From the NCBI RefSeq assembly GCF_036321535.1, contig NC_087450.1, positions 63,302,001 to 63,366,000 on the forward strand: 64,000 nucleotides of DNA, given 5' to 3'. The DNA comes from Camelus dromedarius. Lineage: Eukaryota. Positions within the stretch are counted from its first letter, which is position 1; each line of letters begins with the position of its first letter. A program made the translations under genes and the position numbers. The notes below the pieces were generated by a model, which made no database searches, was not told the DNA's origin, and saw only the letters and a list, made by a program, of their open reading frames with translations. Below, piece after piece: positions 1 through 64,000 of this stretch.

Positions 1-1502
1 CTTCCTTTCCTGCTCTTCAGAAAAATTTTAAATGGAAAATAATTTTCCTCAACCAGGTTCTCTGGTGGAAGTTAACATGGAAACATCCAGCTAGGAACAT
101 ACTGAGAGTCGAGGCTCTGGTGTCCCTCAGAGGGGTTCTGACTCTGTAAAAACAGCCCTGACTTTTGCTAAAAGGAGTCTTTCTTATCCTCCAAACACAC
201 GATAAATTCTCATGTCAAGGTTAGTTTTATTTTTATAATCAGCTGAAGAGCACAGGGTTTCAGCTGCAACTCAAACCAATGGGATTGAACCCAACGTGAT
301 TCTGTAACTGGGGTTCAGAAGAGATTCTGATCTCAGTAACTGACTATGTTCATCTAGGCACGGAAATGTCCTCTGAACGCCCCTCCCAACTGTCCAGCCC
401 AGATACGTGTGTTTACTCAAGCACATGTCCACTACTTTCCTAAAACAGAGGGCTTCCTAGGGAACCAGCAGAGAGCAGTAAGGAGGGGCGGAGACTGGGT
501 ACAAAGCCATGTGAACCCAGTGTCCCCACCCACACCCTTATTTTAGGGCAGGAAACACTAACATCACGCTTCGGGCTTCAATAAATCACTTGAAAATGAA
601 AACACATTTATGGGTCTGAATATACACCCATTTTTCTTAAGAAGGAATCTATAATTTTCATCAGGAACTTAACCTTGGGCAGAAAATCTGACACTGAATA
701 GAATTTAAAAGTGTAGGTTATTTTTCCTGGACAAAATAGCCTAGAAACATTGTGTGTTTTTACTATAACTTGTCTGAGATCTTCTAGAGATTACAAATTC
801 ACTATTAAGAAGGGTCATTTTTTTCAAGTGGTTAGAGTGGTCCCATGGCTCCCTCCCCAGCCCCACCCCATGGCGTCCAGAGCTGCTGCAGGGAAATGAG
901 CAAAGGAATGGACACTGCCAGGGCCACACGAAGATGGGACAAGACCTCTCCACTTTCAGAAAGAAAGCAGACATGGGGGTGTTAGCAGGGTCTTTTCGGG
1001 GCTGGTGGAGCACAAGGGGGTCTGCAGGGTGCAGAGAGGCCCCAGGGTGGGGTACACAGGATCTGAGTCTGCAGCTCTCCAGAGGATGGCGGGAAGGACC
1101 GCCTCCTGGTCTGGCCCCACAGGTCCCGGACCCGCGGGGGGACCCTCCCCAGATGCAGCAGCCAGACCCAGACCTGGGGAGGCAGACCTATGGCACAGGA
1201 GGGAGGGTGGACCTGGGTCAGGGCAGATGGAGGAGGATTTCAGGTGGAGACGTGAGTTTTGAGAGTCACGAGAGCCTGTGTGGACATATGGCAGGCTCAG
1301 GCCTCCCCAGCAAGGTCATGGCATTGCATCTCACGAGGAAATGCCGAGTGCGGGACCGCCGCCCCGGAGGAGGCGCCCGTCCAGTTCACCTCCAGCACAA
1401 AGGCCACAGGACTCGGAAACCACCCAAAGCAGGTGTCCCCAGAGCCCGTGTCACTGCGAACTGGGGATGGAAGTGCTTCGGGGATACTTTCAAAGACACT
1501 CT

Positions 1503-1633
1503 GGGGGAGGGGAGGGCTCAGCGTGTGCTCAGCAGACACGAGGTCCCGGGTTCAATCCCCAGCGCCTCCATCAAAAATAAATAAATAAACCACATTACCT
1601 CCCCCCCAAAACAAACAAAACAAAACACACAAA
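1503..1633 (+). mobile_element. Camelid tRNA-derived SINE (Vic-1 type), partly degraded
   Basis: GGGGAGGG head, B box GGTTCAATCC (1549-1558), tail AAAAATAAATAAATAAACCACATTACCTCCCC plus A-rich end; possible degenerate TSD AAAGACACTCT / AAAGTCCTCT. Family assignment from memory. Confidence 0.75.
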
Positions 1634-2452
1634 AGGAAAGTCCTCTCCTCTACACGGTTTCTTGCTCGTCAGGTTTTGTGGCCGATGGGGGGTGTAGTCA
1701 AAGGGGAGAGGAACAACTGAGCTGACAACGCGCAGAGACTCGTCAGCAGGATGCACGTCTATATCCACGGCCGCAAAACCTCCTGGAAGGAAGTGGGAAA
1801 CGGACCACGGCTTCAGATACAGTATGTTGTGTGTTTAACACATCGTCGGTGGGAGGCCCAGGTAAACTCTGAGCTAAGACCCTTCACCCTAATCTTCATT
1901 CAGTATTCTAGTGCATCTAACACAAAAGCTGCTTGCTGTTAAGGACACTTCATCTGTAAGTCTGCAGCCAAGAAAGACCGAGCTTCACCTGAAGATCCTG
2001 ATTTGTACCCACGGATGCAGGGACAAGGTCGATAACCTGACACTGAAAAACGCCTGCCTGAGCATGTGCTGCAAGTCGTTCTGGACAGAAACCCTCGGGT
2101 TACTATTCTGTCAGGGAGTAGATGTGACTGTCACATCACTGCCCTCTAGCTTCCAATGAAACTATGCCCAACCTGACTGCAGTGTTTGGGGGTGTTTTTA
2201 ATGTAAAGCTCCGCAAGGAAAATACATTCATAAAACGTCAGGGAGAGCGCAAGTGATAAAATGCTGACAATGACAGTCTGCTCTGCGACAACGAAGGCCA
2301 GCGGTGGGACCTCTAGGTTCGGCGGAGGACCGAGTCCGGCAGGTCCTGCAGGACCACCCGTGGGCGGCTCTGCCTGGGGAGACCCTCTGGGCTCATCGGG
2401 GTGGGACAGTCTGGGACAAACCCCTGGGGCCTGCAGACGCGGGAGCACTGAC

Positions 2453-2590
2453 GTTCGCACTGTGGTTGCTGCCACTGACACAGAGGACGTCTTGCTTTTG
2501 AACTGTCAGTACCTCTTTCGTCAGCTTCAGCCGGACGTCGTAGGCGTGTCCAGACCCTGGGTCGCGCAGCGGTGCGGTCCTGGTTTTGGT
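2453..2590 (-). CDS. SNTG2: Gamma-2-syntrophin exon 2 (138 nt; N-terminal half of split PH1 domain)
   Basis: Acceptor ...CCCCACTGTCTCCGCAG|ACC, donor AAC|GTCAGT. Translates TKTRTAPLRDPGSGHAYDVRLKLTKEVLTVQKQDVLCVSGSNHSAN (46 codons), matching recalled human TKTTIALLYDEESENAYDIRLKLTKEVLTIQKQDVVCVGGSHQGRN in length and C-terminal two-thirds. Confidence 0.95.
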
Positions 2591-2769
2591 CTGCGGAGAC
2601 AGTGGGGACGGGGCAGTGAGGCCAGGGGAGCCTAGAGCTCGCCCGCACGGCCAGCACCGACGGCTGGTCCGTCCGCACTCGGCTGACGAGGGCCTGCCCA
2701 GCGTAACGCACAGCATTGGAATCTTTACTGTGTCTTCCCGAGTTGTCTTCAGAGAATTGGGTGTAAAAC

Positions 2770-3045
2770 TTTTTTTTTGAACATTTTATTTCTTTATTAA
2801 TTGAATATAGTCAATCTACAACGTTGTGTTAGTGTCTGGTGCACAGCACAGTGATTCAGTTACACATGTACACAGATATTCCTTTCCACATTCTTTTTCA
2901 TCATAGGTCATTATAAGGTATTGAACAGAGTTCCTCGTGGCGTACGGCAGGACCTTGTTTTTTAAATCTATTTTATATACAGTAGTTAGGATCTGCTAAT
3001 CCCAAATTCCCAGTTTATCCCTTTTCTCCCAGTAACTAAGTTTGT
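2770..3045 (-). mobile_element. L1 3' end fragment, sense to SNTG2
   Basis: Reverse complement matches the L1 3' UTRs at about 11790-11990 and 17880-18070; T9 tract at 2770-2778 is the poly(A). Confidence 0.8.
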
Positions 3046-5239
3046 GAAACATGTTTTTACAGGATAATTAGTCCTCACGTTTTTAAAAGCTTGAACATTT
3101 TAATAGTACTTTATTTTAATCTATTTTTCTACTTCGCATTTTTCACTTTGACCAAAGCTATTTGAGTGAAAATGATAACTTTCAATAAAGATCCAAATAA
3201 TAATCTGCATGGAGATCTGTTGTTTTGGAGCAGGAAGGTGACAACACTGACAATAAGCAGGACGATGTCAGGGTTACAGTCACTGAATGCACAGATGGGA
3301 TGGTGACTCCATCAGACATGCCCCGGGATGAGGCATGGAGCGCCCGCCCGCCAGCCCGCCCTCCAGGGAGGCTGGGAACAAGGTGTTTTCTGTCCTCCCC
3401 ACACACCAAGCAATTCCACCTGCGTTTGTTGGGAAGTACTGATTGGAGATTTAGTAATTACAGAAGATAATGTACCAGGTGTTCTTAGCAGGTGATGAGT
3501 CAGGAAGACACCTTTGGATCAATTAGCAGAAGTCGCCTCCTCCCGTGTGGACATCACAGAAATGTTCCCTGGCTGAGCAGCCCCTGGTCGCCCAGGTGGG
3601 CGTGGATCCCGGGCCTGCACCTGACGACCTCCCATCTGTCTTACGCTTGCACCAAGCTCTGGCCAGCATGGTCTCAGGCACAGCCCTGCACCTGGGAGGA
3701 AGGACAGAGGGGAGAACGGGCACTTGGAGAGGTCACAGGGGTCTAGTCCTCAGGCCAGGACCAGAGGATGGCCCCAGGGCACACGGAGCCCCAGCCAGGT
3801 CCCAGGAGCAAGGGTGCAACCAGTGTTGCCTCTGTCCCTCCACTGTCCTGGCAGGAGAGGCCCTTCCTGGGCTAACAGCTCCCTCATGTTCAAGGTCACA
3901 ATCCGGAGCAGAAGGAAAATTGGGGTGGGGGGCAGTGCTCCCTGAGGGGTCCTGGAGGAGGCCCGGGTTCAGTGAGGGTAATGCTGAGTCCCAGTGCGTC
4001 ACTTGGTCAGCCTGGAGTGCCGGGTCTGCAGAGCCCCGCCTGGTGCCTCCCCCAGGGACCTGGGTCTAATCCCCATAGGATGCGGTCTGAGCACCAGGAA
4101 TTTGAGACACTCAGCATTAGCTTCTGTGCACCTGACAGCTGGGGAAGGAAGGCCCAGGCCAGGAGGGAGGGACCCCTGAATCCCTGTGGAAGTGCAGGCC
4201 TCAGCCCACGGCCCACCTGCCGAACCAGCACGGCACTCCCCAGCACACCTGGTGACCCACGTGGCTGTTTTCAGGGAACACCACGAAATGCTTCCACCAT
4301 TTAAATTGTGTTAATAACACAAAAAATGAGCACAGAAAACATCCCCAACAGCCTGTCTGAATTGGCTGAACACTCACAGAGGCAGGACCGCACAGAGGTG
4401 CCGGGGCCCGGACACCAGGGCCGGCGATCTGCCCGCCTCCCTGGCTACCCCATGCAGAGCTTGTCTGGCTCAAGCATAAACTCGAGAAGGTGGAGCACCT
4501 GTGCACCCAGGGGGGCTCCCTTCTCCCCTGCCACCCACTGGAGTGGCTGAAACAGGGAGGGCCGGGTCCCCTGCGCCGATGCCTGAATCCCCTCAGCCCT
4601 GCTTCTGTCACTGACGCAGACCAGCTCCAGACACAGGAAGCCTGGGCGGGGGCTTGTCACCTATCCTGGGGTGTTTCCTGTGACTGTCATCACTAACTCC
4701 AGCCACAGACCTACCTCCACGCTGCACTGGTCCAGACCCTCTCTTGCTGTCCTCGACCCCGGCTGTCCCCTCCCCCTCCCAACACCCCCCCTACAGCTGA
4801 GAAACCCGCTGGGGTCTCACGGATGGGAGGGGAAGATGGGGGACACTTGGCTGTGAAAGTGCGTCTCTCTGGCCCTAGTGTCAGCCAGCACGCTCGTGTC
4901 TGCTGGAGGTCCTGGCCCACGTCTCATATGCCAGACACAGTGACAGAGCTGACCGCCTGGCCTGCTCAGCGCCCACGCGCTGGACCGACAGGAATGCGAA
5001 GCAAACGTTTTCTGAACGAAGTAAAGATGTAAAGATGTGAGGGACGGAGAAGGAAAAAACAGCTCGTTTTGGCGGTATTTTTTTAAATTCTAAAATTGCA
5101 GGTTTTTAACCATATATTTCAGTGAACCCTTACTGAATTGAATTGAAATTAGTTACATGATTCAATTTTCCCCGCTTTGTTTTCCTAATTTAGTTTCTTC
5201 AACTGAAAATGTGCTTTCTGTGAAAATCCGTAAACTGCG

Positions 5240-6000
5240 TCAATTCAAGCTCAGGTGATGGAAGAAGCAGCACACTGCCTGCTTGTCCGCCCGGAAGACG
5301 GACCCGCTGCGGCAGGGGTCAGTTGCGCTGCTCCGCCTGAGGATTTGCGGGCGGGGCCGCCCCGGAACCTGGCCAGCTCCCGGGGGAGCCCCGGCTGCGC
5401 CACCACCGCGCAGGGCCGCGCCTCCCGTTCCCAGAGGGAGCGGCGGCCCCGCAGCAACCTTCGCGCAGTCAGTGATGTGGGCGCGCGGCCCCCGGCGCCT
5501 CCCCTCGCGCACCCGGCCAGAGCCAGAGCGCCTGCTGAATGCGGCCCGGAAGGACGAGGCGTCCCCGGGCACCGGGGGCGGGGGGAGGGGGGGCGCCCTC
5601 CAAGGACCCCCGGAGGAGGCTGCTGGCGCTGCGGACGGCAGAGGCACAGGCCCGGGCCGCCTCCGGGCGGGGCTTCCGCGGGGCCGCAGCGCCCCCTCGT
5701 CCCGCGGCGCGGCCGGCGGGGACCCGGGGGCCCCGCTGCCACCGGCAAGCTCGGGACCGGAGGGCTGAGCGTCACCGGCCTCCGCAGGACGCTTCCCGGG
5801 AGCAGCGGAGGGCGGGCACAGGCCGCACAGACAGGCAGGCGTCACCGAGGAGGACGCAGCCACTCGGCCGCCTCCCGCGCGCCGCGCCGACAGCGCTCGC
5901 AGACAAGGACCGTCACCGACAGCCACACAGCGGCGTCCGCTTCCCGTCACAACGCAGGGCACGGCTTTTCAAAGCACTGTGAGACTGCGCGAAAATGCAG
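5240..6000. promoter_or_regulatory. Intragenic CpG island near the 3' end of SNTG2 intron 1
   Basis: Dense CpG, GC-box-like motifs, four CGTCAC half-CRE motifs (5770, 5840, 5911, 5945); flanked by AT-rich DNA at 5040-5230. Confidence 0.65.
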
Positions 6001-6199
6001 GATTCTGACCACGGGCATGTAATTCCTCAGACTCGGAGAAGGACACGCGTCTCTGAATTTAAGCTCACCTTCCTGGAGAGTGAGCTCATGACCCGGGGAT
6101 TGTAGGCCAAACAAAATGCCATCAAACCCCCGTTATGACAGTTTCTCTGGGGGTGCTGGGGAGACAGGAAGGGACAACGGGGGTTCGGGATGATGTGGA

Positions 6200-6308
6200 C
6201 AGGGAGGGGGAGGGTGGAGAAGGGGAGGGGAGGGTGGAGAAGGAGGGGTGAGGAGGGGAGTGTAGAGTGGGGAAAGGGGAGTGGAGGGTGGGGGAGGGGA
6301 GTGGGAGA
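6200..6308 (+). repeat. G/A-rich purine tract with 20-bp duplication
   Basis: AGGGTGGAGAAGG repeated at 6211 and 6231 within an almost pure purine run with many GGG/GGGG tracts. Confidence 0.85.
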
Positions 6309-7069
6309 ATTAGTCATTCTAATAACTCAGTAGAATTGACATTCCTGCTTAAAAATCTTCACCTTGGGAAGAAAACAGAATCCTTGATACGTTCCTAGGA
6401 TCTTAACTAAGAGGAGACTTCAGAGTTTAAAATTAATGAATCTGTTTACCTACATTTTTCAAAAAGTACGAACACATCAGCACTGCACTGATCTGAGCAG
6501 CAGAAGCAGAAGCTCGAGGGCACTGGCAGCTGCAGGACGCTGGTTTTTAAAGTGCGCACGTGTGTGGACTGAAACCAAACCTACTGCTGGCCTGGAAGAA
6601 GCCCTCAAAACTCTCAAAGGGTCAGAATCGCTCAGACTGTGTCCTCCCACATACTCTGCAGTGGAAGATGATATAAAATCTCCTCTCCTTCAAAGTTAAG
6701 CGATATACTTCCAAATGACCACGGATCAGGGTGGAAAAGTCAAGTGGAAATAAGGATGTATTTTTAATGGATATGAGGTTACAACTCTTTGAAACAGTCC
6801 TTCAAAGAAAATTTACATCTTTAATATATTTTTTATTTTTATAAAGCCAAGGCTGAAAGCCACCGCTAATCTCGGGGCAGCCCCAGGCCTGTGTCTGTAG
6901 ATGAAGCCTTGCTGGAAGAGCTGCACCCACCCCATCTCCTGCTCGTCACCGCTGTCGTGTGAACACGACTACACCTGCTTTAAACCTGAACGCGTCACTA
7001 AATCCTTTCACAGAGCACAGCCCAGGGCTGCATAGCTGCATCAGGGAAGTCCACAAATCTCCGGAAGGA

Positions 7070-7260
7070 TGACGCTATGACACAAACTCTTCCAGAAAAA
7101 CAAACATGGAACACCACTTCACTCATTTATAAACTCAAACTAAGCTGGACGCCAAATCCAGCAAGGAGGCTGCAATAGAATTAATTTACTGGTCAATTCC
7201 CCCTTGTCAACATCAATGTGAAAATCCTAAAGAAAATATTACCAAATGGAACAATCCGGT
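7070..7260 (+). mobile_element. Old L1 ORF2 (RT region) fragment
   Basis: Degenerate DNA for KLFQK..LPNSFYE..LIPKP..PISLMNIDAKILNKIL (CAAACTCTTCCAGAAAA, AACATCAATGTGAAAATCCTAAAGAAAATATTA). Confidence 0.6.
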
Positions 7261-9239
7261 TGGAAACCGAGGATGAGAAGGAAATAAGAGGCCTCCGGAG
7301 GGGGTGGAAATGAAAGGCAGGAGGGGGGTCTGCACAGGTCCCGGGGAGCAGGTTCCGGCTGGGAATCGGGCCTTGACTCAAACACCCCCCTTCCTCAAAG
7401 GCTGACACCCTCCGTCCGATGGTTCAGTCCCGAGCCCCGCCCACGACGGACAGGAGGGACCCTGGAGTCAGCAGTCAGTGCCTCTGACCAGCTGTCCAGG
7501 GAGGATGCGGGAGGTTTCAACGCCAACCCAGTCCTCCCCCAGGAAGACTGCTTCCCGGGGACACAGCCGCCCAGGGCTGCCGAGAAACAGGCTTATATTT
7601 TTCCATAGTCCAGGAAAATGCCATATGACGTATTTTAATCTTCCATTTTAAACTTTGTTTAGAGCCCAGCTTCAAGCAGTGACACTGACCTTGTAACTGC
7701 CGCTCAGATGTCTGATTCCGCCATCCCAGTGGATTTATAGCCATCAATGGAAACAAGCAAGGCCTGTCAATAATGACCTACTCAGGATGCACTTTTTGAG
7801 GAGAAAAAAGGTAGGGCTCCACGCTGTTGAAGGATTTCTATTTCTGCAAGAATAGACTGTTCTAACGAGCCACAAAGATCAAAAGAATCCTAACACAACT
7901 GCATAGCATTTGAATAACTTGGATTTGACACACAGAAAGTGTTTCAATGTTATTTAAAATAGATATCTACTTCCTTAAACTGTATTTTAAAGTGAAATCT
8001 AATTGTGAGAGAAACAGTTGGGAAGAGAGACATGTACACACATTAAAAGTCATAAAAGGCATTAAAATAATCAAAACAAAGTAAATGAATCCTCGTTTAT
8101 CATTAGCAGAATTCAGCTCAGTCACGCAGATGCCATGGCTGAAGCTGTCAAAACAATCCTCTGTATATTTTAAATGGGGATTAACTCTGCCTCCAAAAGC
8201 AGCAGTGAAGATGCACGTTACACGTAAGGGTGTCACTTCCAGCAGCCAGGCCGCATGAGCTCTGTGCACTTTTCAGGAACTTGTGGGCGTGCAAAGAGGA
8301 ACCCACTGACAAGGTGAGCATTTCGAGTAAAGATTTCACTCTGCAAAAGGGAAGAAACATAAAAATACGGGCTCATCTGGGAAGAACAAACTGCAGGTAG
8401 AAATGAGGAATACTTAATGCATCTAAACATTTCAAGTGTGCCCGACATTTCAGGGCGGGTGTCGGGCACGTTTGACTCTGCAGATAAAGCAGGACATGCT
8501 TCTAACTTTTTTAAGAACACAGACTTTAGCTCCTGAGTCTAGCAGGTCCTCGGCGTCAACCTGAACATTCTGTGAACTTGTTAGGAAGCAAACCTGAGTT
8601 GCACGTGTCAAAGCAATCATGCAGTTAAGACATGTTACAACAAGTTGTCCAGAGACACCCTCTTGTAAACCAGCTAACGCCCACCTTTACCACACTGAAT
8701 TTATTTACGTGGAAACTCACACTATCACAAAAGAAGGTGGCGCAGTGCCCAGTTTGGATGCTACTGGACCTGAGTGGGAGGATGAGGGGCGGAAGCCCAG
8801 GGCTTCACGAGGGGCACCGTGGCCTGACTCCTCGACGGGGCAGCTTCCTGAGGAGATGCTGTGAGACGCCGTCATTCGTTTCACATGCAGAATTGGCTGT
8901 GCCGCCGCTGCTGTCTTTTGTCGTGATCAACTATTTGTTATTTTTTTTTCCAATCTGGTAACAGAAACTCACAGATTCACTCTGTGAGAATGTAGTTACA
9001 GAAGAAGCAATCTCGCCTAAAACTCCTTATGAGAATAAATAATGCACAAAAATGTTTACAGTCAGATGATAACAGCTCCCCTTTTAAAGATTTTGACCAC
9101 TGGATTGATCTTGATTAATTTATATACATAAAGTCCATCCTGAGGGACCAGGTATTTCTCTAAAGATGACAGAATGGCTCCAAGGATAAAAAAAAACCAA
9201 AATTTTTTTAAAAATTAAAAAATTAAAAATAAAGTCTTA

Positions 9240-9940
9240 TGATTCTATTAACAGATATAAAAAACTTACTATAAAATATTTCAGCTATCACCACTACCAT
9301 TTGACACTGTTCTGAAAAGTCCTAGCTAAATTAAGGCAGGAAACAGAAATACGATGTTTAATGATTAGAAAAAAGAGGGAAAAAATGATCATTATTGGCT
9401 GACCTGTAATTGCTTATCCTGGAAGACACTGCATTTTCCCTCAGACAAGGGAAAGCCCTCCACGTGAGATACGCAGACAACAAATAAAGACACGTGGAAA
9501 CACGGCAAAAAGGCTGAGAACAGACGGAGGGCAACATGTAAACGACATGTGGCCCCAGAAAGGGGGCCACAGCAGTCCAGACCCACCTGTGACAAACCAA
9601 CGAGAAAAAATTATCTACTATCAACAAGAAGACCTTAGAAACAGTGACAAGAGGAGAAATAAATCAGGAGATACAACAATCAATACACACAAATACTGTC
9701 CAGCAAATACTCCTCACAAGACCGACAGCTGAATTCTGCAGACAAACACAATTACAGCTGCAGCTGGAGACGCGGGTACGATCCGACTTAGCCCATCTGG
9801 CATCGGAATAAGCAGAAGACAAGGAAACGTACAGAAGATTTAAACAACATGATTACAAATCCTGAAAGTAACGGTATGAATTTTAAAAACACTCGTTTTA
9901 GAGCATCTGTGAAACACTGCCCCAAGTCAACCACGGAGAG
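9240..9940 (+). mobile_element. Old L1 ORF2 fragments (RT-like then endonuclease-like pieces)
   Basis: TTTGACACTGTTCTGAAAAGTCCTAGC resembles LFNIVLEVLA; AAACACAATTACAGCTGCAGCTGGAGAC and ACAGAAGATTTAAACAACATGAT resemble the EN motifs NTIIVGDF and TEDLNNTI. Confidence 0.55.
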
Positions 9941-11023
9941 CCATCGTCAGTCTAGCTACACCCTCTGATCACAGCATGACGGATTGCAAATCACTGACAA
10001 ACAGTCGTCTTAAAAACCCAGCAAAGCATGACACGGAGCACAGCTTGGCTAAGAGAGAAAATAAGACAGGAAGTTACGAACTGGATAAAAATTAAAATTT
10101 TATTTCAAAATTGTATGAAGTTGCTGAGAATACCCAACAGATTGGTAAGAACAACAAAAAGCAAAAGGTTTGGGTGGTGATTTGAGGGAACTGGAAACAC
10201 CCCTGCCTTACTGCTGGCATCCAGGCTGGAGGCTGACTGCGCCCAGCAGTCTGGAGTCACTTGGTGAGAATGTGCAGGTCTAAGCCACACAGACGGGTTC
10301 ACAGCACTGTGCATTTTTCGGGAAAAAATACTGCCTGACATCCCAGCACATGACTATTAAATCAAAAGCCATGAGAGGATTATGGGAAATGAAATAAACT
10401 GGGAGGGCTGAGTGAGTTACTCACCATAAATATCCCAATACAAGAAGGTACGCTGGGGAGCAAAAATGTTTTATTGTGCCTTGTCAATTTGCAATTACTG
10501 TCATAGTTTTGTGTTTTCAAATGTTACAGAAATGATAACTTCACTCCCCACTTCCTGAGAATTCCAGTTAGCACATGACTGTACTGAACATCATGCCTGA
10601 CTGAGGAAACTGAATCACTTCTTTGAGGTATTGGCATTCACCCTCGAAATTCGTTACATACTAATACTTAGAACAAACTCCCAGGGGACCAGCTGAACTC
10701 CCTAAAGCTATGGAGCAATACAGTCGCCATCTGGTTTTCTCTGTCTTCAATATTAAATTATCTGATTGCTAGCAGAAACATGCAAGTTAAGAGCAAGTTT
10801 TCTCAGCAGTCTGCCAAGAGGCACGTATCATCAGCATACCTGAAGGCTTTTAACTAGTCTTTGGATGGAAAGTACTTAATGAGTAAATAAGAGAGAAAAA
10901 AAGACTAGTGATTATGACAAATTGAAAAAGCATACAAATCTCACTTGTGAAATCAATCCACACCTTCTTTCAGCCTGCGGGAACAAAAGTAAGTCAATGA
11001 CTTTACTTTAAAAGCAGATTTAC

Positions 11024-12016
11024 ACCGCATACAACTCAGTGACAAAAAAATAAACAACCCAATCCAAAAATGGGCAGAAGACTTAAACTAACATTTCTCC
11101 AGTGAAGTCATACAAATGGCCAATAGGCATGTGAAAAAATGCTCAATATCACTAATTATCAGAGAAATGCAAATCAAAACTTACAATGAGGTATCACCTC
11201 ACAACAGTCAGAATGGCCATCATTTAAAAGTCCACAAACAAATGCTGAAGAGGGTGTGGAGAAAAGGGAACCCCCCCAACACTGCTGGTGGGAATGCAGC
11301 TTGGTGCAGCCATTGTGGAAAACAGAATGGAGATTCTTCGAAAGATTAAAAATAGACTTACCATATGATCCAGAAATCCCACTCCTGGGCATATATCTGG
11401 AGAAAAGTATAATTCAAAAAGNNNNNNNNNNNNNNNNNNNNNNNNNNNNNNNNNNNNNNNNNNNNNNNNNNNNNNNNNNNNNNNNNNNNNNNNNNNNNNN
11501 NNNNNNNNNNNNNNNNNNNNNNNNNNNNNNNNNNNNNNNNNNNNNNNNNNNNNNNNNNNNNNNNNNNNNNNNNNNNNNNNNNNNNNNNNNNNNNNNNNNN
11601 NNNNNNNNNNNNNTGAAGTAAGCCAGAAAGAACAACAAAGATTATGTGATATCACTTATATGTGGAATCTTAAAAAATGACACAAGTGAACTTATTTACA
11701 GAACAGAAACAAACTCACAGACATAGAAAACAAACTTACGGTTACCAGGTGGGGAAGGAGGGAGGGATAAATTAGGAGTCTGAGATTTTCAGATACCAAC
11801 TACTACATATAAAATAGATAAACAACAAGGACCTACTATAGAGCACAGGGAACTAAATTCAATGTCTTGTAGTAACCTATAGTGAAAAAGAATACAAAAA
11901 GAAATATATGTATGAATAACTGAATCACTATGCTGTACACCAGAAATTAACACATTATAAACTGACTATACTTCAATAAAAATTTTTTAAAATAAAAAAT
12001 AATTAAGATGGTATAA
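11024..12016 (+). mobile_element. 5'-truncated L1 (ORF2 C-terminus + 3' UTR), antisense to SNTG2
   Basis: Encodes [42 protein letters not shown]; A-rich tail; degenerate TSD AAAAGCAGATTTAC (11010-11023) / AAAAGCAGGTTTCC (12017-12030) at a TTT/AAAA site; N run 11422-11613. Confidence 0.92.
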
Positions 12017-14149
12017 AAAAGCAGGTTTCCTAATTAGTCACTTATATGCTGAAAAATACGTTCAATCTACTGGTATCTCTAAAAGATACACAAAATTCAT
12101 CAAGTTTATTATTAGGAAAAGTATACCAACTTTTTCCTCAGACTGAGGATAACATTTCCAAAATAATAACACTGTAACACGAGTTACTACTGTCCACCAG
12201 TTTTATTGGACTTATTTTAGTTATGTGTGCTGTCTTCAATTTCAATAAAAACACACACACACCAAAATCAACAATGTGTGGAAGCAACCGAGGAGAGATG
12301 CTCAGTGCGTCACCACGACCGGCGCGGCGGAGCCCTGCTGATCGGAGGCAGAGACGCAAGCACAGGCGCTGGCCCGGCCCAAAGCCGAGGCTGGGAGGGG
12401 GTCACGTGGACAGAACACGGATGAGAAGCCCCCACCGAGGGCAGGCGAACCCATCAGCTTGCTGCCTTTGGCAAAAAAACAGGAGGAATGACGGTAGCAA
12501 TGAAACCAGGAAAAAACAAATCGGAAATGTCAACAGGGGCGTAAAGCTGAGTGGCGTGGGGGCACGGGGTGGGGGGCAGATGGGTGCCCTGCAGGTCTTT
12601 CCCGAGCCCCAGAAGGAGCCCCTTTAGCTGTGGTCCACGAAGGAGGACCCCTTGTCTCCCTCCTGTCACATGAAGCAGCTCCATCCGCTGCGGGTGACGG
12701 GGCAGGTAAACCTCCTGCGCCCCAAGTCCCAAGGAAAGCCACGGCCCCGGGGGAAGCAGGAACCCCCAAACCGGGGCCAGGCTGGCTGCCCCTGGGGAGA
12801 GGGGCACCAGCACCGAGAGATCCCACCGCCACGGTTCGGGGACGCAGGGCCTCAGGCAGACCCAGTGAAGGAGGCCAGAGGGAAACCCCCTCCAGAAAGT
12901 TCCAGAAGGAACAGGAGGAGGCAGCAGACCACCAGAGGGCCAGCAGGTGAGGGGGCCTGAGCAGAGCGAGCAGGGGTCTGGCTGGGCTGGGACGGAGGAC
13001 ACAGGAGGCCTCAGCCTGCCAGGCCTCTCACCCGCTGCAGGCAAGGCCACCACGGGGCCGCTGGCAGGTCTCTGTGATGGCAGGTGACCTCAGGGTCAAC
13101 GAAGCCCAGGGCCAAACACCCTCACCCCCACCAGAGCCTCCTGCTTCGCCCAGCGGTGGGTGAGAAAGGCTGTCCTTCCCCGACAGAAGCAAGGGGTTTA
13201 AACCAGCCATTGTCACCTCAGCAGCCACCAGTGGGCAGCCCCACAGATGCGGGCACAAGGGTGTAGACCAGGTCTTAAAGTGCTCGGATCTGCACGTCAG
13301 TAAAGGCCCCGGTGACAGTGGACGCGTCCCGAACAGAATTTCAGCAGAAATCCTGGAATTACAAAAACCAGTCTGCTGGAAATTTGAGGGCAAGTCTGTA
13401 ACAGAGGTTAAGGAGCCCTTCTCTAGGGCTGTCCACACACCAACACGTCAGCCTGAGAAACGGGTGATCTGAGGGGGGTTCCCAGGGGGGAACAGAACAG
13501 AGCATCCCCAGACATGCAGTCACACTGCTGAGACCACGGGCACAAGGCCCAGGAAGCGACCGGAGAAATGAGAACCACCACCTGGAGGGGCCAAGACGAG
13601 GGTCATGGTGCACCCCCCCAAAGTGACAGGCCAGCCGCACCATCAAAGCACAGGATGGGGCCGGAGCGGCCGCCCCAGGACACTGAGTGAAGGAGGCATT
13701 GTGTGAGCTGCACAAAAGCACGAGCCCCGCCGGGCACAGCTCACGCAGAAAGGACATGCCACCGGTGAAGACGGGGACCCACGCAGAAATGAAGGGCGCC
13801 GTGAGATGGTGATTCGACATTCTCATCTCTAATCTCCCTCGTGAATAACGGCCTAAAGCAGCAGGAGCTGGCCTCACCTTTCATCCAACCTGTCATTCTC
13901 TTCTTAATCCAGGTGCTGGAGCCATTAACACCGCGTGTGATGTCGTCACCCTGTGGCTCAGTGATTATCTTTAGTTCCATCTGTCTTCTTCCTTGTTTTC
14001 CTGCCTTTTAGATTCAGTACTTTTATTATTTACTTTTATTTCAGTTTTTGGCTTTTTAAGTTCATAACTCTTTCTTGAGGGTTTGCGGGTGGGATACAAC
14101 TGAAGCACCGGAGATCTGCGAGATAGGAGAATGTCAGGAACAGCCTTGT

Positions 14150-16790
14150 GCTGTTGAATTGGACAACGTGGGTAAAATAGAGAAACTTGTTAAAAGAGGA
14201 AAAGTACCAAAACTCGCTCAGTAACAGGTGACCCAAATGGCCCTGTTGCAGGAGCTGTGTCTCTTCTGCAGAGAAAGTTCCAGGCCCCGGTGGCTTTACT
14301 GGTAAACTCTTTCAAATCCTCCCAGAACACAACAGAGGAGAAAACATGTTCCCACTTTTCTTATGACGCTGGAATTACTGATACCAAAACCAGACGAATA
14401 CACCAGAAGAGAGAAAATTAGCTTTACCTCCCTCGTAAGCACAGCTGCGACTATCCATAACAAAGCACCGCCAAGCCAGCGCCAGCAGCTGCGGGAAGAG
14501 CACACCTGACGTCCCCTGGGACTCACACCAGCACTGCCAGGCTCCACAAACATCTGAACATCAATGCAGCGCACCAGACGAACAGCTCAAGGGAAGTGAG
14601 ACCGGTTTTCCACTAAATTCAACACATTGAAGACCAAACCCCTCAGCAAACCAGGAATGGAAGAGGAACCTCCCCAGACGGAGAAAGTCTGTGCAGTTGA
14701 TGCGAGAATTCATGGTGAAAACAACCAGTGTTTATCCCCAAGTTCAAAGACAAAGCGTCGACTTCCCTTCACTTCGTCCCAACATTTTCCTGGAGCCTCC
14801 AGCATTGCCATATGGAAGGAAAAAGTACAAAAAAATCATCTCCTGGCAAAGAAAGAAGAACTAAGACTGTCTCTGTCACGGATAACATAATTGCCTACCT
14901 AGAAAATCCCCCAAAAGTCTAAAAGTAAAGTCACAAAAACTAATCAGTGGATTTAAAAGGGCCACAGGATCGAAGGGAAATGTACAAAAATCAGCTATAT
15001 TTCTAGATGCTAAAATAAGAAAAGTTTGCAAACTGAAATTTCAAAAAATACTACGATAGGATGAAGTATATGGAATAGACATAATATTGTAAAGCATTGC
15101 TGGCAGAATTTGAAAAATCTAAATAAGAATGATTTTATGTTCATACGCCATGCTCTTAGTTGGAAAACTAAGTATTTTTAAGACATGATTTTTCCCTAGA
15201 CTGAAGTATACTTTCAAAAAAGTCTCAATTAAAATTCCAGCAGGCTTTTTTTGTAGAAATGGGACAAGTGATTCTACACTTACATGGAAGGGCAAAAGAT
15301 CTAAAAAACCCAAAACAGTACTGAAAATGAAGGACAAATTTGAATAATTCACACCAAGCGATGTGCAGGCTTTCTGTAAAGCTACAGCACTGGGTGGATG
15401 CGGCACTGGCATCAGGAGACACGTGCAGACAAGGGAGGCGGAGCCCGGAAACACACCCGCAGACCCGCCTGGGAGACGGCCAAGAAGGCGGCAAAGAAAT
15501 CCAACGAGGAGTGGGCAGGCTTTTCAAAAAACGCAGCTTGAACAACTGGAGAGCTAGATGCGAGAAAAGAACCCCCGTCCACACTTCACTGATTATACAC
15601 AAAGTGCGCGCACTGGATCCCAGACTTAAGTGCCGTCATCCAACCTGTAAAACTTCAAGGACAACACAGAAAATTTTACGACATTAGGTGAGGCAAATAT
15701 TTCTTAGACAGGACACTAAAAAGAGAACCCAGAGAAGGAAGGGAGGAAGGAAGGAAGGAGAAAAGGAAAAAAAGAAAAGAAAGAAAGAAATTGATGCATT
15801 GGATTTCATCAAAGTTAAAGCATGTGCTCTGTGAAAGGCATAGTTAAGGAACTGAAAAGACTTGGTTGAGACTGGAATAAAATTCTGTAAAATCAAAGTC
15901 TGATAAAGGAGATGCATCTAGAATGAACAGACAACTCCTACAACTCAGTATTAAACGGAAAAAAAACCACTAAAGATGAGTAAAAGACAATCAAATAAAG
16001 GATTTTCAACCAGAATATGAAAAGAGATCTTCCAACTTAAACATAAAAGAAAACCCAGCACAAAAAGGGCTAACACCTGAACGTGCCTCATGAAGGAAGT
16101 TGCCCATGTGGAAAATGTACACTGAAAAGCTGTCTGAAGCCACCGTTCACCCGGGACCAGGATGAAGCCTGCAGCTGCAGCCGCACGTACACCTGGAGGA
16201 CTGGGCGTACAGGTGCGGGGTGCGGGTACCAGGGCCAGGACGCAGCAACAGGACCGGCATCCGTGCGTCGCTGGGGACCAAGGAGCACAGCCCTGTGGAA
16301 AATGGCCTGGGTTTCCCTGTGAAGTTACAGGTACACGGAATGTGAGACCAGCCATCAGGCTCCTACGAGTTTGCTCAAGACCAAGGGAAGTGTGCGAGTA
16401 CAGAAACCCTGTCCCCGAACACCCACAGCCGCTCTGTTATGTTATTATGTGTTCACAGCTGCTCCAACCTGGAGGCACGTCCGTCAGCTGGTGAGACACA
16501 TTCCTTCGAGGGGACATGCTGGGAGATAAACAACGAACCCGACACATGCGAGCTCCCGGGCGAGGCCGATGAGACCTGAGGAAGCCTGACCAGGGCCAGA
16601 AAGCCACTCGCTGTGAGACCCACGCACAGGACCTCTGGTGGGACAGAACCCGGTCCTGGGGCTGGGAAGTGGCCGAGGGGACTAACTGCAAAGGAGAGGA
16701 GGATATGGGGAGTGTCTTGATCACCGTGGCGACTCCATGATTATACTTGTCAGAACTGATAAAACCACACAATTTCTTCTGCCTGCACAG
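14150..16790 (+). mobile_element. Old, long L1 ORF2 + 3' UTR remnant (L1M class)
   Basis: Degenerate KSPGPDGFTG (about 14275), LIPKPD, KTLSKLG (about 14630), KEE.KLSLF.D.MI.YLENP (about 14850-14910), FIWKG (about 15280); many stops and frameshifts; 3' UTR-like sequence to about 16780. Confidence 0.8.
15735..15790 (+). repeat. (GAAG)n/(GAAA)n simple repeat
   Basis: AGAAGGAAGGGAGGAAGGAAGGAAGGAGAAAAGGAAAAAAGAAAAGAAAGAAAGAAA. Confidence 0.85.
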
Positions 16791-17342
16791 GAGCCCTGAC
16801 ATCCAGCATCAGGAGGGCCTGCTTCACCTGGGGGTCCATGTCGGGAGGTGGCTGCATCCCCGACCGCTTCACCCCCAGTCCTCCCTCCCTCCGTACTTCC
16901 ACACATCTCCTCCTCTGATTCTGGCCCTCCCGTCCTCCCTCCTACAGGACCCCGAGATCCAGGATGGTCTCCCCAACTCAAGATCCTTCATCACAGCAGC
17001 AAACACTGCTGTGCTGTGTACAGTAATGTAGTCACCGGTTCCGGGGTTGGGACATGGGTGCGTCCACCAACACACACCTGAATCCGGCCTCGCCACCCTT
17101 CCTCAGGCCTTCTGCACAGGACCAGCAGCTTCAAAGCCCCTCTCCTCCAGGCTCCCGTAGGATGCCCAGGCCCTTCGTACTGAGTGTCCACCCGTGTTCT
17201 GCCCACAGCACTGTCCCCACTCAGACATGCCTTCCCGGCCAGGCAGGTTTACTCTCCCGGGAGACAGAGACCGTGTTTTCTACAGCTTGTGCACTTTCTG
17301 AAGCATCTGGTGCAGTTTTAAGTAAATAATCAACATTTCAAA

Positions 17343-18075
17343 GGGAACCCTCCTACACTGCTGGTGGGAACGCAGTTCAGTGCAGCCACTAGGGAGAAAA
17401 GTATAGCGAGTCCTCAAAAAGCTAAAAATAGACATATGCTACGATACAGAAGTCCCACTCCTGGGCATGTATCTGGAGGGAACTCTAATTCGAAAAGACA
17501 CGTGTGCCCCAATGTTCATAGCAGCACTATTTCCAATAGCCAAGACATGGAAACAGCCTAAATGTCCATCAGATGACTGGGTNNNNNNNNNNNNNNNNNN
17601 NNNNNNNNNNNNNNNNNNNNNNNNNNNNNNNNNNNNNNNNNNNNNNNNNNNNNNNNNNNNNNNNNNNNNNNNNNNNNNNNNNNNNNNNNNNNNNNNNNNN
17701 NNNNNNNNNNNNNNNNNNNNNNNNNNNNNNCTCACGTGTGGAATCTAAAAGAAGAAAAAAGAAGACACTAATGAACTTATCTATAAAACAGATACAGACT
17801 CCAGACATGGTAAACAAACTTACGGTTACCAGGGGAAGCAGGGTGGGAAGGGATAAATTTAGGAGTTCAAGATTTGCAAATATTAACTACTATATATAAC
17901 AAAGATAAACAACAAGGTTCTTCTGTACAGCACAGGGAACTATATTCAATATCTTGTACTATCGCGTAATGAAAAAGACTATGGAAACGAATATATGTAT
18001 GTACACAGATGACTGGAAGTGTGCTGTACACCAGAAATTGACACACTATAAATTGACTATACTTTAATTTAAAAA
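17343..18075 (+). mobile_element. 5'-truncated L1 with exact 15-bp TSD
   Basis: Encodes KDTCAPMFIAALFPIAKTWKQPKCP..LTCGI*, then 3' UTR; AATCAACATTTCAAA at both 17328-17342 and 18076-18090; N run 17583-17730. Confidence 0.93.
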
Positions 18076-18875
18076 AATCAACATTTCAAAAATTTGTGTC
18101 AGAAAAATGATTTGTTAAAGATACATATAATTATATATAATACATAATATAATATAAAATAACATAATACATCATAAGGTAATACAAAGCAATATTTCAA
18201 TTTTAATTGAATGCTATTAGTGAGAGAAAAGCTATTGTATTTGAGGAATATTCTGTAAAATTTAGCCCTCAGTTATTCACTTGGAAAATGCGAAGCATTT
18301 ATTGGCTTTTCTAACATGTTCTATGTTTCAGGAATGCCAAGGACATTTTCTTTAAACAACACAGTCTGTGCTTCAATTAGAACAGTGCTACATTTTGTCT
18401 TCTCTACTAAAGGAACGAATCCTCTATTTAAGGAAGAAACAAGCCCTACTTGCTAATGAAGCAGTCTTCCCTGAATCTTCCACAGAATTACCGATCGTCT
18501 TCAAGGATCTGCGGGCTATTTAAACAGATCTCAGCACCAGGTACCAGCCTGGCAAGTGGATTTCTTCTCCCTGAGCCTGAGCCGTCCGGGCATCACCCTC
18601 TGCATTTATCTTGTCTCCTTCCTTTTAACTAACCCTGGGGGTCTCAGTCACAGCATTCGCCAAATGCCAGCCTCTCTGCGGAAAGCTCTCATCATTTTAA
18701 TTCACATTATCTGTTACTGAGTCCAGGCCAGCTCACCGATAAGACAGGCACCTTCACAACCATTAAAACAGAAACCTGATCCCATGTGAGATTTTCTCTT
18801 GTTCAAAGGGTAAGGAGGTTACTTTGGTTCCTCTCTCCAAAACAAAGCCTAGAGCCTGGGGAGAAGAGTGGCTGG

Positions 18876-19045
18876 GAGGTCCCAGGAGATCCCCTGGTGT
18901 CAGATCCCAGGAGATCCCCTGAACTCAGATCCCAGGAGATTCCCTGAACTCAGATCCCAGGAGATCCCCTGAACTCAGATCCCAGGAGATTCCCTGAACT
19001 CAGATCCCAGGAGATCCCTGATGTCAGACCCCAGGCAGTCCCTGG
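18876..19045. repeat. 25-bp minisatellite CAGATCCCAGGAGATYCCCTGAACT, about 6-7 copies
   Basis: Four full units at 18901, 18926, 18951 and 18976, plus degenerate flanking units. Confidence 0.95.
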
Positions 19046-21960
19046 CTATGCTCAGGACTAGGAGGGTGGCCTGGGGACACCATTCTGCCCACGGCCGTGT
19101 CCTCGCCCTGTCCCCGATCCTCCAGCCGGGGTGTGAAAGGAAATATGAATTGGCAAATACGAAATTCTCTTGGCTCAATCTCTGTCTCTCTCAGAAAGTT
19201 ACACATGTTTACAGTTATCTGCAGGAAAATACAGCCATATTAATTTTCGTAGCTCTAACTTATGCGTACGTAACACACCACCACACACACTGGAAATGAT
19301 GGAAACAAACAAGAAGCACCCCTTCTCTGATCTTTTCTCAGCTTCGCTTCTCAAAAAAAGAGCCAACAGGCTGGGTCTTTTCCTCTGCTCTGTCCTCCAC
19401 CTGCAACGCTGTGAGAGCCCTCACCCGCCTCAGTGTTAATAATGCTTGTGAGAAAATCAAGGTGAGCTGTTTTGAGGTTCACGACGAAGCAGCAACATTC
19501 ACGCCAATTCAGGAAAGGCTCCCTCGGGACATGGTGGGGGGTGTCGGGTCCTGCACAGGGCAGGGGTCCCCATGGATGCGTGGGAACCAGCGTTGCCAAG
19601 ACATCACCACAGACGCCATCTCCGCCTGACGTTCTGAGGGACCAGTTCACTGGCGGTCAGCTTCTCTCATAAAGACAGTCATCCTGTGGATGTGCGCTGG
19701 GGTACACTGCAAAGTGGCCTCGCGTGGTGGAGTGAGCCCTCTGGGGGCTCCCTGAGGGACCAGCGCCGCGGGCAGGTGGGTGTGGCGTTACAGCACTGCC
19801 CCCAAATTCCACTTGGGAGTCTGGCTTTCCCGTTTCTGAGAAAAGGCCAACTGAGAGGAAGACAAAGCCACATCCATCAGCCGACACAAACCGTTCTATT
19901 TGGAGGGAGGAAATACCTCAATTACGGAAGTTGCTCCAGCGTGGAATGCCTTCCCACCACCTTATCCGTTTGCCGAAAAGAAAAAAAAAGAAAAGCAACT
20001 AGTCTTTCCATCTGATGGAAGCAGGCACGTACGTGCCGGCAGACCTTCCTTCCTGGAATCTGACACGTATTAACTGAGGAAAAGGCAATTACTCTACAGG
20101 GGCTGGAGTTTCTTCAGGGAAGATTTTTTTTTCTCTTTAAAAACCAGATTGTGTCTAAGAATGAATGTGATTTATATACACTTGGTCCTCTGACAACACT
20201 TGATGATTGGATTTTGTATCTCCACAAACTGAAGTGACTGCTCTCAGGGAAAAAAATGAACAAAAATTTCCTGGGAACAGAAACAACACGTAAGGCACTC
20301 GTGGCCAGAAAGTCTCTCCCAGCAAACTGCGTGGCTTCTAGCCTCTCTTTTCTGCTACTGAAGACAACTCCGTAAAAGGAGCAAACAGGCCCATGTCAAC
20401 CCTCGTTCAGTTGTGACAGTACCATCCCCTTCCTTCTACAATAAAATAAGCACTGGACTTGCAGGCTCCAGATCTGGGCTCAGGAACTGGAAACTGGATG
20501 CTTTGTCTCCTGTCAAGCGACACCGTAGTTTGGGATGTTCTGTTACTATGACCTCACCTGTGACCACGTGAGCCACTGTCCTCTCCCTCCCTTGCTCAGG
20601 GCCATCCTGCATCCTTGGACCAGGTTCTGCCCTCCTAACTGCCTAGTGTGGCGGGACGCCCACAATGGGATGCCCAGGGCGGCATGCCCTGCAGGTGCAA
20701 GCACAGAGCGAGGAGCCTGGAAGAGCCAGAGACGCGGGGGACCGCGTCCTGTGTCCGTCAGTGTCTCTACATCGGGACGGAACTGGCAGAAGCAGCAGGG
20801 CCTCAGGCTCCTTGGCGACCCCCAGGTTCTTCTCAGTCCTCCACCCTTGGGGATCCTGCACTGGGCACGTCAGGGGTCACAGTGGTCTCAGCAAGTCACC
20901 TTCCTGGGCTCAGCAAACCAAGTGAGAATCTGGGCACATCCTCCACCCCCCTCTTCTCGTGATGCTCCCCACATCGTGGCCGGCTCGTCGGAGGAGGCGG
21001 TCAGCTCCCCTGCGTTCTGCTCGAGTCTCTGGGGAGAAAGCCTCGGGTGTGGAATCCTCCCAGCTCTGTCCTGGGGGACCGGTTACCAGTGCTGCATCCA
21101 GGCCGAGTGACCAAATCACAGTCCCCGGGGCTGAGCAGGGGCAGCACAGGGGGCACCAAGAGAACAGTAAGGCTGCAGCCTGCTCAGAACAAGCCAGGCG
21201 CCTGCATGGAGGAAGCGCCCCCTCCCTGAAATGTGAGAATCAAACCGAAACGCTTGAACTGCTGCTTTTCCTATAGACCGTGTATAGGGGAGGAGCGTCC
21301 CAACTGGAAGAGGCTTCCGACTGGAATGGCACTTCGTACTTCACTACGCCTCACGTCTCCCCCCGCCAAGGGCCCAGGGCCGGAGGCGACCTGGGTGAGT
21401 GGACACCAGCGTGCGAGTGGGGCTGCCCCGTCAGGCAGCACCCAGCGAGGGGCACAGCTCTGAGATGCCGGTTCTTCTTGCAGAAAAGTGAGGAAATGAC
21501 AGGGGACCCTTGGACCATGCCGGGTCGGACACCCACCGTCCGCACAGCCGGAGCTCTGGGCATAACTCACTGGCGCCCCCGCACGGGGCTCCCATCCTCG
21601 GACTCAGGGGAGTGCAGACGGTGGGCCGCAGCAGCGCCCCTGCAGACCCCGTCCCCACCCCGGGCCGGTGGGCCCGCTGGTCCCAGCCTCACTGCTCAAG
21701 GGCAACTGCAACTCCATTAACTGGTGAGTAACGCTAAGCCTTATTCTATATTAAAACAAACATCTATAATGAAGTAGACTGTAACTTTTATGAGAATTTA
21801 AAAAATAAAACTCAAGGACAGGAGGCGACTGGGGCACTAATTAGAGCCTTGGAGGTGCCCCGCCCACACGGGGGGAGCCCTGTTCAATGCTGGAGAGGCT
21901 GGAATTCAGGCAAAGACGGCTGTTCACCCAGGAGATGAGGAGCCCCAGGACAAGCCTGGG

Positions 21961-22325
21961 GATGTGTGTGTGTGCACATGTGTGTGTGTGTGTGCGTGTA
22001 CCCATGTGCATCTGTGTGCCTGTGTCCATGTAGGCATGTGTGTGCATGTGTGTGCACACGTGTGCATGTGTGTGACCTGTACCTGCATGTCTTGTGCGTG
22101 CAGAAATGTGTGTGCATGCAGGTGTGCCTATGTGCACGTGTGTACATGTGTGTGCCTGTCTACCTGCAGGTGTGTGTGCATGTAGGCATGTATGTGTGAT
22201 TATGTACATGCAGACATGTGCACGTTTGTACACGTGTGTGTGCATGCCCGTGTGCAGGTGTACGTGTATGTGTGCGTGTGTGTGCATGTCCATGCCTTGT
22301 ACACATAGGTGTGTGCACATGCATG
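21961..22325. repeat. Degenerate (TG/CA)-rich alternating purine-pyrimidine low-complexity tract
   Basis: TGTGTGCACATGTGTG/TGCATG variants over about 365 bp. Confidence 0.9.
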
Positions 22326-24544
22326 CCCGTGGCCCTGGCGGGTAGAAGTGGGCAGGAAGAAAGGAGAACCGGACAAGGAACCAGACAGCAATGGCGAGTG
22401 TCTGTCCTGGGCCAGCCTGTCCTGCGGTGCTGCAGGGACTCCAGCAGAGCAGTGGCTTTGTCCAGTAACTTGCCCAGGCCGGGCACACTGCCCAGGTGGA
22501 TGCAGACACCATGGGGGTAAAAGCCAGGCTGCAGGAGGCGGGGCAGTGAAGCAGCGTCTGAGAAGCAGCACAGAGGTGCTTGGAACTGCAGCCCGGAAGC
22601 CACCAGCTCTCACCTTGGAAGCCGCAGGTAAAGTAAGGAGAAAGCAGCCTGCTTTCTACAACTGCACAGTCTTCAGTACACCTGCGGGGGCAGGGGAGGG
22701 ACGCGGATCCGGTGCGTGACCCACCGCCCTTCAGCACCTCATCCGTTAACGCCTTTCAAGAAAAACTAAAACTGTTTTCTTTGTGACGTCAAACACTAAA
22801 ATCAGGTGCCATTACCTGCCTTTATTTATTTTAATGTGTTAAAAATAAAAACACCAGGTCGACCCATGTATTACACTTGCATCCGTGAGCTCAGGGGCCC
22901 GAGCTTCCGATAAACATCCTGGTAAAGCAGGCGAGGAACCAAGCTGTCGGGTTACCTCAGACTGAAATACGAAACAGGACGGAAGTGCGGGCCTTACCCT
23001 CCAGAACTTGCTGCCTTCTCTGGGCGGAGCCATCACGGCCCCAGAGCACCATGTTCCCTCAAGGTGACACCTCTCGCCCAGGTCTCACAGACAGAAGGCC
23101 TTCCCCGAGTGACTCGCCATCAGGCGTTTACCGCGAACTCACCCTCTCTCACCTGTGCGCCTGCAGAGGCCCCGGGACGGAGCTGTAGCTGGAAACTTGG
23201 TCGCGCATTAAACACACAACCCCCGGCTAGATGGGGAGTGTGAGTAAGATGTGACTCCAAGGAGAGAGGAGCTTAATCGGATTGTTGTGGGTTGGAGACA
23301 GGTTGTAATTCAAACATGCGAGTCCACGGAGGTCACACCTGCTGCGACCAGAGCTGCGCGTTATCAAACGACCCAACTCCCGAAGGATTTCTTCCACTAG
23401 AAATTCTGAACGATGACAAATCTACTCAATTGGTATGACACTTCCGTAAACTCACTTAACCAAGTGTAAGTGAAACCAGACGCCTGCCTCCTCTGTGCAT
23501 TTCCGTGACGACCTGGGGAAGAGGTGGCAGCACTCTGGGCACTCAGCGAGTTAGGAAGGCAGAACACGACGCTGAGGGTTAGAAGGCCTGTGAGTGGCCA
23601 GCAGCTGCTGAGAGGAGCCCACACGTCTGCATAGCAGAGGGACTGACTCGTTCCTGCTCCTGCGGTTTGAGAAAGGGAAGTGCCCTTTAAAGGGAGAGCA
23701 GAAAAAGATCACAGGCCACCGTGCAGTTTTCCTAAAGCCACGTTTGGGGAAGATGTTCCTGAGCACGAGCCCAGTGGGTGCGCCCCGGCACCGCTCAGCC
23801 CCCCAGACTCAGCTGACGGCAGAGACGTCCTGTTCCATCCACATGCGCGAGGACGCGGGGACGCGGGAGGCCGGGGGGGCCGGGGTTCGGTGGGACAGGC
23901 TGGGGAGGAGGCGCCCCCATCCTCAGGCCCCGGGAGACCCTCCCCACTCCGCCTTCTGAGTTGTTGCAGCGTCTGTGCTGAGTCTGCACCTTCTTTAATC
24001 GGTTACCCTGCTGAACTCACCACCGTCCCAGCAGAGCAGCCAGCCTGTCTAACACTCGGGAACGTCGCCAACCAGCAATGAAACCACTGGCAGCCTGAAG
24101 TCTACACCACTGGCAGCATCTACACCACAGGAATCTGCTCACACTGCAGACCAGGCCCTTCCCTGCCTTGCCCCGCCCACAGGGGGCCAGTGACCGCTGA
24201 TCACCAGAGTCAGGGTGCCAGTTTGAACTATATCTCAGTGGCTTCTAGGTGACTGAGGTCACTCAAGTGAACCCTCACGCCTGGCACAGAGCGGCCAGCT
24301 CTCCGTGTGCCCCATGAACACACCACCTTACAAACACCCACGGGTCAAAGTGTCAAAATTGAAAAGTCTTTTTCGAATGACTTCTAGGTCATGTGAGCGC
24401 CACTGACGGCAGGAAGCTTTGCTCAGTCACAAGCAGGGTGTAAGTGTCAGATGACAGACGTGCCTCTTAACATCTGATGGGTGGAAAATGACAGAAAAGG
24501 CCTGGAGAATCCCAGTAAGGATAGATTTCTCCTCCCACCAAAGA

Positions 24545-25900
24545 TAACTGCCAAGCCTCACGCTGGAGACTCCTGAAACCAAAGACAAAGAGAAATCCCA
24601 GAAGGCATCTGAAGGAAAAAAAGCTTACATACAGATGAACAAAAGTAAGCAGATTTTAAGCAAATCAGAAGATGCTTTTAAATTACTGAGAAGAAAACAA
24701 AAATCTAAGTGAAAACTTTCAACCCAGAATTCTATGCTCAGCAAAAATACCTTTCAAATACGCAGGCAAAATAATATAAAGACGTTCTCAGGCAAAACAA
24801 AAGCTGATGAGGATTTAATGGCAACCGCCCAGCCCTGCAAGAACTGGTAAAGGATGTGCCTCGGGCAGGCGGACAGTGGCCCGGAGAGAAATCTGAACTT
24901 ACACGGAGGGATGAGGACTGACGAAAGGGAGGAAGAGGAGGTTCTGTGTTTTTTTTACTTGCTGTGAAAACTACGGATCATGTAATCAAATATAGAAATA
25001 ATAAATTGTGTGGTTCCCAAAAATACAGAAGCAAAATTCATGGGAACTGCAGCAGGAAGGAGGTGAGAAGTGCGTGGGAACTCGCGAGACCCCTGCCCTG
25101 CTCCTGAGGGCACAGCCCCACGTGAGGCGGACGCTGACGGGTGAGACACGCATTGTCGACCTGCGCAAACAGCGCAGGATGAGAAAGCAGCATAATACTT
25201 AGTAGCTCAGGGACGGGGTAAAATAAAAGCATGAGACACTCAGAAAGCAAGCAAGAAAACTTGGGCAAAGAACAGTGTATAGATGGGGTGAGTGGAAGGT
25301 TGGCAAGATGATAAATGTAAACCAAATCACATGAACAACTATGTAAAATACCTAAACACCCCCAAAAAAGCAGAGAGTATCAGACTGAACAAGAATAATA
25401 CCAGATTCCACTTACATCTCTGCAGGGGGCCCACTTTAAGTATGACAAGTGGACTTCATTTTATAATTTTCATTTAACGTAATGAAAAAATTGGAAAATG
25501 TACGTCAGACAAATAATACTGAAAGCTGGAGTATATTTATTAATATCAAAAAAGTAGACTTCAGAATGAGAAATATTTCCAGGGGTGAATGACAACAAGC
25601 AGACAGAAGAAGCAGCAGCTGCGACCTGCACGTCAGGCCACTGCACCTGCCGGGCGTTTGCAAAGCCCTCGGCAAGCAGCAGCAGAGTGCGCCTTTCCTC
25701 AAGCGCACACGGAGCGCTCGCTACTAGACCGTAACACAAGCTCTATAAATATGAAGGGGGGACAAAAGTAGAGCCCCACTCACAACAGAATCAAAGTAAA
25801 AATAAGTACCTAGAAATTCTCAAATATTTGAAGAGTAAACCCTGTCCTTCTTTATAAACCATGAGTCACTGAAAGAATCAAAAGGCAAATTAGAGGCTCT
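24545..25900 (+). mobile_element. Old L1 ORF1 C-terminus and ORF2 start remnant
   Basis: Degenerate LLKTKDKEKILKA (about 24570), QPRILY.AKISFK (about 24720), RPALQEL (about 24830); ORF2 endonuclease-like start from about 25310. Confidence 0.7.
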
Positions 25901-28329
25901 TTGGGCTGCAGGCACGTGTGCTGAGCGTCCCCAGGACCTGTCGTCGGGAGCGCCTCCAGCAGCACCGCTGCCATCAGGCTCAGGGCGAAGTGCCTCCCCA
26001 CAAGCAGGAAGGGTGCCCAGCTGGTCCCACGGAGACAGGCGCCGTCTGGGGAGCCCCCTGCTCACCCTCCAAGGGGGTCTTCGCGTGCTCGCTCCCAGCA
26101 AAGACACGCAGCCCTCAGGAGACCTTCCGGCATCCGGGGCAGTTAGAGCGGGGCGCGCAGGCGCCCTCTGCCTGGCACACCCCAGACTCCGCGGTGTCTG
26201 CAGAGGAGCCCAGGAACAGCAGCGGCTCTTGTCAGCCAAAGGAGGGCGGGGACGCTGTCAGGGCCAAACCCCAGGCGCCAGCAGACCTCTCAGGGAACAG
26301 GAGTCTCAGGCCTGCTCTGCTGACTCTCTTGCAAAACATAGAAACACGAAATGTGGGAAACACTTAAAATAGTGGTTACTTGGAAACGTGTAGTGTTAAA
26401 AGCTTCCAAGAGAAGGCAAGAACTCTCTCAAATAAACAATCTAAGATTCTACCTTTAGAACCAATAACTGATGAACGTCTTTAAAAGTGTGAAAATTGTC
26501 ATTTTGTAATGAGAAGTTTTAGAATGCAGAATAAAATCTGTATCTAAAGGATGGCTTTTGCTAATAGGATACGTACTGAAAAAGAAGCCAGGAGGAAGCG
26601 GTGAAATGCCACGCCACCACCAGGTCACAGACTCTCATCTCTCAGGCTGTGCGACGCTCCACACCCTTCCACGCTGAGACAGTAATAAGATGTCACTGTC
26701 ACTCAAAGGCCAAAACGTCAAAGAAGCGTATTTAGACCAGAGGAGGTAACAGAAAGGGCCAGAACCCCACCAAGGAGGGGCTGGAGAGGGGCTCCCGTGG
26801 CCACATCCAGGCGCTCGCCATGCAGGGCCTCGCGCCCTGCTCCAGCTCCAGCATCCTCACATGTCACCTAGATCCTCCTCCAGCTCCCTGCAACCCACGA
26901 GACTTTCACAGCACACGGTGCTGACCCCGCAGCCCTGGGCCACCCCTGCTCTGCCTCTTGCCCTCCCAGGACCCATCCTCATTTCCCCCCAAACCTCCCC
27001 TCCTCCCTCCCACCTGTGAAAATGGAAAGGACAAATCTGAGAAAGCATTTTTATTCCACCCCAGTAAAAATGAGAGGGACCCAAAGGTCACAGTGAAATG
27101 TGAGAAAGGCAGAATGAAATAATTCCAATGCACAAAGCACCGAGCGTTCCAGGGCTCTGGGCTGGGCCTGCCCGCCTAGGGAGGAAAACCTACAAACCCG
27201 GGCACGTGACTCTGAGGCGCGGCCCGGCTCTGCATGTCGTCCTGAGAGGGGAGCTCTTCAGTTCTGCCTCCTCTCCTTCTTCGCTACCGGCTTTTCCCTC
27301 TTCTGTTACTTAGTTTAATAAACCATGTTATATGTGTGCACATCAAATTAATAGTAAACTATAATGTCAACCAATTTAGAAATTAATTTTTTAAAATATA
27401 ACTAAATCTTATCCAAGATCGCACTTCCCACGTGTATTATTAGTTACTTTTGCCAGTTTCATTCAGGTGCTTAGAACAAATCTACTTCACATACAGAGAA
27501 AGGGCAGTTTATATGTATGTGAGTGAGCGTGTCTTCATTCATCTTCTGTTACCTTTTATTAGCAGTTTCAGAATTGGATTCTAATTTCTTAAATCTTAAA
27601 GAAACACAATGATTTTAGGTAAATATTATTCCAAAAGTCTAAGTGTCAATTAAGAATGTTTGACATTATAACTATATCAACATCAAAATATAAAAATACA
27701 TATGTTTCATTTATATGACATCTTGAAAATTAAAATAAAATAATGTTTGTAAGCTCAATTTTTTTATATGTCTCCAGACTTTAAGCGAACCAGTTTCTTT
27801 CAAAATGCCACTGATTTTGATTACAAGAGGTTGTAGTTGTAAACCCCGATTCCCGCTGCATTGTAAATCCTAAGCACCAACTTAGATGAAACAGTCTTCG
27901 GAGTTTTTCTCTAACGCAGTTACAGGAAGTTCATCTGGATCAGCTTCAGTACAAAGTCACTGCTTAAAACATGCCACGTTTTACATGCAGATCTTGCATC
28001 CTGTATTTACCAGTTACCACTGTGAAGAAATACAGAGTAAAAGTCAAACAAAAATTACTTTATTTACTAGTAGCTATTAATACAGAATAATAAAGGAAAA
28101 ATGCTCCTGAAAATTCTATTTTTTCCAAATTTATTAAACCATCTATTTTATAATTTGAAACTGAAATTTGAAAATGTTTATGTTTGAATTTGAAATTTTC
28201 AAGATCGAAATAAAGATAACTTAGAAATACAGTTCTGAGGGAAAAGGGAGACAAACCTGTTAAAGCTCAGTCTTCAGGAATTAATAGATAATCGTTACTC
28301 CAGAGAGACGAGCACCTGCCCCACTTTCC

Positions 28330-29330
28330 CCCGACGGGACAGGTGACCCACAGCGCAGCCCAGCTGCCCGTCTGCGGCCACACGGGCTCACACGGCAGCC
28401 TCCGGGCCCCAGTCCCCCGCAGCGCCGGCCCGGGACCCCGCCACCGGGACTCGAGGACACGGGACACCAGGAGGGGGGCGCCAGCCGAGGCCGCGGGAAG
28501 GGAAGGGGGCCCCGACCCAGCCCAGCCGGCGGTGGGGTGCAGGAAACCTGCCGGCCGGGCCTGGATGGAAGGCGCCGGCGGTGAGGAGCGTGGACCCCGC
28601 CCTGCCTGAGAGCAGAGGTCACGGGTGTGGAGAGAAGCTGTGGTCTGAACGTAAAGTGCCTCAGACTTTCTCTTGCCACGTTCGCTGGGACAAAGGGCGA
28701 CGCCTGCGGAGCCATCCCGGTCCTGACGGAGCCCCAGAACACATAGATCGCCACATCCGCGCCGCGGCAGGCTCCTGTGTGACCACCGGAGCCCCACCCT
28801 CCACGCCCACCTCGGAAGGTGCGGCCTGTTTAGTCCATAAAACACCCGGGCTCCAGAAGGCGCCTGCCCTCCCTCGTGAGGGTGACCTGGGCGCCGGAGG
28901 GCCCCCCTCCCCGCAGCCCTGCCCGCTCCCGGGGGTGGAGAGCCCTCCTCAGACCCGCCGCGGCCGGGGCCGCTCTCCGCTCGGGCGCTCAGGTGCAGCA
29001 GACACGCCGGGGGCGGACTGCACCCGCAAGAGCCTTCAGACCCGGCACGCGTGCATGTTGCGCGTGCACGGAGTGTGTGGTGTGTGTGGGGGTGTGTGTG
29101 TGTGTGTGAACGCGCATTGCACGTGTGTCTGCGTGTGTGCAGACGTGGCTGTACCCGCGCCTGGCACGCGTGCCCAGGCCAGTCAAACCCGTCCTTCCGT
29201 CAGGACCCCCGCCGGCGGCACCTTCACCCCCGCCCTGAGTCCGTGGTGCCCACCTCCCCGCTGACTCAACCCCGCTCTCGCCCGGCCTCCCCCGGACCAC
29301 TGACCCCGGTGGTCGCCCGGGCTCAGTGCC
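28330..29330. promoter_or_regulatory. Intragenic CpG-rich island in SNTG2 intron 1
   Basis: High CpG density with a sharp boundary against the AT-rich block at 27300-28260; contains an RY-rich tract at about 29050-29170. Confidence 0.55.
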
Positions 29331-32300
29331 CCTCGTGAAGCTGTAACAACCTATTGGCTTAACACGTCCGTGATTCTCCCAGCAGCGTCTCTCTCCTCCC
29401 CTTAGACGCCCGTAACCATCTGCAGTCACGGTGTGTGTTCACTCTCTTCTGCAACCACACGGTGGTCACATCCAGCAGCCAGGGCAGTGACCACACGGGC
29501 AGCACGTCCCCCCCACCCTTCCGCCTGTGCCACCTCCTGTCTGGACCCCTGTTCCACCCCGTACTGTCACCTGGGTCCCCAACACGGCACACGGTACCTG
29601 GCAGGTGTTCAAACACCACTCCGCAGACATCATCACGGACGTGCACCTACATATGAACCGTGTGCACGTTTACAACCACAAAGCACTCTTCCCAATGATG
29701 TCGGACTTCACCTTCATGAAGTCCCCACCCTTCAGGAAGGGCCTGGAGGCTGAGACGCAGGCCAGCCTGGCCAGCCCCTCCCCGTCCCCTACCCTGCAGG
29801 AGACAGTCACAGACGCTGGTGTCTGTCTCCTCATCACACAAACCAGACTGGACCTTCCATCAGGACGACAGGAGCCGGCGCTGCCCGGTGGGCCACACAC
29901 CCCCAGAGGCACTGGCCCGCCTCAGCGTGGTCACCCCAGGTTTAGGGATGAGAAGGGACTCCATGCTTCCCAGGACCGGCTGAAAACCGAGGATAATTAC
30001 AATGTGAAGAATCAAAGTGCTAGTGCCATTTGGCAAAGTAAAGTTATCTGAAGAAAATCATTACGGACACTATTCACCAGGACAGACGTGAGAACAGAAT
30101 AAAGTATATTTTACCATTAATGGTTATGTTGATTTGTAAAACTGATATTAAACTCAGCTACTATGAAAGTATAAAGGCACAATTTTCTCAAATCCAAAAC
30201 AGCTCATCATAAATACAAAATAAATCCTCAGTACAAGGGCCAGAAACGAACCTTCTCCTCAGAGCACCACATACATTTACTTCAGGTAACATTTATTCAC
30301 TCAGCTAGCCTGTCTGCACCAGCATTATGCACCCGCTGAGTAACTGACTCACCCAGCCTCGGGTCTCCTCCTGGAAGCAAGGGGACTCTCCCAGTCACTC
30401 ATAAGCAGCATCACTGGCACAGCTGCAATCACGCCCTTTTGAAAGACAAGCACTGATCAGATTATCCATATTTACACCTGTGGGAGGGCACGAAGCCCAT
30501 AAAACACAGGGGCACCGAGCACCCAGCAAAGGGGTGAGAGCAGGGCTGTGCGGCCATCAGAGAGGCTGGGCTGCACAGTGACGAGGAATTAGCAGGGGGA
30601 CAGTGCTGGTGGGTGGGCCCAGAGTGGGGCCCAACGTCCAGGGAGAGAACAGCAGAAGCAAAGGCCCCGGGGCAGCCACAGGGACACCAGAGTATCCAAA
30701 GTTCAAAAAAGTCATGATTCGGGTCATGACACCAGCTGGAGGGTGTCGCTGTCCTTCTCTGGCACATAAACACAGAGAGGACCAGGTTTCAGGCTAAGAC
30801 TGAGTCGGTTTTAGAAACATTAACCCAACAGCCAAGCAGGCCTCACACGCAGGCACGGCACTGGGGGTCAGCGATGTAGGAGGGCGATTTGACCAGAGGA
30901 GGGAGAGGTTACCTGGAAACAGAATGCGGGAAGACACCCTCCAGCAGAAGGGCTACACCCTCCCACTCTGAAAGGCACAGCCAGGGGCGGGGGAAGCGGC
31001 CAGCAGCCCCAGACTGCTGAGCGGTGAAGCCAGAGGCAGCAGGTCTGGGCCTGGGGACAGAGCGGCCCAAGGGTCTTGGGTACAGAGGCGAAGATGGAGG
31101 TCAGCTGGGGACAGTGACCAGCAAGGGACAGCACCAGGGCCACCACACAGAGGAAAGGGTCGGGGAGACAGGCTCAGCCTCCTCTTCCAACTCCTCTGAT
31201 TTGGAAAGAGAAGCTGGTCTCCTCTTTAAAAGGCACGCCGGGGCCACGGGACTTAGTTTCTGGAGGGTTGCCATCCAAAGTGTCTGCAAACATTGCCAAA
31301 CGTGACACTTATTTCCATGGAAAGTGTTGTAATTTCTGACGGTAATAACTGGCAGCTATGCCAGACTTTATAAACACAGATGATTCTACTGCACACTAGC
31401 TCCGTGGGCAAAAACGTTCTCACGTGGAACGTGGGTGCATCCACATGGCCACGTTTTTACCTGTGGTAACTCTTGGAACAGACAATGAAATACCTGCCTG
31501 CTAGAGCATTCGCATTCATCTAGAAATGGAGCGTGATTCTTACTATGATCTGTCACGTAAACCACTCTGATTACAGCATAAGCAGTTACAGAGGCTCCCT
31601 TTAGTCAATGCTTCAATGCAGTCACCCCTCACTGGGCAGGAGGGGGTCTGTCTTCCGAGGCTGGGGTCTAACTAAAAACAGCATTGAAATCAAAGCAGAG
31701 GAGTGGTCACCAGCACCGCGGCACTTACGGTGCTGGCCCTCCACATTTATATGGTCATGTTTCCAGTACAATTTAGGGCCTCAAGGCAGCGATATGTGTC
31801 CAGATTGCAAATGAATTTTGGTGCCTATCAAAACTAAATAGAGGTGATGTCAAAATGTCAACAGTTTCGAGTCAGATTTACTCCCTCACAGGAAGTACGA
31901 CTGGAAGTAAGAGGCCAGAGCCGGGCTGGTGCCAGCACACAGCCGGGGAGGACGCTGACGGCACTGCTGGGGGAGCACGGGCTCCAAGGTGAGTCCACCT
32001 TGTGCCGACGCGTAGCTGACCATTTCCAACCGTTTCCAGCCGTGGCCTCTCAGAGTGGTCTCTAGACAAGTTAAAAGGCATGTTCACTTTTCTAAAATCT
32101 TACTTCTTTGCTTAATTAAAATACAGCTCATTGAGAACATTGACAGGACATCACACTACAGCCTCGGCAGAAAACAAGCTGTTTCACCAATAATTTTATT
32201 GAAAAACCACATCATAATGTTCACCGCACTTTTTAACCCCACTGAAGACCAAGTGCAAGAGAAGGAGGGCTGGGGCGGGGGGGCGGGGGGGGGCAGCGGG

Positions 32301-33231
32301 GCCGGGGGGGGGCAGCGTGGGGGAGACGCTGGTCACAAGAGCAGGGAGGGTCCTGCTGAGGCAGAAACGCCAGGGACCAGCCGGCCTCCTGTGCCTCAGA
32401 GGAACTGCAGAGTGGCCTGGGGAAAAGTGACATCTAGTGTTGGCTGAAAACAACCCCAAATCTCTCCAAAATGACAATCTGAATGAAACATGCACTAAGC
32501 ATCTGGACAGTAAGGAAGAAGAGCACATACCAGTTTAAATGCAAATACATTTTTTCCACGAAATTCTCATTCATTTTCCTCCAAAAGCATTTTTCTTACC
32601 CTGCCTTGGTTTATCCCCCGAAACACACGCAGATTCTAATTAGCAAGTTTCTGAGGGTGTTGGAATCAGCTTCAGAATGACTTTAGAACCCAAACCACAC
32701 AGTCAGCAGGTGAGGCCGTGAAGACAGGGGACTCCTGGCTCGTGGTCCAGGTGAGGCGTCCAGTCCTGGACTGGGCCTGGCCATGACCACTCGAGTCCAC
32801 CCGCCCTGGTGCATCTGCTCCGTGCAGGACACACGGGCCAGGAGGGCGGAGGGGACCTGGCGTGCCCGTGTTACTGGGTCTTCCTGAGGGGGCAGGTGAG
32901 CCAGGATATCACACTGCTTCCAAACTCTCTCACGGGGCTCGCCTCCCTCCACCCCAATTATACAGCAGCTCAGCGTCTCCACGTGTCACTCGTCCCTGGT
33001 GGCATGCACGTCACTCTGCCCTCCTGCCAGCTGCCTCGAAGTGTGTCTCCTGGGACATCTTGGAAAATGGAACTAAAGTCGAAATTTAAAAAGCCGTATT
33101 TATATTTACATGTCTATACAGACGTGTCGATGTAAAAGGCCGTGGTTCTACCCATATTATTTGGTGAAACGAGGCAATTTTTACATCTGATATTTTCAAT
33201 AAATAAGCATGCTTTTCTAACTTGGATCTTG

Positions 33232-35263
33232 GGGGTTTTTTTTAACATTTTTTATTGATTTATAATCATTTTACAATGTTGTGTCAAATTCCAGTGTTCA
33301 GCACAATTTTTCAGTTATTCATGGACATATACACACTCATTGTCACATTTTTTTCTCTGTGAGTTATCATAACATTTTGTGTATATTTCCCTGTGCTATA
33401 CAGTGTAGTCTATTCTACAATTTTGAAATCCCAGTCTATCCCTTCCCACCCTCCACCCGCCTGGTAACCACAAGTCTGTATTCTCTGTCTGTGAGTCTAT
33501 TTCTGTCCTTTATTTATGCTTTGTTTTTGTTTGTTTGTTTGTTTGTTTTTTGTTTTTTAGATTCCACATATGAGCGATCTCATATGGTATTTTTCTTTCT
33601 CTTTCTGGCTTACTTCACTTAGAATGNNNNNNNNNNNNNNNNNNNNNNNNNNNNNNNNNNNNNNNNNNNNNNNNNNNNNNNNNNNNNNNNNNNNNNNNNN
33701 NNNNNNNNNNNNNNNNNNNNNNNNNNNNNNNNNNNNNNNNNNNNNNNNNNNNNNNNNNNNNNNNNNNNNNNNNNNNNNNNNNNNNNNNNNNNNNNNNNNN
33801 NNNNNNNNNNNNNNATCCTGAAGTAGATTTCCTTCTGGATACAAGCCCAGGAGTGGGATTCCTGGGTCATATGGTAAGNNNNNNNNNNNNNNNNNNNNNN
33901 NNNNNNNNNNNNNNNNNNNNNNNNNNNNNNNNNNNNNNNNNNNNNNNNNNNNNNNNNNNNNNNNNNNNNNNNNNNNNNNNNNNNNNNNNNNNNNNNNNNN
34001 NNNNNNNNNNNNNNNNNNNNNNNNNNNNNNNNNNNNNNNNNNNNNNNNNNNNNNNNNNNNNNNNNNNNNNNNNNNNNNNNNNNNNNNNNNNNNNNNNNNN
34101 NNNNNNNNNNNNNNNNNNNNNNNNNNNNNNNNNNNNNNNNNNNNNNNNNNNNNNNCTTCTGCCCATTTTTGGATTGGGTTGTTTATTTTTTTCTTATTGA
34201 GTCGTATGAGCTGCTTATATATTCTGGAGATCAAGCCTTTGTCGGTTTCACTTGCAAAAATTTTCTCCCATTCCGTAGGTTTTCTTCTTGTTTTATTTCT
34301 GGTTTCCTTTGCTGTGCAGAAGCTTGTAAGTTTCATTAGGTCCCATTTGTTTATTCTTGCTTTTATTTCTTCTAGGAGAAAATTTTTGAAATGTATGTCA
34401 GATAATGTTTTGCCTATGTTTTCCTCTAGGAGGTTTATTGTATCTTGTCTTATGTTTAAGTCTTTAATCCATTTTGAGTTGATTTTTGTATATGGTGTAA
34501 GGGAGTGTTCTAGCTTCATTGTTTTACATGCTGCTGTCCAGTTTTCCCAACACCATTTGCTGAAGAGACTGTCTTTATTCCAACGTATATTCTTGCCTCC
34601 TTTGTCGAAGATGAGTTGACCAGAAGTTTGTGGGTTCATTTCTGGGCTCTCTATTCTGTTCCATTGGTCTATATGTCTGTTTTGGTACCAATACCATGCT
34701 GTCTTGATGACTGTAGCTCTATAGTATTGTCTGAAGTCTGGGAGAGTTATTCCTCCAGCCTCTTTCTTTCTCTTCAGTAATGCTTTGGCAATTCTAGGTC
34801 CTTGATGGTTCCATATAAATTTTATTATGATTTTTTCTAGTTCTGTGAAATATNNNNNNNNNNNNNNNNNNNNNNNNNNNNNNNNNNNNNNNNNNNNNNN
34901 NNNNNNNNNNNNNNNNNNNNNNNNNNNNNNNNNNNNNNNNNNNNNNNNNNNNNNNNNNNNNNNNNNNNNNNNNNNNNNNNNNNNNNNNNNNNNNNNNNNN
35001 NNNNNNNNNNNNGTGTATAATTCTTTCACCTCCTTGGTTAGATTTATTCCCAGATATTTTATTACTTTGGGTGCTATTTTAAAGGGGATTGTTTCTTTAC
35101 TTTCTTCTTCTGTTGATTTATCGTTAGTGAAAAGAAATGCAACTGATTTTTGAACGTTAATTTTGTAACCTGCTACCTTGCTGAATTCTTCAATCAGCTC
35201 TAGTAGCTTTTGTGTGGACCTTTTAGGGTTTTCTATACATAGTAACATGTCATCAGCATATAA
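33232..35263 (-). mobile_element. Young camelid-type 5'-truncated L1 (about 2 kb), sense to SNTG2
   Basis: ORF 33557-35248 is the L1 ORF2 C-terminal part ([64 protein letters not shown]) with no stops in the unmasked parts; AATAAA at 33256-33251; TSD TGGATCTTG at 33223-33231 and 35264-35272. Confidence 0.95.
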
Positions 35264-37779
35264 TGGATCTTGTTAAACTGTTCATTAGGAAACATATCTC
35301 CTGGTCAAATCAGGGGATTCCCCATTTGAAAGATATGAATCTTGCTTTGGGGTCACGGACATCATCAAAAGTTCTACACCTGAGATCAGAGATGAGTCAG
35401 CAAGGATTAGGCGCATAACAGAAGTGTAAAAGCAACGGACAGCCTCCCCACGGGGTTCCTGCCTAACTCGTGCAGGGGTTCGCATCTCTCACCAGGTGAG
35501 TAAGTGCTTCCATTCCTAGACGCACATTCTAAACGGCCTGCCGTGGTCACACCTTCCTGTCCCCTGGCTCCTCGGAAGGACTCCCACATGGCTGGCTCTC
35601 CCCTGCTTCCAGCCCCTCAGACTGAAGCAGTGTTGCTGATTAAAAACAGAAAATGTGTGTTCAGCACAAATCCACAGCAGTGTTTGAACCCAAAGCAGGG
35701 CACACTCAGCACACCATACTGGTGGTTCTCCAGCCAGGGTCCATGCGGGACACAGGGAGGGTCGGGGATAAGGGTGTGAATTGGCTCAACTCAGGAAGCG
35801 TGTGTAACAGAGAGCAGCTACTTAAAGCCAAGGAGGAAAAAGCAGCTCCAGCACTGAACAAGCGACATTCAAATTTGGCCAAATTCTGATTTAAACAAGC
35901 AGCCACAAAGAACACATTGTGTTTCTGACTTCAAAAAATGTTTACAACCAGAAATATAATGGGTTTAAACCAACTTGCTTTGTTGTCATCATTTTTCTAA
36001 TTAGAAGCACTAAGTTCTCCTTCTTCACCGAAATGATTAAATAACTTTGTAAGTTCAATGATATTACAGATAGTTACTGATAAGAAAATCAGTAAATCTG
36101 CACGGTTGTCTAGTCTCCAATGATTCAAGTACAAACGAATGGCTGTTAAAGATTCATGGAGCAAAGGTGGACATGTCACTTTCCAGCAAACGTGCCAGCC
36201 ATGACTGTGTGCGATGAACGGTCCTGTTTTAAAAAGACATGTGTAAACAGAACATTCAGCAAATTCATTTTAAATGAGCAGAACCTGAATCTTTCAGCAG
36301 GCTGGAGCACACGCAGAACGTGTCTTCTATTTGTGAAAGCAGAGGGACCCTCCTGCTCTTGCCTGCTCTGTCATAATGCTGACATCGGTTCCCTGCCAGT
36401 GCAAGTCACATAGGTCGCATCGGAGAACCCAGGCCCTTATTGTAAAGGGAGCACTAATTACATCCTCAGTAAATGGGATGGAGCCCCTTGTCTGAGCCCC
36501 GCATTCAGTGTCTTAAAGGAGCCAACACTTAGCAGCCTGGAGAGAACTTATTTCAGGACCTCAGGTGACATGCTTTTGAAAACCTGAAGTTATTGCCCAT
36601 ACCCCTCAGCTGGGTCAAGCATGCAGTATGATGAACCCGCTTATTTGCTCCTCTATGTTCACCGCGGTTGTAAACAAGCCGGTTGTGGGACCACCGCAAG
36701 GAGACCTGCAGCTCCCACCCAGGGAGCATCGCTGTGAACTCAAGGCAGTGACGAAGCAGAGCGCCCCTGACTCCCAGCCGCTCTCTTTGCTCAAGCAGCT
36801 CACTTCCAGTTATTCCAAGCCCATCTAGCGGTTTAATTTCCAGTAGCTGGAAAACTGCTCCATGACAAAGAATGTAAAACACTCAACACGGAACTTTACG
36901 TGAAATTTAATTTCAAGATTTCGCACTAATGTCCCAGAATGATATAGCTTGGTGGAAGAGGCAACTATCTCTATGTACATTTTTTTTAAAAGAAAAACAT
37001 ACAAGAATTACTGCCCTGGTTTAGAGGCATTCTGACATGAGAATTTATAAAAGTCTTCAATCCACAGTCTGCTGAAACATTTGTCAGCCATCCTGAGAAG
37101 CACAGCTAAATACATGCCGGGTTTTTGGTCACTCCTGAGATCAGGGACTCTGCAGGGACAAACCCTACAGAAGGCGGTTACTGGGAGCACAGGGATTAGC
37201 CCATTAGCCCAGAGCCTCCGCGGCTCAGGATCCTTAAATTGTTTCCAGAACACTTCGGTTATGCTGTGAGTGGCAACTCGAAGGTTTCCAAGAACTTTTC
37301 GTTTTCGTCTGAGCCACATTTCTGTTTTCCCCCAGCAGTTCAGTTATTTAAAAATAAGAGGGTGGAGGGGGAGTCTCTTGGGGTAGGGATAGAACAGTTG
37401 TCACGCACAGGCTCTGTATTAAGGATTCGGTGCTGAGAGCTGAGCTGTCCCCTGAGTTGCTGGGCACTCGGCTAGGGCCCTCAGAATCGGGCAGAGGCCC
37501 CCAGGACCGAGCTGCGCCAGCGACCCCGACCCGCACCCATCCAGGGGCTCGCCTCCGCTCGACCCTGGGCTCCGAAGATGCACACAGGAAGATAGGAGGA
37601 GTGAATCCCCACTCCCCAGTTCTGGAAAACCTGGTTCCCACGGCCACAGAGCCCAAGCACCTGCCCAGCCAGCCTTCAAGACAGGGAGAAGGCAAAGCCC
37701 ACAGTTTCCATCTGGGATACTGGGGTTGGGGGACTGAGTGGTCAGGGCGCGAGAGCCCACTGTGCCCGGGGTCCTGGCG

Positions 37780-38780
37780 CCCGTCAGCCTGCACGAGCCC
37801 CCGGGGAGACAGGGATGGGGACGCCGGAAGGAAGGGGGAGCCGGGTGAGGAGGGGGCGTCGGGAAGGAAGGCGGAGGCGCAGCGGGGAAGGGGGCACGGG
37901 GTGAGGAGAGGGCGGGGGGAGGGAAAGGGGGCTCGGAGGGAAGGAGGGGGCGTGGGGGGAGAAAGGGACGCAGAGGGGAAGGCGGCGCGCGGAGGGAAGA
38001 AGGGGGCCGCGGGGGGGGGGCCCGAGAACGAACGACTGCGGGGGGCCGGCACTCACCTGCGGGGCACCAGCAGGCGGCCGGGGCGCCCGCCGTGGGTGGC
38101 CGGGGTCGGGGCTCCCTCGGCGCTCATCGCCCCCAACTCGGCGGGGCCCGCACTCCAGGCCGTGGGGGCTCAGCGCCGGGGCCCCCCGCAAGCAGCCAAG
38201 AGCCCCGCGGGCGCCGCCTCCGCGCCGCTCTGAGCTCGGGCTCCGCGGGCGGCGGCGGGAGGGGCCGAGCGCCGAGCCCCGCCCACGAGCCCCGCCCCCG
38301 CCTGCCTCCGGAGAGGAGGGGTTGCCAAGGGGCGGGGACCGGCTGCGGGCGCGGGCGCGGGCGCGGGCGGGGCGCGGAGAGCGCGGGCGCGGATGGGCTC
38401 CCACCGGTGGGGTCGAGGCCCGGGCGCTCGGGGCCCAGCGGGAGGATGATAGGTTTGGGTGCTGAGGCTCCCTCGGGCGGGCGCCCCCTTCCCGCCCCTG
38501 CCCCCTGCTTGATCTGACTGGGGTCGACCCTTAGACCACAGCGTGGCGCCCCTGGGCCTTCCAGGCCCTCGGACGGTCGCCACCGCGCTGCTTTCCGGGT
38601 CCCTAGGGACCGCCCCCCTGCGACCTGCCCTTCACACGGGCGCTGACGCTGGACCCCGGGGACCTCCAGGACAGGAAAGCGCACAAAAGCCTAAATGCGC
38701 GCACGCCCGCGCCCGGGCGCGGAGGCTCCGGGGGCGCCTGGGGCGCACGGCTGGGCCTGACCCTGGCCTCACACCCCAGA
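37780..38780. promoter_or_regulatory. SNTG2 promoter CpG island
   Basis: Very high GC and CpG density around exon 1; (GCGCGG)n/GGGCGG GC-box-like run at about 38345-38395; no obvious TATA. Confidence 0.85.
38057..38127 (-). CDS. SNTG2: Gamma-2-syntrophin coding exon 1 (71 nt, one base short of phase 0)
   Basis: Minus strand reads ATG AGC GCC GAG GGA GCC CCG ACC CCG GCC ACC CAC GGC GGG CGC CCC GGC CGC CTG CTG GTG CCC CGC AG|GTGAGT = MSAEGAPTPATHGGRPGRLLVP, colinear with recalled human MGTEGPPPPAASRGRQGCLLVPAR. Strong donor CAG|GTGAGT; lies in a CpG island. Confidence 0.88.
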
Positions 38781-39199
38781 CTGTGACTCGGGCACCAGCG
38801 GGTGGGCTGTTCCCTTGCTCTTTAAGGACGACGGTACTGGGGTGTGTAGACTCCAGTCATCCTAATTTAAATGTAAAGGAAAATTAGTTTGGGGCAAATC
38901 TCAGACACACACACACAAACCACACAACCAACCTTTTAAAAGAAGCATTTATTTTCCTCCCTTTCCAAATCGATGTCTCCCCAGTCCCCCGACACTCGCA
39001 GCGGCACGAACGTGCACAGCCCTTCGTCCCAGGAAGCCAGTTTCATTGTCCTTCCAAGGCCAGGAAAGCCGGACAGCTGGGGTGGCGGGGTGGCAGGGTG
39101 GCGCCCGCCCCCCTCCGCAGGTGGAATGGAACAAAAATTAAAGACGCTGCTCTTTCTGACGCCAACCTGGTGTTTTCCGGCTCCATCAAAAGAGAACGG

Positions 39200-39975
39200 A
39201 CTTGAAAAGTGTTACTTTAAGATGTATGAAGTGCTGGTTTCATACACTTCTATACTGCAATGTGACCACCACCCTAAGTTGGCTGATACCTTCATCAGCT
39301 CATATAATTACCATTTCTTTTTTCGTGGTGAGAACATTTATAACCTACTCTCGGCAACTTGCAATCATGTAACACAATACTGATCAGTCACCAGGCTGAA
39401 TGTGGGAGACCCAGGATGTGTTCACCTTAGAACTGAACAACATCCTGTGTCCCCCAACCCCGATTTATTCTCTTCGACCGAGCCAGGCTTTTTTAGATTC
39501 CACATTTGAGACTGCACAGTATGCATCTTCCTCTGACTGACTGGTCTCACTTAACATAATGCCCTCAAAGTTCATCCATGTTGTTGCAAGTGGTAAGCTT
39601 TCCGTCTTTCTCGTGGCTGTGCAATAGTCATTACATGTGAGCATAATACACACGGATGCACACGTGTATGTAAATCAGGTACACATGCGTACACATCTAT
39701 CTGATATATCATGATACATACACGTACGCACACGCGCACTCTCACCCCACGTCTTCTTTATCCATTCATCCATTACCGTACACTCGAGTTGTACCCATGT
39801 CGCGGCTGTTGTGAATAATGCTGATTGAACATGAGAGTCAGATAGCTTTTCTCAATATTCTGCTTTCATTTTCTTTGGTTATATACCCAGAAGGGGGATT
39901 TCTGAGTATAGTAGTAATTCTATTTCTTTTTTAAGGTACTTCCATACTGTTCTCCATAGTGGTTGCACCAATTTA
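39200..39975 (-). mobile_element. Older L1 3' end (L1MA/L1MB-like)
   Basis: TTAGATTCCACAT..CACTTAACATAATGCCCTCAAAGTTCATCCATGTTGTTGCAAG..TCCATACTGTTCTCCATAGTGGTTGCACCAATTTAC is the reverse complement of the ORF2 C-terminus and 3' UTR. Confidence 0.85.
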
Positions 39976-40879
39976 CAACTTGTTTCAACTGCTGAGCAGG
40001 CTGGGTTTCTAACCCAGATGACGAGAAGAATTGGGCTTTGCAGATTTCTCTCTCCTTTGTATCCCCAAATCTCCTGTGCAGAAATCTACTGACGCTTCTT
40101 AATGCTCATTGGGTTACACTTAGAAGCTCCTGAAATGCAAAAATTAGATCCTTTTAATCCCTGGCACAGTGCCCTGAACAAAATAATTTCTTGGGTGAGT
40201 TGGTAAGAAATATTGTACTATTTTTTTATTTATAGCAAAATCTAGCATAAGAAAAAGAAAGTATGAAGGATTGTTATTTGATGTTACATTTTTAAAAAAG
40301 AGTGCATGCATATAACCTCTGAGATCCTAAATTTCTGCAAGATACACAAAGACACTGTCTTATTAACCCCAAGGGAAGACCCATCCCAGGAGCTGAAGAG
40401 AGAGAAATGCAGAAGTGTTGAGTTTACAAGATTTGAGTTTTGTTCAAATTTTACTATTAAATTGTTGAAAGAATATGGTCATAGTTTTTTTTTTTCCAGA
40501 GTAAAGTTAACTTATTTGTAAAATACAGTTTTATTCAACGATTTCTGGGATCCTTTCTACACTAAAATTGTGTGATTCAGGTCATCTCAGGTGCTCTGGG
40601 GCTGCCTTTGGACAGCTAAATGATTCTGCGTTTAACGGCGGCACCTCTGTTTTCATGCTTTATGTGTTAGGGTTGTGCATGTATTTTTAATAATGGGGCT
40701 CTAGCGCAATAATAATGATCATAAATCATGAAACACTGACTATCCTGAAACTCTGAGAGGGAATAACCTGGTGTGAATTTCCTATCTGAAACCCAACTCT
40801 AAAATTTTCATGGTCAACATGGAGTTCTTTCTCGGTTGTGTCTGAAAACTGTGTGTAAACAGTGTCTTCTTAACTTACT

Positions 40880-42600
40880 GACTTTTAATTTTGAAATAAT
40901 TCCAAGTTTACAGAAAAGTTGCAGTTGTACAAAAACCTTCCACTTACCTCGTCTAGATTCCCGAGTTGCCTGTATTTAACTGCATTTGCCCTAGGATTCT
41001 GTTTCTCTCTATTTATATACAGATTATTTTTTGAAGTGAGTGGAAAGTACTTTGCAGACACAAGGTGCCATCACCCCGAGTACTTAACATGCTTTTCCTA
41101 AAACTCAGACACAGTCTCTCACCTTCGGAGCATACACATTAAAATCGGAAAATTATCAGTCACACAATAATGGCGGACCACGGTCAAACTGCACCAATTT
41201 TCCCAAGAACATACTACCATAGCAATACATACGTAATAGCTGATTTTCTCCCTTTTCTGTCATCCCTTCTGCTTTGAACCAGTTCAGGATCGTGATCTGC
41301 TGTTACTTTCAGGATCGCCATCTGCCATTAGCTGACGTCCCTTTGGTTCCCTTCAATCTCAATCTTGACATTTTTGAGAGTATAGGACGTCCCTCACACA
41401 GGAGTCGTCCATGTTTCCTTCTTTCCTTGATTCCTTAATACATTTTGGCTGAAGTCGCACACACACGGCTTTGTGTGCATCATGGCAGAAGACTCACGGT
41501 GTTCACTTGTCCTGGTTCTGGTGACATCAGCTTTACCTCTTGGCTAAAAGTGTCTGCCGGGTTTCTCCACTGTGAAATGAGTTAATGAATATGGGGCCGT
41601 GCTCGTTAGTAAGTAACAGTGAATACATCTGTCAATAAGAGATCACTGTAAATTTGCCTATGGGTGGTCGCATTCTGCACAACAGACCACGCTAAACGCA
41701 GCAGCTTCCAGCTCTGCTGGTGTACCGTCCCACACGGATTCTGTGGACCAGACACTCGCGGCACTCGGGAAGGGCCGGTCTAAGTGCTTCTAGCTCAGAG
41801 TGTGTCGGGAGGTCGCAGCTGGGGGCACACCAGGCCTGAAGTCCTGTGAAGGTCAGACTGAGCCTCTGGGACCTTCTCCGTCTGGTCCCCTGTGAGGGGC
41901 CGTGTGAGCGTCCTCCCGGCATGGTGGCTGGCTTCCCCCAGAACAAGCGGTCCAAGAGACCCAGCTGTGATGTCAGAGGCTCACATCATCACTCCCTCTG
42001 AGTGAACATGGTGGGTCACGCAGGGCCACCCCAGACTCCATGTGGGAGGCCAGGACGCGAAGGCCAGCTCATCCCTGCATCTCTGGAGGTCGCCGTGGAG
42101 GCTGGGCTGCCCTGTAAGTTGAAAGTGGGTATTTAGTAACCCACTGCTGACTCTTGCTTGAATCAGTTGTTACTACGACGGTTGCCAAAAGGTGAATCTG
42201 TAGCTTTGTCTTTCCCCACTCGCTGCCTGGTACTCTGCACAAATGTATTTACTTACTCATTCATCTATCTGTATCAATGTGAAGACATTTATTTATACCT
42301 ATTCCATTCATTGGGTTATATTCCATCACTATTTTGATGCTCACATTGTGCCAGATTTGGCCAATTAGAGCCCCTGGGAGCTGACTCCTGTGTCCTTCAA
42401 GTGTCCCCATCATGCCCTGAGGACTTCCTCATTTCTGTCCAGACTTGCTTTTTCACTCCGTCCCAGCACCAGCCCGCACCCCAGGAGCCCTGACTCCTGT
42501 TAGTGGAGAACAGAGAATGGTACTTAGTGAAATCTATACTCGAAGGGCTCTCTGCTGTGAAACTACGGGCTCCCAGCTCCCTTGGCAGACAGAACTATGA
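40880..42600 (-). mobile_element. Ancient L1 3' UTR (L1MC/L1MD-like), interrupted at about 41660-42115
   Basis: TTTTAATTTTGAAATAATTCCAAGTTTACAGAAAAGTTGCA and later blocks resemble recalled L1MC/MD 3' ends. Confidence 0.55.
41660..42115 (-). mobile_element. MaLR (MLT1-like) LTR relic
   Basis: GGCATGGTGGCTGGCTTCCCCCAGA..GCTCACATCATCACT..GGTCACGCAGGGCCACCC resembles reverse-strand MLT1. Confidence 0.5.
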
Positions 42601-45600
42601 AGCACATATCTAAAATTTCTTATGTATAAATGTAAGTGTGTCTATGCACACACTTGTCATTCTCTGCTGGCCGCCCACACCGTTGTGCAAGTTCACACAC
42701 ACCCTTCCTTCCAGATCCCCGCGCAGGGTCGCCCACCCTCTTCACAGCTCTCTTCTCCGTCAGGGGCTCCTGTTACTCACAGATTTATTTGCTGTTTGAC
42801 TTAGTGCCCGTGTACCTAACCGAGCTCTCAGAAAGGTGGCCCTTCTACAGGACGTCGGCTCAGCTGGCCCTAGATGCTCAGGCCTCTCTCGGCCCCCCTC
42901 ACCCCACACACAGGGGCGCCAGCCGGCCGAGGGCCTCCCAGGAGGACTCAGGACCCCTCCAGCCCCACCTGTGCAGGGCTTTCCTTTCTCCACGGTCTCA
43001 GCCCCTCAAGTCCCGGCTGCTTCGGGAGCTGGAACTCCACCTTTACTTCTCCAGACCTAGAGGACCGAAGAGTGCTCGAAGCTGCTGTGTCTGCTCAGTT
43101 TCTCGGCCCAGAGCTGTTTACAGATGCGCAGATCCCCTGATCAGAAGCCACACAGGACGTGAGGTCGTCTTGGAGCTCCCTCCTCTCTGCATCCTCATCC
43201 GAGGCTCTGGGGCACTGGCTCTTCTCCCGTGTGCTCAAAACCAGTGCTGTACCATATCCAGCCTTCATGTTTGCTCTTTTTTTCAGAAAGATGGTCGAAT
43301 GCAGCTTTCTCCATCTTCCTACATGCAGAAAACTCTAGTGTTTTTAAACCGCACTTGCTACAGAAGAAGTATGTTTGCCTATGACGTAAGTTATTGGTGT
43401 TGTCTGAACTAGAAATTCAGTAACTAGTAAAACCAATCCATGAATTATTTATGAAAAAGACTATCTCATGATCACTTACCATATTTCTACCAACTAATGA
43501 AAAAACGGCTCAGTCTCTGTAGTTACTTGAAGGCCCAGTTGCAAGTTGATCTTCAGAAAATTAAAACCATTGTTAGTTATTTTTCCCGGAACATTTAAGA
43601 AAGGGGCCAATGGTCAGGGTCAATCTGGACAAAGGTAAAAATATATTTTCAGTTTCATTGACCCTAAACCTGGCCTGTGGGGTTTCCCTGTTTCTCTTAA
43701 CAGAAGAGAGCGTGGTCTTGGTGTCTTCAGACGGCGTGGGGGAGGAAGAGTGGCGTCCGTGTCTGCTCAGAGGACAGTGCTGGGGGTGGCTGTGCACCTC
43801 CCAGTCACACTGGTGCCTTCAAACACTGATGTCATAGTCCCCAAGTTAAGGAAAAGGAGACAGAGATTGAGAGGGGAGCATGTGAGCTTTACGGCTCAGC
43901 GATGCCCACCTGTGAATCTACCTACGCCACTGTGAAATCCGCCTGCACACACGCACAGGCGTGCCCTCGGGCCTGCGTCACAGCCTCGTTGAAACAGAGA
44001 ACTACCGGGAATGCCGTCTTCACACAGTAAAAGGGACTAAACATGCACCAGTTAAATACATGCATTTTTGCGCAGCTGCTACTGAGAATGAGGTCTATTC
44101 ACCATTTATGTCTGTTAGCCGAGGTCCACAATGTCGTAGGAGAAAACGAAGTTAGAGAATGGACACACTGAATGGTACACTTTATGACAAAACACAGTGC
44201 CGTGTATGTGACAACGTGCACCTGTCAATAAGGTGTGTTCTGGAACCAGCTCACGGGGACCAGTCGTTTACGTCTCTTCCCGAGTCTGCGGGGGAGGAAG
44301 GCGTGTTTGCAGCTGGAGGTCGGCCATGGTCGGAGTATTGTCACCCGAGAAACTGGCAAGAGACCCAAGCTGGAGCTTTTCATTAAATGAGAGCTAGCTC
44401 ACCAGTGCCCAGTCTCACGTGTGTACGTGCTTTCACACCCATGCGTCCATGAGGGTACTGACGGCGCCCCCTTGGAAATAAACGTGATTACGAAGAATAT
44501 TTCATCCTTAGTAATATTTGTGTTTTTTACTTTTCAAAGAGAAAAGGTAATATCTGTATTGATAACACATTTTTATGCTATCAATACCATATACCTTCAT
44601 ATGTAGCATATACGATATACTACGTGATAAATACTATGCAGAAGTAAGTTTTTTCTGTGGAAAAACCTGTTAGTTTATATTCAACTCAAGATGTTAGTTA
44701 TTCATGTTGTATTTTTTAAAATAATTGCCTAAATGCAGCTTAAAAGAGCATAAGCCATGTGGCTGTGGGTTGTAACACAGTTCTGTCCTAGAGGCAAATA
44801 TTGCCCAAAATACAAGTAAATAAGAGGAGATGTTTTATTTGAAAAAATACGCATAGAACGTCCCATCCATTTGCTCTAAAACTGAGGACAGAAAGTCTGG
44901 GATAAGCCTAGGCTGATATCAAGAAGCACTCCTCCCAGGGGCGGCTCTCCAGCTCCTGCCCTCACTTTGCAGCCGTTTGTAAACATCTTAAGGCCGCGCT
45001 CACTAGATACAATCTGGTGTGAGTGTAAGTTATGCACACACGCTCACATGTGCACACGCACACGCACACGCACAAGTGCATACACATCTTTTGTCTCCCC
45101 GCCTGGACGTCAAACTCGAGGAACCCCAGTGCTCTGCTCTGGGCTGACCTGGTGTTCGGGGCCCTCACTCCTGAGGGCTGGACTTGTCAGCTGGCACCGA
45201 GACCTACTGGGCCTTCCACAGTCACTGAGCAGGGGCACGGAGTCCCACGCCAGGGTCTGTGGGGGTCTGTGTTGGACCCTAGAGGTGGACTAGCCCTCCC
45301 AAGTTCAGGTAACCGTGACCTTAATTCCACGACGTGAGATTTCTGAGACGAACCACAAGTCAAAAGAAAAGGCTTGTCTCTCCGGAGGAGCCGGTCTCAT
45401 CACCGGCAGGATTACTGTTGCTCACTGATCAAGTCGGTGTCCACTCAGCGTCTCTGCTGTGGTCACTTCTCTCCTGTGACTAATGCTCTGTGACGTGCTA
45501 GAGGCCTTGGAAAATCCTGTTACGTAGCAAGTCAAAACCCAGTAAGTTTAGGTTTCATGGACATGAAGATAACATCAAAATGAATAATTTAGGTAAATCT

Positions 45601-45784
45601 CTGTCTTAGTTTGGAATTTATCAATATTTCTGAAAATGAATCTGGGTAAGAGCACTTTCAAGACTTTATGTGAAAATTGAATCACATTTCAGGAAAGGTT
45701 TTTATAATGTTTTCATGTCCACCAGGTTTTAATAAAGACAACCAGGGGCTGAGCTCTCCCCTTCATTTATGTTTGCCTGATTAC

Positions 45785-46045
45785 ATACGTGTGTGAGTAT
45801 GTGAGGTGTGCATGTGTGTGCACACATGTGAGTGTGTGTGTGTGCATGCAGTGCATGCTGTGAATGTGCACACTGAGTGCGAGGTGTGTGAGGTGTTGCA
45901 TGTGTGTACAAATGTGTGAGTATGTGTGCTGTGCACGTGTGTGAGGTGTGTGTGCACATGTGAGTGTGTGTGTGCATGCAGTGTATGCTGTGAATGTGTG
46001 CACGTGTGTGAGTGTGTGAGGTGTGGGTGTGTACACGTGTGCGAC
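45785..46045. repeat. TG-rich RY tract with internal ~130-bp duplication
   Basis: TGTGCATGCAGTG(C/T)ATGCTGTGAATGTG at 45841 and 45971. Confidence 0.9.
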
Positions 46046-46059
46046 TGTGTTCCAAGGGC

Positions 46060-46625
46060 TTCCACCTCACGTTCACCTCCGGGCGGAAGGAGCGGGGTGG
46101 GGGAGTGAGGGGCCTCAGCGGGTCTCTGGTTCCGGGACTCCGGCCCGCCGGCCGTCTGGACGCCCATCGATGCTGAGATGTACCCGCCCCCGCCTCCCGC
46201 CCCCGCCACGTCCATCTCGCCGTTCGGCTGTCCAGGGTCACAGCCAGCCTGAAGCCCTTCAGAGCGCGCTCCGGTGCGGGGCTGGGGGTCCCGGGTCCCC
46301 CGACGACCGCGGGAGGGGCCGCCCGGCTGCGCTGCGGGGCACCTGCCGCGGGAGGAGATGGTTTTCTGGGAGCGGAGACGGGGCTCGGCCGGGTGGCCCC
46401 CGCGCGGGGCCTCGCTTCCTCACAGGTCAGATGAGGGGAGCCCCAGCCTCCAAGACTGCTGCGAGGGCTAAGTGAGAACACGAGGGGTTTCAGGCGCGCT
46501 GGGCCCGGGTATTGCCCGCGGACACCCGCAGCGCTGGCGCAGGCGCCTGATTCAGCGCCCACGGAGCTCACTGGTGACGGACACGTTCCAGCCCGGGGCC
46601 TCGAGGGGCAGGGCGGGCGGAGGCC
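46060..46625. promoter_or_regulatory. Orphan CpG island about 8 kb upstream of SNTG2 exon 1
   Basis: About 560 bp of dense CpG/GC between a TG-rich repeat and AT-rich DNA; no gene recognised. Confidence 0.55.
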
Positions 46626-48732
46626 TCAAATGTTACCTCTTACTCCTGTATCAAAGGATATCCAAAAATTTTAAACAGACACCTTAATTGTCTTAAATTA
46701 TGGTGTCAGGCAGAAAGATTTTTAAAAATTAAGTTCTAATGATGAAAAGGCATTTTATTAATCTTTCTCCCATTTGATTTGAAATTACTTAATTCTCTGA
46801 AACGTTCTTTTATCTGGTCACGGACATGGAATTAAAAAATTCTGGGTCATGGAGGTTCAAGTACTAGTTGGATGTGTATTCACCGTCAAAAATATTTTTG
46901 TGACTATTTTATGGAAGCTCGTGAAGTGAACAATTTTTATAAGAAATCTTATTTTCAAACCTACCATTTTCTCAATAGTCAGTTGAGGGACACTGTGTGC
47001 CTGCTGCACCCCGACCCGGTGCCTGCTTGCAGTAAACGTATACGCTCACTGAGGACACGCGTGCACACAGATCACGCACAGTGAGTGTGATGCGTTACAT
47101 CGGCCAGCGTCCACAGCGAGATGTCACAGAGCACTCACCCACAAAACGAGTGTGGTGGCAGGAGCCGGTGCTCAGGAGAAGGAACCGCCCCCACCTCCGC
47201 TTACTGTTGGTGTATTTACATACATAACGTGTAAAAATTTACCAAAACTTGCATCTCCTGAAAAAGTTTTTGATAACGTAAATGTGCGATATTGCGTTTT
47301 AAGCCTCACTCTAAAGAATCTGATGGACTCTTACTCGCAAAGTTTTTGTGCCTTTTCTCTCCCCTGCTTTTTGTGAAAAAATCATTGATTTATTCACACA
47401 GTAATTCTTTGCAGATAAGACTGACACAAATGGCTGTTCTTTTGCTGGACAAAGGGGATCATGGGAAAAGAAGTTTAATTTTTTTGGCTGTTTTGTCTTT
47501 GCGGAGGAAAAACTGTCTCTCGGGGAGTTGAGTCTGTTTCTGTCCACGCTTGCGGAACCCCACTCACCCACCCTTGTCTCAGGGGGCAGGGAGATAGGAG
47601 AGTGTTCACCCTTCAAAGGTCTTCCTGAGATGGAAATGTGATGTGATGCTTTGGACAAAGAAAGGCCAGATTTAAGGACTGAAAGAGAGAGCGCACCTTT
47701 GAGAACCTTGTCCCGCCTTGAGGATCATCTTGATTTAACCGCATCCTCTATGACCACTGCCTATGTGCAGTGGCGTCGGGGGGAGTCACTGGACTGCCGA
47801 CGTCATGGTCTGGCTGACGACGAGGGGTCGGTTTCTCCTCCTGTCCCGGAGGCAGTGAGAGCGCAGCTTCCTGCAGAAGGAACAAGCCCCCTCGGGCAAG
47901 TCCCGGGCCCGGGGTGGTGGGGGTGCTGTGGCAGTCCTGCAGTTACGCGGCAGTCCATGCAAACTTCAGAGCAGAAGCTCGCCTTTGAGACTGGACTGCG
48001 TGAGTGGATGCCGGACCTTGGTCTGCGCAGCCGTGGGAACGGTTTTCTTGTTGAGAACTTACAGTGAGCACAAGTTTCCAAATCAGTGGGATGGATTTTC
48101 CAGTTCAGTGGTTACAATTTTCCAAATGATTGAATTTGGAGTAGAATTTACCCAGAACGGACCAGTTTTCAGGCTTTTTGATTACAGTGGATTTCCTCAA
48201 TTTGGGAATGTATTTTACTTTTTTGGCAAAGATTGTTGAGTGCTGATTTATTTTATTTTATTTAATAGACACAGAAAACGCCAAAGTCCTGGGCTTGTTT
48301 AGTCATTATTCCTCAGATCAGCATCTCAGCTGCGAAGGAGGCTTCTTGCTGTTGTTTGAAGGAAGTTTGTGTCACACCTCCTCTGCTAACCATGGGACAT
48401 GTTAGGAAAATGTCTCTATTGCACACAGAGGTGCGCTGTCAGGAGACTATTCCCAAAGCCAACAGGGTCCTGCAGACATCAGGCAGCTTCTCTGAGACCT
48501 ACCTGGCCTTGCTGAAATGTCCACAGCTCTCCATCTGCCTGACCTCGTGGAAACGTAAGTTTGATCTCATTATTGCGTATGACTTCACTACAGAGGCTTT
48601 GCATGACTTTATTTAAAAATGATCGCCCTTTAAATAGAGGAATTAGTGTGAGTTCTTCACTTTGATTTAATGGAAATGTCAAAGAAAAATACGAATGTAA
48701 AATCTGTACTATTGGCAAATGTAAACTTACGA

Positions 48733-48760
48733 ACACACACACACACACACGCACACACAG
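48733..48760 (+). repeat. (CA)n microsatellite
   Basis: ACACACACACACACACACGCACACACA. Confidence 0.9.
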
Positions 48761-50450
48761 CCACTTCATATATATTTTCTCCTTGTATATTTCCACCTGC
48801 TTTCAGATCTAGGTAGGAAGACAATGGAAGATGTATAGTATGTTGACAACGGAGCCCTCTGGGATGAGAGGCCAGGGCAATTTACCAGCAGACACTGAGT
48901 CATAAATTTAACGTGCTTGATTCCCCCTGAAGCTCAGTCTGAAATAGTGCCATCGAGTTCCTTCTGTTTTCCTGATACTTTACCAGGTCCAGGCGGGTGG
49001 AAAGACAGCGGTGGCAGTGCTGGGGGGAGGGGTTCTCCTCTGCCACAGGTGGGGCGGGGCCGCCACAGGCAGCCGCACCTGTCACCTGTGCTGGGGGGGG
49101 GGCAAGAGCCACCTGCACGCCTACCACTCGTCCCAGTCCTCGTCTTCAGGTCCCTGGACACGTGTGGAAGCCGGTGTGTGTACTTTTTTGAGCAACCTGA
49201 GAACCGAATGACAGATATTGCTTGTGCTGTAATTGTTCATTTATGTGTTGATTTCCTGAGGAAACTAAGTCTCTGGGGGATTTTAACTCAGGAGTTCCTC
49301 TTTATAAACTCATTATTTAGCATCTACCTGGCACAGAGATAAAATCGCAGGGAATGTTCGCTAAGGAACTAAACAGATGAGCTTTCTTTCTCTTTTGTAC
49401 TTTCACAAAGCAAGTTGTCATATCTGAACTGTGGGAAATGAAATAAAAGTAAGTAAAACGTTTAGAAAATCTAGAACTTAAACAGCAATACTACAAATCC
49501 ATCGTATTGATTTATCACACAGCTTTAAGGTAATCACCGTGTGCTGAGAACCGCTCTCGGTGGTGTCGAGCCAGTGGAGCAAGGCTGATCTGATTTGTGC
49601 CCTTACCCTCAGCGAGGTTGCTGTGTAGCCACGGTCGGTTCTATTAGCTGATCTATCTTTTCCAGATGGAGGTGAGACAGGCCCCGTGGACCGAGCGGCA
49701 TGATATTTGCGATGTTTGGTGCCTTGAGTGGACACTGTGCCCTTGCCAACTCACACTAGGGTATCTTTGCAAAACATGCGGACACTCAGTAGGTGTTTGG
49801 AATCTATTTCCTCAAAAATAAGCCCTTGACACAGGGGGAGTCACTCAGGTGGCACAGAAGCTGGGGCGAGGGCACTGCCGATGCAGGCAGTTGGGCAGCA
49901 GGTCCCCCTGGGACACAGTTAACCCCCTGTTGTCCAGACCAAGGTCTGGGTGCCGCGTTTTCTCCAACGCTCATTCGGGCTCACCAGCGGTGCCGCTTTC
50001 CGAGCCCTCCTGGGAGCACTGTCTGTGTTCAGTTTCCATCAGAGCTCTATGCCTAGTGAGTTACTCTGAAAACTCCACATCCCTCAGTGCCCACGGGGAA
50101 TGTTTGCTTATCTTTACCTAATTATGCCCTACTTTTCCTTTATGGATTAGCCAAGTTATTTGAAGAAAAATGAGCAAATCCGGATATTTTAAAACGCAGA
50201 GAGGTGTTACCCAGAATCCCCTGCACTGGCGTACGTGCCCTCAGACAGCACCCTTCCTGGGTGCGAGCATCAGGTATGACATCCATTACTACAGCACAGG
50301 TGAGCCGTTGTGCGTCAAGGTTGCTCTCTGTTACGTTTTCCCAACTAAAATACACTTAAACACTTGTCTATGTAATTATGGGTTTATGTCGTTTTAATTG
50401 CTATATAAAATTGCCTTTTGATATTTAACTCATTTTATATTGTTGAATAC

Positions 50451-50898
50451 TATGATAGTTTATTATTCGTGTCAGCTTGATGGGGTCACAGAGTGCCCAG
50501 ATATTTGGCCCAGCATAATTCTGGGGGTTTCTGTGAGGGTGTTTTGAGGTGACGTTAGCATTTACATCAGTGAACCAAGTAAAGCACACGGTCCTCCCTG
50601 CTGTGGGTGGGCCCTGTGCAATCAGTTGAAGGTCTGTGTAGAACAAAAAGGCTGATGCTCCCCAACTAAGAGGGAACGCCTCCTTCCCAGTGACCCTCAC
50701 TCTGGGACACGGGCTTTCCCATGAAACGTCGGTGCATCCTCCACCTCAGGGCTGCTGACTCACCCTGCAGATCCAGGGACCCAGCCCCATCATCACACCA
50801 GCCACCTCCGTGTCATTGAGCTCTTTAAGGGGCACATTCATCCTGCCTGTGTCTCAGATGTTCGGCTGGTTCTGTCTCTGAAGGGCTCTGACCAGTGC
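50451..50898 (+). mobile_element. ERVL solo LTR (MLT2-like)
   Basis: Starts TATGATAGTTTATTATTCGTGTCAGCTTGATGGGGTCACAGAGTGCCCAGATATTTGG, contains CAATCAGTTGAAGGTCTG..AGAACAAAAAGGCTGA, ends GGTTCTGTCTCTGAAGGGCTCTGAC; matches the recalled MLT2 consensus. Confidence 0.8.
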
Positions 50899-53800
50899 GG
50901 ATGCCCCAAGTTTAAGACTTTCTAGAGAGAATCCCCAGGGACGCTTCTTTGAACATTTACTCATTCGAAGTAAATGGTCTCAGGTGAAATTCGGTCCGAG
51001 TGTCCTTGCCCCATATCTCTGCATGTCCAGGAGCTGCTCCTATTTAAATTCCTTGATCAGGGCATTCCACCCAGAACCAGATTTCCTTTCAGTGCTCTCT
51101 GAGGTTATTTGTCCTTTTGTATCGACTTTGATCGTCACTTACAAACATGCATGCATTCTGCACGAAACCTGAAAGGAGAGTCCCTGTGACTCCCCCATTG
51201 GTGGGGCTGAATAAATGCTCTGCACACAGCAACTGCTGGAGAGTCTCAGCCAGATGGATGCATGAACAATGCAAACTCCACCCTTCCAGGGAGGTGACTT
51301 TGCTTATGCAACTAGGATAAATCAGAAAGTCACTCTCCCCGGAGGTAAGAGCACATTTGCAGTGGGTTTGTTTAAGTCACATCGTGTAGCTTCATCCTCG
51401 ACAGACCTCGGTGTATTTGCTGCGACATCTTAAGTAACTTGTGAACCAGAAATACAGCTCTCAAGGGGCTTAAATACAAAACACATGTGGGCACCAGGGG
51501 ACGTCACAATGTCTTCTCTGGTGCGGCTTCTCCTTGCTTGTGACAGAGCTCAGAGAGCAAAGTTTATTCATCGTGAAAGGATTTTTTCATTGTTTCTTGT
51601 TACAGTGTTTTTTCGCTTGGAGAGCAGCCCCCGTGGCCCGGGAACATTCGCACGGTTCTAGGTCAGCATTTCTTGGTCGATGCTGCCTTATCTTCTGGTC
51701 TTCCCAGTCTAAGACCCTGAGCATTCCACTGCCAGATGAGCTTTCAAAACAGCCAGCGCAACAGCTTCAGCTGTGTGACCACCACCAGAGCCCAGCACTG
51801 GTCTCTCATGTGACAGTTTCACAACCATCTCCTTCCCTCATGGCTCCAGGGACATCCACCCTAAGGGGCAGGAGTTCCAAGTCTAACCCTAGCCCTAACC
51901 CTAGGGGCCTCCCTGGACGGTGGTGATGTTGTACACACAGAAATTTACCTCCTGGAAACCACAGGATAAACGCGCTCAGGCCCCTCGTGGGCTCCCAGGG
52001 CCCCGGTGCAGGGCCGACAAGCTGTCATGCGGAAGGTCCACGCGGTCTGCAGCTGCGGCGCTTCCGTGCCTGCTGGTGCTGTGAATAAAGGTGTTTTCCA
52101 TCAGGCTCTTAAGCCAGGAGCTTAATCAATACACAACGTTATCCTTTAAAACGACCTAGAGAACGTTAGTAAGTACAGGACATTTCTAAGCGTGAAAATT
52201 AATAAAATGAAATTAATAATTTTTCATTGCTTTAGAATAGGAAGGGGGATGTCTCTCAGGCCTGGCAGACAGAATGTGAGTGAGCCAAAACCTGCAGACA
52301 GAAGCCATCCTTCACTATTTCTCAATATTTCCCAACACCTTCTAATAACCAGGATTTGGCGAACATGTCCTGGAAGATAATCTAACGTGGGCAGAGAGCT
52401 CTGGGGGGGGACACTCTTCTCCAGAATTCCTTCCCCGGTGGTCACCCACCCCGTGTCCCCGCGGCGATGTGGTCCCATTCCTCTCCCTGAAGCAATCGAA
52501 CCCGTCAGCAACACTGCACGTCATCCGGGGAGACACTAACTTACCCCGCCTGGAGCTGGGTGATTTCAGCACCAGGTGACTGAGCTTTCCTTCGGTCCTC
52601 GTGGGCTGTACGGTAGACAGGAACATCGCGGTCTTAGAGGACGAGGAAGCCGAGGTCCTTTGCTCCAGCTACCCGGCCTCCTGACCATCGGGCTGGAGGA
52701 GAGCCTGAGCCCCTTCAGGATGGCGCCGTGGCCCTTCTCGTGCGCCAGCAGGCTCTGGGCCCCACTTGAAGAGCAACCTGCCTACTCTGTCATCTGGGAC
52801 ACCTTCCAACGTGCAGAAAGGAGGCTGCACAGTCCAGACTCGATGCTTTCGAATTCTCATCCTTACCTTTAAGTTTTTCCAGTCTTGGATTCAAGATTGT
52901 ATACAAGTTGAGTCAGCTGAATTGCAGACTGCACAGTTCCTGGCACAGAGTCAGGTTAAAATGCATGTGTATCTACCAGTGGATGGGTGGATGAACAAAA
53001 TGAGTGTTGTTACACTTCTGCGGTCCTCTCTCGCTTTGATGAGAACCAAGAAGTCACACAAAAGGGCCCTCAGACCAGAGCTGTGAACTGCTGACCGGTC
53101 TGATACAGCAGCGTGAGAAAGGGCTTGTTTGATTCTCAGGAGGAGCTGAGTTCAGCTGATGGCTCAGGAGTGTGGGGCAGCAGTGTCCCGAAGTGCAGTG
53201 GGATTGGGGGGTTACCTGAGTCCCGCTCCAAAGCACTGCCACCTTTGGGTGAGCTTCTAAGGGAAACCGAAGACAACAGCAGAGGGAGATTCAGGAACCA
53301 CCTCATCAGAGCTGCCGCAGTGCAGGGCTTCAGTGCAGTGACAGCTGGAAGACAGGGCCCCAGCACGTGGCTGCAGGACACAGCCCACCCATGGCATCTC
53401 CCTCCCTGACTCTGCAAGTCAACCTGAGCCCAGGATACTTGAAATTCAAATCTCATGCACTTTCCCCTGTTTTCAAATTCAAAAAATGGAATTAAAATTT
53501 TAAATAAATTTTTCTCTTTGGACAAATGACAGCCCCCTAACTACTCGCTTCCCAAATCTTCTGTCTTTAGACTTTTTTATCCTGCTCAGGCCAGCTGCAG
53601 GACTGCAGGACGCCGGCCCAGATGCCCAGGAAGGGTCTGGGCTCCTCACAGGAGCTGCCCTCTGGGCATCTCCGCTGGGTCTGGTGTGGCTCCTGGTGGG
53701 GTCCTTTCCATGAGTGGGGCGGATGCTCCGTTCCCATCACACTCATGGCTGTGGTCCTGACGGGAAATTGGGAATTCAGCCCTGTGCCCCTCACTGACTC

Positions 53801-56800
53801 CCACTCTCACCCGGGACCCAGCAGTGTGGGCCGCAGCTCAATAGCCCCAGATGAAGGTTCAGCCCAGCACGCGCTGCACACTTGCACCCCTGGGCAGCAG
53901 GCAGATGTGAACGCCTGGGCCACCTGCCGCAGGCTGGGATGACACCGGACCCGTGGGCAGAGCTCGGCGCCAGGCCAGCGGGAACTCTGGGCTCCGGTAA
54001 CAGGGCGGCTCTGCTTCGTTTGGGCCGAGGCTCTCAGTCTATTGGGAATCAACGTGCCTTTCCACCGTGGGCGAGAAATCCTGCACGTCCAAGGGGTTAA
54101 GGTGTGAATTGTTCTTGCTGGGGTGCAGGCCAAAAAGCAGACTCAACACCACCAGCTGTCACACAATTTTCCAAAAACCTCAGTGCCCCTGGGTGTTCCA
54201 TTCCTGCCTCAGACACAAAGGTAATAATTACATCAGAAGCATCTGCATGAGTTTTAGGGTGACTCGGGCAATTCTCAAACTAGAATGAGGCACCCATGTG
54301 GTTTTCCCCGGTCCCTTGCTGGGTGAATGTGTCCTCTAAGTGTTACGCCCTGCCATCGCTATTTCCTCCAAAGCTCGACTAATCTAACTTGAATGGTCTA
54401 CTTTGCCAACATTTCAAACAAACCTGTAATCAGAGTGCGGCCCCGAATGGCTGTCACTGAACTGGAATCTCACGCAGGCCCTAGAAGGGCAGAGTAGCTG
54501 CCTAAGCACTGGCCTTCTTGTCGCTCGCGCGTTTCCCCGGGACCCATGCTGCGCTGCCAATGATGCTATTTGGGTAAATCGGGGAGAAAGAGGGACTGGG
54601 AGAGTGGACAACCAGATTTTCTGAAACTCTGTTCATTCCACGGAAAGGTTCTGACACATCGTGAAAACCAGCTTTACTCCTAGGATATAAAAGCTACAGC
54701 AGCTTCTCACACTAAGACATTACCTGGGAAAAGTTACAGTAGCTGACTCACAGCCGCTGGGTCAGCAGGAGCCCCCCCCACCAGGCTGGAAGATTAGCGT
54801 GTGTGCGTGTTTAGGCAGGCAGGCAGTAGACACCCACACTGAGTCTCTACATAAAACACAGGGGTATTAGTTTTGCAGTTCCATTAGTTTTATTGACTGA
54901 TTTTGATAATTTTGATAAGATCAGTTTAAATCAATTGACTAAAAGTAGGACATGCCAACATACTTAAGACTTGAAAGCTTATTAAAGACATCTTTTGATC
55001 TAAGCAATTGACTAAGCATTTGGATCCATCAACAAGTCGAAGACGACTAAAACCCCAGGAACACCGAACGCTCCCGCTCGGTCAGCGTCCTTCAGCGACC
55101 ACGAGGAAGCTCCAAAGCAGCGTCTGCACCACAGGCACAACAGAGTGATGGGGTTTCGCTCATTTCCATCACAGAAATAGCGCCGGACCTCCCTGCCCTG
55201 GTGTCCGGGGAGCAGAAGATGTGTTTTCAAACATAATACAACGTGTCTGAACTTGGACGGCAACTTGGCACGTGTCTCTTGACACGTCAATAAACATGAC
55301 TTTAAGGAGATTAACTGAACCAAACATTTATAAATTTCCCACTTCTGAGCGTGCATACCTTCCCCCAGAGGACCCAGTGTGACTGGCCCAGAATCCAGGT
55401 CTGACCGTGTGGCTGGTGGGTATCAGTTTGCACAGACGGCTCTCTCGAACCTCCGCGTGTCACCCGCCCCTGCTGTCTAGCGCCGCCGGGCTCTCAGACT
55501 CTCGGAGCAAACTCACTGGAAAGCAGTTTATCAGGACGCTTGCCGTGGCTGTTTTGCTGCGGGGTAACTAGGCGAGTGCAGGAGAAGGGAGGGTCTCCTT
55601 GACGCCCTGGGGGGCGAGGGTGAAGTGGTCCCTCGTCACCGTCACTGGCTGCGATGGCCCAATTCTGGTGCCAAAACTCATCAAATGACACTCTAGTAAA
55701 ATGGCTGCAGCCTCGCCCAAGAAATGTCCTGCCAGCCGTTTCAGGTTTTTAATCTACAAAGATAAATGTCACGCCCAAGAATGTAAAAAGAGATTATTCA
55801 TATTTATGAGATTCTTTCCCAGAGAGAGAGAACTTTTTTAAATGCTTTCAAAAGCCATATTGAACTCACTCTATTTTTTCTGAGAGTAGAAATCATGGCC
55901 AAAAATAGACATTCACTGATTTTATTGCATATTTTCCATGAAACCCCGCTGGCTTCATAGGACAAAGGAGTCTGTTTTGAAATATGCACCCTCCACAGTG
56001 AGAAATAAATGGAAAAGTGAATCATATTGATTTTTTATGAAGAACTGATAAAATAAAGCAGTCTTCTGGGCAGTTTCAGGGAAAATCAGTTCCACAACGG
56101 TTAGAGTCCATGGGCTTCAGCACCGTGCGACTGTCAGTTGGAGTAACTTAGAGCAAACACTGAGCCCGAACACCAGAAGGTTCGGGATGTTAATCCCTAA
56201 GCCCCTGGAGTCCTGCTGTGCTTTGTGACGCGATGACACAGTCCGTGACTGGGAGGAATTCCAATCTTCTGTGTGCGTAGTAATAAAACAGCCGTTAAAA
56301 CATTCACCTGCATTTTTATTATCAAGTAGCAAGATGTACTCACACCAGATCACTGTGTCTCTTCCAAAAGTAAATAAACTCACTGCAAGTTAGATTAAAA
56401 GGGAAAGTCACTTGGCAGTGTCCATTTATAAGAGTAATCATGTGCTTCTTTGCGCATTTCCCCTTGCAGAAAGACGCCATAGAGTCCTGTTACAGGGCAG
56501 CTTTGAGCAATATTTTAATCGTTTAGTCTTCTTTTTTGGAGAACGGAGAACAATGTCATTTCCTCACTCAGGGTGGGGGCAGGGGGCGTTCAGGGGCAGA
56601 AAGGGTCACTGATAACGTAGAGAGTGTTAGTGGAGGAGGCGTCCCGCACACATCCCGTGGGTGGCCTCACACCGTCCTGCGTGGGAGGGTCGGTGTGCAC
56701 CAAGGTGTCCCAGCTCCCCTCCGGCCCCACCCTGCGCGTCTGGACGAGTCCGCCCTGCTCGTCCCCAGGACGGGGCCCCCTGCTCACCATCCTGTGGAGA

Positions 56801-59613
56801 CCAGGGAGGAAGCTTCCGTCCCTCCAGGCAGAGGAAGGACAGGGGAACCCCCGTCAAGGGCGGAGAGCAGTGCGGGGGCACTGACCCAACGGCGGCAGCC
56901 CCGTGGCCTGAGTGACCCTTCTCGAGGCCGCAGGCCCGGACGTAACCAGGAATGTGTGCATCAGGGACTTGCCGCCGACTCAGAGCAGCCACGCCTCCAG
57001 CCCCTGGACCTGGAGAGAGCCTGGCACCCGCTTCCCGCTGCTGCCCCCGGGACTGCTGCTCCCCGACGTGTAAGAGCTCCCAGCAGCTTCACCTGCTTCG
57101 TTCTGCACACACGGCCTGCCCAGCGTGCCTACTGGTGTGTTTTCCCTGCTGGACGTGAGTCTGTGAGGAGGCGATGTCCACGTTGCTGAGTGCGGCTGGC
57201 CTGGTCGCGGTCCTGGCTGGGTGGTGTGAATGTTCCCGACCTGATATCCATTCGCTGCTGAAGCGCACTCAGGCGGCTTCTTTGTCTGGTTTGGTTTGGT
57301 TTGATCGGTGTTCGCTTTCACTGGTCTGCACATGGCTTCTTCAGGCTGCTTTCAGTGACTGTCACATGCGGGGAAGTGTAAGTGTTCAGCTGGCGCAGAC
57401 GTGGCCGTGTGCTTCTCACAAGTAGCCCTACTGGGGGCCAGTCCCGCCAGCGAGTGTGAGAATTCTGGTTGTTCTAAATCCGCGCCTACCCAGAGTTTTC
57501 TGTCCTTTTTCTTCCGTTTTATCTCGTCCATTCTGGCAGACGTCCCACTGTATTGTGCTTTCACTTTGTGATTTTTGATACTTGGATTGTGGATTCTGAT
57601 TCTGCATGCTGGATCACGGGAGGAAATGAAAAGTCTTTTAAATTATATTACAAATCGAAGAAATACAGCCTCCAAAGGGTGCTGTATGTCTTTCCTAAGA
57701 CTGACAGAAAAACACATAGCTGGGTTTGAGGTTTGCCTAGAACAGTCGACAGGAGAGCGCTGCCGCACTCACACCCAGCCAGCACAAGCGCCTACCGCGC
57801 GCGCTCGGGTGCGGGGGTTTGTTACCTGCACTGCGACCACATTTTGTTTCCTCTGCGTTGCCTCCTGGTTCATGACTCAGTGAGGACACTAGCAGGGTTA
57901 TCCTTTCTGGAGTTTTAGCAAATGGCCATCAGGTCACCTACTGTCCTGGGAAGAAAGTGCTTCACAGAGGGGCTGGACGTCAGTGTGGTCAAAACTGAGT
58001 CTCGACAACAGACTCCAAACCTCTTCTACTGTTCTGACTTGAGACACGTTGGGCAGAGTCCTGTCTCAGATTCACTGAACTGGAGTTAGGGGGGCAGGGT
58101 TTCCCGGAATTATTTCTGCAACGGAACATCCCCTCCTCGCAGGCTCCTGGCGTGGCTGGCAGAACTCTCTCCACCAAGCACAGGCTGCACCGTCCTTGCT
58201 CGTCATGACAGTAACTTCTTCTTTATCACTTGTATTATTTGAACGAGATCTCACCACATCAAAATCCAACTTTGATTGTTACTTTCTACCTTTTTCTCAA
58301 GTCTCTCTTAATTCAAGTTCTGTACAGTGAGGGGATTTCTCTTTCCTAACCCATCCCGTTGTTCACAGGCTTTGAAATTAGGGAGACACAAGGCTGGAAC
58401 GACAAAGGACGGCAGAACCCCTCCGCTCCCATCAGCTGATCAGCTGCGGCACCAAAGCAAACCGAGACTCCTGGCTCCCCGTCTCCTCTCTGGGCTGTTA
58501 GCCAGGCTTTCTTCTGTTAAATCACGAATGTACTTCACAATCCGAAAGAAAACATCACAATCATCAACCTGCATACCATACATAGTTCATATTCCAAGTG
58601 AAAAGTCTAGGTTACATGTGTGAACAGATGTGCTTGCATTTCAACTTTGATTTTTCTCAAAAAAGAGAATTCTGATTTGCAAAATCATTTCTACTATGAA
58701 TCATAGACATGTTTATTGCATGATAAATAACAGATCTGTATATAAATAAAGTTTCACCAGAAAAATAATGTAAAAATATTTTTGGCTTGAATTTTCACTT
58801 TGCATTTTAATAAGAAACACATCATTATCACTTTAAAATTTTATAGGATGATTTTGAAAATGACAGTTATTTCAAAGAAAGGTATTTTTAGACAAATGAA
58901 AAAAGTTCAACAGAAAATTTAGTATAAAAAGAGAATTATTATGATGTAGTTAAATAGAGAATAGTTATTATGTAGTTGAAGTACATTTTAAAAGCCTTTT
59001 ATTATATCAAACAAAGTAAAGTTCTGTTCGAATCGTTAGAAGCTTTTCTTTAAAAATGTTCTGACTACTAGTGTTGTGGGAGGTTTTGAATGACTGTTGT
59101 GCCCAGAATCATTCCCACTGCTCTGCTTCTGTGCTGTGGGCCATTCTCCCAAGGAGACAGATCTCCCGTTTCCCTCTCAGCCTCTCCCTGACACCCCTGG
59201 TCAGTCAGCCCAGCGCCTGGGCAGGCAGCCCAGCCCCTGGCACAAGCTGACGCTCAGAGACGATTAGAGATTAGCTGGTGATCCCCCTCTTCTGTTCAGG
59301 ACATAAAGCACTAAGATGGGCTGACTTGTCCCAAATCGAGCGATGGGCACAGAGGATCGTGGACTGACTGAGACATTAGAGTCTGAGACTTCACGGCACT
59401 TCTTAGAGCCCAGCAGTGGGACAGGTCAAGCTGGCTGCGTGCAGATCAGCAAAGGAGGAGTCTCGGGGTCACCACGTGGTACCGGCTTCTTAGGCTGGAC
59501 CTCTGGGAGGGGAACACTCCACTGGCTGTCAGAGCAGAGATGTACTTTAGCTCTTAATTAGCTATCTCTGCTGGGTGGTGACTTTTACAAGGGTGGGAAA
59601 GCCTGCTTTCTCA

Positions 59614-59788
59614 CTAACCCTACCCTAACCCTACCCCAGCCCCAACCCCAACGCTAACCCCAACCTTAACCCTAACCCCAGCCCCAACCCTAGCCCCAAT
59701 CCCAACCTTAACCCTAAACCGAACCCCAACCCCATGCCCAATCCCAACCCTAGCCCCAATCCTAACCCTAACCCCAGCCCCAGCCCTC
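59614..59788. repeat. Degenerate interstitial telomere-like array (CCCTAA variants), about 29 hexamers
   Basis: CCCTAA, CCCCAA, CCCTAG, CCCCAG and CCTTAA hexamers in register; C-rich strand is +. Confidence 0.9.
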
Positions 59789-60049
59789 ACGCGGCACAGG
59801 ATCTGCACACGCAGTGGGACCCACAGCAGTGCTGTCCGTCGGAGGGGACTCCAGCCATTGCTTACTGATTAGTGTTATATGGAGCTAGTGTTTCTTGCCC
59901 CCAGGGGTGTTGTGACCGGCATCTGAGCTCTCAGTGCTGCATGAGGGTATCGGACGCTTTGGGGTTTACCTTGCAGGTAAGGCTCCAGGCGCCTGCAAGT
60001 GTGTCCTCCAGCCAAATGCACCAGATCACCTCAATCAACTTATGCGCCT

Positions 60050-61350
60050 GCCTCAGTGTAGAGCAGTTTCCATGTCTGCACACTCTGGCTTGATTCAGCT
60101 TTGCAGACACTGTGACCATGAATCACATCACATTGTTCATTTTCTTTTAACTGAATGCAGGCAATGTTAATTAAGAAGATGAATGGTTGAGTTCTGTCTT
60201 TGTAAACTACCTGTTCGTATGTGTTCCCATGTTTCCACTGGTTGACTTTTTCTCATTGCTGAATTTTGTCCCTCTGAAAATCACGTGCTGAAGTCCTGAC
60301 CCCAGCACCTCAGAACGTCACTGTGTTTGGAGGCAGGGTCTGTGAAGAGTTAATTACGTTAATAAGGCTGTTAGTCATGTAATCAGTATGCCGGGGGTCC
60401 TGTGAGAAGAGGAGACTGGACACAGATGACTGAGAGGGACACCTGTCTCCACGTGAGGACATGGGGTGGACGGCCGTCTACCCGCAGGGAGAGAAGCAGG
60501 AGGGACCAGCCCCGCGGACCCCCGGGCCTTGACCCCAGCCCCCAGGGCCAGGAGGGTTAAATCCCTGTGGGTTCACACGCTCCGCCCGTGGTGCTTGTGT
60601 GGGCGGGAGGCTGACTGGGGCAGCTCGCTGGCAGGTCTCGAGCACAAGCGATGAGACCTTGTGCGCATTTTCTTCTGCAAGTTCTGTTTACTTTGGTGAA
60701 AACTTCTCTTTTATGAAGTTAGTTTGAAAATAGTTCCCTCTGTTCTGCAGTGACAACTCCATCCTGCTAGACACGTCTCAATTTTTATCTCTATCCAGAT
60801 TGCCTGGTCTTGCTTTCATTTGTATCCATGATACATTGTGCAAATTGATGTGCTGTTTATACTTCTGGCTGCTTTGCTGGAATCTCCACCTGACTCTTGA
60901 TTTTCACAATGTCCTGACTGTCCTTGACTCACTCTCCTTCCATACAAATATTAAATTCAGCTTAGAATATTCTTCCAGTATCTGTTTGGAACTTCAGTGA
61001 AAAATGCGTCGCATCAGTAGATTAATCCAGGGAGCCCTGGTGTGTGTGCTGTGTCATCCCTTCTCATCCACACCTGTGGTACAGTTCCCCATGTATTCAT
61101 GTTTTTAAATGCTTTCCTCTGTGAAGACTTTGTACATCTTATATTAGTAGCACCTTTTGATAACTCAGATTTTTACTCCAGGACAAGTGGGATCTTTTTT
61201 CCCATAAATATTTTCATTATGACTGTTGAAAATGAATGCAATGGCTTTAAAAATACTGGTCTTGTACATAATTAGTAAAGTTCAGAGATTCTGGAAACCA
61301 TATTGTATTTTCTTCTTAATTAAAAAAATCTTGTTGTTAGCTATTCAAGG
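60050..61350 (-). mobile_element. Ancient L1 ORF2 remnant split by an MLT1 LTR
   Basis: T-rich blocks typical of reverse-strand ORF2 (e.g. TCCTTCCATACAAATATTAAATTCAGCTT); highly degenerate. Confidence 0.5.
60257..60625 (+). mobile_element. MaLR solo LTR (MLT1A/B/C-like)
   Basis: CTGAATTTTGTCCCTCTGAAAATCACGTGCTGAAGTCCTGACCCC..TGTGTTTGGAGGCAGGG..GTCCTGTGAGAAGAGGAG..CACGTGAGGACA..GGCCGTCT..TAAATCCCTGTGG. Confidence 0.8.
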
Positions 61351-61394
61351 AGATTAGGAGATTATGGAAAATAACACAAAGGACCTCCAGGTGA

Positions 61395-61960
61395 CATTTT
61401 TTATTGTAATAAGGAAACCTAACATGAAGTTACCCTCTTAACAATTTGTACACTGCAGGTTCAGCGCTGCCACCTGGACTGCGCTCTGTGCTGCACGGAA
61501 GATCCCCACGACCATTCACCTTGCAGGACTGGAACCTCAGGCGCGTTGAGCAGCGACCACCATCACCCACCGTTCCTCTCTCTGTTTCTGCGAGTGTGGC
61601 CTTTGCAGCACCTCAAATAAGTGGAATCGTGCAGCATCCGTCCTTGCACGATGACCCACTTCGCTGGGCACAGTGTCCCCGGGCTCCCCCAGGGTGTCCC
61701 ACCAGGCAGGACTGCCTTCATCTTGAGGGGAGGCTGTGTCGCCGCGCAGGTGCCCACACACCATCCGGATCCAGCACCCGTCCATCAGTGGGCGCTGGTG
61801 GGGTCTCCACGTCTTGGCTGCAGTGAACACAGAGGGTGGTTGGCGCTTCTGGGTCTTGACCTCAGTGCTCTTGGGTACGTTAACAGGTCAGACTCCACAT
61901 CAGATCATGTTGTGAATAGCTACTCATATGGTATTTGTTGCAAACTTCTTTCTGGTCTAA
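61395..61960 (-). mobile_element. L1MA/MB-like 3' end fragment, target of the young L1
   Basis: CCTAACATGAAGTTACCCTCTTAACAATTT..CCTCAAATAAGTGGAATCGTGCAGCAT..CCACGTCTTGGCTGCAGTGAAC resembles a GC-shifted L1 3' end. Confidence 0.65.
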
Positions 61961-61986
61961 AACTTTTCTTTAAAAATGGTTATAAT

Positions 61987-64000
61987 GGGGAGACGGAGAA
62001 GATGGCGGAGTAGAAGGACGCTCACAGGTCACCCTCTCCCACAAATACACAAAGACCCACATCTACAGACCCACTCAGCCAACCAGAGCACCTGTGGAAC
62101 TCCGACAGAACATCGCCCTCTTCAAAAGATAAAGACGCCAAAAATCTGGTAGGAGAAAAGGAAAAAAGAAAGAACAAAAGGCAAAGCAGCACGGGACGGG
62201 TCCCGCGGGGAGGGAGCGGCAAAGGAGGACTGGCGCTCGCTCGCTGGGTCTCCCCTCTCCAACTGAGAGGCCAGCGGGACGGAGGGGGAGCCTCCGAGGC
62301 TCGGATCTGTACAGAGCAGCCCTTGACTAACAGAACTAAGTTAAACGGGCACAGAGCGTCCCCCCGACACCCAGCCTGAGACGCGGGCCGGCAGCGGCAG
62401 GCAGGGCCAGGCTGCACAAGCCAGGCGGAGGACGGAAGTGGCTGCATGGAGGCAGCCCCGGGGGAACGCAAGGGGCTGCGCGCCGTGGCTGTGGGTGCAC
62501 AGGGCAGAACAACCTGGGCCCTCCATAAAACAGCAAGGTTGATGTGCTCCCGGGGGAAGGGTGCACACCCCCATCTCTGAAAACCCGCGGAAAGTTTTCG
62601 GGGGAAGAGAGGCGGGGCTCAGGCACAGCCGCCATATCCTCCGCGCTGAGCACTCAGGCGGGGGCGGGGGCGAAACCTGCATCCGCACCAAAGGGCTTAG
62701 CAGCCTCAAAGGCCAGACTGAGACTGGCCTGCAGCCCGGGGCAGATAGGATCCTTCCATCCTGGTCCCTCAGAGAACTTGTTCCACAAAGACAAACAAGG
62801 AGCTGGGTTTTGGCTCGGAGCAGGGACAGGGCTGTCCCTCGGTCTTCCCCGAGCCCACCCGCGGAGCGCCGACCAGGGCGGAGCGCGCAGCCACACAGAG
62901 CAGCGGAGCTACCGGCGGCAGCGCAGGTAGAGCGAGAGCGGCCCCCCGCCTTTCGGGCAGGAACACAGCCCCTGACTGAAGTGCTGGGAGGGGGCACGAC
63001 CCGCCCTCCGACCCGGCCAGTCTGCAACATCTGACTGCGGCATCCGGAGGGGCAGCGACCCGCCCGCCCACAGCAGAGAGCTGCACCTGACCCAGTGTTG
63101 GGAGGAGGTGCGATCCGCTTGCCGACAGGTGCTGGGAGCAGCACAGAAGAGGGCGCCAACGGAGGGCCTCTGAAAACAGCAAGCTGAACTTCCAAAACAG
63201 GACGAAGACAGAAAGACTTCACATTAAAAGCACACAGACTCCAGGAGAACACCGACAACCCCCCCCCCTTTTTTTTTAATCTGTTTTTATCTGTTCTATT
63301 TTCTATTACTCTCTTAATCTTTACTTCTTAATTCATTTCTATTTCTCTTGGGTTTTGATGTCCTGCTATTGATTAGACACAGGTTTCAAATACATCTATT
63401 CATCTCCTCCCCTTTTTTTGTAAAGGTTTCAAAAGGACGTCTCAACCCGATTAATACTCTGCTTCAACTCACTCTTCTATTATTCATTATACACTGTTTT
63501 CAAACCCTCTTTCTCCCTTCTTTTAAAATTCTCTCTCTTTTTTTTTCTTTTTTTCCTAAGTTCTATTCCTAAATAGGCATCAGATAGATAAAATCCTTAA
63601 GGACCAAAATAAACAACTGATACTCCATAAACCACAGTGCCAGAGAGGTATGAGCAAGATGAAGAAGCAGAAAAACCTTTCCCAATTAAAAGAACAAGAG
63701 AAATCCCCTGAAAGAAAGATCAATGAAATAGACATCGATAGCCTACTAGATCAAGATTTCAAAAAAGGAGTGATCGAATTGCTGAAGGAATGAAAAGAGA
63801 TAGTGTTTAGAGATATAAAATATGTCAAAAATGAAATTGAAGCTATAAAGAAGAGCCAAGTAGAATGGGTAAACTCATTGACAGAGATGAGGAATGATCT
63901 AATAGCTGTGCAAAGCCGACTAGATAATGCAGACGAACGAATTAGTGATCTAGAATACAGGGCAATAGAAAGCACCCGTTCAGAAGAACTACAAGAGAAG
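61987..64000 (+). mobile_element. 5' end of a young, apparently full-length L1 (CpG-rich 5' UTR, pyrimidine-rich spacer, ORF1 start)
   Basis: Begins GGGGAGACGGAGAAGATGGCGG (YY1-type AAGATGGCGG) right after TT/AAAAATGGTTATAAT; CpG-rich to about 63200; ORF1-like coding sequence from 63650 to the window edge. Confidence 0.92.
63650..64000 (+). pseudogene. L1 ORF1p N-terminus/coiled coil with premature stop
   Basis: MSKMKKQKNLSQLKEQEKSPE..DQDFKKGVIELLKE*KEIVFRDIKYVKNEIEAIKKSQ..SRLDNADERISDLEYR; TGA at 63791-63793 and the same frame continues. Confidence 0.85.

What the first reader, a model, noticed from the sequence alone, without database searches (positions are those of the whole stretch)
38057..38127. 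SNTG2 exon 1 is one base short: canonical splicing gives a frameshift and early stop
Seen: ATG (38127) to donor (38057) is 71 nt, and exon 2 is in phase 0 at its canonical acceptor (2590). Joining them reads ..CGC AGA CCA AAA CCA GGA..TCC GGC TGA, a stop inside exon 2 that would be expected to trigger NMD. Recalled: human exon 1 has 72 coding nt ending LLVPAR; the first 22 codons align without gaps, so the missing base is in the last 5 nt (GTG CCC CG CAG versus an expected GTG CCC GCG CAG-like end). Exon 2 has no in-frame ATG, so simple AUG re-initiation cannot rescue the N-terminus. Inference: a lineage-specific loss or remodelling of the gene, a segregating allele, or a 1-nt assembly error in a GC-rich C run.
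Basis: partly seen in the sequence, partly recalled or inferred. Interest (0 to 1): 0.75.

Follow-up and report, generated by a model that had tools for sequence, protein, structure and literature searches.

The report
Camel SNTG2 first exon frameshift
The first coding exon of the camel gene for the synaptic scaffold protein gamma-2-syntrophin really is one base short, so the normal transcript hits an early stop, and two more one-base losses in the sister camel species suggest the gene is decaying in camels.

Summary
On the minus strand, ATG 38127 to the donor CAG|GTGAGT at 38057/38056 is 71 nt. Exon 2 (2590-2453, 138 nt) is phase 0, and the canonical join stops at TGA 2529-2527.

In about 160 vertebrate SNTG2 proteins, exon 1 encodes 24 residues ahead of the same exon 2.

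The window is a Camelus species, not alpaca. It is 98.95% identical over 29 kb to Camelus ferus.

An assembly slip is unlikely. Several DNA runs, including ones not flagged as the possible source, hold all sampled 31-mers around the exon. One-base gaps between the two camel assemblies run at only about 0.3 per kb.

In C. ferus, exon 3 is 56 nt instead of 57 and exon 5 is 43 nt instead of 44, each split across two frames.

Best reading (0.55): a real lesion in a gene that is decaying in camels.

Main rival (0.2): the frame is rescued by a camel-derived CAG|G acceptor 11 nt into exon 2, or by a weak donor after nt 60.

Not tested: RNA junctions, exon 1 in other camelids, and exons 3 and 5 in this genome.

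The scan had already noted the rescue acceptor on this window.

The parts
38057..38127 (-). SNTG2 coding exon 1: ATG plus 23 codons plus 2 nt, 71 nt in all, where orthologues have 72 nt (24 codons)
   Evidence: gap-free match to whale SNTG2 residues 1-22; orthologue N-termini
38049..38056 (-). Canonical donor, CAG|GTGAGTGC, a full match to the donor consensus
38060..38067 (-). Weak in-exon donor, CTG|GTGCCCCG, after coding nt 60. Used with acceptor 2590 it keeps the frame (...GRLL|TKTR...). It sits at the same position as the donor used in ruminant RefSeq models.
   Evidence: usage not tested
37900..38400 (.). CpG island around exon 1 (GC 0.82, CpG observed/expected 0.88), still undecayed
2591..2592 (-). 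Canonical acceptor AG of exon 2. It is the first AG after the conserved CTCAC branch-point candidate (A at 2617), with 16 of 20 upstream bases pyrimidines.
2453..2590 (-). SNTG2 exon 2, 138 nt, phase 0 to phase 0, with both splice sites intact
2527..2529 (-). Premature TGA reached after the canonical exon 1-exon 2 join
2580..2581 (-). Second AG (aaaccAG|G), 11 nt into exon 2. An exon starting at 2579 restores the frame (...LLVPRRTAPLRD...). The A arose by a G>A change shared by both camels and absent from the whale-like and bovid-like outgroups. Only 11 of 20 upstream bases are pyrimidines.
   Evidence: usage not tested
2570..2572 (-). Codon 31 is CCG (Pro) in this genome. It is CTG (Leu) in C. 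ferus, and Leu in 150 of 161 orthologues.

Best explanation
The missing base is real and at least common in this camel species. With the consensus donor at 38057 and the first AG at 2591-2592, the main SNTG2 transcript shifts frame after codon 23 and stops 22 codons later. It therefore cannot make the PDZ-PH scaffold protein. This lesion is probably one of several that mark SNTG2 as a decaying unitary pseudogene in Camelus, or at least mark the loss of its PDZ-containing long isoform. In the sister species C. ferus, exons 3 and 5, which encode the first half of the PDZ domain, each lack one base. Shown: the 71-nt exon, the stop, the k-mer support, and the two C. ferus frame breaks. Inferred: that the lesions co-occur in one genome, that the allele is fixed, and that no functional protein is made.
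For: 1. The sequence and frame are as described.
2. Exon 1 encodes 24 residues before the same phase-0 exon 2 in every full N-terminus among roughly 160 vertebrate SNTG2 proteins. The exception is ruminant RefSeq models, which use an earlier donor.
3. Runs X4 and X5 (samples S3 and S4, studies P3 and P4) are not flagged as the source. They hold 100% of 123 sampled 31-mers over 37500-38700. X4, X5, X25, X26 and X27 hold 100% of 18 words over 38057-38260.
4. The window and the independent C. ferus assembly differ by only 17 one-base gaps in 28.9 kb. Only one of these, in the window, lies where GC is 0.65 or more, so neither assembly shows GC-linked indel noise.
5. C. ferus exon 3 (L001 37748-37803) is 56 nt, with HRTVTL and RQPGGGLGLSVK in different frames and an in-frame TGA.
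6. C. ferus exon 5 (L001 42867-42909) is 43 nt, with EQTGMLFVG and DAVLQ in different frames.
7. All splice sites of C. ferus exons 2-6 are intact. About 0.03 such gaps are expected in 103 nt at the observed rate.
8. The only two exon 2 differences between the two camels are both non-synonymous. They fall at residues that are K in 151 of 161 and L in 150 of 161 orthologues.
9. Two homology searches and 20 cluster listings returned no camelid SNTG2 protein. This is weak evidence.
Against: No reads were laid, so zygosity and allele frequency are unknown. Exon 1 of C. ferus and exons 3 and 5 of this genome were out of reach, so co-occurrence of the lesions is inferred across two species about 1% apart.

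Amino-acid divergence of camel exons 2-6 is no higher than in deer or sheep. Substitutions shared by the two camels in exon 2 are 10 synonymous to 6 non-synonymous, roughly omega 0.2. Any loss of constraint must therefore be recent relative to the roughly 60-My camel stem, yet three indels in about 410 nt is many for a young pseudogene.

All splice sites, the ATG and the CpG island are intact. Two in-frame splice alternatives exist. Exon 3 skipping is an annotated isoform in whales and deer, so only the exon 5 break is unavoidable.
Confidence: 0.55

Rival explanations
1. The deletion is real but the gene is still functional. The exon 1-exon 2 junction has been remodelled, so the protein is made from transcripts that use the camel-derived acceptor CAG|G at 2580/2579. 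That gives a protein 4 residues shorter (...LLVPRRTAPLRD...). Alternatively, transcripts use the weak donor CTG|GTGCCC after nt 60 with acceptor 2590 (...GRLL|TKTR...).
For: Both joins are exactly in frame. The AG at 2581-2580 arose by a G>A change shared by both camels and is absent from the whale-like (ACCGGG) and bovid-like (ACTGGG) outgroups. Ruminant RefSeq proteins are 535 aa and join ...GRLQ directly to TKTG. This shows that a 12-nt donor shift at this same junction is annotated in a related lineage. The second half of exon 2 carries only conservative changes (I>V, I>V, I>L).
Against: The canonical AG is the first AG after the conserved CTCAC branch candidate and has the better pyrimidine tract (16 of 20 against 11 of 20). 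The in-exon donor matches the consensus poorly and competes with a perfect donor 11 nt downstream. By established splice-site rules both rescues should therefore be minor. The G>A is a CpG transition and could be chance. In C. ferus the frame breaks again in exons 3 and 5. Leu31, retained under this model, is Pro in this genome.
Confidence: 0.2
2. It is a segregating loss-of-function allele in an otherwise intact, functional gene. The reference individual and some others carry it, and a 72-nt allele also exists.
For: Runs X10-X14 hold only 94-97% of the sampled words over 37500-38700, so each differs somewhere in that 1.2 kb. Where they differ could not be seen.
Against: At least four samples from three studies not flagged as the source hold every sampled word. 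The further frame breaks in C. ferus argue for a gene-wide process rather than a private allele.
Confidence: 0.1
3. It is a one-base consensus error of this assembly in a GC-rich C run, and the true exon is 72 nt.
For: The site lies in 82% GC DNA with a CCCC run. No read pile-up was obtained.
Against: Contigs of several independent runs hold 100% of the sampled 31-mers. About 3 of the 123 sampled words are expected to cover any one base, so a 1-nt difference should lower the share. The window has only 9 one-base gaps against C. ferus in 28.9 kb, and just one where GC is 0.65 or more.
Confidence: 0.05

Closest known systems
Vertebrate SNTG2 (gamma-2-syntrophin) 5' exon structure, e.g. Orcinus orca XP_049551858.1 and human SNTG2
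   Same: Same start (MSAEG...), the same ...GRPGRLLVP motif, and the same phase-0 exon 2 (TKT...AYD[IV]RLKLTKEVLT[IV]QKQDV...SAN).
   Different: Exon 1 is 71 nt instead of 72. Camel exon 2 carries residues seen in none of 161 orthologues (R28, P35, L60; E26 in C. ferus), and P31 in this genome replaces a Leu found in 150 of the 161.
Ruminant SNTG2 RefSeq models (535 aa; Bubalus, Cervus, Odocoileus, Ovis, Bos javanicus)
   Same: The 3' end of exon 1 has been altered in a related cetartiodactyl lineage, and the N-terminus is 4 residues shorter than the 539-aa norm. That is the same size change the camel rescue joins would give.
   Different: In ruminants the change is an in-frame 12-nt donor shift (LQ|VSAR, where the Val codon supplies the GT), with no frameshift. 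In camel the consensus donor leaves the exon out of phase.
Unitary pseudogenes of mammals (single-copy genes lost in one lineage through frameshifts while still at the orthologous locus)
   Same: Orthologous position, recognisable exons with intact splice sites, and small frame-breaking indels in several exons.
   Different: The lesions were seen in two different camel genomes, not yet in one. No stop or substitution excess is shown, expression is unknown, and most of the coding sequence (exon 7 onward) was not examined.

Membership tests
SNTG2 orthologue, 5' coding exons | Exon 2 peptide homologous to SNTG2 residues 25-70 | tested here: met
   47 library hits to the 40-aa exon 2 peptide. Named SNTG2 proteins carry the same segment. 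tblastn of orca SNTG2 against the window gives 81% identity over 47 aa.
SNTG2 orthologue, 5' coding exons | Exon 1 peptide (MSAEG...LLVP) about 35 kb upstream on the same strand | tested here: met
   gap-free match of residues 1-24 at 38127-38056; the same motif in whales, horse and shrew.
SNTG2 orthologue, 5' coding exons | Exon 1 of 72 nt ending in phase 0 | tested here: not met
   71 nt. This is the finding itself.
Unitary pseudogene | Frame-disrupting lesion confirmed in data independent of the assembly | tested here: inconclusive
   K-mer shares of 1.00 in independent runs support it.
Unitary pseudogene | Several independent inactivating lesions in the same gene | tested here: inconclusive
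   Exon 3 (56 nt) and exon 5 (43 nt) are frame-broken in C. ferus. They lie outside this window, so they were not seen in this genome.
Unitary pseudogene | Relaxed selection (dN/dS near 1) on the lineage | tested here: inconclusive
   The two camels differ by 2 non-synonymous and 0 synonymous changes in exon 2. Changes shared by the camels are 10 synonymous to 6 non-synonymous, and there is no amino-acid rate excess over deer or sheep. The sequence is too short to decide.
Unitary pseudogene | Loss of a productive transcript | not tested
   No RNA run held exon 1 words, and no junction data were available.
Frameshift compensated by a shifted splice site | An alternative site that restores the frame exists | tested here: met
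   Acceptor at 2580/2579 and donor after nt 60.
Frameshift compensated by a shifted splice site | The alternative site is the one used in mRNA | not testable with these tools
   Needs RNA reads across both exons.
Frameshift compensated by a shifted splice site | The downstream reading frame is intact | tested here: not met
   In C. ferus the frame breaks again in exons 3 and 5. This is untested in this genome.

The most novel reading that the evidence does not exclude
Camels repaired a first-exon frameshift by evolving a new acceptor. A lineage-specific G>A made CAG|G exactly 11 nt into exon 2, so the 71-nt exon 1 reads on in frame. This would parallel the ruminant 12-nt donor shift and make the SNTG2 exon 1-exon 2 junction a recurrently re-engineered site in cetartiodactyls. 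For this to hold, the C. ferus exon 3 and 5 breaks would have to be species-specific or bypassed.
Probability: 0.15. Interest if true: 0.6.

Novelty: new member of a known kind. Interest (0 to 1): 0.4.

Why it matters
SNTG2 encodes a neuronal PDZ-PH scaffold of the dystrophin complex. Its N-terminus and PDZ domain are conserved from fish to mammals. In the human literature the gene is listed as autism-related (PMC13115841).

If camels lack the canonical protein, they are a natural knockout of this gene. That would be one more lineage-specific gene loss to weigh in camelid biology.

In practice, gene models for camel SNTG2 that silently repair or skip these exons should be treated with caution. 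If the junction is instead rescued by the new acceptor, it would be a clean example of a frameshift compensated by splice-site evolution.

Tried and rejected
No letters of 37270-37306 were sent to any search tool afterwards. I worked beside them.

2. RNA.

3. Exon 1 in other camelids. The C. ferus locus L001 stops about 7 kb short of exon 1. Exact look-ups of six ORFs over exon 1 found nothing, but that test was flawed because the references carried GTG starts and stop codons. A profile search with the two ORFs that span the site found nothing. Pattern scans of metagenome and prokaryote genome contigs gave only chance bacterial matches.

4. Camelid SNTG2 proteins. None appeared among the best 120 hits of two searches, or among the members shown for 20 clusters (up to 15 per cluster). 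This is weak evidence, because only the best 120 are shown.

5. Other look-ups. P0010 and the window's 107-aa exon 2 ORF are not on record.

6. L002. I first took it for a llama-like relative, but it is only about 74% identical and carries the whale exon 2 peptide, so it serves as an outgroup.

7. Upstream start in the rescuing frame. There is no ATG in the 206-codon open frame, and openness is expected at 82% GC.

8. Alternative first exons. Whale 519/520-aa isoforms use the same exon 1, and other alternative starts are 1-5 residue predictor stubs.

9. Other checks. Rfam found nothing in the window. Paper searches for SNTG2 with alpaca, camel or gene loss found nothing relevant.

Full report
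**What is in the sequence.** On the minus strand an ATG sits at 38127-38125. The reading frame MSAEGAPTPATHGGRPGRLLVPR runs for 23 codons and leaves two bases (AG) before a perfect donor, CAG|GTGAGTGC, at 38057/38056. The coding exon is therefore 71 nt. About 35.5 kb downstream, the acceptor ...ctccgcag|ACC at 2590 opens an exon that reads TKTRTAPLRDPGSGHAYDVRLKLTKEVLTVQKQDVLCVSGSNHSAN in phase 0. It ends at 2453 before GTCAGT, which makes it 138 nt. Joining the two exons shifts the frame and reaches TGA at 2529-2527. That is 45 codons in all, 74 nt before the exon 2/3 junction. Exon 2 has no in-frame ATG.

**What the exons are.** The exon 2 peptide finds SNTG2 proteins in the 1.8-billion representative library. 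Named gamma-2-syntrophins from fish to mammals share the layout. That layout is a 24-residue exon 1 peptide ending LLVP[AT][RW], then TKTG[IT]ALL[YH]DE...AYD[IV]RLKLTKEVLT[IV]QKQDV...SAN, then HRTVTLRRQPVGGLGLSIK. Predicted alternative-start isoforms such as M|TKTG, and exon 3-skipping isoforms, fix the exon borders and phases. The camel exon 1 peptide aligns without gaps to whale SNTG2 through LLVP. The lost base therefore lies in the last two codons: whale ...VPAR against camel ...VPR plus AG. I could not obtain outgroup DNA for exon 1, so the exact ancestral bases remain unknown.

**The organism.** The best library hit, P0001, is a mis-assembled 'hypothetical protein CB1_001753004' of Camelus ferus. 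Its contig is collinear with window 1-31097 at 98.95% identity over 28.9 kb, introns included. That is the divergence expected between two Camelus species and is far too little for alpaca against camel. The window is therefore a camel, most likely the dromedary by this distance, although that was not proven. An RNA run labelled tick metagenome that holds part of the stretch fits a camel host.

What remains is indirect but fairly strong.
- Runs X4 and X5 are not flagged as the possible source and come from different samples and studies. They hold 100% of 123 sampled 31-mers over 37500-38700.
- X4, X5, X25, X26 and X27 (four samples, three studies) hold 100% of 18 words over 38057-38260.
- About one word in ten is sampled, so about three sampled words should cover any one base. 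A 1-nt difference should therefore lower the share.
- The window and the independently built C. ferus assembly differ by only 17 one-base gaps in 28.9 kb (9 in the window, 8 in C. ferus). Only one gap lies where GC is 0.65 or more. Neither assembly shows indel noise in GC-rich DNA.

I put a consensus error at about 5%. Runs X10-X14 hold 94-97% of the words, so each differs somewhere in the 1.2 kb. I could not see where, so a segregating 72-nt allele is not excluded.

**Consequences for the mRNA.** The canonical donor is a perfect consensus match. The canonical AG (2592-2591) is the first AG after a CTCAC branch-point candidate that is conserved in camel, whale-like and bovid-like sequence, and 16 of the 20 upstream bases are pyrimidines. 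By established rules of 3' splice-site choice it should dominate, which gives the frameshifted message. Two in-frame alternatives exist.
- An AG 11 nt into exon 2 (2581-2580, exon starting at 2579) gives ...LLVPRRTAPLRD...
- A weak donor CTG|GTGCCC after nt 60, joined to acceptor 2590, gives ...GRLL|TKTR...

The first alternative was also noted on this window by the first stage (s1-175402). Its A is derived: both camels have ACCAGG where the whale-like and bovid-like outgroups have ACCGGG and ACTGGG. That is suggestive, but the change is a CpG transition, and its pyrimidine tract is poor (11 of 20).

**Decay elsewhere in the gene.** The C. ferus locus extends 17 kb past exon 2 and holds exons 3-6.
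- Exon 3 (L001 37748-37803) is 56 nt rather than 57. HRTVTL and RQPGGGLGLSVK lie in different frames, and the in-frame reading meets TGA.
- Exon 4 (58 nt) and exon 6 (42 nt) are intact.
- Exon 5 (L001 42867-42909) is 43 nt rather than 44. One G is missing from a G run, and EQTGMLFVG and DAVLQ lie in different frames.
- All ten splice sites are intact.

At the observed gap rate, about 0.03 one-base gaps are expected in these 103 nt, so two are very unlikely to be assembly noise. Exon 3 skipping is an annotated isoform in whales and deer, but exon 5 encodes the PDZ core and cannot be bypassed in that way. If these breaks are shared by the window's species, no splice rescue at exon 1/2 would give a normal protein.

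**Selection.** The picture is mixed.
- For relaxation: the only two exon 2 differences between the two camels are non-synonymous. K26E in C. ferus falls at a residue that is K in 151 of 161 orthologues. L31P in this genome falls at a residue that is L in 150 of 161. Several camel residues (R28, P35, L60, G81, T108) occur in none of the 161.
- Against an old loss: substitutions shared by both camels in exon 2 are 10 synonymous to 6 non-synonymous, roughly omega 0.2. Amino-acid divergence of exons 2-6 is no greater than in deer or sheep.
- Twelve of the 16 shared changes are AT to GC. This bias looks like biased gene conversion and could itself explain some odd residues.

Three one-base losses in about 410 nt is many for a young pseudogene. 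I note this tension and cannot resolve it.

**A related precedent.** Ruminant RefSeq proteins are 535 aa and join ...GRPGRLQ directly to TKTG. Ensembl-type models read ...LQVSAR|TKTG at 539 aa. The intron in the RefSeq form begins with the GT of the Val codon. The 3' end of exon 1 has thus moved by 12 nt, in frame, in a sister lineage. This shows that the last four residues of exon 1 are dispensable, and it keeps the remodelling rival alive.

**Verdict.**
- Best reading (0.55): a real one-base loss that breaks the canonical transcript, and one of several frame lesions in a gene decaying in camels.
- Rival (0.2): a functional gene rescued by a shifted splice site.
- Rival (0.1): a segregating allele.
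- Rival (0.05): an assembly error.

No paper in the searched library links SNTG2 to loss in camelids. The kind of event is well known, and this would be a new member of it. The decisive checks could not be run here: reads at the site, exons 3 and 5 in this genome, exon 1 in other camelids, and RNA junctions.

Noticed in passing
window 1-31097 against L001 (C. ferus KB017874.1): The window is 98.95% identical to Camelus ferus over 28.9 kb, introns included.
   Followed up: yes
L001:37748-37803 and L001:42867-42909: In C. ferus, SNTG2 exon 3 is 56 nt (expected 57) and exon 5 is 43 nt (expected 44). Each is split across two frames, and all flanking splice sites are intact. The same exons of this genome lie about 6 and 11 kb beyond window position 1 and deserve a look.
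   Followed up: partly
proteins P0219, P0221-P0223, P0225, P0281 against P0280, P0167: Ruminant RefSeq SNTG2 is 535 aa because exon 1 ends 12 nt early (...GRLQ|TKTG), with the GT of the Val codon of LQVSAR serving as donor. Ensembl-type models keep 539 aa.
   Followed up: partly
window 37500-38700: RNA runs labelled reproductive system metagenome (X15, X16) hold 39% and 27% of the sampled words of this 1.2 kb, but none of 38057-38260 (exon 1 plus leader). Something next to exon 1 is transcribed, possibly a divergent promoter transcript or intron-proximal RNA.
   Followed up: no
window 2453-2590 (exon 2): Twelve of the 16 substitutions shared by the two camels against whale-like and bovid-like outgroups are AT to GC. 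This bias looks like biased gene conversion in this GC-rich region.
   Followed up: partly
L001:10001-36416: GenBank protein EPY75191.1 of C. ferus (216 aa, 'hypothetical protein') is a chimeric model. It embeds SNTG2 exon 2 between unrelated upstream and downstream pieces, and the true exon 1 was not annotated.
   Followed up: partly
window 2393-2716, minus strand: An intronic ATG at 2716 opens a 107-aa ORF that runs in frame through exon 2 and stops 19 codons past its donor. Gene predictors use this kind of stub start in other species (for example bison MPPTSALFQ|TKTG). There is no evidence that it is used.
   Followed up: no
They lie in intron 1, about 750 nt from exon 1, and were not sent to any search tool afterwards.
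   Followed up: no
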